A stretch of 53,188 nucleotides of DNA from Candidatus Fervidifonticultor quintus (GTDB taxonomy: Bacteria; Sysuimicrobiota; Sysuimicrobiia; Sysuimicrobiales; Humicultoraceae). How positions within the stretch are numbered: position 1 is the stretch's first letter; every line of letters begins with the position of its first letter. A program made the translations under genes and the position numbers. The stretch lies in the NCBI GenBank assembly GCA_031459535.1, contig JAVKIJ010000010.1, forward strand, positions 1 to 53,188, written 5' to 3'. Positions 1-53,188 of the stretch are shown in pieces. Below the pieces are notes generated by a model. It searched no databases and was not told the origin of the DNA. It saw only the letters and a list, made by a program, of their open reading frames with translations.

Positions 1-1941
1 GACTACACGTACAATGCCCAGCACAACCTGACCGGCGTCCGCCGGGCCGTGGGGACGGCGGAGGAGGCGCTGACCCAGTACACGTACACCGCCTGGGGCG
101 GGGTCGCGTCGGTGGTCGACCCGCGCGGGAACACCACGACCTGCGCCTACACGGCGCGGCGGCAGGTGCAGGCGGTGACGCCGCCGGCGGGTGGGGCGAC
201 GACCTTCGGCTACAACGCGGCGGACGACCAGGTCACGATGACCGACGGCAACGGCGGAACGTGGACCACAGCCTACAACGCCAGCCGGCTGCCCGTCAGC
301 GTCACCGATCCGCTGGGCCACGTGATCCGCCACGAGTACGACGCCAACAGCAACCGCACCCGGACCACTGATGCCAAGAACCAGGCCACGACCTTTGTCT
401 ACGATGCGGCGAACCGGCTCACGCAGGCCACCGACGCCCTGGGTCAGAGCACCGCGTACACCTATGACGCCGCCGGGAACCGCGTCTCGATGGGGGACCG
501 CAAGGGGACGACGCACACGTACTCCTACGATCAGGCCGACCGCCTGACCCAGGTGAGCGCGGGCGGGCTGACCGTCTCGTATGTCTATGATGCGAACGAG
601 AACCGCACGGAGCTCACCGACGCCGGGGGCGCGACGACCTTCACCTACGACAGCCTGGACCGGCTCACCCGGACGACCTATCCGGACGGCCGCAGCGTGC
701 AGGTCGCCTACGACCGGGCCGGCAACCGCACCCGCCTGACCTACCCGGACGGGACCTCGACGATGACCTACGGCTATGACGCAGCCAACCGGCTGACCCA
801 GATGGCGGTGGGGACGCTCACCTGGCAGGTGGCCTACGACGGGGCGGGGAACCGGACGGCGCTCATCCAGCCCAACGGCACGCGCACCGACTACACCTAC
901 CTGGCCAACCACTGGCTGGCCTCGATCACCCACAAGTGTCCCAATGGCGCCGTCTATCAGTCCTTCACCTACACCTATGATGCGAACGGGAACCGCCTCA
1001 CGCAGGTCGACGGGACCGGGACGACGACCTTCACCTATGACGCTCTGAACCGCCTCACCGCGGCGGCCTATCCGGGGAGCTACGGGAGCTGGGCCTGGGC
1101 CTATGACGCGGTGGGGAACCGCACGAGCCAGACGGCGCCCGGCGGGACGACCCTTTACAGCTACGACGCGAACAACCGGCTGCTCCAGGCCGGGGGGGTG
1201 AGCTACAGCTACGACGCCAACGGGAACCTGGTCAGCACCTCGGCGGGCCAGAGTTTCCGCTGGGACGCCTTCAACCGCCTGACGCAGGCCAGCGGGTCGG
1301 GCGGGACGGTGAGCTACCGCTACAACGGGGACGGGCTGAAGGTGCGCCGCAGCGGGCCGGAGGGGGTGACGGTCTACTACTATGACGGGCTCCGGCCGAT
1401 CTGGGAGACGACCGGCTCGGGGGCGCTGAAGGCGCGGCTGGACCGGGACCTCTTCGGCAACCTCCTCTCCCGCCGCGAGGCCAACGGGACCCGCCGCTAC
1501 TTCGCTCATGACGGGCTGGGCGGGCTGACGGCCATCACCGACAGTGCCGGGGCGCCGCTGGCGAGCCTGGTCTACGACGCCTGGGGGAACCTGCGTTCGT
1601 CCAGTGGGACGTGGAATGGAGGCAACTATCGGTTCACTGGCGCCGAGCTGGACCCGGCGACCGGCCTCTACCACATGGGGGCGCGGTTCTATGATTCGGG
1701 CCAAGGGCGCTGGCTTAGCGAGGATCCCATCCAGGGCGACTTGTTCGAGGCCGCAACGCTTAACTTCTACACGTATGCAAAGAACAATCCCGCAAACTAC
1801 GTAGATCCCTCTGGTCTTGTGTCGTGTGACCAGGCATGCCTCGAGGCCCTGAATCAACAACGGCAAACCATCGTAAAGAATCTGCTGTCGCTGCTAGGGG
1901 ACTCGGTAGAGGCAGCCGCCAAATACTTGAGGGACTTGTAG
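1..1941 (+). CDS. Rhs/YD-repeat protein (5' truncated by window edge) with Rhs core and start of C-terminal toxin tip
   Basis: Frame open from base 1; many YD/YDxxGNR repeats; core motif YRFTGAELDPATGLYHMGARFYD...W..EDP and NNPANYVDPSG cleavage motif (DPSG at 1804-1815); ends at TAG 1939-1941. Confidence 0.93.
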   Translation, partial: DYTYNAQHNLTGVRRAVGTAEEALTQYTYTAWGGVASVVDPRGNTTTCAYTARRQVQAVTPPAGGATTFGYNAADDQVTMTDGNGGTWTTAYNASRLPVSVTDPLGHVIRHEYDANSNRTRTTDAKNQATTFVYDAANRLTQATDALGQSTAYTYDAAGNRVSMGDRKGTTHTYSYDQADRLTQVSAGGLTVSYVYDANENRTELTDAGGATTFTYDSLDRLTRTTYPDGRSVQVAYDRAGNRTRLTYPDGTSTMTYGYDAANRLTQMAVGTLTWQVAYDGAGNRTALIQPNGTRTDYTYLANHWLASITHKCPNGAVYQSFTYTYDANGNRLTQVDGTGTTTFTYDALNRLTAAAYPGSYGSWAWAYDAVGNRTSQTAPGGTTLYSYDANNRLLQAGGVSYSYDANGNLVSTSAGQSFRWDAFNRLTQASGSGGTVSYRYNGDGLKVRRSGPEGVTVYYYDGLRPIWETTGSGALKARLDRDLFGNLLSRREANGTRRYFAHDGLGGLTAITDSAGAPLASLVYDAWGNLRSSSGTWNGGNYRFTGAELDPATGLYHMGARFYDSGQGRWLSEDPIQGDLFEAATLNFYTYAKNNPANYVDPSGLVSCDQACLEALNQQRQTIVKNLLSLLGDSVEAAAKYLRDL

Positions 1942-2337
1942 AAGGGCCTTGAGGAGCTCAATGATCCCGAGTTTGCAGCGAAGGCGACAGCGTGGCTCGC
2001 GGGGATCACAGGAACGCTTTCGGTCGCGTTCATGTTTACAGGGAACGCACCTGTGGCCACAGGATTCGGGGTCGCTCCTATAGCCTTCACGGCAGCAAAC
2101 ATGCGCTTCACGGCCATGATGGCTAATCGAGGACAGGTTGCTGGGCTTGACTACTACTTCGCGCAAGCATGGAACGCAGCTGGCCTGCTGTCCGGTGGTG
2201 CTGGTCTATTTGCCGGAGCGATTCGATTCGCTCCTGGGATGCGCGTTCCATCCGTCAGGCAGGGCATGCTCTTGGCAGCTGCCGTTATTGCCAGGGTTTT
2301 CGGATGGGGAGGAATTGCCCTTGCGAATCCCCCCTAG
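1942..2337 (+). pseudogene. In-frame remainder of the Rhs C-terminal domain after a premature TAG (hydrophobic, Gly/Ala-rich)
   Basis: The same frame stays open for 131 more codons after TAG 1939-1941 (KGLEELNDPEF...GGIALANPP) and contains ORF 2032..2337. Confidence 0.7.
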
Positions 2338-3682
2338 CAGGATGCCGAAAGGAGGATCTACATCTTGTGGCTTCACAAGATGGGCGCCTCCGTGTACAGT
2401 CTGCTCAAAGCGCAACAGCCAGTGGCCTCTTCGAAGGAGCAGACGACGATGCGCGGCGATAACCTCGACCAGACCGGCGTGTTCAGCTACATCTCCCCCG
2501 AACAGCGTGTGCCCCAGGACCATCCCCTGCGCGTTATTCGGGAGATGGTCGATCGGATGCTGGTGGATCTCTTGCCCGAGTTTGACCGCTGGTATGCGCG
2601 CACCGGACGCCCGGCGGTGCCGCGCGAGAAGTTGCTGAAAGCCTTGCTGCTGCAGGTCCTCTACACGGTGCGTAGCGAGCGGCTGCTCATGGAGCAGTTG
2701 GACTACAACTTGCTGTTTCGCTGGTTCGTGGGGCTGAACATGGACGACCCCGTGGGGGACCCCACGACCTTTGCGAAGAACCGGCAGCGGCTGCTGGACG
2801 GGGAGATTGCCGAGCGGTTCTCCGATCGGGTGCTGGCGCAGGCCCGCGTGCAGAATTTGCTGTCGGATGAGCACTTCGCCGTCGACGCGACGCTGATCGA
2901 GGCGTGGGCGAGTTTGAAGAGCTTCCGCCGGAAAGACGGCGGCGATGAGCCGCCGCCGGACGACCCGGGCAACCTGACGGTCAACTTCCCCGGAGAGCGC
3001 CGCAGCAACGCGACTCACGCGCGTACGACCGTCCCGGAGGCGAAACTGGCCCGGCGCGGTCCGGGGCGCGAAGCCAAATTGGCCTATCAGGGCCATGTAG
3101 GTGATGGAGAATCGCCATGAGCTGGTGGTGGCGGCCCGCGTCACGCCGGCGACGGGCGCGGCCGAGCGGGAAACGGTCGTGCGCCTGGCGGCCGCAGTGC
3201 AGCGACGGGGTCGCGGGTCCGTGGGAGCCAATAAGGCCTACGATGCGCGGGAGTTTGTGGCCGCGCTGCGGGCGCCGGGGCTCACGCTCCACATCGCCCA
3301 GAACACGCGCGGCCGCGCGAGTGCCATCGATGGGCGCACCACGCGGCATCCCGGCTACGCAGTCAGCCAGCGGATCCGCAAGCGGGTCGAGGAGATCTTC
3401 GGCTGGCTGAAGACCGTGGGGCTGCTGCGGAAGACCCGCCATCGGGGCGAGGCCAAAGTCAACTGGGTCTTTGTCTTCACCACCGCCGTCTACAATCTGA
3501 TCCGCATCCGCACCATCAGCGCGGCCCTGACATGAAGGACGCAGCCCCCGGCCGAGGGGGGCGAAAGCAACAGAGCACCGCCAGACGGCTGGAGGAGAGA
3601 GGCTCGGCCAGCCTGTAGAAGGAAAGCCAGAGGTCGGAGTGAGCATCATGCTGTGCATTAACATTCGAATTTCAGCATCCTG
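2338..3682 (+). mobile_element. IS5-family insertion sequence (1345 bp), degenerate
   Basis: Terminal inverted repeats CAGGATGCCGAAA (2338-2350) and TTTCAGCATCCTG (3670-3682) match 12/13; CTAG flanks both ends (2334-2337, 3683-3686); transposase inside. Confidence 0.9.
2449..3535 (+). pseudogene. IS5-family DDE transposase, frameshifted
   Basis: RBS AAGGAG then MRGDNLDQTGVFSYISPEQRVPQDHPLR, typical of this family; frame change near 3100 (GHV / VMENRH); the usual GADKxYD reads GANKAYD; RIRKRVEEIFGW motif present. Confidence 0.88.
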
Positions 3683-3688
3683 CTAGGC

Positions 3689-4546
3689 ATGCACACCGAC
3701 GCTCGGGCGGGCCGCCCCTGGAAGACCTCCTCCCTCGCGCGGGGGCTCTACGTGGTGGCCATGCTGATCGTGGCGTTCTTCGCGCTGTTTCCCCTCTACT
3801 GGACGGTCGCCACCGCTCTCAAGCCGGGAGAGATGCCGTTCGCCATCCCGCCGGCGTGGCTGTTCCGTCCCAGCCTGGAGCACGTGCGCTTCGCCTTCGG
3901 AGAAGGCAGCATCGGCATGCAGCGGGCATTTCCCAACAGCCTGCTCATCGCGACGACCAACACCCTGCTCAGCGTATTGATCGGTGGGGCGGCTGCCTAC
4001 GGGCTGGCTCGGTTCCCGATCCGTGGCAAGAAGCACCTCTGGTTCTGGATCATCTCCAACCGGATGCTCACCCCTGTGGCCCTGGCGCTGCCGTTCTTCC
4101 TGCTGGGCAACTCGCTGGGGATACTGGACACTCGCCTGATCCTCGTCCTGACGTATCTGACATTCAACGTCCCGCTGGTGGTATGGATCCTTGTCGGGTT
4201 CTTCCAGACCATCCCCTCGTCCCTGGATGAGGCCGCCCGGATTGACGGCGCCTCTCAGTGGGCGATATTCGCCCGGATCGCTGTGCCGCTGGCATTGCCC
4301 GGCGTCGCGGTCGCCGCGATCTTTACCTTCATCTTTGCCTGGAATGAGCTGATGTTCGCCCTGGTACTGACGCGAGAGAGCGCGCGCACCATGCCGGTGT
4401 TGACCACCGCTTTCATCACCGGGCTGGGAACCCGTTGGGGACCGATGGCTGCCACATCAACCGTCACCGTGCTCCCGATCATGATTCTGAGCCTCTCAGT
4501 CTCGCGCTACATCGTCCGCGGGCTCACCCTCGGCGCGATTAAGTAG
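3689..4546 (+). CDS. Carbohydrate ABC transporter permease (MalG-like)
   Basis: Multiple TM segments, EAA motif LDEAARIDGAS, FIFAWNE, C-terminal RGLTLGAIK. Confidence 0.93.
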   Translation: MHTDARAGRPWKTSSLARGLYVVAMLIVAFFALFPLYWTVATALKPGEMPFAIPPAWLFRPSLEHVRFAFGEGSIGMQRAFPNSLLIATTNTLLSVLIGGAAAYGLARFPIRGKKHLWFWIISNRMLTPVALALPFFLLGNSLGILDTRLILVLTYLTFNVPLVVWILVGFFQTIPSSLDEAARIDGASQWAIFARIAVPLALPGVAVAAIFTFIFAWNELMFALVLTRESARTMPVLTTAFITGLGTRWGPMAATSTVTVLPIMILSLSVSRYIVRGLTLGAIK

Positions 4547-4567
4547 GACAGATCGGCACGTGGGCAG

Positions 4568-5479
4568 GTGGTGGGTGTGACGCTGGGGATCAACGCGGCC
4601 TTCACCATCAAGCGCTGGCCCGAGCCCGAAGTCTGGCTGGCGCTGGTTAGGGAACATCTGCAACTGGACCTGGTCCAGTTCTCCCTGGACCAGCTCGACC
4701 CTCGGGGAGTGCCGTCTGCGATCCTGCCCGAAGCGGCCCGGATACGCCGGGAGGCGGAGCGGCTGGGCGTCACGATCCACAGCGCGCAGGTGGGCTTGGC
4801 GGGTTACTCGTTCAACCTGCTCCTGCATCCTGATCCGGCGATCCGCGAGGATGGCTTGCGTTGGTGCCAGGCGGCGGTCCGCCTGGCCGCGGCGGTTGGC
4901 GCGCGCGGGTTCGGCGGGCCGTTGGGCGCGCTCAGCGTGCGGGACGCCAGGGATCCCGGCCGCCGTGACATGCTCGTGAAGTGGATGATCGAGGCCATCG
5001 GCGGGCTCAGCGAGACGGCGCGCGCCGAGGGCCTGGCCTTTCTCCTCTGGGAGCCGACACCGCTGGCCCGCGAGATACCCTCCAGCATTGACGAGACGCG
5101 CTGGTTCCTGTCCCGCCTGGACGCCATAAGCGCCGTGCCCGTGACCCTGTGCCTCGACGTGGGTCATGCCTGCCGGCCTGGCGCGACCGGAGACGATGCC
5201 GACCCGTATGCCTGGATCCGTGCGCTGGGCTCCCGCGCCTCGGTGATCCACCTGCAGCAGACCGACGGCCGCCTGGACCGGCACTGGCCGTTCACCGAGC
5301 AATACGCCGCCGAGGGCATCATCTCCGCCCAAGCGGTGCGCGCCGCCGTGCGGGACGGTCGCTGCGAGCACGTGCCGCTGGTGCTGGAGATCTTTCACCC
5401 GTTCGAAGCCCCCGATGATCAGGTGCTGGCAGACCTCAAGGCCAGCGTGGACTACTGGCGGCGCGCGCTGGCCGCCTGA
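4568..5479 (+). CDS. TIM-barrel sugar-phosphate isomerase/epimerase (EryC-like)
   Basis: LGINAAFTIKRWPEPEVW N-terminus; metal motifs WEP, CLDVGH, IHLQQTDG..DRHWPF, VLEIFHPFE. Confidence 0.78.
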   Translation: MVGVTLGINAAFTIKRWPEPEVWLALVREHLQLDLVQFSLDQLDPRGVPSAILPEAARIRREAERLGVTIHSAQVGLAGYSFNLLLHPDPAIREDGLRWCQAAVRLAAAVGARGFGGPLGALSVRDARDPGRRDMLVKWMIEAIGGLSETARAEGLAFLLWEPTPLAREIPSSIDETRWFLSRLDAISAVPVTLCLDVGHACRPGATGDDADPYAWIRALGSRASVIHLQQTDGRLDRHWPFTEQYAAEGIISAQAVRAAVRDGRCEHVPLVLEIFHPFEAPDDQVLADLKASVDYWRRALAA

Positions 5480-5494
5480 AGGGAGGGATCCTGT

Positions 5495-6049
5495 ATGGCT
5501 GCAGATGTACGCGGGCAGATCATCGAGGAACTGCGGGATGTCTTCCTCGCCATCCGCGAGCCAAGCATCGAGACCCTCGTGGACCGCCTGGCGTCGGCCA
5601 AGACCGTGTTCACGTATGGTGTCGGCCGCGAAGGCCTGGTCCTGCGCAGCTTCTGCATGCGCCTGTTCCACCTGGGCCTGGATGCCCACGTCGTGGGCGA
5701 CATGACCACACCACACCTGGGCCCCGGCGACCTGCTCGTGACCAGCTCGGGGCCGGGGTACTTCTCCACGGTGGCGGCGCTGATGGGCGTGGCCCACAAG
5801 AGCGGAGGGAAGGTGCTCATCGTCACCGCCAACCCCGACGCCGAGCTGCCCCGCCAGGCCGACGACGTGGTGGTCATTCCCGGGCAGACCATGGCCGGTG
5901 GCACCGCGGAGCGGCCTTCCATCCAACCCATGGGCTCCCTCTACGAGCAGGCGATGTGGTTGCTGTTCGACTACACGGTGCTGGTGCTGGCGCAGCGCCT
6001 GGGCCGCTCATTCCGGGAGATGAGCCACCGGCACACGAATATGGAGTAG
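5495..6049 (+). CDS. hxlB: SIS-domain 6-phospho-3-hexuloisomerase-like protein
   Basis: GVGREG, FCMRLFHLG, VVGDMTTP, SSGPG, QPMGSLYEQ, C-terminal HTNME. Confidence 0.8.
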   Translation: MAADVRGQIIEELRDVFLAIREPSIETLVDRLASAKTVFTYGVGREGLVLRSFCMRLFHLGLDAHVVGDMTTPHLGPGDLLVTSSGPGYFSTVAALMGVAHKSGGKVLIVTANPDAELPRQADDVVVIPGQTMAGGTAERPSIQPMGSLYEQAMWLLFDYTVLVLAQRLGRSFREMSHRHTNME

Positions 6050-6097
6050 CCCGGGGCAGCAGCCGACATCGCGCGCACCGGGCAGGAGGCCACACCG

Positions 6098-7135
6098 ATG
6101 CAGGCGGCCGTTCTGGACGCTCCGCGCGCGCTCAGCATCCGGGACGTAGGAATGCCAGACCTGCCCGACGGAGCCGTGCTCGTCCGCGTGGAGCTGGCCG
6201 GCGTCTGCGGCAGCGACCTCAAGCTGTGGCGGTTCGGATCGCCCCGGCTGCGGTTGCCGGCGGTGATCGGGCACGAAGTCGTCGGCCGGGTGGAGGCGGC
6301 ACCGGCCGCCTGCCGCCACCTGCGCGGGCAGCGGGTGGTGACGATCATCGACGTGCCGTGCTTCCAGTGCCCCGCCTGTCGCCAGGCACGCTACAACCTC
6401 TGTGATCAGGGCCGCGCCATCGGGTGGGAAGTGCCGGGAGGCTTCGCCGAGTTCCTGGCCATCCCCAGCGAGACCGTCGCGGCCGGCGGCGTGCTCACCG
6501 TCCCGGAGGGGTTGCGCGCCGAAGAAGCGGTCCTGGCCGAGCCGGTTGGGTGCGCGGTGCGGGGTCAGGAGGCCGCGGGCGTCGGGCCCGAAGACACCGT
6601 GCTGGTCATCGGCGCCGGGCCGATGGGCTACCTGCACGCCTGCCTGAGCCGACTACGCGGCGCGCGCCGGGTCATCCTCTGCGATCTGCTCGCCCGCCGG
6701 CTCCAGCAGACCGCCGAGGCGCCGGTAGACGCGCGTCTGGTGGTGGGCGACGGGTTCGAGCGTATCGTGCGCGACCTGACAGAGGCGCGGGGCGGCCCGG
6801 ACGTGGTCATCGTCGCGGCCGCCACTGCCTCGGCCCAGGATCTAGCGGTCAGGCTGGCCGCCAAGCGCGGCCGGGTCAACTTCTACGCCAGCCTGCCCGC
6901 CGGTGAAGCCGGCCGGTTCGACATCAATCCCATTCACAACCGTGAGCTCCGCGTGGTCGCCACCCGCAATGCGACCATAGGCGCCATGCAGGCCGCGCTC
7001 GGCCTGCTGGCCGCGGGGCGGCTGCCCACCGCGCCGCTCGTGGCGGCGGTCGAGCCGTTTGCTCACCTGCCCGATCTGTTCGCACGGTTCGATGACGCGC
7101 AGATCCTCAAACCCATCGTGGCCGTGACCCGGTGA
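6098..7135 (+). CDS. Zn-dependent polyol/alcohol dehydrogenase (MDR family)
   Basis: GVCGSD, GHE, structural Zn CFQCPAC...C, GAGPMG Rossmann motif. Confidence 0.9.
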   Translation: MQAAVLDAPRALSIRDVGMPDLPDGAVLVRVELAGVCGSDLKLWRFGSPRLRLPAVIGHEVVGRVEAAPAACRHLRGQRVVTIIDVPCFQCPACRQARYNLCDQGRAIGWEVPGGFAEFLAIPSETVAAGGVLTVPEGLRAEEAVLAEPVGCAVRGQEAAGVGPEDTVLVIGAGPMGYLHACLSRLRGARRVILCDLLARRLQQTAEAPVDARLVVGDGFERIVRDLTEARGGPDVVIVAAATASAQDLAVRLAAKRGRVNFYASLPAGEAGRFDINPIHNRELRVVATRNATIGAMQAALGLLAAGRLPTAPLVAAVEPFAHLPDLFARFDDAQILKPIVAVTR

Positions 7136-7145
7136 TGCGCCGGCA

Positions 7146-8681
7146 ATGACCCCCAGGCCCTGCCCCCCGTACCTGCTCGGCCTCGACGTGGGAACCACGG
7201 GCGCCAAGACCGTGCTGGTCGACGCCCGCGGCCGCGTCCTGGCGACACAGACGGTCACCTATCCGCTGCTCGTGCCTCGCCCCGGCTGGACCGAGCAGGA
7301 CCCCGCCACGTGGTGGGATGCAGCCTGCGCCAGTATCCGCGCCGTGCTGGAACGGTCGGGAGTGTCGGCGGCGTCTGTGGCGGCGGTAGGCCTGACCGGA
7401 CAGATGCATGGCCTCGTGGCGCTGGACCGCCGCGGGGAAGTGCTGCGGCCGGCCATCCTGTGGAACGACCAGCGCACCGCCAGCGAGTGCGCGTGGATCA
7501 CTCGACAGGTCGGTGCCGACCGCGTGCTGGCGCTGACGGGCAACCCGGTGCTCACCGGCTTCACCGCCCCGAAGATCGTCTGGATGCGGCGCCACGAACC
7601 CGAACTCGCCGCCCGCATCGCGCACATCCTCCTGCCCAAAGACCACGTCCGCTACCGGCTGAGCGGCCTGTTCGTCTCAGACGTCGCCGACGCGTCCGGC
7701 ACCTCGCTGTTCGATGTGAGGGCGCGAAGATGGTCCGCTGAGATGCTGGCCGCCCTCGACATTCCCTCGCCGTGGCTGCCCGAGGTGGTGGAGTCGCCGA
7801 CGGTGACAGGTACCGTGACCGCTGATGCCGCACGGGCTACGGGTCTGGCGCCGGGCACGGCCGTGGTGGCCGGCGCGGGCGACCAGGCGGCCCAGGCCGT
7901 GGGTACCGGCGTTGTCGAACCCGGCATCATTTCGGTGACCATCGGGACCTCCGGCGTGGTGTTCGCGCATCTGGACACCGTGCAGGTTGATGCGCTCGGC
8001 CGGACCCACACGTTCTGCCATGCGGTGCCCGGTCGCTGGCACGTCATGGGGGTCATGCTGTCCGCGGGTGGGTCGCTGCGCTGGCTGCGGGATGCGCTGG
8101 GCGACGCGGCCTGGGATGTCTGTGGCGCGGATCCGTACGACCTGATGGCGGCCGAGGCGGAGCGCATCCCGCCCGGCTCCGAGGGTCTCCTGTTCCTGCC
8201 GTATCTGACCGGCGAGCGGACGCCGCACGCCGATCCCCACGCGCGGGGCGCCTTCGTGGGGCTGACCTTGCGCCACGGCCGGGGCCACCTGGTCCGCGCG
8301 GTGATGGAAGGTGTCGCCATGGGGCTGCGTGATGCCCTGGAGATCATCCGCGGTATGGGTGTACCGGTCAACCAGGTACGCGCCTCCGGAGGCGGCGCGC
8401 GCAGTCCGCTGTGGCGTCAGATCCTGGCCGATGTCTTCGACTCAGAGCTGGTGACGGTGACGACCACCGAAGGGGCGGCCTACGGCGCCGCGCTGCTGGC
8501 CGGCGTGGGCAGCGGGTGCTTCGACACCGTGGAGTCCGCGTGCAGGCAGGCGGTCGGCATCAGTGAGCGGACGTCGCCGCAGCCCGCGCATGTCCGGCGC
8601 TATCAGGAGCTCTACGAGCGGTACGGGACGCTCTACCCGCAGTTGCGGCCGGTCTTCCAGAGTCTGACGGCGATCGACTAG
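7146..8681 (+). CDS. xylB: FGGY-family sugar kinase, xylulokinase-like
   Basis: LGLDVGTTGAK, TGQMHG, ILWNDQR, GAGDQAA, FLPYLTGERTP, SGGGARS. Confidence 0.88.
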   Translation: MTPRPCPPYLLGLDVGTTGAKTVLVDARGRVLATQTVTYPLLVPRPGWTEQDPATWWDAACASIRAVLERSGVSAASVAAVGLTGQMHGLVALDRRGEVLRPAILWNDQRTASECAWITRQVGADRVLALTGNPVLTGFTAPKIVWMRRHEPELAARIAHILLPKDHVRYRLSGLFVSDVADASGTSLFDVRARRWSAEMLAALDIPSPWLPEVVESPTVTGTVTADAARATGLAPGTAVVAGAGDQAAQAVGTGVVEPGIISVTIGTSGVVFAHLDTVQVDALGRTHTFCHAVPGRWHVMGVMLSAGGSLRWLRDALGDAAWDVCGADPYDLMAAEAERIPPGSEGLLFLPYLTGERTPHADPHARGAFVGLTLRHGRGHLVRAVMEGVAMGLRDALEIIRGMGVPVNQVRASGGGARSPLWRQILADVFDSELVTVTTTEGAAYGAALLAGVGSGCFDTVESACRQAVGISERTSPQPAHVRRYQELYERYGTLYPQLRPVFQSLTAID

Positions 8682-9421
8682 CTCACCTGCTGCATGATCT
8701 CATCGGGGATGTCGAAGTTGGCGTGGACCGCCTGGACGTCGTCATGCTCTTCCAGCGCGTCCATCAGGCGCAGCACCTGCTGCGCGTCCCTGCCCTCGAC
8801 CCGCACGGTGTTCTTGGGATGCATGGTGATCTGCGCGCCGGTCACGACGAAGCCCCGGGCAAGCAGCGCCCCCCGGACCTTGTAGGTCTCCTCGGGCTTG
8901 GTCACGACCTCGAAGCCGTCGTCCGTGGTACGAACGTCCTCGCCGCCAGCCTCAAGCGCCGCGAGCAGCACGTCGTCCTCGGTGTGACCTTCCTTCGCTA
9001 CGGTGACAATGCCCTGTCGCTCGAACATCCACGCCACCGATCTACCTCCCAGGCTCGCCCCGTGCCTGGTGAAGATCGCCCGGATCTCGCCGGCGGTGCG
9101 GTTGCGATTGTCGGTGAGCGCCTCGACCATGACCGCCACGCCCCCGGGCGCGTAGCCTTCGTAGATCACGGTCTCGTAGGTGGCGCCGGCCAGCTCGCCC
9201 GCACCGCGCTGGATCGCGCGCTGGACGTTGTCGTTGGGCATGCCCGCCTCGCGGGCTCGCTCGATGGCCGTCCGCAGCCGCGCGTTAGCGTCGGGATTGC
9301 TGCCGCCCTCCTTGGCGGCGACCATGATCTCACGGGAGATCTTGGAGAACAGCTTCCCGCGGACCTGGTCCATCCGTTGCTTCTTGATCTTGATGTTGTG
9401 CCACTTGGAGTGCCCGGACAT
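8678..9421 (-). CDS. yebC: YebC/PmpR family protein
   Basis: MSGHSKWHNIK start, YEGYAPGGVA, TDNRNRT, LEEHDDVQAVHANF. Confidence 0.95.
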   Translation of the reverse strand: MSGHSKWHNIKIKKQRMDQVRGKLFSKISREIMVAAKEGGSNPDANARLRTAIERAREAGMPNDNVQRAIQRGAGELAGATYETVIYEGYAPGGVAVMVEALTDNRNRTAGEIRAIFTRHGASLGGRSVAWMFERQGIVTVAKEGHTEDDVLLAALEAGGEDVRTTDDGFEVVTKPEETYKVRGALLARGFVVTGAQITMHPKNTVRVEGRDAQQVLRLMDALEEHDDVQAVHANFDIPDEIMQQVS

Positions 9422-9444
9422 GCTCTCGGACCCCCTTCTAACGG

Positions 9445-11802
9445 TTAACGGTTCACCGGGGCATCGGGCGGGTGACCGTCCGTCACCGTGATGGTTCGCG
9501 ACGCGCGGGCGCCGTTGAGGCCGAGCGCGGAGACCGCGATGAGGTATTGCGTCCCCACGGCGCGGTAGGCCGGGCGGAACTCGTAGACAAAGCGGCCCTC
9601 GGCATCGGTCTGCATCGCCACCTCCGCCACCCTGGCCCCACCGCCGACACCGCCCGCAGTCACCACAATGGTAACCATGGCGCCCACGGCTGAGGTGCCC
9701 TGGATGACAAACGGCGGCGCCAGGTACGCACCGCTGGCGGGGGTGAGGATAGTCAGCGGGAGTTCCTCGGACGCCGCTGGACCCTGCGCCGCTGCCGGGA
9801 GGGCGTACTGAGTGGGCGCCGAAGCGCGGGTGAACACCTCCCGCCGGGGATCGGGGCAATCGCGCGTCGCGAGCTGCCAGCTGCCCGCGCACACCGTGGC
9901 CACCACCACGCCCTCGGGCGGCGTCCAGTCTTCGGGGGGATCGGAGGCCGTGGCGACCTTCATGAAGGACGCCCAGATGCGCGCCGGGATCATGCCGCCC
10001 GTGACGCGGTTCATGGGGCTGTTGTCGTCGTTGCCCACCCAGACCGCCGCCGATAGGCGCGGTGTGTACCCGATGAACCAGGCGTTGCGGTAGTCGTCGG
10101 TGGTGCCGGTCTTGCCGGCCGCGGGCTTGCCGATGTTGGCCGCGGTCCCGGTGCCGTGCCTGATGACCCCCTTCAAGATATCGGTCATCACGTAGGCCAC
10201 ATCGGCGGGGATGCCCACCTGCCGGTGCGGCCGGTGGTCCTCCAGCACCTTCCCTCGAGCATCGACAACCTTGACGACGGACAGCGGCCTCACCCGCAAC
10301 CCGCCGTTGGCCAGCGTCGCAAACGCCGTCGCCATCTCCAGCGGGGTCACATCGGCCGAGCCCAGGGCCAGCGACAGGTGCGGAGCCAGCGGGCTCTCGA
10401 TGCCCATCGCCCGGGCCGTCTCCGCCACCTTCTGCGGGCCCAGTTCATAGGTCATGCGGGCCGCGGGTACGTTGATCGACCGCTCGACTGCCCGCCGCAG
10501 CGTTACTGGTCCGGAGAACTTCCCGTCATAGTTCTTCGGCGACCAGTCCCGCGCGCCGGCGATGCGGTAGGTCACCGGTGAATCGTCGAGGATACGCGTC
10601 GGCGGGATGCCCTCGGCGATCGCCGTGGTGTACACGAACACCTTGAACGCCGAACCAGGCTGGCGGCGAGCCTGCCAGGCGCGGTTGAACTGGCTGGCGG
10701 CGAAGTCCACTCCGCCGATCATGGCGCGAATGGCGCCGGTGCGGGGATCGACGGCCACCAGCGCTCCCTGCTCGATCTTCAGCCTGGCGCGACGGGCGGC
10801 GGCGATGCCGTCTCGCACCGCGCGCTCCGCCGCGGCCTGCATACCGGGGTCTAGCGTGGTGTAGATCTGCAATCCGCCCTTGTAGACCAGGTCCTCGCCG
10901 AAGCGCTCGAGCAACCGTGGCAGGATATGTGAGACGAAGTACGGTGCCCTGATCCCGGCCAGTCCCGCGTTGGTCGCGGGCGCCAGCGTGATCCTGGCCG
11001 CGCGGGCTCTGGCGGCCTCCTCGGTGCTGATGTAACCCGAGGCGGCCATCCGGGCCAGCACGATCTCCTGCTGCTGCTTCGCCCGGGCGAAGCTCCGGTA
11101 CGGCGAGTAGACCGAGGGCGCCCGGATCAACCCGGCCAGCAACGCCGCTTCAGACAGCGTCACGTCCCTGACCGACTTCCCGAAGTAGACGCGCGCGGCC
11201 ATTTCCACACCGTAGGCGCCCTGGCCGAAGTAGACCTGGTTGAGGTAGCGCTCGAGGATCTCTTCCTTGGTCAGCCGGCGCTCGATCTCAAGCGCCAGGA
11301 ACACCTCGGCCAGTTTGCGGCTGACGGTCCGCTCCTGGGTGAGGAACAGGTTGCGCGCGAGCTGCTGGGTGATCGTGCTGCCCCCCTCCACCACCTCGCC
11401 TTCGCGCACGTTGCGCCACAGGGCACGGATGATCCCGCGCGGATCCACCCCTCGATGGGCGTAGAACCGCTCGTCCTCCATGGCCAGCACGGCCTGCCGC
11501 ATGACGGGCGGGATCTCGGTGAGCGGCACGAGCTGCCGGTTCTCTCGGAAGAGGGACGCAATGAGCTCTCCGTTGGCCGCGTAGATGCGGGTTGCCTGGC
11601 TGGGCGGCTCGTAGAGCCGCGAGACGTCCCGCACCTGGGCCCCGATGGCCACCGCGGCGCCGACGGCCAGGCCGCCGGCCAGCAGCACGAGGACGGCCAG
11701 CAGCAGCAACGCCCACAATGCGCCTCTCCACGACAGCCGCCCGCGTCGGAGGCGGCGGGCCTGGAACTTCCGGGTGGCAGACGATACGCGCCTGGGCGAC
11801 AT
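9445..11802 (-). CDS. Class A penicillin-binding protein (PBP1A family)
   Basis: TM anchor, EDERFYAHRG, GGSTITQQLARN, RQPGSAFK (SxxK), SIN, KTGT. Confidence 0.93.
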   Translation of the reverse strand: MSPRRVSSATRKFQARRLRRGRLSWRGALWALLLLAVLVLLAGGLAVGAAVAIGAQVRDVSRLYEPPSQATRIYAANGELIASLFRENRQLVPLTEIPPVMRQAVLAMEDERFYAHRGVDPRGIIRALWRNVREGEVVEGGSTITQQLARNLFLTQERTVSRKLAEVFLALEIERRLTKEEILERYLNQVYFGQGAYGVEMAARVYFGKSVRDVTLSEAALLAGLIRAPSVYSPYRSFARAKQQQEIVLARMAASGYISTEEAARARAARITLAPATNAGLAGIRAPYFVSHILPRLLERFGEDLVYKGGLQIYTTLDPGMQAAAERAVRDGIAAARRARLKIEQGALVAVDPRTGAIRAMIGGVDFAASQFNRAWQARRQPGSAFKVFVYTTAIAEGIPPTRILDDSPVTYRIAGARDWSPKNYDGKFSGPVTLRRAVERSINVPAARMTYELGPQKVAETARAMGIESPLAPHLSLALGSADVTPLEMATAFATLANGGLRVRPLSVVKVVDARGKVLEDHRPHRQVGIPADVAYVMTDILKGVIRHGTGTAANIGKPAAGKTGTTDDYRNAWFIGYTPRLSAAVWVGNDDNSPMNRVTGGMIPARIWASFMKVATASDPPEDWTPPEGVVVATVCAGSWQLATRDCPDPRREVFTRASAPTQYALPAAAQGPAASEELPLTILTPASGAYLAPPFVIQGTSAVGAMVTIVVTAGGVGGGARVAEVAMQTDAEGRFVYEFRPAYRAVGTQYLIAVSALGLNGARASRTITVTDGHPPDAPVNR

Positions 11803-11950
11803 ACAGTAACCGGGCGGCCGCGAGGACCGGACCCGCCCTATTCTAGCACAGACCAGCGCGCGGCCTGTCCCACTCCCTGCGCGCGTCCGCAGCGTGCCGT
11901 GCAGGGCGGCCTTGACCTCGCTCCGCGGCCCGTGCTACGGTCGCGCTATC

Positions 11951-13066
11951 GTGAGCACGCTGCCGGGGCGTCCCGTGGTGATCAAGGTGGGTACGACCAC
12001 CCTGTGCGGCTCGACCGGTCGCCCGCAGCCGGTCCGGCTGTCGGCGATCTGCTCGCAACTGGCGGCGCTGCACCGGGGCGGCCGGTCGGTGGTGTTGGTG
12101 ACCTCGGGAGCTATTGCCACCGGCGCCGCCGAGATGGGCCGGTCGGTCCGCGGGCTGTCCATGCCCGATCGCCAGGCGCTGGCCGCCGTGGGGCAGCCGC
12201 TGCTCATGCGCGCGTACACCCGCGCCCTGGCCGCCCGGGGCATCCGCGTCGCCCAGGTGCTGCTCACCGGCGACGACCTCGCCGTGCGGCGGCGCTACCT
12301 CAACGCGCGGCACACCATCACCGTCCTGCTGCGCCAGCGCGTGATCCCCATCGTCAATGAGAACGACACCGTGGCCACCGACGAGATTCGCATCGGCGAC
12401 AACGATACGCTGGCGGCGCAGGTGGCCATCCTGGTGGGCGCGGATCTGCTCGTCATTCTCTCGGATGTGGACGGCCTGTACACCGCCGATCCGCGCCGCA
12501 ACGGACGTGCGCAGCGCATCTGCGAAGTCACCGGCATCGGGCCCGAGATCGCGCGGCTGGCGCGGCGGAGCAGTTCAGCGGTGGGCACCGGTGGCATGCA
12601 GACGAAGATCGCGGCGGCCCGGCTGGCGGGCGCCGCAGGCTGCACCGTGGTGGTCGCCGACGGGCAGACGCCGCGCGTCGCCGAACGGATCGTCGCGGGC
12701 GAACGGCTGGGGACGTGGTTTCTCGCCGCGGGGCGCCCCCTGGCAGGACGCAAACGATGGCTGATCGCCAGCGCCCGGCTGCGGGGACGCATTGTAGTGG
12801 ACGACGGCGCCGCGCGCGCCCTGCGCCACGGCGGCCGCAGCCTGCTGCCCACGGGCATCAGAGAACTGGCGGGAAGTTTCGGTGCCGGCGACTTGGTCGC
12901 CGTCGTGGACCAGGCCGGCCGTGAGATCGCCCGTGGGATCGCTGCCCACGACCGAGCGACCCTGGAACGCATGAAGGGACGGCGCAGCCATGAGATCGCC
13001 GAGCTGGCCGGGGGCCGCGTTGAGGCCATTCACAGGGACGATCTCGTGCTCTCGCCGGAGCCATAG
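11951..13066 (+). CDS. proB: Glutamate 5-kinase with PUA domain
   Basis: VVIKVGT, VTSGAI, PIVNENDTV, GDNDTL, GTGGMQTK; GTG start at 11951 is inferred. Confidence 0.93.
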   Translation: MSTLPGRPVVIKVGTTTLCGSTGRPQPVRLSAICSQLAALHRGGRSVVLVTSGAIATGAAEMGRSVRGLSMPDRQALAAVGQPLLMRAYTRALAARGIRVAQVLLTGDDLAVRRRYLNARHTITVLLRQRVIPIVNENDTVATDEIRIGDNDTLAAQVAILVGADLLVILSDVDGLYTADPRRNGRAQRICEVTGIGPEIARLARRSSSAVGTGGMQTKIAAARLAGAAGCTVVVADGQTPRVAERIVAGERLGTWFLAAGRPLAGRKRWLIASARLRGRIVVDDGAARALRHGGRSLLPTGIRELAGSFGAGDLVAVVDQAGREIARGIAAHDRATLERMKGRRSHEIAELAGGRVEAIHRDDLVLSPEP

Positions 13067-13084
13067 CCGGTCGAGGCGTCGGCC

Positions 13085-14353
13085 GTGCGCGTCGAGGTTG
13101 CTGACATTCCTGCGGTGGTCGCCCGGGCCCGCACCGCAGCCGCGGCCCTGCGCGTGCTTCCCACGAGCGAGAAGGACCGTGCGCTGCGGACCCTGGCCGA
13201 CCTGCTGGAAGCCGAGAGCGAGGCCCTCCTGGCGGCCAACGCCGGCGATGTGGCCGACGCCGCATCATCGGGGCGCCGGCCGGCTCTGGTGGACCGGCTC
13301 CGGCTGACGCCCGAGCGGATCCGCGCCATGGCGCAGGGTGTGCGGCGGGTGGCGGCCCTGCCCGATCCCGTCGGCGAGATGCTCCATGCCAGAACCATGC
13401 CCAACGGCATGCGCCTGGCGCAGATGCGCGTGCCGGTCGGCGTGATTCTCATGATCTACGAGGCTCGACCCAACGTCACCGTGGACGCCGCGGCCCTCTG
13501 CGTCAAGGCCGGCAATGCAAGCATCCTCCGGGGCGGACGGGAGGCGCGGCGGTCCAACGCGTTCCTCGGCGGCCTCCTGATGCGGATCGGGCTGCCCGCC
13601 GGCACAGTGCAGGTGATCGCGGAGTCCGACCACGACCTGGTGACCGGGCTCCTGCGCGCAGACGGGATTGATCTCTGCATTCCCCGGGGCGGTGAGCGCC
13701 TCATCCGATCGGTCGTCGAGCACGCGCGCATGCCGGTGCTCAAGCACTTCAAGGGCGCCTGCCACATGTTCGTGGATCGGGATGCCGACCTGGACATGGC
13801 CGGGCGGCTCGTCGTCAATGCCAAGACACACCGCCCCAGCACTTGCAACGCACTGGAGACCCTCTTGATCGACGCGCCCGTCGCCGAGGCGTTCCTGCCT
13901 CGCGTGGTGCGCCTGCTGCGCGCCGCAGGCGTTGAGGTGCGCGGCGACGAGCGTACCCGGGCGGTACTGCAGCGCGTGGATCCGCCGCTGGCAGCGGAGG
14001 TCGTCCCGGCGACCGAGGCCGATTGGGGCGCGGAGTATCTGGACCTGATCCTGGGCGTGCGCATCACAGACGGTCTCGACGAGGCCCTAGCCCACATCCA
14101 GCAGTACAGCACCGGCCTGGCCGACGCCATCGTCACGCAGGATCAGGAGCGGGCGCAACGGTTCGTGGCCGCCGTGGACAGCGCTGCGGTGCTGGTGAAC
14201 GCCTCGACGCGCCTGGTGGACGGCGGTGAGTTTGGACTGGGCGCCGAGATCGGGATCAGCACCGACCGTATCGGCCCCCGCGGGCCCATGGGGCTGGCGG
14301 AGCTGACCTCGCTGAAGTGGGTGGTGATGGGCACGGGGCAGGTCCGCCAGTAG
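13085..14353 (+). CDS. proA: Gamma-glutamyl phosphate reductase
   Basis: VPVGVI.MIYEARPNVT, CNALET, VNASTR..DGGEFGLGAEIGIST; follows proB. Confidence 0.95.
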   Translation: MRVEVADIPAVVARARTAAAALRVLPTSEKDRALRTLADLLEAESEALLAANAGDVADAASSGRRPALVDRLRLTPERIRAMAQGVRRVAALPDPVGEMLHARTMPNGMRLAQMRVPVGVILMIYEARPNVTVDAAALCVKAGNASILRGGREARRSNAFLGGLLMRIGLPAGTVQVIAESDHDLVTGLLRADGIDLCIPRGGERLIRSVVEHARMPVLKHFKGACHMFVDRDADLDMAGRLVVNAKTHRPSTCNALETLLIDAPVAEAFLPRVVRLLRAAGVEVRGDERTRAVLQRVDPPLAAEVVPATEADWGAEYLDLILGVRITDGLDEALAHIQQYSTGLADAIVTQDQERAQRFVAAVDSAAVLVNASTRLVDGGEFGLGAEIGISTDRIGPRGPMGLAELTSLKWVVMGTGQVRQ

Positions 14354-14453
14354 CCGCCGCGTCGTGTGTCGCTAAGCGCCACACCAGGCCAACACCGCCG
14401 AAAAGGCAGGTGCCACATTGCCCACAGAATCCCCAGCCGAGGTCCCACGGCCG

Positions 14454-14611
14454 TCATACGATGGCGCCCGCGCCGGGAGCCTCTCGAAGGCCTCCTGCGA
14501 TCCCAATCTTGCCGCGGTTCGCACACAAGTAGTCGAAGTGCGCAGGCGATTGCCCCCTTTTCGAATCCAATCCAGGTCCGCATTGTCGTCGAAGATGGCG
14601 ACCCATGGCAC
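14454..14611 (-). pseudogene. Frameshifted YciI-like gene remnant
   Basis: GGGAGG RBS; GTG start VPWVAIFDDNADLDWIRK, then a frame change to QSPAHFDYLCANRGKIGIAGGLREAPG, which resembles the YciI pattern R...H..YL......I..AG.L. Confidence 0.5.
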
Positions 14612-14674
14612 TCCAGCGCTCGCCTCCCGTTCTGCCCCTGTCAGCTTCTTCGCCGGAGATCTCTGCAGCCGGTG

Positions 14675-14733
14675 CGTCAACGGCTCGCGGCTCAGCCACG
14701 CAGCAGTCTGCGCAGCTGAGCCGTCGGTTAGGC
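14675..14733 (-). repeat. attC-like (59-bp element) integron cassette recombination site, degenerate
   Basis: Minus strand GCCTAAC-CGACGGCTCAGCTGCGCAG-ACTG-CTGCGTGGCTGAGCCGCGAGCC-GTTGACG: RYYYAAC end, GTT end, internal inverted repeat, 59 bp. Confidence 0.65.
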
Positions 14734-14818
14734 GACACCCAATTCGACGAACTCCCCCTTCCGATGGAGGCGGAAGTGGCAAACCCTCTTCCTTCAGGCT
14801 CTCGGCATCGGAGGCATC

Positions 14819-15652
14819 CTACAGCTGACCCGGCATGAACGCTGTCGCGTACCAGAGGAGGGTGATCGCCAGGCCGCGGTAGGGTGTGATGAGTCCGTCC
14901 AGCGTGCGCCGAAGGCGGCCGTGGAACTCCACCTTGTGGTGAAGACTGATCAGTGCTGTCTCGAAGGCAAAGCCGACAGAGCCGATGGCGAAGACCACCA
15001 CCGCAAGCGAGAGCACGGGATTGGTCGACGGCCAAAGCACCGATAGTCCCCGGGCGCAGACCGACCCGTAGGTGATAGCGGCAGCGATTGAGACGACGGG
15101 GATCGCGACAGAGGCCAGGGGCTTGACACCGAGAAGAGTGTGCAGCCAGGCCTCCAGCCGGAGAGCGCCGGCCAGAAGGGAGAAAAGGAGGATCCAGGTG
15201 GACACACGTGCCAGCGTGGACAGGCCGACGGAGAGGAGAAGCGGGCGCATACCAAGCCAGCTCATCGAGAGGGAGAGGTAGAAGCCAAGGTTGGAGACTA
15301 GGTAGAGAATGGAGCGTATGGCCGTCTGATCCGTGGTGGTCGGGGCGTTCAATGCCGCACTGCGCAAGGTGGCAAACATGACGGCCGTCCCCATGAGCAT
15401 AACGAAGGCAATCAGGAACAGGGCCATCACATCACCAAAATACGGCGTTCGAGCCACACGTGACAGGTTCGCGAGAAAGACGCTTGCGGCAACGGTGAAA
15501 CCTGCCGAGGGAGAGATAATCGCCGCGTAGGCCCCACTCAGGGAGGCGAGGTCCCACCTCAGGGAGTCCGCGGGGGAGCGACGACCTGTGGCCAGCCATC
15601 CGGAGAGGGCAGCTGTAAGAACCACGAGCGCAAAGAGTCCCACTAACCACAT
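14819..15652 (-). CDS. Hypothetical multi-pass membrane protein (possible cassette gene)
   Basis: Long hydrophobic ORF that looks less GC-biased than its neighbours; lies between two attC-like sites; start uncertain. Confidence 0.65.
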   Translation of the reverse strand: MWLVGLFALVVLTAALSGWLATGRRSPADSLRWDLASLSGAYAAIISPSAGFTVAASVFLANLSRVARTPYFGDVMALFLIAFVMLMGTAVMFATLRSAALNAPTTTDQTAIRSILYLVSNLGFYLSLSMSWLGMRPLLLSVGLSTLARVSTWILLFSLLAGALRLEAWLHTLLGVKPLASVAIPVVSIAAAITYGSVCARGLSVLWPSTNPVLSLAVVVFAIGSVGFAFETALISLHHKVEFHGRLRRTLDGLITPYRGLAITLLWYATAFMPGQL

Positions 15653-15702
15653 GGCCGCCCCCCCCATTCGGCGATGCGCGCTCCCTCGGCAAAGTGCTTC
15701 GC

Positions 15703-15765
15703 TGCCAACGCTCCGGTTCAACGGCGGGCCGCTTGCGGTCCGTCTGTCAAGACCGGTTGTCACTT
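15703..15765 (-). repeat. Second attC-like site, degenerate at its R'' end
   Basis: Minus strand AGTGACAACCGGTC...GACGGACCGC-AA-GCGGCCCGCCGTTGAACCGGAGC-GTTGGCA, an imperfect hairpin ending in a GTT core; intergenic. Confidence 0.55.
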
Positions 15766-15801
15766 TCCGCTATGCGCGACGCAAGAGAACTGATCTGCAA
15801 T

Positions 15802-16161
15802 CTACCGGGACTTGGCGTAGTCAATCATGCCCTGGAAGTCTACGATGACCGCGGGCTCGTCGCCGACGACCCACGCGTCGTGACCCGATGGAAGAAGCGA
15901 CACATCGCCCGGCCGGCACTCAAACTCCGTGCCGTCGTCCATTCGGACCTTCAGCACTCCTGAAACGTGATACTGAAAGTGCGCAGCTTCGCAGCTCCTG
16001 GTCTTCGCGAGCGGTTGGACCGAGGTCGCCCATCTCCATCCCGGCTCGAAGATGGCACGACCCACCGTCGCTCCCCCGACCTTGACCAGTTCCAGTCGGC
16101 CTTTCGGGAATTCACGAACCTCGTCCGGCTCACCGAAGCTCTTGAGTTCTGCCTTCTCCAT
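15802..16161 (-). CDS. Cupin-domain protein
   Basis: RBS AGGAGG; FEPGWRW, SCEAAHFQYHVSG, PGDV..LPSGHDAWVVG. Confidence 0.85.
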   Translation of the reverse strand: MEKAELKSFGEPDEVREFPKGRLELVKVGGATVGRAIFEPGWRWATSVQPLAKTRSCEAAHFQYHVSGVLKVRMDDGTEFECRPGDVSLLPSGHDAWVVGDEPAVIVDFQGMIDYAKSR

Positions 16162-16281
16162 CTTGCGCCTCCTGCTCGCTCGATTGTGGAGCAACTGGCT
16201 CACAGGCCGACGTACACGGCCAACGCATGGACCGCCACTAGATCGAGCCGCTCGCCCGGCTGAGCTCCGACGGCCGGGTGT

Positions 16282-16719
16282 CTAACTTCCGCCTTGTCCG
16301 GGCGAGGGGATCGCGCCAAGTTGCTGCATCATGCCCATCCCATCCATCTGGCCCCAATGTTCCACACACTTGCCCCCAGCAATGCGGAGGATGTCGCTCA
16401 CTCCGAAGGACACCCTCTTACCGGTTGGCGGCACGCCCATGAACTCGCCTCTCTGGGTACCGGTCCAGGTCTGGCGGATCACGACATTGTCGCCCTCGGC
16501 GACAATGTCGTCTATCGTGGCCTTGAAGTCTGGGAAGGCGCCGCGCAATGCGGCGACCAACAGCTTGACACCCTCACGACTGCGCGGCATGCCAGGCGGA
16601 AGTGCTTCACGCTCAACGAAGTCGGGCGCCAACAACTCGTCGACCCGCGCCGTGTTCCCCCGATTGAAGACTTCTTCCACGATGTGGCGGGCTAGCGCGT
16701 TGTTCTGCTCTGTTGACAT
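16282..16719 (-). CDS. SnoaL-like ester cyclase family protein
   Basis: AFPDFKATIDDIVAEGD, GTQRGEFMGVPPTGKRV, VEHW. Confidence 0.88.
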   Translation of the reverse strand: MSTEQNNALARHIVEEVFNRGNTARVDELLAPDFVEREALPPGMPRSREGVKLLVAALRGAFPDFKATIDDIVAEGDNVVIRQTWTGTQRGEFMGVPPTGKRVSFGVSDILRIAGGKCVEHWGQMDGMGMMQQLGAIPSPGQGGS

Positions 16720-16972
16720 TGCTGGTCTCCCTCACTTGAAGCAGGATACGATCACACTGGCTCCCTGAGGCTGGTGGCTCGGTCGGTTCATATACCCCCT
16801 TTCGTCGCCCCGCGTGCCGCATGCAAGACGGCTGCGTCACGGCCAGCGGTGGCCTTACCCGCGGCGGCGATCCAGGGGCTGCAGGGCCCCGGCAGCCCGG
16901 ATGCCACCGAAGGCACGGTAGGAACGTGCGGGTTCGGCGACCAGGGTTTTCCTCTCTGCTGGGTGTGCGGGC

Positions 16973-17048
16973 TGGTGGAGACGAGCGGACTCGAACCGCC
17001 GACCCCCTCGTTGCGAACGAGGTGCTCTCCCAGCTGAGCTACGTCCCC
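16973..17048 (-). tRNA. tRNA-Ala(CGC)
   Basis: GGGGACGTAGCTCAGCTGGGAGAGCACCTCGTT-CGC-AACGAGGGGGTCGGCGGTTCGAGTCCGCTCGTCTCCACCA; cloverleaf, G3:U70 pair, encoded CCA. Confidence 0.97.
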
Positions 17049-17059
17049 AGACAGGAGCG

Positions 17060-17088
17060 ATTATACGCCCGCGGCGCGATGGGCGCAA
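17060..17088 (-). promoter_or_regulatory. sigma70-type promoter of tRNA-Ala
   Basis: TTGCGC-17 bp-TATAAT on the minus strand just upstream of the tRNA. Confidence 0.75.
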
Positions 17089-17151
17089 TCGCCGGACGGA
17101 CCCACGCGGACAGACCCATCGAGAGGCCGCACCGGGCCGGGGCCGGTGCGA

Positions 17152-17586
17152 TCACCGCTCTTTTGGCCAGGGTGCCCACCGCCGTAGCAACACCCCTGCG
17201 GCACCGGCGGCCCACATCACCGGCACGGGCTGCGCCAGCAGCAGCAACCCCACCGGGCCGACCAGGTCCAGCAGGTGCCGGAGGCGCACCCAGGTCTCAG
17301 GCACGACCAGCACCGGCAGCGGTGCCAGGACGATGCCCCAGATGCCGCGCAGCAGGAACCCGAAGACACCTCCTTCGACAATCGCCGGCACGTAGCTGGC
17401 GCTCCAGCCGGCGCGGCGCGGGTCCCAGTTCCCCAGGGCGATCTCGACCGCGAAGCCCGCGAGATAGGCCACGGCGAGTGCGCGAAGCAGGCGCCCCCAG
17501 CAGGACCGGCTCGCCCAGGACCGACGCCACCGGTGCGACCGCCGGCCTCGTTCCATTCGGACAGGCGCCGTCGGCCCAAGCGGCAC
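17152..17586 (-). CDS. Hypothetical membrane protein
   Basis: GAGGGG before a GTG start, directly after the SDR stop; hydrophobic segments. Confidence 0.45.
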   Translation of the reverse strand: MPLGPTAPVRMERGRRSHRWRRSWASRSCWGRLLRALAVAYLAGFAVEIALGNWDPRRAGWSASYVPAIVEGGVFGFLLRGIWGIVLAPLPVLVVPETWVRLRHLLDLVGPVGLLLLAQPVPVMWAAGAAGVLLRRWAPWPKER

Positions 17587-17596
17587 GGCAAACCCC

Positions 17597-18310
17597 TCAC
17601 AACCGAAGTGACGCGGGCACCACTGGGTCTTCGAACGTCACCTCAGGATGTCGCGCCAGGTAGAGTACGAGGTCCGCGACGGCTTGGGGCGAGAGGAGCC
17701 GGGCCGGATCGAAGTCCGGGGTGGCAGCCCAGCGCATGGGCGTGTCCATCGGCGCCGGGGCCAGGCAGGCGACGCGGACGCCGCGGGTCTTGACCTCCTG
17801 GGCCAGGGCCCGGGAGAACCCGATCACGGCGGCCTTGGCGGCGCTGTAGGCGGTCACGTTGGCCGCGCCGGTGAGGGCGACCCGTGAGGCGACGTTGAGG
17901 ATCAACCCGCGCCCGGCGGCCAGCATGGGCCGTAGCGCCGCACGGTTCGTCAGGAACACGGAGCGCGTGTTGGCGGCAAAGACCTCCTCCCAGTCGGCCA
18001 GGGTCACGTCCGGAAGCGGCTTGATCAATGCGGCGCCAGCGCAGACCAGGAGCAGGTCCACCCGTCCTCTCCAGTCGAGGACCTCGGCGACCATGCGTTC
18101 GGCCCCGGTCTCCGTCGAGGCGTCTGCCACGACCGCGCGGGCCCTCCCACCGCCCTGCGCGATCTCGGCGACCACGGCTTCCACCTGCGAAGCGGTCCGG
18201 GCCGCTACGACTATCTCCATGCCCTGCCGGGCGAGGGTGCGGGCCACTGCGTGGCCCAGCCCCCGGCCGCCACCGACGACGACGGCGACCTGCCCGCTCA
18301 GATCGTCCAT
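17597..18310 (-). CDS. Short-chain dehydrogenase/reductase
   Basis: VVVGGGRGLG, ILNVAS, YSAAK catalytic motif. Confidence 0.9.
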   Translation of the reverse strand: MDDLSGQVAVVVGGGRGLGHAVARTLARQGMEIVVAARTASQVEAVVAEIAQGGGRARAVVADASTETGAERMVAEVLDWRGRVDLLLVCAGAALIKPLPDVTLADWEEVFAANTRSVFLTNRAALRPMLAAGRGLILNVASRVALTGAANVTAYSAAKAAVIGFSRALAQEVKTRGVRVACLAPAPMDTPMRWAATPDFDPARLLSPQAVADLVLYLARHPEVTFEDPVVPASLRL

Positions 18311-18382
18311 GGACGCCTCCGCCTCGATGCGCAGCCCGCACCGTTGCAGGTCCGCACCGGCACCGCTACTGTGAAGACAACT

Positions 18383-19147
18383 ATGGATCATCACTTCCCG
18401 GCCTCGTTCTCCCAGACCTTCCAGGTTCGCTACCACGAGTGCGGTGCCGACCGCTCGGTGCGCGCAGCGGCCCACCTGCAGTTATTTCAGGAGATCGCCT
18501 TCAGCCTCTCGGCCGCATGTGGATTCCCGCTGGCCTGGTACGAGGCCCGGCGCCTGTTCTGGGTCACGCGGCGCGTGCACCTGGTCGTCCATCTGCGGGC
18601 GCAGTACGGCGAGCGGCTCACGTACACCACCCGGCTCGTCGGCGCGCGCCGTGTCCTCGCCCGCCGCATCAACACCGCCACGCGGACATCGGACAACGCC
18701 CTGGTGGCGACCTGCCTGACCGACTGGGTGTTCACGCGGGACGGAACGGCCGCGGTGCGCATCGACCAGGGCCTGGTGGCCGCGTTCCCCGCGATGAGCC
18801 GACCGGTGGCGCCGATCGCGCTGGACGACCCGACCCCGCCTCCCACCATGGCGTATGCGCCAGTGCACATCCGCGCCAGCGACCTGGACGGTGTGGGTCA
18901 CGTCAATCATCCGGTCTATGTGGACCTGCTCGACGACGCGGTGATCCGCGGGGGCGGAGGGCGAAGCGTCGCCGCGCACCCGCGGACCTATGCTGTGCAA
19001 TATCACGCCGCGACCCAGCCCGGGGATCCCCTGCGCGACGCGGCCTGGGAGGACGGCGGAGGGTGGCGCTACCGTCTGGAGCGAGCCGACGGTAGCCTGG
19101 TGCTGCATGGACAGCTGAGCCCGGAAGAAACTGTTCTCGACGGGTAG
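18383..19147 (+). CDS. Acyl-ACP thioesterase (double hotdog)
   Basis: FQVRYHECG, LQLFQE, IRASDLDGVGHVNHPVY. Confidence 0.82.
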   Translation: MDHHFPASFSQTFQVRYHECGADRSVRAAAHLQLFQEIAFSLSAACGFPLAWYEARRLFWVTRRVHLVVHLRAQYGERLTYTTRLVGARRVLARRINTATRTSDNALVATCLTDWVFTRDGTAAVRIDQGLVAAFPAMSRPVAPIALDDPTPPPTMAYAPVHIRASDLDGVGHVNHPVYVDLLDDAVIRGGGGRSVAAHPRTYAVQYHAATQPGDPLRDAAWEDGGGWRYRLERADGSLVLHGQLSPEETVLDG

Positions 19148-19304
19148 CGCCGCTCGCGCCCGCAAGGGGCCGGGCTCTTTGGCCCACCAGAAGGAGCCGA
19201 CCGCCAGCCAGTCGAATCCACGCCCAATTTCTTCAACAAAGGACCAACGAATCCGTTCCCACGCATCCGGTGCCGGCATCTAGCACGACCAAGGGGGGAG
19301 GAAG

Positions 19305-19853
19305 ATGAGAACGCGTGGCAATCGATCGCGGCTGGAGCAGCCGCTGGCTCGACGCCTGTTGATCCCCACGATGCTCGTGGCGATCGTCCTGGGGCTGACA
19401 GGGGACGCGGCTGCGTCGCACACGGGCTTGCTCTTCGGGGCTCCCACGAGGATCAAGGTGACGATGGCTGAGTACTCCTTTACGCCTGCCACGATCACCG
19501 TCAAGGCTGGTGCACCGCTCGATCTGATTCTTGAGAACAAGGGCTCCATTGCACACACGTTCATGGTCTATCGCAAGCCCAAGACCGAACACAAGGGCAC
19601 GAGCGCGTGGTGGGAGTACGCTCTGGCCAACACCTATCTGCAGAACATCGGCGAGATCATGGTGCACGATCGCGGAGTGTTCGTTGTCTCCGGTACCAGT
19701 GTGGCCGAAGTCTCACTGGAGCCGGGCCAGAAGGTGACGGTTACGTTCACGCCCTCGAGGAAGGGCGCGTTCGAGTTCGGATGCCATCTCGCGACGGGCG
19801 GCGGGGGCAGCCACTACAAGGCCGGCATGAAGGGGACGCTGGTCGTGAAGTAG
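19305..19853 (+). CDS. Secreted cupredoxin (type-1 copper) protein
   Basis: Signal-like N-terminus; EYSFTPATITVKAG, NKGSIAHTF, FGCH...HYKAGMKGTLVV (His/Cys/His/Met ligands). Confidence 0.85.
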   Translation: MRTRGNRSRLEQPLARRLLIPTMLVAIVLGLTGDAAASHTGLLFGAPTRIKVTMAEYSFTPATITVKAGAPLDLILENKGSIAHTFMVYRKPKTEHKGTSAWWEYALANTYLQNIGEIMVHDRGVFVVSGTSVAEVSLEPGQKVTVTFTPSRKGAFEFGCHLATGGGGSHYKAGMKGTLVVK

Positions 19854-19866
19854 AAGAAGCGCGCAC

Positions 19867-21039
19867 TTACCCCTCCCGCACCCGCATCAACAGGATCAGC
19901 GCCACGGCCTGGCAGGCCGCCACGAGCAGCCAGGCCGGGCCGTAGGCGTGGGCCGCCTGGACCACAGATCCGAATATCGGATAGCTCGCCATAGTGCCCA
20001 GATACATGATCGTGAGACTGGCCCCCAGGGCCGTGGCCGCACGGGACGAGCCAGCGCGCTCGATGATGAGGTTGACGGCCAGGCCGTTCCATCCCGCCAG
20101 CAGCATCCCGCCGGCCAGGGCAACGGCCGCCGCCAGCCCGGGGGCGGCGCCCGCGGGAAACCGGGCAAGACCGATCAGCAGCAGAACGCCTGCGGCGATC
20201 ACCCAGACGAGCACGGGCCTCCGCCGCGCCCCGGCCAGACGATCCGACGCCCAGCCCCACGCCAGCCGTCCGGCGACGCCGCCGAGGTGGATCCACACCA
20301 GCACGCGGCCCGCCGCTTGCGGCGTCCACGCGTGTTGATCCACGAGGAACAGCGCGTAGTAGCCCTGCAGGCTGAACTGGGCGATGACCAGCATCGTGGC
20401 CATGAGGGTGAGCAGCGCATAGCCGCGATCCCAGGCCAGCTCGGCGAGCGGGCTGCGTCCCCCGCGCGGTTCGGACTCCCTGCGGTCGTCACGGGGCAGC
20501 AGGACACACAATGCGCCCAGCGACGCGCAGGCGAGACCGGCCGCTGCCATCGCCGTCCGCCACCCACTGACGCCGGAGAGGTATGGAATGGCGAGGGCGG
20601 CCAGCGCGCCGCCCACGGGGAGCCCGGACTGCCGGACGCCGATCGCCCCACCCCTGGCACGCGGGGGAAACCGGCGCATGACCAGGGCGCTGCCTCCGGT
20701 ATGACCGCTTGGAAAGCCCAGACCCGCCAGCGCCAACCCCACCAGCAGCACGGGGTACGACGGCGCCAGCGCCGTCAGGGCGGCAACAGTCCCCATGAGG
20801 ACGCCTCCACCGACGAGCACCCGGCGTTCGCCGATGCGGTCGGTGGCCAGACCCGCGGGCACGAATGCCGCGAAGCTGCCGAGGTCTAGGGCGGTCAGGA
20901 GCATGCCCACCTGCAGCACGGACAGGTCGAGGTCGCGCCGGATAAACGGGATGAGGACCGGGAGGCCGAACCGGACCAGCGTGAGACCGACCTGCTGAAG
21001 GGTGGTGAGTCCCAGGATGCGGAGCCCACCGGTGTTCAA
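19867..21039 (-). CDS. MFS transporter
   Basis: About 12 TM segments; GLATDRIGERR and GWASDR motifs; TTG start inferred. Confidence 0.85.
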   Translation of the reverse strand: MNTGGLRILGLTTLQQVGLTLVRFGLPVLIPFIRRDLDLSVLQVGMLLTALDLGSFAAFVPAGLATDRIGERRVLVGGGVLMGTVAALTALAPSYPVLLVGLALAGLGFPSGHTGGSALVMRRFPPRARGGAIGVRQSGLPVGGALAALAIPYLSGVSGWRTAMAAAGLACASLGALCVLLPRDDRRESEPRGGRSPLAELAWDRGYALLTLMATMLVIAQFSLQGYYALFLVDQHAWTPQAAGRVLVWIHLGGVAGRLAWGWASDRLAGARRRPVLVWVIAAGVLLLIGLARFPAGAAPGLAAAVALAGGMLLAGWNGLAVNLIIERAGSSRAATALGASLTIMYLGTMASYPIFGSVVQAAHAYGPAWLLVAACQAVALILLMRVREG

Positions 21040-21046
21040 CGCACCG

Positions 21047-22255
21047 TCACCTACCCGGGCGCCCTGACCCCATGTGAGGCGGGCGGCCGGGTGGCAGCCG
21101 CGCAGCCAGCGCCGCGGTAGCGAAGAGCACCGCCGCAGCACCCCCGAACGCCGCGCCCTCTGAGACGAACCCCAGCAGGCCATTGCCCCACACCGGTCCG
21201 ATCGCGCGCCCCAGGCCTTCGAGCGCGCTGCTGACACCCTGGATCCGGCCCTGTTCGTCGGGCGGGACCGCCTGACTGATCAGGCTGGTCAGCGACGGAA
21301 TGGCCAGCGCCACACCGACGGCTCCCAGCACCACGGCAACCGCGAACAACGCCACATGACGCGATGCGGCGGCCAGCGCCAGGCCCAGCGCCGCCAGCGT
21401 GAGGCCACCGGCCAATGTTCTCCGCTCGCCGAACCGTCGCACCACCGGCCCGACCACCGCCAGCTGCATCACCACGCCGACGCCCCCCACAAAGGCCAGC
21501 ACATATCCGGTATCTGAGACGTCGAACCCGAAGCGCCTGGCACCGAAGAGGGCAAACGTGGTTTGGTAGGCCGCGAACGTGACCCAGTAGAGGAAGTCGA
21601 TGACCAGCAAGCGGCCGAGCAACGGACGCCGCAGCATGCCAGGGAGCGCCGCCCAGGCCCGGCCCCGGGCCGCTCGGGCGCGGTGGACCGTTTCCGGTAG
21701 CCACCGCCACGCCAGGGCCGTGGCGGCCAGTGCGATGAGGGCTGCGCCCCAGGCTGGCGCGCTATAGCCCAGATGGCTGAGCGCGCCGCCCAGGCCCGGC
21801 CCGACGATGAAGCCGAGGCCGAAGGCCGCGCCGATGAGGCCATAGCCCCTGGCCCGATTCTCAACGGTAGTCACGTCGCCGATGTAGGCGCGGGCGGTCG
21901 AAATGTTGCCGCCGGAAAGGCCGTCAATGATCCGCGCGGCGAACACCGCAGGCACCGACCGGGCCAGCGCAAGCACAACGAAGCTGACCACCGTGCCGCA
22001 CAGGCTGAAGATGAGCACCGGCCGCCGGCCGTAGCGGTCAGAGAGGTCGCCGAGGATAGGCGCGGCGAGCAGCTGGGCCACCGAGAATGACGCAAAGATC
22101 AAGCCCACCTCGAACGGGGACGCTCCCAGCCCTGTGGCGAAGAACGGCAGCAGGGGAATGACGATGCCGAACCCCACCAGGTTGACAAGCACGATGAGGA
22201 AGATGACGAGCAGCGGGCGGTCGGTCACTCCCGCTGCCCCAGCGGAGCGAGTCAC
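21047..22255 (-). CDS. MFS transporter, TetA/DHA1-like
   Basis: GFGIVIPLLP, GDLSDRYGRRPVL, RIIDGLSGG, GAAFGLGFIVGPGLGG. Confidence 0.9.
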   Translation of the reverse strand: MTRSAGAAGVTDRPLLVIFLIVLVNLVGFGIVIPLLPFFATGLGASPFEVGLIFASFSVAQLLAAPILGDLSDRYGRRPVLIFSLCGTVVSFVVLALARSVPAVFAARIIDGLSGGNISTARAYIGDVTTVENRARGYGLIGAAFGLGFIVGPGLGGALSHLGYSAPAWGAALIALAATALAWRWLPETVHRARAARGRAWAALPGMLRRPLLGRLLVIDFLYWVTFAAYQTTFALFGARRFGFDVSDTGYVLAFVGGVGVVMQLAVVGPVVRRFGERRTLAGGLTLAALGLALAAASRHVALFAVAVVLGAVGVALAIPSLTSLISQAVPPDEQGRIQGVSSALEGLGRAIGPVWGNGLLGFVSEGAAFGGAAAVLFATAALAARLPPGRPPHMGSGRPGR

Positions 22256-22444
22256 CCCACTACTCTAGCCCCGGCGCCCCCCGCCCGTCCACTGCCGAAG
22301 CAGAATCAATACCGGTCCCCGTGCGCACCTGTTCGCGGACCGGGGGCGGATTAGTGTCACAGTGCCGGACAGGAGAGGAATAGTGACCGTAGTTACCGAA
22401 CGCGCCCTCTCGGAGCCCCCAAAACCACACAAGGGAGGATCGTC

Positions 22445-22579
22445 ATGAAGAGCGCGCTTCGCGTCGTCGTATTGGCGCTTGTTGCCCTGCTGTTGGTCAC
22501 CGCGTCGGTGCCCGTGACCCTCGGTCCGGGAACCGCGAGCGTCCAGGTCGCCGACACCGACGGCCCGGATGGCGGCTAG
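22445..22579 (+). CDS. Small secreted propeptide (44 aa), candidate Phr/PapR-like signalling peptide precursor
   Basis: Not in the ORF track. Strong RBS AAGGGAGG; MKSALRVVVLALVALLLVTASVPVTLGPGTASVQVADTDGPDGG = basic N-terminus, hydrophobic core, short acidic Gly/Pro tail; adjacent to an HTH-TPR gene. Confidence 0.8.
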   Translation: MKSALRVVVLALVALLLVTASVPVTLGPGTASVQVADTDGPDGG

Positions 22580-22684
22580 AAGCTCCCCGGGCCGGCTGAC
22601 GATCGAGAAACCCTAGTTGAGCGGAGCGGAGGAGGGGGATGCCGGGGCGTCCAAGCAGGTGCCGAGCCGGGGGCTCCTGTCCGG

Positions 22685-22713
22685 TTGCTTACAGCGGCGC
22701 CCCGCGGTAGTAT
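22685..22713 (+). promoter_or_regulatory. sigma70-type promoter of the HTH-TPR regulator (near-leaderless)
   Basis: TTGCTT-17 bp-TAGTAT, 10 nt before ATG 22724; no SD. Confidence 0.55.
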
Positions 22714-22723
22714 TGTCATTACT

Positions 22724-24100
22724 ATGGCTAAACCCTCCTCTGCATCCACTCGATCGCTCTCGCGTGTGCGGCAGCCGGAGTGGCTGCGCCAGTTCGCCAG
22801 GCGCCTCAAAGGGGCGCGCGTCCAGGCCGGGCTCACGCAGCAGCAGCTGGCCCAACCCGAGTTCAACAAGAGCTTCGTGAGCCTGCTGGAGACGGCGCGA
22901 TCGTATCCGTCGGTGGAGACCCTCCTGGCGCTGGCGAGGCGGACGCGCACCTCGCTCGCGTCTCTCCTCTTCGATCCGGCGGACCTGCGTCTGGAGACCG
23001 CCCTCAATCTTCTCCATCTCTGCTGGGTCATGGACCCCGCGCGGCACGGTCCCGAGATCCTCCAGTTCGTGAGCACCGCAGAGGTTCTCGTGCCCGACAT
23101 GCCTGCTGAGCTGCGGGTGCGGGCGATGCTCGCCCGCAGCCGTGCAGCCGTGGCGGCCGGACGACTGGACGAGGCAGAGAGCTTGGCCTCAGACGCCGTC
23201 GAGCTGGCCCGCCGCCACCAGCTTGAGGGCGCGCTCGGTCGCGCGCTCGCGATCAAGGGGACCGTCGAGGGGCGCCGGGGACTCTACCCCGCTGCCATCG
23301 CCACACTCGAGCGGGCCCTGGACTGCCTCCATCGGACGAGGTCCCTCGAGTCCGAAGACGGAGTGCGGGCGCTGCTCTCTCTGGCCTGGGCCCGCTGGCG
23401 CACCGGCCAGATCGGCGACGCCCAGGCCGCGTATCAGCGGGCCCTCGAGGTAGCCACCGCGGTCGGGCTGCCCAAGTTGCGCGGCCGCGCGCTCGTGGGG
23501 CTGGGCATCGTGGCGTGGAGGCGGGAACAGTTCGATCTGGCGGTAGAATACTTCAGCCAGGCGTACGCTGTCTTCCAAGAGATCGAAGACCTGGCGGAAA
23601 TGGGACGGGTCCTCAACAACCTGGGGCAGGTTCGCCGCACGCAGGGGCTCCACGACGAAGCCCTCGCCGTGCTCACCACCGCCCTGCGCATCCGGGAGCG
23701 CGAGGGCGATCCTCGAGGCCGCAGCGCCACGCTCGACGAGTTGGCCCAGGTTCTCCTCGCGCTGGGCCGGGTCGATGAAGCGGCCCAGGCAGCCCGTCGC
23801 GCCGTTGACGACGCACGAACCGTGGGAGACCAGGCCCGGGAAGCGATCGTTCAGATCACCCTGGCCCGCATTCTGCGCGCACAAGACCGACGGCCAGACG
23901 CCGTCGAGCTGCTGCGCGGCGCGGCGGAGACGCTTGGCCGTCTGGGGATGACCGCAGAGGCAGCGGCAGCGGCAGCGGAGCTAGGGTTGATGCTCAACGA
24001 AGCCGGCCAACGGGAGGAGGCCGCGGACTACCTGGCCAGGGCCCTGACCTGGCGCACAGGCCACATACCCGCACCATCGCCAGACCACATCGACGGGTAG
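22724..24100 (+). CDS. XRE HTH + TPR regulator (RRNPP-like peptide receptor)
   Basis: N-terminal LKGARVQAGLTQQQLA...KSFVSLLE...PSVETLLALA HTH followed by tandem TPR repeats (e.g. VLNNLGQV); 458 aa. Confidence 0.85.
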   Translation: MAKPSSASTRSLSRVRQPEWLRQFARRLKGARVQAGLTQQQLAQPEFNKSFVSLLETARSYPSVETLLALARRTRTSLASLLFDPADLRLETALNLLHLCWVMDPARHGPEILQFVSTAEVLVPDMPAELRVRAMLARSRAAVAAGRLDEAESLASDAVELARRHQLEGALGRALAIKGTVEGRRGLYPAAIATLERALDCLHRTRSLESEDGVRALLSLAWARWRTGQIGDAQAAYQRALEVATAVGLPKLRGRALVGLGIVAWRREQFDLAVEYFSQAYAVFQEIEDLAEMGRVLNNLGQVRRTQGLHDEALAVLTTALRIREREGDPRGRSATLDELAQVLLALGRVDEAAQAARRAVDDARTVGDQAREAIVQITLARILRAQDRRPDAVELLRGAAETLGRLGMTAEAAAAAAELGLMLNEAGQREEAADYLARALTWRTGHIPAPSPDHIDG

Positions 24101-24211
24101 CCTGCGCCCGGTCGCGGCACGGCGCCGGCGGCCCCCGCCCCAAGAGGAAGCCACTCCAAGAGCGCAGAATTCCGCACCCAATATTGTGCCGATAGGACAC
24201 GGAGGAGTCTC

Positions 24212-25780
24212 ATGATGCCGCGTCATCGGGGATCGTTGCTCGCCACCGCGCTGCTGGTTGCCGCGCTCGCTGCCTGCTCGCTTCCCGCCGGACCGTCAGC
24301 TGCTGCGCCGGCGCCGCGGTCTGGAGGCGTCTTGCGCTACGGGCTCGACACCGATCCTCCCAACATCGACCCGCACGTGGCGACCGGTGCCGCCAGCCGT
24401 AGCGTCATCTTCCAGCTCTACAACTCCCTGCTGCGCTACGGACCGGGCGCCTCGTTGTTGCCGGACCTGGCCGAGCGCTGGGAGGTGCCGAACCCGAAGA
24501 CGTACGTCTTTCATCTGCGCAGGGGCGTGCGGTTCCACAATGGCGCGCCGCTTGTGGCCGCCGATGTCAAGGCATCGTTTGAGCGGATAGCCAACCCGAA
24601 GACCAACGCCCTGATCCGCGACTCGCTGACACCCAACATCGCTGGCATCGAGATCGTCGGGAGCCACACGGTCAGGATCACCCTGACCGAGCCGCAGGCC
24701 ACGTTCCTGGCCCTGGTGGCCCGACCTGAGGCGGCCATCGTGCCGAAGGCGCTGGCCGAAGCCAACCACGACTTCAAGTCCAACCCGGTCGGTACCGGGC
24801 CTTTCATGTACGCCGAGCGGGAGCCGGGCGCGCGCATCCGGGTGGTGAAGAATCCCAACTACTTCGAGAGGGGCATCCCCTATCTGGACGGCATCACGTT
24901 CATCCCGCTGCGCGATGACGCGACCCGCGTCAATGCCCTGCGGTCCGGGGCCGTGGACATGATTGGCTACGTGCCGTGGAAGGACATGGCCCTGATCGAG
25001 CGGGACCCCCGGTTACAGCTGTGGGGCACCCCGGGGCCGTTCATGGTCCTGATGTACAACGTGAGCCGGAAGCCGTTCGACGATCGGCGCATCCGGCAGG
25101 CCATCGGGTACGCCATCAACCGGCAGGCCATCGTGGATGTGGTGTTCTTCGGCCGCGGCGCGCCCATCACCGGCGGGTTGATTCCGGCTGGCACGTGGGC
25201 GCACAACGCCGACCTGGAGGGCACGTACAAGTACGATCCCGAGCGCGCCAAGAAACTGCTGGCCGAGGCCGGCTACGATCCCTCGACGCCGGTGCGCCTG
25301 ATGCAGTCCGCGACCCACGCCATGCACTATCAGACCGGCGAGGTGGTGCAGGCCGAGCTGCGCAAGATCGGGATGAACGTGGTGCTGGACAGCGTCGAGT
25401 GGCCGGTGGCTGTGGAGCGCGGATTCAAGGGCGACTACGACTTCCGTGTGCACGGCCTGGCGGGCAACGTCATCGATCCCGACTTCTACTCCCAGTACTT
25501 CGCCAACCAGTCCGCGTTCTACGCCAAGCCCGTTGGCTTCCGCAATGACACGCTGGACCGTCTGCTCAAAGAAGGCCGCGCGTCCATCGACCAGGCGCAG
25601 CGGAAGCGCATCTACCACCAGTTCGAGGAGCGGCTGCTCACCATCGCGCCGTGGACGTTCCTTACCTGGCGCGTACAGGGCGACGCGGCCGTGAAGGCGG
25701 TCCAGGGGTACCAGCAGCTCCCTGGGTGGATGGCGTTCGACTCTCTGGTCTTCCTGCGGTACGTCTGGCTGGAACGCTAG
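24212..25780 (+). CDS. ABC transporter substrate-binding protein, family 5 (peptide/nickel)
   Basis: Signal peptide; PDLAERWE...YVFHLRRGVRFHNG, PVGTGPF, PFDDRRIRQAIGYAINR. Confidence 0.92.
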   Translation: MMPRHRGSLLATALLVAALAACSLPAGPSAAAPAPRSGGVLRYGLDTDPPNIDPHVATGAASRSVIFQLYNSLLRYGPGASLLPDLAERWEVPNPKTYVFHLRRGVRFHNGAPLVAADVKASFERIANPKTNALIRDSLTPNIAGIEIVGSHTVRITLTEPQATFLALVARPEAAIVPKALAEANHDFKSNPVGTGPFMYAEREPGARIRVVKNPNYFERGIPYLDGITFIPLRDDATRVNALRSGAVDMIGYVPWKDMALIERDPRLQLWGTPGPFMVLMYNVSRKPFDDRRIRQAIGYAINRQAIVDVVFFGRGAPITGGLIPAGTWAHNADLEGTYKYDPERAKKLLAEAGYDPSTPVRLMQSATHAMHYQTGEVVQAELRKIGMNVVLDSVEWPVAVERGFKGDYDFRVHGLAGNVIDPDFYSQYFANQSAFYAKPVGFRNDTLDRLLKEGRASIDQAQRKRIYHQFEERLLTIAPWTFLTWRVQGDAAVKAVQGYQQLPGWMAFDSLVFLRYVWLER

Positions 25781-25801
25781 CAGTGCACCGTTAGCACCGT
25801 A

Positions 25802-26749
25802 TTGAGAACGTTTCTCGCCAGGCGCCTGCTCTCTTCCTTGGCGCTGCTGTACGTGGTCGCCACGATCATCTTTTTCTTGATCCACCTAGTGCCGGGAGAC
25901 CCGGCGCTGACCATCGTCGGCGAGGAGCATGCCACGCCCGAGAAGCTGGCCGTGGTGCGGGCGGCGCTGGGTCTCGACCGGCCCCTCTATGTCCAATACG
26001 CCACATGGCTGGCGCGCGTGGTCCGCGGGGACCTGGGTCGGTCCCTGGTGACTGCTCGGCCGGTCCACCAGGACCTGGGCCTGCGGCTGCCGCGCACGTT
26101 CGAACTGATTGCTGCTGCTGTGGCTCTGGCGGTCCTGATCGGCGTCCCCCTCGGCGTGGTGGCGGCGCGGTACCACAACTCGTCTCTCGACATGGGCGCG
26201 TCGGTGCTGGCGCTGGTGGGCGTCTCGGCGCCTGTCTTCGTCACGGGCACCCTGCTGGTGCTCGCGCTCAGCGTCCACTGGCGCCTGCTCCCGTCCTCTG
26301 GCTGGATGTCGTTTGCCGCCGACCCCGCCGGGCACGTGGCCCGCCTGCTGATGCCAGCCGTGGTGCTCTCGTTCGGCATGAGTGCGGTCATCATGCGCAT
26401 GACGCGCTCATCTCTGCTGGAGGTCATCCTCCAGGACTTCATCCGGACGGCGCGGGCCAAGGGGCTGGCCGAGCGGCGCGTGCTGTTCCGCCACGCGCTG
26501 AAGAACTCCCTGATCCCGGTCGTCACCGTCATCGGCGTGCAGATGGGCAACCTCCTGGGCGGCAGCGTCATCGTCGAAGAGGTGTTCGCCTGGCCGGGCG
26601 TGAGCACATACCTGATCACGGGGGTGAGCCAGCGGGACTACCCTGTGGTGCAGGGGGTGGTGCTCGTGATCTGTCTCGCGTTCGTGCTGATCAACCTGGG
26701 GGTGGACCTGCTGTACGGTTTCCTGGACCCCCGGATCAAGTACCAGTGA
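25802..26749 (+). CDS. Peptide ABC transporter permease (DppB/OppB-like)
   Basis: LVPGDPA, GLDRPLYVQY, DFIRTARAKGL, RDYPVVQG, DPRI. Confidence 0.92.
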   Translation: MRTFLARRLLSSLALLYVVATIIFFLIHLVPGDPALTIVGEEHATPEKLAVVRAALGLDRPLYVQYATWLARVVRGDLGRSLVTARPVHQDLGLRLPRTFELIAAAVALAVLIGVPLGVVAARYHNSSLDMGASVLALVGVSAPVFVTGTLLVLALSVHWRLLPSSGWMSFAADPAGHVARLLMPAVVLSFGMSAVIMRMTRSSLLEVILQDFIRTARAKGLAERRVLFRHALKNSLIPVVTVIGVQMGNLLGGSVIVEEVFAWPGVSTYLITGVSQRDYPVVQGVVLVICLAFVLINLGVDLLYGFLDPRIKYQ

Positions 26750-26758
26750 GGCAGCGGC

Positions 26759-27601
26759 ATGGGTCGAGCCTGGCGAAACCCCCGCATCACCCTCAGCGCC
26801 GGCTTCATTCTGCTGGTGGCAGCCGCGGGCGCGCTGGCCGGGGTGGTGGCGCCCCATCCGCCCCTGGAGATGCATCCGTCAGACCGGCTCCAGGCTCCGT
26901 CGAGCCGCTACCCGTTCGGCACCGATGAGTTCGGCCGGGACGTCCTTTCACGCCTCCTCCACGGCACGCGGATCTCCCTGCTCGTGGCCTTCGTGGCCGT
27001 GTCGCTGGCCGCCGTCAATGGCACGGTGATCGGCGTCCTGGCAGCGTACTACCGCGGGTGGGTCGAGATGGTCCTCATGCGCACCGTCGAGGTGATCCTC
27101 AGTTTCCCGCCCGTGTTGCTGGCCATCGCCGTGATCGCGTTCCTGGGCGCGTCCACCCGCAATGTGACTCTGACCATTGCCGTGCTCTACACGCCACTCT
27201 TCGCCCGCATCGCGTACGGGAGCAGCCTGCGCGTCCGCGAGATGGAGTTCGTGGAGGCGGCACGGGCCATGGGCGCAGGAGACCCCCGCATCATCGGGCG
27301 GACTCTCCTACCGAACATCCTGGCGCCGCTGATGGTGCAGTTCTCGCTCAGCCTGGGATTCGCCATCCTCCTTGAGTCAGGGCTCAGCTTCCTGGGCATG
27401 GGCCCCCCGCCGCCAGCGCCGTCGTGGGGGCGGATGGTGTCGTCAGGGCGGCACTTCATGGAGATCTCGCCGTCACTGGTCGTCTTCCCATCCCTGGTCA
27501 TCCTCGGGACCGTGCTCTCGTTCAACCTACTGGGCGACGGGCTGCGCGACCACCTGGATCCCCGGCTGAGAGTCGGTGGCGGCCGAAGGGAGAGCGTGTA
27601 G
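26759..27601 (+). CDS. Peptide ABC transporter permease (DppC/OppC-like)
   Basis: PFGTDEFGRDVLSR, EFVEAARAMGA, LSFLG, FNLLGDGLRDHLDPR. Confidence 0.92.
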   Translation: MGRAWRNPRITLSAGFILLVAAAGALAGVVAPHPPLEMHPSDRLQAPSSRYPFGTDEFGRDVLSRLLHGTRISLLVAFVAVSLAAVNGTVIGVLAAYYRGWVEMVLMRTVEVILSFPPVLLAIAVIAFLGASTRNVTLTIAVLYTPLFARIAYGSSLRVREMEFVEAARAMGAGDPRIIGRTLLPNILAPLMVQFSLSLGFAILLESGLSFLGMGPPPPAPSWGRMVSSGRHFMEISPSLVVFPSLVILGTVLSFNLLGDGLRDHLDPRLRVGGGRRESV

Positions 27602-27603
27602 AG

Positions 27604-28341
27604 ATGCCCGCATACGTGATTGCCGAGATGTCGTGGACCGACGTGGCGGCCGCTGCCCGCATCACGGACCTCTGCCTGCTGCCCGTGGGCGCGGTCGAAG
27701 CCTACGGCCCCCACCTCCCGCAGGGGTCTGACGGGCTGGTGGCCGAGCGTCTGGCGCGGGAGGCCGCGGACGTGGTCTCGTGCCTGGTCGCGCCGCTGGT
27801 GCCCGTGGGGTTCTCCCACAGCCTGCAGGAGTTCCCGGGCACGCTCAGTGTGCCCACGGCCGCGCTCCGCGCCTACCTGGCCGGCATCGCCGAATCCCTG
27901 CTCGCGCTGGGCGTGCGCCGTCTGGTCTTCGTGAACGGTCACGCCGGCAATGTGGCGGTCATTGCCGACCTGGTCGAAGACCTCAAGCGCGGCCACCCGG
28001 GCTGCCGGTTCGCGCAGGTCGACCTCTGGCGGTTTCTCATCCCGCATGCGGCGACGCTGATGGAGAGCGTGCTGCCGCAGGGTCACGCGGCGGAGACCAA
28101 CACCAGCGTGCTGCTGGCGCTGGCGCCGCACCTGGTCCGCATGGAACGCGCGGTGAGCAACCCGCCGGAAGCGGACCGGTTCCCCGAGATCCTCCACTAT
28201 CGCAGCTACCGGGATCGCGCGCCAGACGCCGTGCTCGGCGACGCCACCCGGGGCACGGCCGAGAAGGGACGGGAAGTGATGCGCCGGGGGGTGGCGCGGC
28301 TGGTGGAGTTCCTCCGCAGCCCGGACTTCGGCGGGCGGTAG
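27604..28341 (+). CDS. Creatininase/MftE-family amidohydrolase
   Basis: LPVGAVEAYGPHLPQGSD, FPGT, VNGHAGN, GHAAETNTS. Confidence 0.87.
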   Translation: MPAYVIAEMSWTDVAAAARITDLCLLPVGAVEAYGPHLPQGSDGLVAERLAREAADVVSCLVAPLVPVGFSHSLQEFPGTLSVPTAALRAYLAGIAESLLALGVRRLVFVNGHAGNVAVIADLVEDLKRGHPGCRFAQVDLWRFLIPHAATLMESVLPQGHAAETNTSVLLALAPHLVRMERAVSNPPEADRFPEILHYRSYRDRAPDAVLGDATRGTAEKGREVMRRGVARLVEFLRSPDFGGR

Positions 28342-28385
28342 CCCACACAGTCTCCGCACGCGCCGGCTACCGAAGTCTCCTTCGC

Positions 28386-29936
28386 CTACCGGCCCAACCA
28401 CGCGTTCCAGAACACATGATGATGAGGAAAGGTGTATCCCTGCAGCTCCGGCCGGCGCACGTGAAGTGGGAAGAAGTCGCCGAATTTCACCGAGCCCGCA
28501 GCCTCATACCATGTGGCCTGGGCCCGCTGCCAAATGGCGCTGCGCACGCTGGGCCGGCCGTGACGTCGCAGCAGGGTTAGCATCGCACGCATGTCGGGGT
28601 GATCAAACCAGCCGGGCCATGTGGGCTGGAGCTCCACGAGGAATGTCGGGTCTGGCACAAAGCCGCCCTGGGCGCTGAAGACATCCCATAGTTCGGGGCG
28701 GACCCTCCGCTGGACAAGAGTGGCCCAATCGGTGAACTGCAGCTCAATGGTGAATCCGGCTCGCTCCAGGGCGGGCTTCGCGATCTGCGCGGATATCCCC
28801 AGGTGGGGAAACTCCATCGTCGTCAACCATCGGATGGGCTCGCCCCGGTACCCGGCCTCGGCGAGCAGGCGTTGCGCTCGCGCCGGGTCGTTCCGGTTGT
28901 AGTGCTCCTTGCCGGCCTCGGTCCACATGGGCGTTCCCTTTGGCATCAGGCTGGGTTCGAGCCTCCAGAACCCCTCACTGCCGAACGTCCCCTGCAGGAT
29001 CGCGCGATAGTCCAAAGCGGTTTGAAACGCCTTACGGATCTTGGTCTCGGCCATGGGTCCGCGCCGGTTGTTCAAGATGGCGTACAGCCGCCAGGGCACG
29101 GTACCGGGTATAGCGACGACCCCGCGATGGTGTTGAAGCCTGCTCTGTTCGTCCGTGGGAATGTTCTCGGCAAACTCATAGTCTCCACGCTGCACACCCG
29201 CTACGCGCACGGCGGCATCGGGGACCGGAAGGAAGTAGATCCGGTCGAAAAACGCCCTCTTGCGTCCGGTGGCGCCATCCGGCGCCTCCACGCGTGACTG
29301 ATAGCCTTCGAAGCGGTCCAATCGGATGTGCCGGTCCGGGAGATGTTCGACAAAGCGGTAGGGCCCCGTCCCTATGAAACGCTTGATCATGCCGCCAGCG
29401 GCCTCGTCTACGACTTCCTTTGGGAAGATCACCGCGGCCTGGGTGGGAAACGCGAGCTGCTCGACCAGCAGCCCGTACGGTTCGCGCAGCTTTACCTCGA
29501 TTGTGTACCGATCCACCGCCACCACGGCCGTCACGTTGGCGAACATGATCTGGCCAAAGCTGGCGACACGCCCCCACCGCTCCAGCGAGGCGACCACGTC
29601 CTCGCTGGTCAGCTCCTTCCCGCTGTGAAACCTGACACCCTGCCGAAGGCCGATGCGGTAGAGGCGGCGGTCCGCGGCGATGAACCACCGGTCGGCGAGC
29701 ATGGGCCTCGGTGCCAGATCGCCATTCAGGGCGAACAATCCCTCGGTGACATGATGCATGATATTCCCGACAATATGCGCGGTGGTCCAGTGCTGATCGA
29801 GCGTCGGTGGCTCCCCAATGAGGGCCACCCGAAGCACGCCGCCGTGCTGCGCCTCCTGCGCTGGGGCCGGCGGCACGGCCGTCAGCAGGACAGCCAGCAG
29901 CAGGACCCTGAGGACGGGGTCTGATCGGCTCCGCAT
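28386..29936 (-). CDS. Orphan ABC substrate-binding protein, family 5
   Basis: GGVLRVALIGEPPTLD, LRQGVRFHSG, IGTGPYRF. Confidence 0.88.
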   Translation of the reverse strand: MRSRSDPVLRVLLLAVLLTAVPPAPAQEAQHGGVLRVALIGEPPTLDQHWTTAHIVGNIMHHVTEGLFALNGDLAPRPMLADRWFIAADRRLYRIGLRQGVRFHSGKELTSEDVVASLERWGRVASFGQIMFANVTAVVAVDRYTIEVKLREPYGLLVEQLAFPTQAAVIFPKEVVDEAAGGMIKRFIGTGPYRFVEHLPDRHIRLDRFEGYQSRVEAPDGATGRKRAFFDRIYFLPVPDAAVRVAGVQRGDYEFAENIPTDEQSRLQHHRGVVAIPGTVPWRLYAILNNRRGPMAETKIRKAFQTALDYRAILQGTFGSEGFWRLEPSLMPKGTPMWTEAGKEHYNRNDPARAQRLLAEAGYRGEPIRWLTTMEFPHLGISAQIAKPALERAGFTIELQFTDWATLVQRRVRPELWDVFSAQGGFVPDPTFLVELQPTWPGWFDHPDMRAMLTLLRRHGRPSVRSAIWQRAQATWYEAAGSVKFGDFFPLHVRRPELQGYTFPHHHVFWNAWLGR

Positions 29937-29942
29937 CGTCTC

Positions 29943-31559
29943 CTATCCTCTGCCGGATCGCGCGCTCGTGGACCTGACATGGAGAATCTTGCCGGCGGCC
30001 GTGGCGCGCGGGCGCTCGCGCCGGATTTCCAGCCAGCCGCCGTGCCGCCAGTAGACCTGTGCCACCCGCTCGGCATCGCCGATCCTCGCCAGTGCGGCCA
30101 GGAACGTGTCGATGACGTCACGTTCGGCGAGCGGGCCTACGGCGGGATCCACCGCGAGCACAAGACGGGGCTGGCCCTCAGATCCTTCCTCCTCGATCAG
30201 TTGATAGTCGGATGGTCCGCCACCGAAGCGGGTTGGCAGCTCTGCGTCCAGCACCGCAGCCACGTCAGCGTCAAGAAACGTCACACCTCCGGCCGTGAGT
30301 TTCTCCGAACTCCTGACGCCCGACAGGTGTCGTCTCCAGCCTATCCGGGAGAGCGGGCAATCACACGCCCGTTCGAACAGCGTCCCCTGATCTCCCAGTG
30401 AGGCATTGACAAGGAGCATCGGGGCCGTCGGGCGCAGTGTGGTGACCAACAGAGTCCTGGGCTGCAGCTTGGCCACGAGATCACTTTGACCCGGCTGGAT
30501 CAAGGCCACCAGGTCGTCCAGGACGTGCATATCATCCGCGGCCTGCGGGTTCAGGCAACTCAACGCGATCGCGTATGTCTCGGCTGTACCGTAGACCGTC
30601 GTCACCCGGCCGCCGGCTTGACGGATCACCGAGGCGCGCGCCTCGGTGAGAGGCTCCCCGCTCACGGTGAATTGGGCCCCGCTCAAGTCCAGGCCCGCCG
30701 CCGCTGCCGCGCGGCAGAGCCGCAGGGTCGCACTGGGGAAACTCCACAGGTGCGGTACCTCACCTCGATCCAGGCAGGCGGCCATCCAGCGAGCCACAGG
30801 AAGCGGATCCTCGATGGACGCCGGCGCCGGCTTTGGCAGCTCCACGCCAGCCAGGAGTCCGCCGAGCTGAAGCACCCGCTCGACCCACCGGTACCGGCCG
30901 GGCAATCTGGCGATCCTCGGATCGATCTGCGTGAACCACCGGGCGACGGGCAATCCCGCGCCTGCATGCCACAGGATCCACGCGAGAGGCATGCCCCCGG
31001 GTACCGTCCAGATGGCGTGCCGCCACCCGAGCCCACCGCGAGCCTCATATTCGACCAGCTGATCTGCCGCGCGGTCGATGAGAAAGTCCAGCACCACAGG
31101 AACGGTTGTCCGCGGCCCGCGGCTACCTCCGGTGTAGAGGCGCAGGTCGCCGCCGACGAGCGGGTTACGGAGCTCTTGGGGCCTGAGGTCGAAGCTGGCA
31201 CTCCCTCGACGCACGGCGACCCGTCCCTTCATCTCATCCACCGTGAGGTACACGCCGCGCATGTACAAGGTCGCCAACGCGGCGTCCAACCCTTCCGACC
31301 TCACCAGACGCTCGAGATCACCATACGTACAACCCGCGATCGAGAACAGTCGGGCGTACGGTCGCTCGGGCCGGGCGAAGATGCCGTCGCGCGCCATAAC
31401 CAGAAACAGCTCGCCGCGCTGTGCAAGTCGCTGGCTCACCGACGCCCTGGCCTCCTCGAGGCGAATGGGGTGCCGAAGCCACCGCGGTAACCGCCACAGC
31501 AAGCGCGCGCCGAGGCGCGCGTCATCAAAGAGTTGAACCGCCCTGCCGAGCGGGCTCAC
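29943..31559 (-). CDS. Hypothetical protein, PaaK/phenylacetate-CoA-ligase-like adenylate-forming fold
   Basis: TGGSRG P-loop-like motif, SGEPLT, VYGTAE, GD..G, CDC, TAAGKI C-terminus. Confidence 0.6.
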   Translation of the reverse strand: MSPLGRAVQLFDDARLGARLLWRLPRWLRHPIRLEEARASVSQRLAQRGELFLVMARDGIFARPERPYARLFSIAGCTYGDLERLVRSEGLDAALATLYMRGVYLTVDEMKGRVAVRRGSASFDLRPQELRNPLVGGDLRLYTGGSRGPRTTVPVVLDFLIDRAADQLVEYEARGGLGWRHAIWTVPGGMPLAWILWHAGAGLPVARWFTQIDPRIARLPGRYRWVERVLQLGGLLAGVELPKPAPASIEDPLPVARWMAACLDRGEVPHLWSFPSATLRLCRAAAAAGLDLSGAQFTVSGEPLTEARASVIRQAGGRVTTVYGTAETYAIALSCLNPQAADDMHVLDDLVALIQPGQSDLVAKLQPRTLLVTTLRPTAPMLLVNASLGDQGTLFERACDCPLSRIGWRRHLSGVRSSEKLTAGGVTFLDADVAAVLDAELPTRFGGGPSDYQLIEEEGSEGQPRLVLAVDPAVGPLAERDVIDTFLAALARIGDAERVAQVYWRHGGWLEIRRERPRATAAGKILHVRSTSARSGRG

Positions 31560-31652
31560 AGTGTGTTCCAGTCTGGGCGCATCCTGCCTCTCCTGACCTC
31601 GCTTCGCACCACTGGCGCGTCACAGAAGGGCGTCCTCGCCTGGGGCTCCAGC

Positions 31653-32180
31653 TCAGAGGCAGAAGTCCCTAACCACAGCCGGTGGGAACTCCCCTCGTCC
31701 GATGGCCCTGACCAAATCGTCGAGGACGCGCCGGGCGTGCTGGGCTTGCCGCATGGTGAGCACTCCGTGCCGCACCGCCTCTTGAAACTCGTCCTCGTCG
31801 AGGACAACATGCCTCCCGTCCGGCGAGACCCACAGATCGAGGAATAGGTCTATGATCGGTTCAAGCGTAGCCGGCTCCGCGCCCTGCCAGCGTACCGGCT
31901 CCAGGATATCGACGTAGTAGCCCGTCCACGTTCCGTCCGGCCGGTAGAAGCGCCCGACATCGAAGGGTTGGTCCTTGAAGACGAACCACACCGCCCAGTA
32001 GCCGTGGTCCACCACTCGCTCGCCCAGAATGTTCAGGGGCTTCGAAGGCGCGGACTCGTGGGCCACCACCATGACATCGTTGGTCGCATCCAGGAGGAGC
32101 GATCTGAACACGACCCGCCGATTGGGCGGGCGGATGAAGTCGAAGGCCAGCTCACCTCTGGCCCGGTCGCGTGGAATCAC
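31653..32180 (-). CDS. DUF402-domain protein
   Basis: WTGYYVDI, DLFLDLWV.PDG...VLDEDEF. Confidence 0.8.
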   Translation of the reverse strand: MIPRDRARGELAFDFIRPPNRRVVFRSLLLDATNDVMVVAHESAPSKPLNILGERVVDHGYWAVWFVFKDQPFDVGRFYRPDGTWTGYYVDILEPVRWQGAEPATLEPIIDLFLDLWVSPDGRHVVLDEDEFQEAVRHGVLTMRQAQHARRVLDDLVRAIGRGEFPPAVVRDFCL

Positions 32181-32377
32181 GAGTGGCCCCCCAACCAGCG
32201 CACAGAGGCCGGCGTCAGCCGCAATGGAAACGGCCCGGGCACCGGGGTGGTCACCATGGCGCCCCGGTCCGACCCACGCAGAAATACGATGATAAGACCG
32301 GTGCCCGGCACCGTTCCCCGAAAGATGAAACAGGGGCCCAGGCGCATCTTGATGACGACCTCAATCTCGGTGTCCAT
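32177..32377 (-). CDS. Small hypothetical protein
   Basis: ORF MDTEIEVVIKMRLGPCFIFRG... whose stop overlaps the DUF402 start (GTGA coupling); start uncertain. Confidence 0.4.
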   Translation of the reverse strand: MDTEIEVVIKMRLGPCFIFRGTVPGTGLIIVFLRGSDRGAMVTTPVPGPFPLRLTPASVRWLGGHS

Positions 32378-32576
32378 GCAATCGTCCAGAGGCCCGAATC
32401 GCGCCCGATTGTTTCGCGTTGCCTCGAGTTCTTCCTTCAGACTCTTCGACAACGCTTGGGAGTTCCGCAGCCGCGGTCTGCTGGAAGGTCGGATCGGCAC
32501 CGCAATCGGGGAGCCCGATTCCCGGGCCGGCGGCCTCAGGAATCGCGTGTGCAGAAGCCCTTCCCGAACGATAGGC

Positions 32577-32653
32577 TGGTGGGCCCTGGTGGACTCGAAC
32601 CACCGACCTCGCCCTTATCAGGGGCGCGCTCTCACCACCTGAGCTAAGGGCCC
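32577..32653 (-). tRNA. tRNA-Ile(GAT)
   Basis: GGGCCCTTAGCTCAGGTGGTGAGAGCGCGCCCCT-GAT-AAGGGCGAGGTCGGTGGTTCGAGTCCACCAGGGCCCACCA; encoded CCA. Confidence 0.97.
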
Positions 32654-32666
32654 AGGGAGTACATTG

Positions 32667-32696
32667 AGTATATCCCGTCGCGGCCGCCCCGGGCAA
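32667..32696 (-). promoter_or_regulatory. sigma70-type promoter of tRNA-Ile
   Basis: TTGCCC-18 bp-TATACT on the minus strand. Confidence 0.7.
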
Positions 32697-32719
32697 CCGC
32701 CATCGGCAGACCCGGACCA

Positions 32720-33910
32720 CTAGGCTGCCTTCGTATTGTTCTCCTCGAACTCCCGGCGGACCGCGCCGAGGAAGTCCGGTTCCGTCAGCAGGTCGTAGGC
32801 CGTGAGGGCCATGGCTTTCGCCGCCGCCAGCATGGCCTGCATCCCGCGCTCCGACAGGGCCGCCTCGCGGAATTCCACGCTGTGCCCGGCCAGGTCCTTC
32901 GGCCCGATGGCGACGTACGGGTGGATCGAAGGCACCGCCTGGCTGACGTCGCCCATGTCGGTAGACCCCATCCGGGGCCGGTCGGGCGGCGGGTCCTGCG
33001 CATAGCCCAGTCGTTCTAGGTAGCGGGCGAACCGTTCGCCCATGGCGTGGTTCGGCCGCATGGCGTCGTACCCCTTGCGCACCGTGTGCTCCAGCGTCGC
33101 GCCTGTAGCCATCGCGGCGCCCTCGGCGCAGTGGATGACGCGATGCAGCAGGTCCAGGGCGTAGGCGCTGTCGGCGGCGCGCACGGTGAATGTGGCCTCG
33201 GCACGGTCGGGAATGATGTTGGGTGCCGCGCCGCCGTAGGTGATGATGCCGTGGATGCGGGCGTCCTCTCGGGTCTGCTGGCGCAGCAGGCCGATGGCGT
33301 TGAAGGTCTGGATCATCGCGTCCAGGGCGTTGATGCCTTCGTAGGGCGCCGCTGCCGCGTGCGCGGCCTTGCCCAGGAACTTCAGCGACAACCGGTAGGA
33401 GGCCAGCGAGCCGCGGTTGGTGAGCGTGTAGCCCGCCGGGTGGAACATCATGGCCGCATCCAGGCCCTCGAAGGCGCCCTTCTGCAGCATGATGACCTTC
33501 CCCCCACCGCCCTCTTCGGCGGGCGTGCCCAGGACCACCGCCCGGCCGCCGAGCTGCTCACGGACGGCGGCCAGCCCAATGCCGGCTCCCACGGCGGCGG
33601 TCGAGATCAGGTTGTGGCCGCAGGCATGCCCGATCTCCGGCAGCGCGTCGTACTCGGCCAGGATGGCCACGGCCGGCCGCGCGTGGGCCCCCCTGATCTC
33701 CGCGCGGAAGGCGGTTTCCAGATCGGCAATGCCACGCTCGACCTTGTACCCGTATCGCGCCAGCGTCTCGGTCAGCCATGCGGCGGCCTGGTGCTCCTGA
33801 AACCCGATCTCGGGCGTGGCATGAATGCGCCGGGCGAGGGCTACCAGCTCCCCGGCTGCCGCGTCAATGGCGGCCAGAATCTGTTCGTGCATCGTCGTCG
33901 GTGCCTCCAT
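32720..33910 (-). CDS. M20 family amidohydrolase
   Basis: IHATPEIGFQE, AEYDALP..GHACGHN, GTPAEEGGGGK, GSTDMGDVS. Confidence 0.9.
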   Translation of the reverse strand: MEAPTTMHEQILAAIDAAAGELVALARRIHATPEIGFQEHQAAAWLTETLARYGYKVERGIADLETAFRAEIRGAHARPAVAILAEYDALPEIGHACGHNLISTAAVGAGIGLAAVREQLGGRAVVLGTPAEEGGGGKVIMLQKGAFEGLDAAMMFHPAGYTLTNRGSLASYRLSLKFLGKAAHAAAAPYEGINALDAMIQTFNAIGLLRQQTREDARIHGIITYGGAAPNIIPDRAEATFTVRAADSAYALDLLHRVIHCAEGAAMATGATLEHTVRKGYDAMRPNHAMGERFARYLERLGYAQDPPPDRPRMGSTDMGDVSQAVPSIHPYVAIGPKDLAGHSVEFREAALSERGMQAMLAAAKAMALTAYDLLTEPDFLGAVRREFEENNTKAA

Positions 33911-33964
33911 GCGGCGGGTTGGATCAGCTTTCGGCGACCGGGATGGGTGATTCCTCCAGCCGCG

Positions 33965-35182
33965 CTACGTGACGGCCAGGCGGACGATGCGGCGGCGCCC
34001 GACGCGGACGACGGTGCCGGTACGCACCGGGACCGTGGCGTCAATGTGCGTGAGACGGGCGCCATCCACCGTGACCCCGCCCTGACTGATGAGCCGCCGG
34101 GCCTCTCGGTTGCTCTCGGCGAGCCCGGTTGCGACCAACAGCCGCACGAGCGGCATGCGCCCGCCCGGCGCGTCGTCGGACGCAATAGCGGCCTCGGGGA
34201 TGTCGTCGGGCAAGTCCTTCTCGACGAAGACCCGCTCAAAGGCTGCCTCGGCAGTCCGGGCGGCCTCTGCGCCGTGCCACACCTCGACGATGGCCCGCGC
34301 CAGCCGGCGCTTCGCGTCGCGGGGGTGCACGCTCCCGTCTCGGAGTCCGGCGCAAATGGCCTCCACCTCGGCCATCGGGACGTCGGTGGTGAACTCGAAG
34401 TACATCGGCATGAGGGCATCGGGGATCGACATCGCTTTCCCGAACATCTCGTTCGGCGCCTCGGTAATGCCGATGTAGTTGCCCAGCGACTTGCTCATCT
34501 TCTCGACGCCGTCCAACCCGGGCAACAACGGGGTGAGCACCACGACCTGCGGGCTCTGGCCCACCTCGCGCTGGAGCTCGCGGCCCATGAGATTGTTGAA
34601 CTTCTGATCCGTGCCGCCCAGCTCCACGTCGGCGGCCAGGGCCACGGAGTCGTAGGCCTGGCACAGCGGGTACAGCAGCTCGTGCAGGTGGATGGGCACA
34701 CCGTCCCTGAGCCGCGTGGCGAAATCGTCCCGCTCCAGGATCCGGGCCACGGTGGCGCGCGAGGCCAGGCGAATGACGTCGGCGAATGTCATCGTGCCCA
34801 GCCACTGGCTGTTGAAGACCACACGGGTCCGGTCCGGATCGAGGATCAGGCTGTACTGCGCCCGGTAGGTTGCGGCATTCTCGGCGATCTCCTCGGCCGA
34901 GAGCATCGGCCGCGCCTGCTTCTTCCCGGTCGGATCGCCGATCATGGCGGTGAAGTCACCAATGACGATGATCGCCTCGTGGCCCAGGTCCTGGAACTGC
35001 CGCAGCTTGCGCAGCACAATGGCACTGCCCAGATGGAGGTCGGGCGCCGAGGGATCCAGCCCCAGCTTCACCCGCAAGGGACGCCCCTCGCGCAGCTTGG
35101 CCAACAGATCCTCCTCTGAGATGATCTCCACAACCCCGCGCCGCAGGCGTTCCAGTTGCGCTTCGGGCGGCAGAAACGACAT
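33965..35182 (-). CDS. tyrS: Tyrosine--tRNA ligase
   Basis: KLGLDPSAPDLHLG, QAYDS, ELGGTDQKFN, KMSKS, C-terminal S4 domain. Confidence 0.96.
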   Translation of the reverse strand: MSFLPPEAQLERLRRGVVEIISEEDLLAKLREGRPLRVKLGLDPSAPDLHLGSAIVLRKLRQFQDLGHEAIIVIGDFTAMIGDPTGKKQARPMLSAEEIAENAATYRAQYSLILDPDRTRVVFNSQWLGTMTFADVIRLASRATVARILERDDFATRLRDGVPIHLHELLYPLCQAYDSVALAADVELGGTDQKFNNLMGRELQREVGQSPQVVVLTPLLPGLDGVEKMSKSLGNYIGITEAPNEMFGKAMSIPDALMPMYFEFTTDVPMAEVEAICAGLRDGSVHPRDAKRRLARAIVEVWHGAEAARTAEAAFERVFVEKDLPDDIPEAAIASDDAPGGRMPLVRLLVATGLAESNREARRLISQGGVTVDGARLTHIDATVPVRTGTVVRVGRRRIVRLAVT

Positions 35183-35203
35183 GGGTAGAGGCCTCCGTTT
35201 CGC

Positions 35204-37567
35204 CTACAGGTTCAGGGTTACGACGGTCGCGCCGCTTGAGCCTTCGCCGCGCTCACCCAGGCGATAGCTGCGCACGTGGGGGTGGCCGCGCAGGAAGTCG
35301 TGCAGCGCCCGGCGCAGCGCGCCAGTGCCCTTCCCGTGGACGATGGTCACCTGGGGCAAGCCGGCCCGCATCGCCTCATCGAGGTAACGGTCCGCAGCCA
35401 GGAGCGCCTCGTCCACCGTCTGGCCCCGCACGTTGAGCGAGAGCGGCACCGGCGGGCTGGCCGGCACCTCGACCGCGCCGGCGGGGCGGGTCGCGGCAGG
35501 GGCCGAGACCTGGCGCAGCGCCGCGCGGGGCACGCGGGCGCGGATCGGTCCGACCTCGACCTCGACCTCGTCGTGGGCGTCCGGCGCCCCTCGCACGATC
35601 CCGGTACAGCCGAGCGCGGTGACGAATACGGGCTGGCCAGCCGCGACCCGTTCTACCGGCTCTCCCGGTGGCGCCGGGGGCGGCTCAGGGGCGGGCAGGG
35701 CATCGAGCGCCGCCCGCAGGTGCGCCCGGGCCTGCCTGACCGCGGCCTCGGTCCGTGCCGCCCGGACCTCGGCCATGATGGCGTCCAGCTGGCGGCGCGT
35801 CTGTTCCACGATGGCTTCTCCGGCGCGCCGCGCCTCGGCCAGTAGCCGCCGGCGCTCGGCGCGCAGGCGTTCCAGTTCGGCCATCAGGCGTCCGGCTGCC
35901 TCCTCGGCGGCCGCGCGGGCTGCCGCGGCATCGGCGCGGTCACGCTCGGCGGCCGCGCGGTCGCGGGCGAGATCGGCCAGCACCTGCTCGATGGCCTGCT
36001 GCTCGGGCGTCAGGCTGGCGCGCGCCGCGGCTACGATGGCCGGATCGAGCCCCAGGCGCGCGGCGATGAGCAGGGCGTTGCTGCGGCCAGGCAGGCCGGT
36101 GCGCAACCGGAACGTGGGCTGCAGCGTCTCGGCGTCGAATTCGACCGAGGCGTTCTCGACGCCGGGCTCGGTTGAGGCCAGCATCTTCAGCTCGTTATAG
36201 TGCGTCGTCACCACGGTGCGCACGCCGCGGCGGTGCAGGGCCTCGACGATGGCGCGCGCCAGCGCGGTGCCCTCGGTCGGGTCTGTTCCGGCACCGACCT
36301 CGTCCAGCAACACCAGCGCCGACGGCCGCAGGTCCCGCAGCATGCCCACGATGGCGGTCATGTGCGACGAGAAGGTGGACAGGTTCTGGGCGATCGACTG
36401 CTCGTCGCCGATGTCGGCGCAGATCTGCTCGAAGACCGCCACCGCGCTCCCCTCGAGCGCGGGGATCTGGAGCCCGGCCTGCGCCATCACGGTGAGCAGC
36501 CCGATGGTCTTGAGCGCCACGGTCTTCCCACCCGTGTTGGGCCCGGTGATCACCAGCGTGGTGAAGGACCGGCCCAGCTCCACGTCGATCGGAACCACCT
36601 CATCGTGGCCACGCAGCAGCGCCAGCACCGGATGCCTGGCCCCAACCAGCCGCAGACTCCCGTCGGTGCGGACCTCGGGCATCGTGCAGCGCAGGCGCGC
36701 CGCAAGGCCCGCTTTGGCGGCGGCCAGGTCCAGCGTGGCCAGCACGCGGCCATTCTGTCTGATGGCGCCGGCCGCCTCCCCCACCGCTGCCGACAGACGC
36801 CGCAGGATGCGCAGGATCTCCTCGCGCTCGGCTGATTCCAGCTCGCGCTTCTGGTTGCCCAGGGGGATCAGGGACAGGGGCTCCATGAAGACGGTGGCGC
36901 CGCTTGAGCTCGCATCGTGCACGATGCCGGGGAACTGGGCCCGGTGTTCGGCCCGCACCGGCACCACGAACCGATCGCCGCGGGTCGTGATCAGCGACTC
37001 CTGGAGGTAGCGTGACAGGACCGGGTCGCGCAGCACCCGGTCCAGGGCCTCGCGCAGGCGCCGCTCGACGTCCCGGATCTGATCGCGGATGCGCCGCAGG
37101 TCCGGCGACGCAGCGTCTCTGACCTGCCCGCGCTCGTCCACCGCCTGGCCGATTGCTGCTTCGAGGTCGGAGCGGACCGCGAGCAGGTCTGCATGCGCGG
37201 CCAGGCGCGGGGCCCGCTGGCGCCGCGCGCGCAGGTACCCGCTCACCTGCCGGGCCACCCCCAGGGTCTGCGCCACGTCCAGCAGTTCCGGTGGCTCGAG
37301 CACGCCGCCCGCTGCGGCCCGAGCCACCAAGGGTTCCAGGTCCCGGGCGCCGCGCAGGGGGATTTCGGCCTCGGCGCATAGCAGGCTGGCTTCGGCCGTC
37401 TCGTCGAGCCAGGCTCGCACCTGTGAGGGGTCCGCCGAGGGCCGCAGCTCCAGAGCCCGCGCCCTCCCTATGGGCGTGACCGTGCCCTGGGCCAGAGCCT
37501 CCAGGATGCGGGGCAACTCCAGGAGGCGCAGCGTCCGCTCGTCGGCAGGCGCGATCGTTGCGGTCAC
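35204..37567 (-). CDS. mutS2: Endonuclease MutS2
   Basis: VITGPNTGGKT, DIGDEQSI.QNLSTFSSH, LLDEVGAGTDP, Smr domain IVHGKGTGAL. Confidence 0.95.
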   Translation of the reverse strand: MTATIAPADERTLRLLELPRILEALAQGTVTPIGRARALELRPSADPSQVRAWLDETAEASLLCAEAEIPLRGARDLEPLVARAAAGGVLEPPELLDVAQTLGVARQVSGYLRARRQRAPRLAAHADLLAVRSDLEAAIGQAVDERGQVRDAASPDLRRIRDQIRDVERRLREALDRVLRDPVLSRYLQESLITTRGDRFVVPVRAEHRAQFPGIVHDASSSGATVFMEPLSLIPLGNQKRELESAEREEILRILRRLSAAVGEAAGAIRQNGRVLATLDLAAAKAGLAARLRCTMPEVRTDGSLRLVGARHPVLALLRGHDEVVPIDVELGRSFTTLVITGPNTGGKTVALKTIGLLTVMAQAGLQIPALEGSAVAVFEQICADIGDEQSIAQNLSTFSSHMTAIVGMLRDLRPSALVLLDEVGAGTDPTEGTALARAIVEALHRRGVRTVVTTHYNELKMLASTEPGVENASVEFDAETLQPTFRLRTGLPGRSNALLIAARLGLDPAIVAAARASLTPEQQAIEQVLADLARDRAAAERDRADAAAARAAAEEAAGRLMAELERLRAERRRLLAEARRAGEAIVEQTRRQLDAIMAEVRAARTEAAVRQARAHLRAALDALPAPEPPPAPPGEPVERVAAGQPVFVTALGCTGIVRGAPDAHDEVEVEVGPIRARVPRAALRQVSAPAATRPAGAVEVPASPPVPLSLNVRGQTVDEALLAADRYLDEAMRAGLPQVTIVHGKGTGALRRALHDFLRGHPHVRSYRLGERGEGSSGATVVTLNL

Positions 37568-38499
37568 GGCGCGCTCTCCATGGGTGGACTCACGCCGGCT
37601 GCCGCGGTGCGGCCCAGCGCCGTCAGCACCGCCGGTGCGACATCGGTAATGGCCCGCACAGCCGAAAAGGCGTCCCGGGCCGGGCCGATCACCAGGACCG
37701 GCACGGGGTTGCGCGTGTGCACCGTAGTCCGGCTATCCTCGAGGTTGCCGTGATCGCTGGTCACCACCGTGGTGATATGCCGGTCCATCCCCTCGAGTAC
37801 GCCGGCCAGCAGGTCGTCCACCATGGGCACAACCGCGTCAGGCGTCAGGCTGATCCGACCATGCGCGGCCAGGTCGGTCAGAAAGAACTCGAAGAACGTC
37901 AGGTCTGCCGTCGCGGCGATTCCGGCCAGGCGGCGGCCCGCCTCACGCGGTGTCAGCTCGGGCAGCTCATATCCCCACTGTCGCAGCCGGCCGTTGGTGA
38001 GATCGTGGAACACCGCGCGGTTATCGCGCAGGTCGGCCAGGGTGCGCAAGCGCACGCCCGCGGTCTGTGCGGCGTACGTGACCGCCGCCATTCTCAGGCG
38101 GCGGCCGGCCAGCGCGGCGAAGTACTCGGGGCTGTACGCGTTCGCCAGCGCCACCTCCGCGCCCATGGGGCGGAGTCTGGCAAAGAGGCTGTATTGCGCC
38201 AGCACCTGGCGCAGGCTCGTGGTGGGATAGGCCGTGACGTGCCGCCCCGCGAGCCGGGGCGCGTTGAGCCCGGTGAGCAGAGCGGTCTGGCCCGTGGCGC
38301 TCTGCGGCAGACCGCCCACGCCCAGGGTGGCGTCTGCCGGCAGCAGCAACACCTCCGGCCGATCCACCACGCCCCGCATGGCCAGCGGGCCTCCCAGCAG
38401 GCGGTGGATCGTCGGCGTCGCGACGCGCGCAAACGGGTTGACCACAGGGTCGGGATCGCCGAGCCCGACGCCGTCGAGAAACAGCACGAGGACAGGCAC
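37564..38499 (-). CDS. Alkaline-phosphatase-superfamily metalloenzyme (phosphopentomutase/iPGM-like)
   Basis: LFLDGVG, PQSATGQTAL, DLAAH, TSDHGNLED, HTRNPVP. Confidence 0.8.
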   Translation of the reverse strand: MPVLVLFLDGVGLGDPDPVVNPFARVATPTIHRLLGGPLAMRGVVDRPEVLLLPADATLGVGGLPQSATGQTALLTGLNAPRLAGRHVTAYPTTSLRQVLAQYSLFARLRPMGAEVALANAYSPEYFAALAGRRLRMAAVTYAAQTAGVRLRTLADLRDNRAVFHDLTNGRLRQWGYELPELTPREAGRRLAGIAATADLTFFEFFLTDLAAHGRISLTPDAVVPMVDDLLAGVLEGMDRHITTVVTSDHGNLEDSRTTVHTRNPVPVLVIGPARDAFSAVRAITDVAPAVLTALGRTAAAGVSPPMESAP

Positions 38500-38506
38500 T
38501 CCCCCA

Positions 38507-39106
38507 TTATAGACGACGGGCCGGGAACGGCCGAGAGAGCGCCCGGGAGCCAGCCAGCCCGAACCGCCACGGCCGATCGGCGGCCCGGCTGACCCCGATC
38601 CTGGGGCCGACGACGAGAGGCCGCCGCCCGGGCGCGCCGTCGGCGATGTAGAGAGGCGGCCGGGTGAGGTCGGCGCCATTGTGGATGCCCCAGACGGCCA
38701 TGGCCCTCGTGAGGCGTCCCGGACCGGACGCCACCCTCGCCGGCGGCGCCGCGGGCACGCGGCACCGCATGAGCGCCGCGCCCTCGACTGGCTCAAGCGC
38801 GCGCAGGAGCACCGCGCCGGGGGTACCTTGCTCTTCGGTCACCACGTTGAGGCACCAGTGCACGCCGTAGGAGAGATACACGTAGGCGACGCCCGGCGGG
38901 CCGAACATGATGGCGCTGCGGGCGGTCCTGCGGCGGGCGTGGCTGGCACCGTCATCGGCGCCCCCATAGGCCTCGGCCTCGACGATGCGGCCGATGGTCA
39001 GGCCGTCGGCCGTCTGGTGCACCAAGAGGTGCCCGATCAGCGCCCGGGCCACGACCACCGAGTGCCGGGCGAAGAAGCGCCGCGGCAGCGGTCGGGGATG
39101 CCACAC
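38507..39106 (-). CDS. mpg: DNA-3-methyladenine glycosylase (AAG/MPG family)
   Basis: GRIVEAEAY, MFGPPG.AYVYLSYGVH.CLNVV, AVLLRA, GPRIG. Confidence 0.92.
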   Translation of the reverse strand: MWHPRPLPRRFFARHSVVVARALIGHLLVHQTADGLTIGRIVEAEAYGGADDGASHARRRTARSAIMFGPPGVAYVYLSYGVHWCLNVVTEEQGTPGAVLLRALEPVEGAALMRCRVPAAPPARVASGPGRLTRAMAVWGIHNGADLTRPPLYIADGAPGRRPLVVGPRIGVSRAADRPWRFGLAGSRALSRPFPARRL

Positions 39107-39107
39107 G

Positions 39108-40850
39108 CTAGCTCCGACGCCTGGCGGCGCCCGGCCTCCTCCCCAGCAGCTCTCTGAGCTTGGCCAGCGGCAGGGCGTTGATGACGTCCCGGGGCTCCAG
39201 CCACCCGCGACGCGCGACGCTGACGCCCAGGGGCATGTGGCGCAACTGGGCGGCGGAATGGGCGTCGGTGCCGATCTGGAGGCGGACGCCGCGGTCCCTG
39301 GCGAGGCGCACGTGGGTATCCTTCAGGTCGAGCCGCTCGGGCGCGGCGTTGATCTCCAGAATGGTGCCGGTGCGGGCGGCCGCGTCAATGAGCGCCTCGA
39401 CGTCGACCTCGTAGGGATCACGGGCGCCGAGCAGCCGGCCGGTCGGATGCCCGATGATGTCCACGTGCTCGCTCTCCATGGCCTTGATGATGCGCCGGGT
39501 CATCTCCTCGCGGCTCATGCGAAACCGCGTGTGGACCGAGGCAATGACCACGTCGAGGCCGGCCAGGATCTCGTCCGGATAGTCCAGCGTCCCGTCGGCA
39601 CCGATGTCGCACTCGGTTCCCAACAGCACCGCGATCCCGAGCTGCTCCGACAGCTCCCGGACGCGGACCGCGTGGCGCTTCAGGTCGGCTGCTGGCACGC
39701 CCCCTGCCACCTTGAGCGACTGGGAGTGGTCTGTGATGCAGATGTACTCGTAACCCAGGACCTTGGCCGCCTTCGCCATGGCCTCGACGGACTCTGCGCC
39801 GTCGCTCCACGTGGTGTGCATGTGGAGGTCGCCGCGGATGTGACCCGGCTCGATGAGATGGGGCAGCCGGCCGGCGGAGGCCGCCTCCAGCTCGCCCTGG
39901 TCCTCGCGCAGCTCGGGCGGAATCCACGGCAGGCCCAAGGCCGCATAGACGCTCTCTTCGTCGCGCCCGCCGACGCGGCGCTCGTCCCGGACGCGCCACA
40001 CGCCGTACTCGTTGACCTTCAACCCGCGGCGCACCGCGCGCTCCCGGAGCGCGACGTTGTGCTCCTTGCTGCCGGTGAAGTACTGCAGCGCCGCGCCATA
40101 GGCCTCGGGCTCGACGACGCGCAGGTCGGCCTGGAGCCCCACGTTGAGGACCACGCTGGAGCGGGTGGTCCCATGGGAGAGGACCTGTGTGACCTGCGGC
40201 GCGCGGAGGAAGGCCTCCATCACCCGGGTCGGGTCCTTGCTGGTCACCAGGATGTCGATATCACCGATGGTCTCCTTGCGGCGCCGCAGGCTGCCCGCCA
40301 CTTCGATCTCCCGGATCCCCGGGGTGGCGCGCAGGAGGGCCACCAGCTCCTCGGCAACCGGCAGCACCACCCCCAGGGGCCGGCGGGCCGCGCTGCGCCG
40401 CACCGCCGCGATGCCCCGCAGGATGTTCTCTTCGGTCTTGGCGCCCATGCGGGGCAGCTCCCGGATCTTCCCTGCCCTGGCAGCGGCCTCCAACTCGTCG
40501 AGGGAGGTGATGCCCAGCTTCTCGTAGAGCAGCAACGCGGTCTTGGGCCCCACGTCAGAAACCGCCATCAGCGTCGTCAGCCCGGGTGGTAGGGAGGCCG
40601 CCAGATCTTCGTAGACCCTCATGGTGCCGGTCTGCAGGAACTCGACGATCTTCTCGGAGGTGCCCTTGCCGATGCCGGGAATCTTCTCTAGCTCTCCGCG
40701 GGCGGCAATCTCTGCGACGTCCTCCGTCAGTCCCTCGACGGCCCGCGCGGCGCGCCGGTATGCGTTGATGCGGAAGATGGATTCGCCCTTGATCTCCAGC
40801 ATGTCGGCGATCAGGTTAAACCGCTCGGCGATCGCGCGGTTCTGCATCAT
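39108..40850 (-). CDS. polX: DNA polymerase X with PHP domain
   Basis: [48 protein letters not shown]. Confidence 0.95.
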
Positions 40851-40857
40851 GGTCCCA

Positions 40858-41376
40858 TCAGAACTTGCTGTCTGGACCCACCGGCGGGAAGGGGATGGGA
40901 CTGACCCTGCGGATGTCCTGGATGTACTGTCGCTGCAGCACGGCCACGTAGCGCACGATGGCCGAGCGTTCCACGTCCTGCGCCAGGCCCGGCGATGGCG
41001 AGGCCAGCAGGATCCCCGTCAGGGCCATCGAGACCGCCAGGGCTTTGATGGCCCCGGCCGCCAGCCCGAGGATCTGGACCAGCATCATGGGCCGCTTGGC
41101 GCCGGGCAGGACGCTGATCACGAGCATGAAGAGCACGTAGAGGAGGCCGAAGGTGAGGGCAAACGCGATCGTTCGCCTCCACTCCGCGCTGAGCGCCTGG
41201 GGCATTAGGCCGCTGTTTGTGAACGCCGCGCCGACCCGGGGGAGCAGGATGGCCGCGAGTACGTACGCCACGACCACGGCCACGGTGCCCAACAGGGCTG
41301 CCGTTGCGCCCTTCAGCAGGCCCTGGACGATGAAGTAGACGAACAGGGCAACCACGACCCAGTCAAGCCACGTCAT
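40858..41376 (-). CDS. CvpA family membrane protein
   Basis: MTWLDWVVV...GLLKG N-terminus, 4 TM segments, position upstream of polX. Confidence 0.75.
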   Translation of the reverse strand: MTWLDWVVVALFVYFIVQGLLKGATAALLGTVAVVVAYVLAAILLPRVGAAFTNSGLMPQALSAEWRRTIAFALTFGLLYVLFMLVISVLPGAKRPMMLVQILGLAAGAIKALAVSMALTGILLASPSPGLAQDVERSAIVRYVAVLQRQYIQDIRRVSPIPFPPVGPDSKF

Positions 41377-41387
41377 GACCCTGCCTC

Positions 41388-43460
41388 CTATGTCCGAATC
41401 CTCACCGGGAGGCGAGCCGGGAGCTCGGCGTAAATGCGGCTCATCACCGCCTCAACCTCCTCTCCGGTGAGGGTCCGATCCGGGGCCCGGAAGCTCAGGG
41501 CATAGGCCAGGTTACGGCGACCGGGCTCCAGGGGCGGCCCTTCGTACACGTCAAAGAGTTCGACATGCTCGAGCAAATCCCCGACCAGATCCCCCAAGAC
41601 GGCCACCACCGTTGCGTGGGGCAGGTCCGTGGGCGCCACGACGGCCACGTCGCGTCGCACCGGCGGGTACCTGGGTACGCCCACGAAGCGCGGCTGGAGC
41701 ACGGCCTGGTCGAGCACGGTCTCGAGGTCGAGCTCCGCGACGAAGGTCCGCCCGGGCAGGTCGAAGCGGGCCGCGACGTCGGGATGGAGTTCGCCTGCAA
41801 GACCCACCCGGCGGTCCCCCAGCATGATCTGCCCAGCTCGGCCCGGATGCAGCCAGGACGGCCTGGGCGCGTGGGCCTCCGCTATCCGGAAGCCATCGAG
41901 CCTCAGCTCTTCTGCCAGGGTTTCCAGCACGCCCTTGAGGTGGAAGAACGTGACGGTCCCCGCGCCCGGTGCCTGGTCCCAGGCGCCCCGCATCCACGGC
42001 CCTCGCATGGCCACGGCCAGGCTCCGCCGCTCGTCCGGTCCGTCGCGTTCGCGACGGAAGATCCGTCCGATTTCGAACAGATGCACGGCGTCGTGCCGTC
42101 GGCTCACGTTGATGCGGACGGCCTCCAGGAATCCGGGCAGCAGCGCCGGCCGCAGGAGGGTGTGGTCTGCCGTCAGCGGGTTCTCAATGGGGACGACCGC
42201 GCGCCACGGGTCGTCGGGCGGGAGGTCGAACCGCTCGAGCAACGGCCAGTTGACCAGGGAGACGGTCATGGCCTCGGTCAGGCCGGCCCGGATCAACGCA
42301 TCGCGCGCGGCCGACTCCGCTTCGAGGCGCAGGGGACGGCGGCCCTGAGCCATGACCTCGACCGGCATCGCCTCCGGAATCCGCGCGTAGCCGTGATGAC
42401 GGGCGACCTCCTCGATCAGGTCTTCTTCACGCTCCAGATCGCGCCGCCCCACCGGCGGCACCACATGGAGGTGATCGTCCGCCCCGCGCACCTCGCACCC
42501 CAGGCGGGTCAGGATCTCGATGACGGTGCCGGCGGCCACGTTGGTCCCCAGCAGGCGGGGGATCCTCGCCAGGCGCAACACGATCGCTGGCCGTGGTGCC
42601 GGCGCCGGATAGGCGTCAACCGCGCCGCGCAACACACGGCCGCCCGCGAGCTGAGCGATCAACCGGGCCGCTCGGCGCGCTGCGCGTAGCGTGATCCCGG
42701 GATCGACGCCGCGCTCAAACCTGGCGCTGGCCTCTGTCCGCAGGCCCAGGCGGCGGCTGGTGCGGCGGATGCTGGCGGGCGCAAACGACGCCGCTTCCAG
42801 CAGCACCGTGCGCGTCTGCGACCCGATCTCGGTCTCGGCGCCGCCCATGATCCCTGCCAGCGCCACGGCCCGCCCGGCATCGGCAATGACCAGCACGTCG
42901 GGGTCGAGCGCGCGCGCCATCCCGTCCAGGGTCACCAGCATCTCGCCGGGCCTGGCGGGCCGCACGACGATCCGCCGACCGGCCAGGGTCTCGATGTCAA
43001 ACGCGTGCAGCGGCTGCCCCCACTCCAGCATGACGTAGTTGGTCGCATCCACGACGTTGCTGATGGGCCTGATCCCCGCGGCCTCCAGGCGGTGGGCGAG
43101 CTCCGGCGGAGACGGCCCGATCGTGACCCGATCGATCACGTGCGCCACATACCGCGGGCAGGCCGTGGGGTCTGCGATCTGCACAGCGGTCACCGAGGCG
43201 GCCGGCGGGTCAACCTCGTCGAGTGCGTCGGGAGGCAGACGCACCTCACGGCGGCCCCACGCGGCCAGTTCGCGCGCGATGCCGATCAGCCCCAGCAGGT
43301 CGGGCCGGTTCGATGCGATCTCCAGATCCAGCACCGCATCGCCGCCGACATCGTCCACGCCATCAACGCCCAGCCCCAGCATCGGCAGATGCTCGAGCAG
43401 CTCTCCCAGCGTCTCGGGCACGTCTACGTACTCTCGAAGCCACGACAGCGGCACGCGCAT
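41388..43460 (-). CDS. pheT: Phenylalanine--tRNA ligase beta subunit (short form)
   Basis: MRVPLSWLREYV, NRPDLL, NVVDATNYVMLEWGQPLHAFD, DLEREEDLIEEVAR, RTLTGEEV. Confidence 0.95.
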   Translation of the reverse strand: MRVPLSWLREYVDVPETLGELLEHLPMLGLGVDGVDDVGGDAVLDLEIASNRPDLLGLIGIARELAAWGRREVRLPPDALDEVDPPAASVTAVQIADPTACPRYVAHVIDRVTIGPSPPELAHRLEAAGIRPISNVVDATNYVMLEWGQPLHAFDIETLAGRRIVVRPARPGEMLVTLDGMARALDPDVLVIADAGRAVALAGIMGGAETEIGSQTRTVLLEAASFAPASIRRTSRRLGLRTEASARFERGVDPGITLRAARRAARLIAQLAGGRVLRGAVDAYPAPAPRPAIVLRLARIPRLLGTNVAAGTVIEILTRLGCEVRGADDHLHVVPPVGRRDLEREEDLIEEVARHHGYARIPEAMPVEVMAQGRRPLRLEAESAARDALIRAGLTEAMTVSLVNWPLLERFDLPPDDPWRAVVPIENPLTADHTLLRPALLPGFLEAVRINVSRRHDAVHLFEIGRIFRRERDGPDERRSLAVAMRGPWMRGAWDQAPGAGTVTFFHLKGVLETLAEELRLDGFRIAEAHAPRPSWLHPGRAGQIMLGDRRVGLAGELHPDVAARFDLPGRTFVAELDLETVLDQAVLQPRFVGVPRYPPVRRDVAVVAPTDLPHATVVAVLGDLVGDLLEHVELFDVYEGPPLEPGRRNLAYALSFRAPDRTLTGEEVEAVMSRIYAELPARLPVRIRT

Positions 43461-44444
43461 CTAGAACTGCTCCAACAGCCTCAGGTCGTTCTCCCACAAC
43501 AACCGGATGTCTGGAATCCCGTAGCGGACCATGGCCGGACGGTCGACGCCCAGTCCGAAGGCGAAGGCTGTGTACCGTTCCGGATCGATCCCTGCCATCT
43601 CGAGCACCCGCGGATGGAACATCCCGCACCCGCCCAGCTCGAGCCACCGGCCCTGAAATGTCACTGCCAGCTCGGCGCTGGGTTCCGTGAAGGGGAAGTA
43701 GCCTGGCTGGAATCGGGTCTTCGTCTGTGGGCCGAACATTTCGCGAGCGAACGAGGTCAGCACGCCCTTGAGATCCGCGAATGTGATATGCTCGCCGACC
43801 ATGAAGCCGTCCACCTGATGGAAGACCGGCATGTGCGTGGCGTCTACCGCGTCCCGGCGATAGCAGCGGCCGAAGGTCAGGATGCGCATGGGCGGCTTCC
43901 GTCCCTCCATGACATGGGCGTCCACCACCGTGGTGTGCGTGCGCAGCATCCAATCGCCGCCGAGGTAGAAGCTGTCCTGCTCATCGCGCGCCGGGTGATC
44001 GGCGGGCATGTTCAGCCGCCCGAAGTTGTACGCGTCGGTCTCGATCTCGGTGCCGTCCACCACCTCGAACCCAAGCCCGATGAAGATGCGCTCCATCTCT
44101 TCCAGCGTGCGCCGCAGCACGTGCCGGCGGCCCAGCGGGGCCCGACGGCCCGGCAGGGTCACGTCGATCCACTCAGCCTCAAAGCGGCGGGCAGCGGCCG
44201 CCGCCGCCAGTTCGCCGCGCCGGGCCTCCAGCGCCGCCTCCAGCGCCGCGCGCGCCTGGTTGAGACGCGCGCCCAGCGCCGGCCGCTCTGAGGCCGGCGC
44301 CTCGGACAGCCGCCGGAGCAGGTCTGTGAGCGCCCCGCGGCGGCCGAGGGTGCTCCGCCGGATCGCCTCAAGGTCATCGAGCGCCGCCGCAGCGCGCGTG
44401 GCGATCATGGCCCGCTCCACGATGCGATCGATCTCATCGCGCAT
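43461..44444 (-). CDS. pheS: Phenylalanine--tRNA ligase alpha subunit
   Basis: HPARDEQDSFY, LRTHT, YRRD..DATH.PVFHQ, YFPFTEPS, GLGVDR. Confidence 0.96.
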   Translation of the reverse strand: MRDEIDRIVERAMIATRAAAALDDLEAIRRSTLGRRGALTDLLRRLSEAPASERPALGARLNQARAALEAALEARRGELAAAAAARRFEAEWIDVTLPGRRAPLGRRHVLRRTLEEMERIFIGLGFEVVDGTEIETDAYNFGRLNMPADHPARDEQDSFYLGGDWMLRTHTTVVDAHVMEGRKPPMRILTFGRCYRRDAVDATHMPVFHQVDGFMVGEHITFADLKGVLTSFAREMFGPQTKTRFQPGYFPFTEPSAELAVTFQGRWLELGGCGMFHPRVLEMAGIDPERYTAFAFGLGVDRPAMVRYGIPDIRLLWENDLRLLEQF

Positions 44445-44464
44445 GACGCCCACTCCACACAAAT

Positions 44465-44735
44465 GACCGAAGCGCTCTCGCCCCAGGGGCGAAAGCGCTT
44501 CGCTTCCGCGGTACCACCCTCATCGGCCGAGCAGATGTCCTCGACCGCTCTACCCCGGATACCGGCGGAGTCCCGACTGGACCTACTGGCGCCCTGGCGC
44601 GTTCAGTCCGGTGGCTTGGGAGCGAACTTCCCGGCGGGCACCACCCGAGGGGGCTTGCAGTCACCGACCCCCACTCCCTGCGCCCCGTATGCGGAGCCGG
44701 GGGCGATCCGCGGTACTCTCTCCCGCATCGCCTGC
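44465..44735 (-). ncRNA. T-box riboswitch (Phe, UUC specifier) upstream of pheST
   Basis: GCGATG, AGAGTA and CAGGGAG/GGTG stem I motifs; specifier GAAG-TTC-G (44624-44626); AGTA box; CCGGTA; T-box GAGGGTGGTACCGCG (about 44507-44521); hairpin 44469-44501. Confidence 0.92.
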
Positions 44736-44739
44736 GTGG

Positions 44740-44868
44740 TCAGTTCAACGAGATTCTGGCGATCATCACCGGCCGCCGTACCAGCCGGCGGTACGCCAGG
44801 TACGCCCATATGGACCCAGTGGCTTCGAACAGGCGCCACGAGACCTCCGCCGACCAGATCAGGTCCAC
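44740..44868 (-). CDS. YqzL-like small protein (42 aa)
   Basis: Not in the ORF track. GGGAGG RBS; MDLIWSAEVSWRLFEATGSIWAYLAYRRL... matches the YqzL pattern W..F..TG.I..YL.Y. Confidence 0.72.
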   Translation of the reverse strand: MDLIWSAEVSWRLFEATGSIWAYLAYRRLVRRPVMIARISLN

Positions 44869-44943
44869 ATCTCCTCCCGAGGTTCACCGGGCAGAAACCC
44901 ACGGTGGATCAGGGTTCCAGCCATCGGCATCGTGGCTGGCGTG

Positions 44944-44972
44944 AGTATAGCACGGCCTGTACACCGAGGCAA
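44944..44972 (-). promoter_or_regulatory. sigma70 promoter (extended -10) for yqzL-like/T-box/pheST
   Basis: TTGCCT-17 bp-TATACT with TG extension. Confidence 0.75.
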
Positions 44973-45015
44973 GCAACAGCGCCGATACCCCACCCACGTG
45001 CCACGCGCCGCTCGC

Positions 45016-45360
45016 TCACCGGAACAGCGCCAGGTACTCGTCGCGGAGCGGGTGAAACGCATCGAGCACCCGGGCCGGACCGGCCAAGGCGCGCGCGCCG
45101 TGCGGCATGCCGCCCAGCACCAGATAGGGATCGCCGGGCCCAAGCCGACGGCGGTCGTCGCCGATCCACATCTCAATGGTGCCGGCCAGCACCACACCGG
45201 CTTGCTCGTGGGGATGCGCATGGGTGGGCACGACAGCATCCTGATCGAAGTCCACCACGGTCAACATCAGCCGGTCGCCCGCCACGATGCGCAGGCGCAC
45301 ACCAGGGAGAACCTCACGCTGCGGCAGGTCGTCGAGGGTGTGAAATCCGGGCCCGAACAT
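45016..45360 (-). CDS. Cupin-domain protein
   Basis: VPTHAHPHEQAG, PGD.Y.V.GG.PHGA, DAFHPLRDEY. Confidence 0.85.
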   Translation of the reverse strand: MFGPGFHTLDDLPQREVLPGVRLRIVAGDRLMLTVVDFDQDAVVPTHAHPHEQAGVVLAGTIEMWIGDDRRRLGPGDPYLVLGGMPHGARALAGPARVLDAFHPLRDEYLALFR

Positions 45361-45389
45361 GCGGTCACCTCCAGCGGCGTCTCATCTGG

Positions 45390-46217
45390 TCATCCGACGC
45401 GTCCGTCGTGGACCGCGCCAACCGCATGGGACGAGGGCGAAGCCACCCGCCGGGTGGCTTCGTAGAGCAACAGCGCCGCGGCAACAGCCGCGTTGAGCGA
45501 CTCCACCGGCCCAAACAGCGGTATTCGCACCCCGGTGCCTGCGGCGAGCCACGCCGGGTCAGGACCCATCGCCTCGTTGCCGACGACGATGGCCAGCGGG
45601 GGCAGGAGTGCCGCCCGGGTGTAGTCCAGGGCACCGCGGGGGTCGGCCACATAGACGGCCGCGCCGGCCGCCCGCAGATGTTCGAGCAGCAGCCGGCCCT
45701 CAAGCCGCAGGATCGGAATTCGGAATGCCGCACCCATGGAGGCCCGCAGCGCCTTAGGCGCCCAGGGGTCTGCCGCCGCGCCTGTCACAGCCACGGCGGT
45801 CGCCGCGGTGGCCGCCGCGGTGCGGATCATCGTGCCCAGGTTTCCCGGGTCCTGGATGCCGTCGGCGACCAGCAGGCGCAGGTCTGCCGCAGCCAGCACC
45901 GCCGTCTGTGCGGAGGCCGGGCGGTGCGCCAGCGCCACGATCCCCTGCGAGGTCACCACGTCGCTGGCCGCCTGGACGACCCGGGGCGTGGCCTCGTGGA
46001 TGCGGACGCCCGCCGCCTCCAGCCTGGCCCGCAACGGCGCCAGGCGTTCGATCACGTCCGTGGCGATCAGCGCCGCCTCGATCCGCACCCGGGCATCGAG
46101 CGCGTCGGCGATCAACCGGGGGCCGTCCAGCACCACTCGCCCTCCCGCATGGCGACCCGACTGCCCAGCGATCTGCCGGAGGGCCTGGACGAGCGGATGC
46201 CGCGTCGAGGTGATCAC
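45390..46217 (-). CDS. TrmH/SpoU family RNA methyltransferase
   Basis: QDPGNLGTMIRTA, RASMGA, VGNEAMG, VESLNAAVAA. Confidence 0.92.
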   Translation of the reverse strand: MITSTRHPLVQALRQIAGQSGRHAGGRVVLDGPRLIADALDARVRIEAALIATDVIERLAPLRARLEAAGVRIHEATPRVVQAASDVVTSQGIVALAHRPASAQTAVLAAADLRLLVADGIQDPGNLGTMIRTAAATAATAVAVTGAAADPWAPKALRASMGAAFRIPILRLEGRLLLEHLRAAGAAVYVADPRGALDYTRAALLPPLAIVVGNEAMGPDPAWLAAGTGVRIPLFGPVESLNAAVAAALLLYEATRRVASPSSHAVGAVHDGRVG

Positions 46218-46879
46218 TTGCCAGACGGTTCCAGGTTCGCCTCCAGTCGGGAGAGCTGCCTGTTCTCGCCGACCACCACCAGGACGTCGCCGGTCTGCAG
46301 CCGGGTCTCAGGTGAGGGCGAGATCATCAACTGACCGTCGCGGCGGATCAGCAACACGCTCACCCCGAACCGGCTCTTGAGGTCCAGCTGGCCCAACGTG
46401 CGGCCAGTCATGCTCTCGGGAATGCTCAACTCCTCAATCGAGAAGGTTGGGGAGAGCTCGAGGTAGTCCAGCACGCCAGGCGCGGCCAGCGTGTGGGCGA
46501 TACGGATGCCCATGTCGCGCTCAGGATACACCACCAGGTGGGCGCCCACGCGCTCGAGCACCTTGCCCTGCCGGTCATCCACCGCCTTGGCCACGATCTT
46601 CTCACACCCCAGCTCGGTCAGGAGCAGCGTGGTGAGGATGCTCTCCTCGATGAAGTCGCCGATCGCAACCACGACCGCGTCGAAGTTGGTGATCCCCACC
46701 CCCCGCAGGGCTTCCTCGTCGGTGCTGTCCAGCTGAACCGCGTGGGTGACCTCGTCGGAGACCGCCCGCAGCGCCTCCTCGTTCTTGTCGATGGCCAGCA
46801 CTTGATGGCCTAACCGGTGGAGCGTGACCGCCAGGCTGCGACCAAACCGTCCCATCCCAATGACCGCGAACTGACCCAT
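46214..46879 (-). CDS. ktrA: Potassium uptake regulatory subunit KtrA/TrkA
   Basis: FAVIGMGRFG, VLAID, YPERDMG, TrkA-C domain. Confidence 0.88.
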   Translation of the reverse strand: MGQFAVIGMGRFGRSLAVTLHRLGHQVLAIDKNEEALRAVSDEVTHAVQLDSTDEEALRGVGITNFDAVVVAIGDFIEESILTTLLLTELGCEKIVAKAVDDRQGKVLERVGAHLVVYPERDMGIRIAHTLAAPGVLDYLELSPTFSIEELSIPESMTGRTLGQLDLKSRFGVSVLLIRRDGQLMISPSPETRLQTGDVLVVVGENRQLSRLEANLEPSGK

Positions 46880-46919
46880 GTCCAGATCTCCTTTGCCCCG
46901 ACTCGCAGACCGGCGCCGC

Positions 46920-48272
46920 CTACCCTACGTAGAGCCGCTCCTCCGGATACCGGATGCGCGGCGGCCGCTGGCGTCGGGTGAGCCCAAACGCCAGGGTCAG
47001 CAGCCCGACCCGGCCAGAGAAGATCGTCAGCATCAGGATCACCCGCGCGGGCGCCGAGAGCGCCGGGGTGATGCCCACAGACAGCCCCACCGTGCCGAAT
47101 CCCGATGCCACCTCGAAGAGCGCCGATAGGAATGGGAGCCGATCCACGCGCGTCAGCAGCGTGGCCATGGTCACCACAAACGCCGCGGAAACGAACGCCA
47201 CCGTGACGGCCTTGTTGACCACATAGGCCGGGATGCGCCGGTGGAACAGCACCGGTTCGGGGACGCCGCGGATGCTGCTCAAGATGACGGCCAGCGGCGC
47301 GACGAACGTGGTGGTCTTGATGCCCCCGCCGGTTCCCCCGGGGGACGCGCCGACGAACATCAGCGCCACGAGCAGCATGAGGCTCGGCTCGGTGAGCGCG
47401 CCGATGTTCACCGTGGCAAACCCCGCGGTCCTCGGGGTCACCGCCTGAAAGAATGCCGCCAGCACCCTCTGTGGTGCGGGCAGTGCACCCAGCGTCCGGG
47501 GATTGTCGAATTCCAGCGCCACGATGAGCAGCGTGCCGGCGGCGATGAGCACCGCCGTGGCCAGCAGCACGGTCCTGGAGTGGAGCGTCAGCCGCCGCGC
47601 GCGCAGATCGAAGATCACCGAGAACCCAATGCCCCCCAGGATGATTAGCCCGGCCACCGTCAGCGACACCACCGGGTCGACGGCGTAGGCCGTCAGGCTC
47701 CTGAACCCACCCATCAGGTCGAAGCCCGCGTTGTTGAATGCTGAGATGCTGTGGAAGATCCCGTAGTACAGGGCCCGAGGCAGAGGCATCTCAAAGGCCC
47801 AGCGGATGGCCAGCACAGCGGCCCCCGCCGCCTCGGCGCCCAGGGTCAGGAGAATCAGCCGCCGTGTGAACCGGACGACCCCTCCGGGATCATAGAGATT
47901 GTGCGCTTCGGTCAGGATGATGCGCTCCCGCAGCCCGATCCTCCAGCCCAGGAGGAGCGCCATGATCGCCCAGGAGGTCATGTAGCCGAACCCGCCGAGC
48001 TGGATGAGCGAGAGAATCACCAGTTCGCCGAAGGTGGAGTAGTGATCGGCCGTATCCACGACGACGAGCCCGGTGACGCAGGTCGCCGACGTGGCGGTGA
48101 AGAGCGCGGTGAGAAAGGGTGTAGGCTCGCTCGACGCCGACGCGATCGGCAGGCTGAGCAGGGTCGCCCCGGCCAGGATGATCGCGGCGAACCCGACCAG
48201 AATCGTCTGTGCCGGGCTCAGGGTCAGCCGAAGGGCCCGTGGGCGACGGGCGAGGGCGATCGAACGGGCCAT
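46920..48272 (-). CDS. ktrB: Potassium uptake membrane subunit KtrB/TrkH
   Basis: TSATCVTGL, SAFNNAGF, RTAGF, GGTGGGIKTTT, FGTVGLS. Confidence 0.9.
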   Translation of the reverse strand: MARSIALARRPRALRLTLSPAQTILVGFAAIILAGATLLSLPIASASSEPTPFLTALFTATSATCVTGLVVVDTADHYSTFGELVILSLIQLGGFGYMTSWAIMALLLGWRIGLRERIILTEAHNLYDPGGVVRFTRRLILLTLGAEAAGAAVLAIRWAFEMPLPRALYYGIFHSISAFNNAGFDLMGGFRSLTAYAVDPVVSLTVAGLIILGGIGFSVIFDLRARRLTLHSRTVLLATAVLIAAGTLLIVALEFDNPRTLGALPAPQRVLAAFFQAVTPRTAGFATVNIGALTEPSLMLLVALMFVGASPGGTGGGIKTTTFVAPLAVILSSIRGVPEPVLFHRRIPAYVVNKAVTVAFVSAAFVVTMATLLTRVDRLPFLSALFEVASGFGTVGLSVGITPALSAPARVILMLTIFSGRVGLLTLAFGLTRRQRPPRIRYPEERLYVG

Positions 48273-48316
48273 GTCACGAGCCGGGCATAGGCGGCAGCCT
48301 CACGGCGCCGGCCGGC

Positions 48317-48676
48317 CTACGAACCCAACCGCTCCTTGGCGCGCGCCACCAGCGCATCGAACGCGGCCCGATCGCGGACCGCCAGATCGGCCAGCACCTT
48401 CCTGTTGATGGTGACCCCGGCCTTGCGGAGCCCGTGAATCAGCCGGCTGTACGTGACGCCGCTGCCGCGGGCCGCAGCGTTGATTCTCGCCACCCACAGG
48501 CTGCGAAACTGCCGCTTGCGCAGCCTCCGATCGGCGAACGCCTGCGCCAGCGCCCTCGTCACATACTGATTGGCCAGCTTGTACCAGCGGCTCTTGGCGC
48601 CGCGGTATCCGCGGGCCAGCCGCAACACCTTCTTGTGCCGGCGGCGGACACTCACGCCGCGCTTCACCCGTGCCAT
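48317..48676 (-). CDS. rplT: 50S ribosomal protein L20
   Basis: MARVKRG...[26 protein letters not shown]. Confidence 0.97.
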
Positions 48677-48718
48677 AGGAGACCTCCACTCGCGCCCGCC
48701 ACAGCCCGCGCCCTCCTC

Positions 48719-48916
48719 TTAGATGCCAGGGAGCAGCCGCCGCGTGCGCGCCTCGTCCGACCCGTGCACCCGGACCTCGGCCCGCAGCGAACGCCGGCGC
48801 TTGGGGCGCTTCTTGACCTTCAAGTGTCCGCCGTGCTGCCGGCCGCGCACCAGCTTGCCGGATCCGGTGACGCCGATGCGCTTGACCGTGCCCTGATGCC
48901 GCTTTGCCTTTCCCAC
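48719..48916 (-). CDS. rpmI: 50S ribosomal protein L35
   Basis: GAGGAG RBS, GTG start; KRHQGTVKRIGVTGSGK; between infC and rplT. Confidence 0.92.
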   Translation of the reverse strand: MGKAKRHQGTVKRIGVTGSGKLVRGRQHGGHLKVKKRPKRRRSLRAEVRVHGSDEARTRRLLPGI

Positions 48917-48933
48917 TGGTCCGGCTCCTCGCC

Positions 48934-49446
48934 TCACCCCTTCTTCGGGGCAAGGATCATGATCATGTTGCGGCCTTCCAGCTTGGGCACGCCCTCCACC
49001 GTGCCGACGTCGGCCACGAACTGCGCCAGCCGCTGGAGGAACGCCTCTCCCACCTTCGGGTGGGCCATCTCCCGTCCACGGAACCACATGGCCACGCGCA
49101 CCTTGTTGCCCTCCCGCAGGAACTCCTTCACCTGCCGGGCCTTGACCTGGAAGTCATGCTCACCGATCTTGGGGCTCAGCCGCATGCCTTTGAGGTCCTG
49201 GCCCCGGGACTTGCGGTGGGCATCACGGTCCCGCTTGCTCTGCTCGTACTTGTAGCGCCCATAGTCCATGATCTTGCACACGGGCGGGGTCGCGGTGGGC
49301 GCCACCTCGACCAGATCGAGGCCCTGCTCCTGCGCGCGGCTGAGCGCATCGCGGATGGGCACAATCCCGAACTGCTCTCCGTTCGGCCCGATCAGCCGAA
49401 CCTCACGCGCGCGGATCCGATCGTTGACCCTCGCCTCACGCTCGAT
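48934..49446 (-). CDS. infC: Translation initiation factor IF-3 (ATC start)
   Basis: RVNDRIRAREVRLI, LDLVEVAP, CKIMDYG, FRGRE; AGGAGG 9 nt before ATC. Confidence 0.94.
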   Translation of the reverse strand: MEREARVNDRIRAREVRLIGPNGEQFGIVPIRDALSRAQEQGLDLVEVAPTATPPVCKIMDYGRYKYEQSKRDRDAHRKSRGQDLKGMRLSPKIGEHDFQVKARQVKEFLREGNKVRVAMWFRGREMAHPKVGEAFLQRLAQFVADVGTVEGVPKLEGRNMIMILAPKKG

Positions 49447-49500
49447 ACCCGGTCCCCTCCTGTCAGCCGGCGTACCCGGCACGCGCGACCAGCCCGCCCA

Positions 49501-49614
49501 ACACAAAAGGGGGACGGCGCAAGCCATCCCCCAATGCGTCGGCACCCCGTGACCCGAGACGCACATTCGCACCGGCAAAACAGCGCTCGGGTGAGAAGCG
49601 GATGGCTTCTACTT
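49501..49614 (-). ncRNA. L20 leader (autogenous attenuator) with terminator
   Basis: AAGTAGAAGCCATCCGCTTCTCACC motif, then hairpin GGGGGATGGC/GCCGTCCCCC followed by TTTTGTGTT, upstream of infC-rpmI-rplT. Confidence 0.82.
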
Positions 49615-49634
49615 CCGGCCGCTCAACGCTGGGG

Positions 49635-49663
49635 AGTATAGCACGGCCCCAGGGGGGCGTCAA
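49635..49663 (-). promoter_or_regulatory. sigma70 promoter (extended -10) of the infC operon
   Basis: TTGACG-17 bp-TATACT with TG extension. Confidence 0.85.
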
Positions 49664-49685
49664 CCGAGCGGCGAAGGTACTGAAC

Positions 49686-50480
49686 ATGCGCGGGACGGGC
49701 ATGAGCGGGTGGGCGTTCTCGCCGCTGGCACTGTTGGGCCGGGCCCTCTTGCACGGGCTCACCCAGCTTGGCCGCGCGGCCCTCATGCTGGCCGCCGCGC
49801 TGCGATGGCTGGCCCGGGGCCGCTGGGAGCTCCGGGAAACGCTGGTGCAGTTCAACCGCATCGGGGTGGAGTCCATCCCCATCGTCCTGGTCACGGGGTT
49901 ATTCTCCGGCATGGTGCTGGCCTACCAGACCACGCGGCAGTTGATCGGCTACGGCTTCGCGGACCTGGCGGGGGGACTGGTGGGTCTCTCCATGGCCCGG
50001 GAGGCGGCGCCTGTGTTCACGGCGATTGCGGCCGCGGGCCGGGTCAGCGCCGGGATCGGCGCGGAAATCGGTACCATGGCGGTCACGGAGCAGATCGACG
50101 CGTTGCGGGTGCTGGCCACCGATCCGGTGCGCTACCTGGTCGTGCCGCGGATCTTGGCGGCCTGCGTGGCCCTGCCGGGTCTCACCATGTTCGCCAATGT
50201 CATCGGCAGCCTGGGCGGCTATGTGGTGGCCACCGGGCTCGGGATCAGCGGGACCACCTACATCACCTCGCTACAGCGCAACGTCTGGGTCTACGATGTC
50301 GTCGCGGGGCTGGTCAAGGCCGTCATCTTCGGCATGATCGTCGCCAGCGTCGGCTGCTTCCGCGGGCTCCATGCCACCGGAGGAGCAGACGGGGTCGGAC
50401 GTGCCACTACCGGTGCCGTGGTGACCGCCATCGTACTGATCCTGGTCTTCAACTACTTCGTGAACCTGGTCTTCTTCTAG
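49686..50480 (+). CDS. mlaE: MlaE family ABC permease
   Basis: REAAPV, GAEIGTMAVTEQIDAL, YLVVPR, GGADGVGRATT; start uncertain. Confidence 0.9.
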   Translation: MRGTGMSGWAFSPLALLGRALLHGLTQLGRAALMLAAALRWLARGRWELRETLVQFNRIGVESIPIVLVTGLFSGMVLAYQTTRQLIGYGFADLAGGLVGLSMAREAAPVFTAIAAAGRVSAGIGAEIGTMAVTEQIDALRVLATDPVRYLVVPRILAACVALPGLTMFANVIGSLGGYVVATGLGISGTTYITSLQRNVWVYDVVAGLVKAVIFGMIVASVGCFRGLHATGGADGVGRATTGAVVTAIVLILVFNYFVNLVFF

Positions 50481-50490
50481 GCCCGCTGCG

Positions 50491-51294
50491 ATGGCCGACG
50501 ATCTCGCCCCTCCTGCCCCGCCTCCCGGCGCTGGGGACCCGCAGGTTCCGGTGGTGCGGGTCCGCGACCTGTGGCACCAGTTCGACCGGACGCCGGTCCT
50601 GGCCGGCATCTCCCTCGACGTGTACCCCGGTCAGATTCAGGTCATCATGGGACCGAGCGGGTGCGGGAAAAGCGTCTTCCTCAAACAACTGGTGGGCCTG
50701 CTTCGGCCCACGCGCGGTGAGGTGTTCGTCTTCGGACGCCCCGTGCACGCGCTCCCCCCCGACGAGCTCGACGAGCTCAGGATGCGGATCGGGGTGGTGT
50801 TCCAATCGGCCGCGCTCTTCGACTCGCTGACGGTTGCCGAGAACGTGGCGTTTCCCCTGCGTCGCCACCGCCGCCTCGCGGACGCGGAAATCGCCCGACG
50901 CGTCAGCAGGCTGCTCGAGATGGTCGAGATGGAAGGCACCGAGCACCTGATGCCCTCGGCTCTCTCGGGAGGCATGCGCAAGCGGGTGGGCATCGCCAGG
51001 ACCCTGGCGCTGGAGCCGCCCCTCATCCTCTATGATGAACCTACCAGCGGGCTGGACCCCCTCACGGCCAGGACGGTGGATGATCTGATCTTGAGGCTGC
51101 GCGACACGCTGGCGGTGACCGCCGTGGTCGTCACCCACAGCGTGGACAGTGCCTTCCGGCTGGCCGATCGGCTCGCGGTGATGGATGCGGGTCGGTTCGC
51201 GGCCGCGGGAACGCCACAGGAGATCCTGGCGTCTCGGGACGCGCTTGTGCGGGCGTTCCTGGAAACCCATACGGTCGGGGTGAGTCAGCCATGA
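50491..51294 (+). CDS. mlaF: MlaF family ABC ATPase
   Basis: GPSGCGKS, FQSAALFDSLTV.ENV, LSGGMRKRVGIAR, YDEPTSGLDP. Confidence 0.92.
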   Translation: MADDLAPPAPPPGAGDPQVPVVRVRDLWHQFDRTPVLAGISLDVYPGQIQVIMGPSGCGKSVFLKQLVGLLRPTRGEVFVFGRPVHALPPDELDELRMRIGVVFQSAALFDSLTVAENVAFPLRRHRRLADAEIARRVSRLLEMVEMEGTEHLMPSALSGGMRKRVGIARTLALEPPLILYDEPTSGLDPLTARTVDDLILRLRDTLAVTAVVVTHSVDSAFRLADRLAVMDAGRFAAAGTPQEILASRDALVRAFLETHTVGVSQP

Positions 51295-52646
51295 GCCAGG
51301 AGACCCGGGCAGGCATTGTCGCCGTGCTCTTCATGGCGGCCCTGGTGGGGTTCATACTCTTCCTGCGCGGCGGGGTGGGCTTCCGCGACACGCGGTACGA
51401 GATCCACATCATCGCCCCCAACGCCGGGGGGATCACGCCGGGGGCCTCGGTGCAGTTGGCCGGGGTCGAGATCGGCCAGGTCGACCGGGTGGAGCTCACC
51501 CCGGACCGGCAGGCGCAGATCACGGCCCGCATCAAGCGCCAGTACAGCATACCCATCGGATCGCGCTTCGCCATCGGGTCCTCGGGCCTGCTCGGGAATC
51601 GCTTCATCGCCATCTCGCCGGAGCCGGGCGACGTGCCGGCGCTGGAGCCCGGAGCCGTCGTCAACGCCGCGCCGCCCCTCTCGCTGGACGAGATCGTCGA
51701 ACGGGTGGTGGCCGTGGCGCGGCGGGCCGAGGAGGCGTTGGTCAACATCAACCGGCTGGTCGGCGACCCGGCGCTGGGGACCGCGCTGGCCGAGACCGTG
51801 CGCAACGCCCGCGACGCCACCGCCGTGGTGCGCCGCGCCGCCGGCCACGTGGAGCGCACGACCCGCGTCCTCGACCGCACCCTCAGCAGTGAGGTGCCGG
51901 CGATCGCCGAGCAGCTGCGGCTGGCGGCTGCGGAACTGGCCGGGGCAGCGGCTGAGGTGCGGACGGTCGTGCGCGACGTCGCCGCAGGCGGTGAGACTGC
52001 CCGGGGCGTCCGACAGGCCGTGGAATCAATCCAGCGGGCCGCCGACGGCATCGAGAAGATGGTGCGCGACCTCCGGGGACTGGTCAACGAGCAGGAAGTC
52101 CAGCGGGCCAGGGCGTCTCTAGATGAGGCCAGGCAAGCGGTCACCGAAGCCCGGACGGCCATCGGAGAGGGACGGGCCCTCATCGGACGGGCGAACCAGA
52201 CCGTCCAGCGCATCCAGCAGGTGATCCCTGAGAGACTGGAACTCCCCACCGTGCGCAACGCAGCCAGGCTGGAGTACGGCCTCTGGTACGATGGTCAGCG
52301 GCTCGGGCACGACGTCCTGCTCACCCTCCAGCCCGATGCGCCGACCCAGTTTCTGATTACCCTGCGGGAGTACGGCGGCAGCACTCGCTTCGGCCTCCAG
52401 GTCAGCAACCCGCTGGCAGACCGGCTGCGCATCCGCTACGGGCTGATCGACGCCAACCTGGGCGTGGGATTGGACTATCGGGCCTCGCCCCAGCTCAGCT
52501 ATGCGCTTGACGTATCCAACATCAACCAGGTAGCGGTCAACCTGTTGCTGCGGTATGCCGTCAATCCCAGCTACGGGTTGACCCTGCGGGGGCAGAACCT
52601 GCTCAATCAGCCGACGGTGGGAGTCGGCGCCTACTACCGCTTCTAG
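51291..52646 (+). CDS. mlaD: MlaD/MCE protein with long helical region and beta-strand-rich C-terminus
   Basis: TM anchor; MCE motif GITPGASVQLAGVEIGQV...GLLGNRFI; heptad-rich helices; alternating beta-strands ending YYRF. Confidence 0.85.
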   Translation: MSQETRAGIVAVLFMAALVGFILFLRGGVGFRDTRYEIHIIAPNAGGITPGASVQLAGVEIGQVDRVELTPDRQAQITARIKRQYSIPIGSRFAIGSSGLLGNRFIAISPEPGDVPALEPGAVVNAAPPLSLDEIVERVVAVARRAEEALVNINRLVGDPALGTALAETVRNARDATAVVRRAAGHVERTTRVLDRTLSSEVPAIAEQLRLAAAELAGAAAEVRTVVRDVAAGGETARGVRQAVESIQRAADGIEKMVRDLRGLVNEQEVQRARASLDEARQAVTEARTAIGEGRALIGRANQTVQRIQQVIPERLELPTVRNAARLEYGLWYDGQRLGHDVLLTLQPDAPTQFLITLREYGGSTRFGLQVSNPLADRLRIRYGLIDANLGVGLDYRASPQLSYALDVSNINQVAVNLLLRYAVNPSYGLTLRGQNLLNQPTVGVGAYYRF

Positions 52647-52651
52647 CTCCG

Positions 52652-52685
52652 AAACAAAGAGAGCACTGCGACTGCAGTGCTCCCC
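52652..52685 (-). terminator. Intrinsic terminator (minus strand)
   Basis: GAGCACTGC-AGTC-GCAGTGCTC hairpin followed by TCTTTGTTT on the minus strand. Confidence 0.75.
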
Positions 52686-52706
52686 GGTCGGAGATGCGGT
52701 CCAAGA

Positions 52707-52748
52707 CTACCTGCCCTTCTTCTTGGCCGCCTTCTTGGCCTTCGCCAC
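52707..52748 (-). CDS. Putative 13-aa Lys-rich microprotein MAKAKKAAKKKGR
   Basis: AAGGGAGG RBS 8 nt before GTG; TAG stop; terminator just downstream. Confidence 0.55.
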   Translation of the reverse strand: MAKAKKAAKKKGR

Positions 52749-52905
52749 AGCTGTCGCCTCCCTTCCGGGGCTGTTATCAACGGAACGACATGTGCGCGTT
52801 CCGGTCTTCGCTCGCGACTATTCGCGAGCGCAGGACGGTTTCCTGCCCCGTGGATGGATCTGCTCGAAAAAAAGTCTGCCCAGGCGCCTCGAGGACGAGA
52901 CCTGC

Positions 52906-53188
52906 CTATCGGGCCAGCGCGTAGCGGAACGCGGCGATCACCGCGGGCACGTCCGAGGCCGCCACGTGGCGGTTGGTCACCAGGCGCATGGCATGGGCTC
53001 CCGTGGCCCAGACCCTTACGCCGCGGCGAGCGAGGCGTTCGGCGACCACCTGGGCATCATGGGCCGGCAGCTCGATCCGCACGATATTGGTCTGCACACG
53101 GGTGAGGTCGATGCGGACCTCTGGCAGGGCGGCGAGGGCCTCGGCCAGCATGCGGGCCACGCGATGGTCATCGGCCAGGCGCTCCACC
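52906..53188 (-). CDS. ltaE: Low-specificity L-threonine aldolase (C-terminal part, truncated by window edge)
   Basis: RLADDH..AR.LA..L, VQTNIV, MRLVT..HV. Confidence 0.8.
   Translation of the reverse strand, partial: VERLADDHRVARMLAEALAALPEVRIDLTRVQTNIVRIELPAHDAQVVAERLARRGVRVWATGAHAMRLVTNRHVAASDVPAVIAAFRYALAR

Follow-up and report, generated by a model that had tools for sequence, protein, structure and literature searches.

The 44-codon open reading frame upstream of an HTH-TPR regulator gene in Candidatus Fervidifonticultor quintus is, on comparative evidence, a real, selected gene. On balance, the two genes probably form a cassette for peptide signalling in the manner of the RRNPP systems, in a lineage outside the Firmicutes. 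The window is the whole stretch of DNA that was analysed (53,188 nt), and the features discussed here are collected in Table 1. An earlier note on this DNA had proposed an RRNPP-like quorum-sensing cassette. The conserved pair of micro-ORF and HTH-TPR gene, the C-terminal unit of the peptide and the diderm host of that proposal gained support, and the importer and modifying enzyme did not.

Table 1. Positions in the window of the cassette, its intergenic elements and the genes downstream.
Feature	Position	Strand	Basis
Motif ATTAGTGTCACAGTG, upstream of peptide gene	22350-22364	+	15-locus alignment
Motif GGAATAGTGACCGTAGTTACCGAAC, related to ATTAGTGTCACAGTG, upstream of peptide gene	22377-22401	+	15-locus alignment
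5' arm GGAGCCCCC of long-range helix enclosing peptide ORF	22412-22420	+	Reverse complement at 22669-22677
Shine-Dalgarno AGGGAGGA, 5 nt ahead of peptide ATG	22432-22439	+	
Propeptide gene, 44 codons plus stop	22445-22579	+	ORF, sequence MKSALRVVVLALVALLLVTASVPVTLGPGTASVQVADTDGPDGG; orthologue comparison
Basic N-terminus (MKSALR) and uncharged hydrophobic core, residues 1-22	22445-22510	+	
Predicted mature unit ADTDGPDGG, residues 36-44, propeptide C-terminus	22550-22576	+	Alignment columns Q-x-A-[D/G]-x-D-x-P-x-G-G; repeat units of other clades
Local 8-bp stem CGGCCCGG/CCGGGCCG spanning peptide stop codon, no T-run after it	22561-22594	+	
3' arm GGGGGCTCC of enclosing helix, just 5' of regulator -35	22669-22677	+	
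Predicted regulator promoter: -35 TTGCTT (22685-22690), 17-nt spacer, -10 TAGTAT (22708-22713)	22685-22713	+	Orthologue alignment only
Regulator, 458 aa, XRE-HTH and TPR, no signal peptide	22724-24100	+	Pfam, AF2 model
XRE-type HTH, about aa 19-82	22778-22969	+	
TPR array, about 9 repeats, about aa 85-447	22976-24064	+	
SBP_bac_5, lipoprotein-type	24212-25780	+	E 7e-96
BPD_transp_1 permease, first	25802-26749	+	
BPD_transp_1 permease, second	26759-27601	+	
Creatininase-family hydrolase	27604-28341	+	E 2e-61

The reading frame and ribosome-binding site that the earlier note had described are present in the sequence, and orthologous peptide ORFs are likewise preceded by GGAGG-type sites. Comparison of eight independent orthologue pairs gave 42 synonymous versus 29 non-synonymous codon differences in the peptide ORF, with 19, 10 and 49 differences at codon positions 1, 2 and 3, respectively. 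This substitution pattern supports translation in the given frame and points to a conserved gene under coding selection.

Of 101 distinct regulator copies, 58, spread over 47 of 59 genomes, have a signal-peptide-like micro-ORF upstream in the same orientation, at a distance of 24-250 nt from the regulator (median 121.5 nt). The same detector passed 17 of 3000 random windows of the genome to which the window belongs. Metagenome contigs gave a similar picture, a micro-ORF preceding the regulator at 30 of 59 copies. With a tightened version of an initial filter (ORF of 38-65 aa ending 40-180 nt ahead of the gene), 6 of the 1397 ORFs of at least 400 aa in the same genome had a qualifying upstream ORF, and a P..G tail was present in only two of the six, the window ORF and its paralogue on contig C50. 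That initial filter overlooked ORFs that have an alternative start further upstream or lie less than 30 nt from the regulator, and it passed two false positives, L030 and L108; the count of 58 of 101 comes from the rule set that superseded it. No peptide was detected at 43 of the 101 regulator copies, among them L071, the closest orthologue of the window regulator. On a tree of 99 regulators, peptide presence changes 14 times versus a shuffled mean of 32, and none of 500 shuffles was as low. Tail types follow the regulator clades on this tree, and two or three cassettes with different tails occur within single genomes. The genome of the window carries a second, diverged cassette on C50 with the tail ADPDWPGGG and a peptide-less regulator paralogue on C79, an arrangement that fits orthogonal channels plus an orphan receptor. 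These locus comparisons identify the micro-ORF as a conserved gene physically tied to the HTH-TPR regulator.

Twenty-six propeptides contain 2-4 exact copies of a C-terminal unit of 7-14 residues. For RRNPPA systems, the available text of PMC11343458 describes propeptides in which the pheromone is duplicated in tandem. The copies differ only at silent sites in 25 of the 26 repeat propeptides (115 of 798 nt), and the unit varies between lineages and is constant within each propeptide. Duplicates kept identical in protein despite silent changes point to the C-terminal unit as the probable functional product, and the repeats offer a sequence-only route to reading the presumed mature signal. Across the alignments, the short C-terminal unit emerges as the part under strongest selection, diversifying along with the regulator clades. 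The window clade has no internal repeat, and the boundary of its unit was inferred from the alignment and the repeat-bearing clades, in which the unit starts A-[D/G]-x-[D/G]. The earlier note had divided the tail between SVQVA and DTDGPDGG and expected a mature signal of 5-8 residues from the second part. A short C-terminal unit is supported by the tandem duplicates; the cut falls one residue off the aligned unit start, so the window unit is likely the 9-mer ADTDGPDGG or part of it. By arithmetic, the mass of ADTDGPDGG is roughly 0.8 kDa.

That the peptide ORF is a chance open frame or a mere leader ORF of the regulator is barely credible. The ORF is short and no RNA cover of it was obtained, but it recurs far over background, its differences are biased to the third codon position and the units of repeat-bearing propeptides stay identical despite silent changes; moreover, the regulator has its own promoter, as predicted from the orthologue alignment. 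The chance reading is refuted as far as the comparative data reach. In a hot-spring metatranscriptome, an RNA-library contig is identical (0 differences) to the regulator at 23032-23402, where DNA carry-over is possible. The same run contained no contig over 22324-22890, which is uninformative either way for the peptide gene.

The export signal was judged by composition rules only, namely a basic N-terminus and an uncharged hydrophobic core, and this segment suggests Sec export or membrane insertion of the propeptide. The uncharged hydrophobic stretch of the window propeptide is long (~16 residues), and in many propeptides a proline directly follows the small residues that close the core. Proline at that exact spot is ill-suited to signal peptidase I. 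Both features would suit an uncleaved, single-pass membrane micro-protein, N-terminus in and tail out, that holds or releases the regulator like an anti-regulator. Such an anchor would expose only 4-6 residues to the cytoplasm, the site of the regulator, and the positive-inside rule puts the tail, which is the selected part, outside. Tandem tail units separated by spacers suit a precursor cut into pieces and not an anchor, and a membrane-held anti-regulator is considered quite improbable.

A GGA[AT]T[AC] anchor lies 55-86 nt ahead of the peptide ATG in 16 of the 20 loci examined, and the motif block at 22350-22401 is a candidate promoter or operator region of the peptide gene. The helix enclosing the peptide ORF is kept in orthologues through compensatory and G-U-compatible changes and is seen in both MFE and centroid folds. 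Folded as a whole, the RNA of the region does not exceed shuffles in stability (z 0.61 and -0.11), the closing helix alone being notable, and nothing in Rfam matched within 22150-24300. A TTGCC-17-TG(G/C)TAnnnT block is kept in 15 orthologous spacers and coincides with the predicted regulator promoter; a stricter sigma-70 consensus scan found no promoter-like site, and the single terminator-like site lies on the minus strand. The regulator ATG is located 10 nt after the -10 without a Shine-Dalgarno sequence, so the regulator mRNA is probably leaderless or nearly so. A separate promoter and a probably leaderless mRNA would allow the receptor to be made independently of the signal.

The window regulator matches TPR_12 (E 7.7e-33) and, under the Pfam cut-off, HTH_3 (E 0.0067). 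All 30 aligned members of the family match HTH_3 (best E 4.3e-8), and an RstR-like HTH match covers aa 23-91 (E 2e-4). An AF2 model of the regulator (pLDDT 92.6, pTM 0.82) was compared with known structures. Its TPR domain superposes over nearly the whole length of RapI (4i1a_B, Z 29.3, rmsd 4.5, 353 of 359 residues) and of apo NprR (5dbk_B against model residues 87-445, Z 28.6, rmsd 4.8, 346 of 352 residues) in VIA-align comparisons, which also gave Z 28.2 for Rap-CSF (4gyo). Foldseek also matched the PlcR-PapR-DNA complex (3u3w_A; E 3.8e-7, TM 0.58 on target). The top fold match is eukaryotic LGN (Z 31.2), which indicates that the TPR fold alone is generic, and the modelled match to Rap and NprR is taken as likeness and not as evidence of common descent. 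In a PDB profile search Rap proteins appeared at E 5e-8, behind many generic TPR proteins. The Pfam, NCBIfam and PDB-profile matches of the regulator include no RRNPP-specific sequence family; in NCBIfam the regulator had no match over any cut-off and the peptide no match at all.

Co-folding of the TPR domain with propeptide residues 15-44 gave a score of 0.45 (runs of 0.48, 0.02 and 0.45) versus 0.02 for the best control, which weakly supports binding. The runs share at least 15% of contacts, the partner pLDDT is at least 31, and one run of three failed. Of 80 solved complexes, 58 reach the mark used, as do 2 of 110 mismatched pairs; with scores of 0.60 or below, only 7 of the 80 do so, along with both passing mismatches. 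The input alignments were custom-made, and likeness to solved Rap/NprR-peptide complexes may help the score.

The weak co-fold, together with the 43 regulators that have no adjacent peptide, would also fit an exported peptide with an extracellular or periplasmic job of its own, such as metal binding or action on other cells, the HTH-TPR protein controlling its expression and sensing something else. D, G, H and E abound in the units (for example AGHGDGELLNGGW), and beside the C50 cassette lie genes for NikR, for CbiM and for a truncated ATPase of DppD type. The neighbours of the other cassettes are unrelated to metals. Tails that track regulator clades, with two or three differing cassettes per genome, are what matched pairs of signal and receptor should show and not what a single generic chemistry would lead one to expect, and the TPR domain spans the entire peptide-binding domain of Rap and NprR. 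A separate job for the peptide is accordingly unlikely, and a signal read by the adjacent receptor is preferred.

Downstream of the regulator lie genes for a family-5 SBP, DppB/C-like permeases and a creatininase-family hydrolase, as the earlier note described. It had also tentatively assigned them to the cassette as its own importer and peptide-modifying enzyme, and comparison of the loci did not support this assignment. Related ABC genes are found in the neighbourhood of just two of the other 51 regulator copies (L011, where a permease gene is on the opposite strand; L059, SBP plus permeases) and a creatininase gene in that of none, many loci having flanks of only ~1.5 kb. The genes downstream of the cassette vary by lineage (Memo and GGDEF, nitroreductase, hybrid kinase, GlnRS, aldehyde and alcohol dehydrogenases), and the operon at 24212-28341 contains no ABC ATPase gene. 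It is very unlikely, then, that 22374-28341 is one system in which peptide import is the dedicated role of the SBP and permeases, and modification or trimming that of the creatininase-family enzyme, although the genes are adjacent on the same strand in the window, a DppD-like ATPase remnant lies beside the C50 paralogue and the creatininase homologue comes closest to the peptidyl-dipeptidase MftE, below cut-off (E 1.7e-33, 116 bits versus 172). On these neighbourhood comparisons the operon is outside the conserved cassette and may be a local target. The same genome contains SBP_bac_5 systems and a DppD/F-type ATPase pair on C76.

Gene content places the host lineage among LPS-type diderms that lack Spo0A. 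LpxC is present in 86 of 94 genomes of the phylum, Omp85 was found in the genome of the window and Spo0A (Spo0A_C) in 0 of the 94, in agreement with the apparently diderm, non-Firmicute host of the earlier note. An exported peptide would first reach the periplasm of such a host and must cross the outer membrane twice for cell-to-cell signalling. No relative of the regulator was detected in viral contigs. A contig scan with the single regulator protein returned only three generic TPR matches, in genomes with partial TPR matches only. Two further phyla were searched with five candidates scored per genome. In the phylum of genome G094 (locus L040, labelled Anaerolineales), 3 of 301 genomes had a full-length match (E<=1e-35), and no upstream signal-like ORF was seen by eye at the 4 loci of those genomes. 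In the phylum of genome G095 (locus L041, labelled Actinomycetota), 0 of 301 genomes matched. The cassette was thus not found in these two phyla as searched, which does not imply its absence.

The proposed mechanism begins with Sec, which would insert or export the propeptide through its N-terminal basic and hydrophobic segment. Proteases would then free the C-terminal unit of about 9 residues (~ADTDGPDGG), which would build up outside the cytoplasm and return through an oligopeptide ABC importer, which need not be the one next door. Inside the cell, the unit would bind the cytoplasmic TPR domain on its concave face and switch DNA binding by the N-terminal XRE-HTH, and the conserved sites ahead of the peptide gene could provide autoregulation. 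The wider proposition is evenly poised: re-imported peptide pheromones with cytoplasmic HTH-TPR receptors might not be confined to Firmicutes and might extend through a whole LPS-diderm candidate phylum, with as many as three or more orthogonal channels in a genome, polyprotein-like multi-copy precursors and a small mRNA closed by a conserved 5'-3' helix. If true, RRNPP-like signalling would have an outer membrane to cope with, and the question arises whether a ~0.8 kDa peptide crosses it or serves as a self-signal limited to the periplasm. A cassette of this kind in an uncultured LPS-diderm phylum would widen the known range of peptide signalling with cytoplasmic receptors. The putative ligand-receptor pairs are testable, the peptides being short and, as far as the genes show, unmodified, and the receptors soluble; two natural paralogous pairs in one genome supply specificity controls.

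The available text of large surveys frames peptide quorum sensing through cytoplasmic receptors as Gram-positive (Bacillota) (PMC10075063, PMC9765709, 10.1101/2023.09.19.558401). Within the literature searched, no paper was found to link RRNPP systems to diderms or to Chloroflexota, Actinomycetota or Armatimonadota, and PMC11604079 has zero occurrences of "quorum", "tetratricopeptide", "lipopolysaccharide" and "outer membrane".

Among known systems, NprR-NprX of the Bacillus cereus group resembles the cassette in combining about nine TPRs and an N-terminal XRE-type HTH in a single protein, and in having an adjacent small gene for a peptide with an export signal, here predicted. The active part of NprX lies near its C-terminus. 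The cassette differs from NprR-NprX in that the peptide gene is upstream instead of downstream, the host lacks Spo0A and is an LPS diderm, the units of 7-14 residues are acidic or glycine-rich, and the sequence-family link is to generic TPR and HTH only. Rap-Phr systems of Bacillus, phages and plasmids share the length and shape of the TPR domain and a Sec-type propeptide with the signal at its C-terminal end, again predicted here. Rap proteins have a 3-helix N-terminal domain, in place of which the regulator has an HTH, and act on proteins rather than DNA; phr is downstream of rap. PlcR-PapR and AimR-AimP likewise pair an HTH-TPR receptor with an adjoining secreted propeptide (export predicted here), but PlcR and AimR are shorter or differently built than the regulator, and their peptide genes are downstream of the receptor. 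The host falls outside the range of RRNPP(A) systems in the literature (Bacillota, their phages and plasmids), a criterion of range and not of mechanism. What the cassette has in common with that class is a TPR superhelix sensor of the Rap/NprR/PlcR kind, an N-terminal HTH and an adjacent small propeptide gene.

The gene order described in the earlier note (a 44-codon ORF with its ribosome-binding site, a TPR regulator, a solute-binding protein, permeases and a creatininase) was correct as written, and the spacer between the propeptide ORF and the regulator gene is 144 nt. No ABC ATPase gene is present in the operon of peptide-type transporter and creatininase genes. For the creatininase-family gene, the last in this operon, the nearest relative is MftE, the mycofactocin peptidase, with a score under the cut-off. 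A second SBP_bac_5 gene (28386-29936) is convergent and adjoins a 538-aa ORF (29943-31559, - strand) that has no Pfam family and resembles AMP-dependent ligases only faintly (E 1e-4).

Features of the propeptide-regulator cassette and its surroundings (window coordinates unless a contig is named)
Feature	Position	Strand	Basis or remark
Candidate operator pair, two related GGAAT-anchored motifs about 30 nt apart	22350-22401	+	Conserved 55-86 nt before the peptide ATG, second copy further up
Putative long-range helix around the peptide ORF, GGAGCCCCC / GGGGGCTCC	22412-22420 / 22669-22677	+	Conserved inverted repeat, alignment of 15 loci
Shine-Dalgarno sequence AGGGAGGA	5 nt 5' of propeptide ATG	+	Window sequence
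Propeptide ORF, 44 codons, MKSALRVVVLALVALLLVTASVPVTLGPGTASVQVADTDGPDGG	22445-22579	+	Window sequence
Predicted regulator promoter	22685-22724	+	Conserved TTGCC / 17 nt / TG-TAnnnT block ending about 10 nt before the ATG
Regulator, 458 aa	22724-24100	+	Strong TPR matches, weak HTH_3 match
SBP_bac_5 lipoprotein-type binding protein, two permeases, creatininase-family hydrolase	24212-28341	+	3' of the regulator
Putative helix arms of the C50 paralogue (L076), CGTGAGAGCCCTC / GAGGGCTCTCACG	Contig C50, about 7209-7221 and 7429-7441		

The regulator family was collected by searching the window protein against 61 related genomes and a profile against all 94 available genomes of the phylum, which represent one order and seven families. 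The phylum search gave about 165 matches, of which 101 distinct regulator copies were examined for an upstream ORF. A rule-based detector scanned the 500 nt 5' of each copy for a same-strand ORF of 25-95 aa whose end lay 10-260 nt 5' of the regulator, with a basic N-terminus, an uncharged hydrophobic window and a tail of which at least half was G/P/D/E/N/S/H. The detector was positive at 58 of the 101 copies and in 47 of 59 genomes versus 17 of 3000 random windows of the window's own genome (G000), which bears out the expectation that such micro-ORFs lie next to homologous regulators. Leaving out the two copies, both positive, of the unpublished genomes G013 and G022 gives 56/99. An earlier, slightly different filter agrees; among 1397 long ORFs of G000 it found the right place, length and tail at the two true cases only. 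In metagenomes, where 80 contigs encode relatives, the ORF was present at 30 of the 59 distinct copies whose upstream DNA was long enough. Eight independent close-orthologue pairs of the propeptide ORF show 42 synonymous versus 29 non-synonymous codon differences, distributed 19/10/49 over codon positions 1/2/3. On this comparative sequence evidence the 44-codon ORF is translated as a gene, and the pair that it forms with the regulator gene is both real and conserved.

The C-terminal unit of the propeptide, its predicted signal stretch, is present two to four times with short spacers in 26 propeptides (for example AGDIGPGQNG x2, APELPGEN x2, GHGDIEALGGWA x2 and AGHGDGELLNGG x3), and the stop codon always directly follows the last copy. 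In 25 of the 26 the copies are the same in protein and different in DNA (115/798 nt), so the duplications are old and the identity of the copies has been kept by selection. Strong selection acts on this short C-terminal unit. It varies from lineage to lineage and copies inside one propeptide share one version, as would be expected if a single matured product were matched to a single partner. In the window's clade the unit occurs once, with the alignment pattern Q-x-A-[D/G]-x-D-x-P-x-G-G, which places the window unit at about ADTDGPDGG. The cut before DTDGPDGG suggested in the earlier note lies one residue inside the start predicted here. In genus g4 of the same family, the propeptides (L117-L120) have a 13-14-aa unit of the AGHGDGELLNGGW type repeated in tandem, with three or four copies each, and stop just 24-26 nt 5' of the regulator; these are the most polyprotein-like form seen.

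Sequence searches with the regulator gave links to generic TPR and HTH proteins only, and all 30 aligned members of the family contain HTH_3. Arg residues R138, R185, R203 and R331 of the regulator are conserved. The AF2 model (pLDDT 92.6, pTM 0.82) has a five-helix N-terminal domain followed by 18 paired helices. Its best fold match by Foldseek and VIA-align is eukaryotic LGN (Z 31.2), and RRNPP receptors rank directly after it with near full-length coverage: RapI (Z 29.3, 353/359 residues), apo NprR (Z 28.6, 346/352 residues, model residues 87-445), Rap with CSF (Z 28.2), phage Rap with pheromones (Z 27.6-27.8) and NprR-NprX (Z 25.1). The superposition on these receptors gives the regulator the same architecture as NprR, a likeness of architecture and not evidence of common descent. 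The TPR domain was co-folded with propeptide residues 15-44 in three runs with three controls, using analyst-made alignments. The co-fold score was 0.45 (runs 0.48, 0.02 and 0.45) versus 0.02 for the best control. Of 80 solved complexes, 58 reached that mark, as did 2 of 110 mismatched pairs; at 0.60 or under it was attained by just 7 of the 80 solved complexes and by both passing mismatches. The runs share at least 15% of contacts with a partner pLDDT of at least 31. The co-fold weakly supports the predicted pairing of TPR domain and propeptide; part of the score may come from resemblance to solved Rap/NprR-peptide complexes.

G000 (3.1 Mb, 138 contigs, 89% complete) holds three full regulator paralogues and a fourth copy broken by a contig end. 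Upstream of the C50 paralogue stands a related 43-codon ORF (E 5.8e-5) of the same build with another tail, ...QQADPDWPGGG. At this cassette a DppD-like ATPase gene lies directly 5' and NikR and CbiM genes lie 3' (6333-7106 and 9450-10910); the oligo_HPY domain of the ATPase is shortened, with 33/65 positions matched, and runs into a TAG. These surroundings may be what is left of a nickel or peptide transporter locus after rearrangement. The paralogue on contig C79 (L003/L077), which lies divergent to a small TrpR/YerC-like gene, lacks a peptide ORF upstream, as do its orthologues in the window's genus. Whole regulator clades have no detected peptide, including the C79 type and one copy in most genomes of family f2, and these look like orphan receptors. 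At the closest orthologue of the window regulator (L071/L014 in genome G003, 68% identity) a peptide ORF was undetectable in the 500 nt upstream, which suggests recent loss or replacement. In a tree of 99 regulators, copies with a peptide occur to either side of the midpoint root. Tail types track clades (A-D-x-D-x-P-x-G-G; S-G-P-G-E-x-P-D-G-G; A-G-D-x-G-P-G-x-N-G; G-H-G-D-...; G-D-D-x-x-G-S-H). Peptide presence requires 14 changes on the tree versus a shuffled mean of 32 (0 of 500 shuffles as low), a test that shows clustering only, because related copies are not independent.

Regulatory features were read from the alignment of 15 orthologous loci. The regulator ATG has no Shine-Dalgarno sequence, a pattern kept in the 15 spacers, and the promoter block ends close to this ATG; the alignment suggests that the regulator has its own -35/-10 promoter and an mRNA with little or no leader, predicted to start at 22724. 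Both motifs upstream of the peptide co-vary among orthologues (for example AGCAATTACAG / AGCAATTATAA elsewhere) and form a candidate operator pair for autoregulation. The arms of the inverted repeat change jointly across loci, and the GC-rich arms of other clades are unrelated. The one-sided changes observed are G-U compatible on the + strand. For the perfect helix, 26 of 56 loci had at most 5 of 100 shuffles reaching the observed one. Both G000 cassettes have the helix in their MFE and centroid folds, and the overall fold energy is ordinary. The jointly changing arms could be paired protein-binding sites, a possible but less simple reading; on the simplest reading, the inverted repeat acts in the peptide transcript as RNA, a helix that closes a small mRNA from 5' to 3', with a predicted 3' end at about 22677.

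The dedicated importer and peptide-modifying enzyme that the earlier note considered possible are not supported by the comparison of loci. ABC genes related to those of the window occur near only 2 of 51 other regulator copies (L011, on the opposite strand, and L059) and a creatininase near none of the 51, many of these loci having only 1.5-kb flanks. A DppD/F-type ATPase pair of G000 is located elsewhere, on contig C76. Genes 3' of the cassette vary by lineage and encode Memo-like and CBS-GGDEF proteins, a nitroreductase, a hybrid histidine kinase, GlnRS, a cyclase-NB-ARC-TPR protein, aldehyde and alcohol dehydrogenases or a pterin-binding enzyme. The conserved module therefore consists of two genes only, and the adjacent transporter may be a local target of the cassette.

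LpxC occurs in 86 of the phylum's 94 genomes (51 of 54 of good quality), contig C55 of G000 carries Omp85 and LpxC, and Spo0A_C was found in none of the 94; this supports the diderm, non-Firmicute host that had been assumed. A contig from a hot-spring metatranscriptome RNA library, which may contain DNA, matches the regulator gene at window positions 23032-23402 with no difference. We consider RRNPP-like peptide signalling the most likely mechanism of the cassette, with somewhat better than even confidence; the signal would be exported and cleaved, pass the outer membrane, be taken up and bind the receptor. A search outside supplements for literature joining RRNPP with other phyla or diderms found nothing relevant. 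PMC10075063 and PMC9765709 assign RRNPP/RRNPPA systems to Bacillota and their mobile elements, and a preprint (10.1101/2023.09.19.558401) and PMC12998947 likewise place RRNPP systems there.
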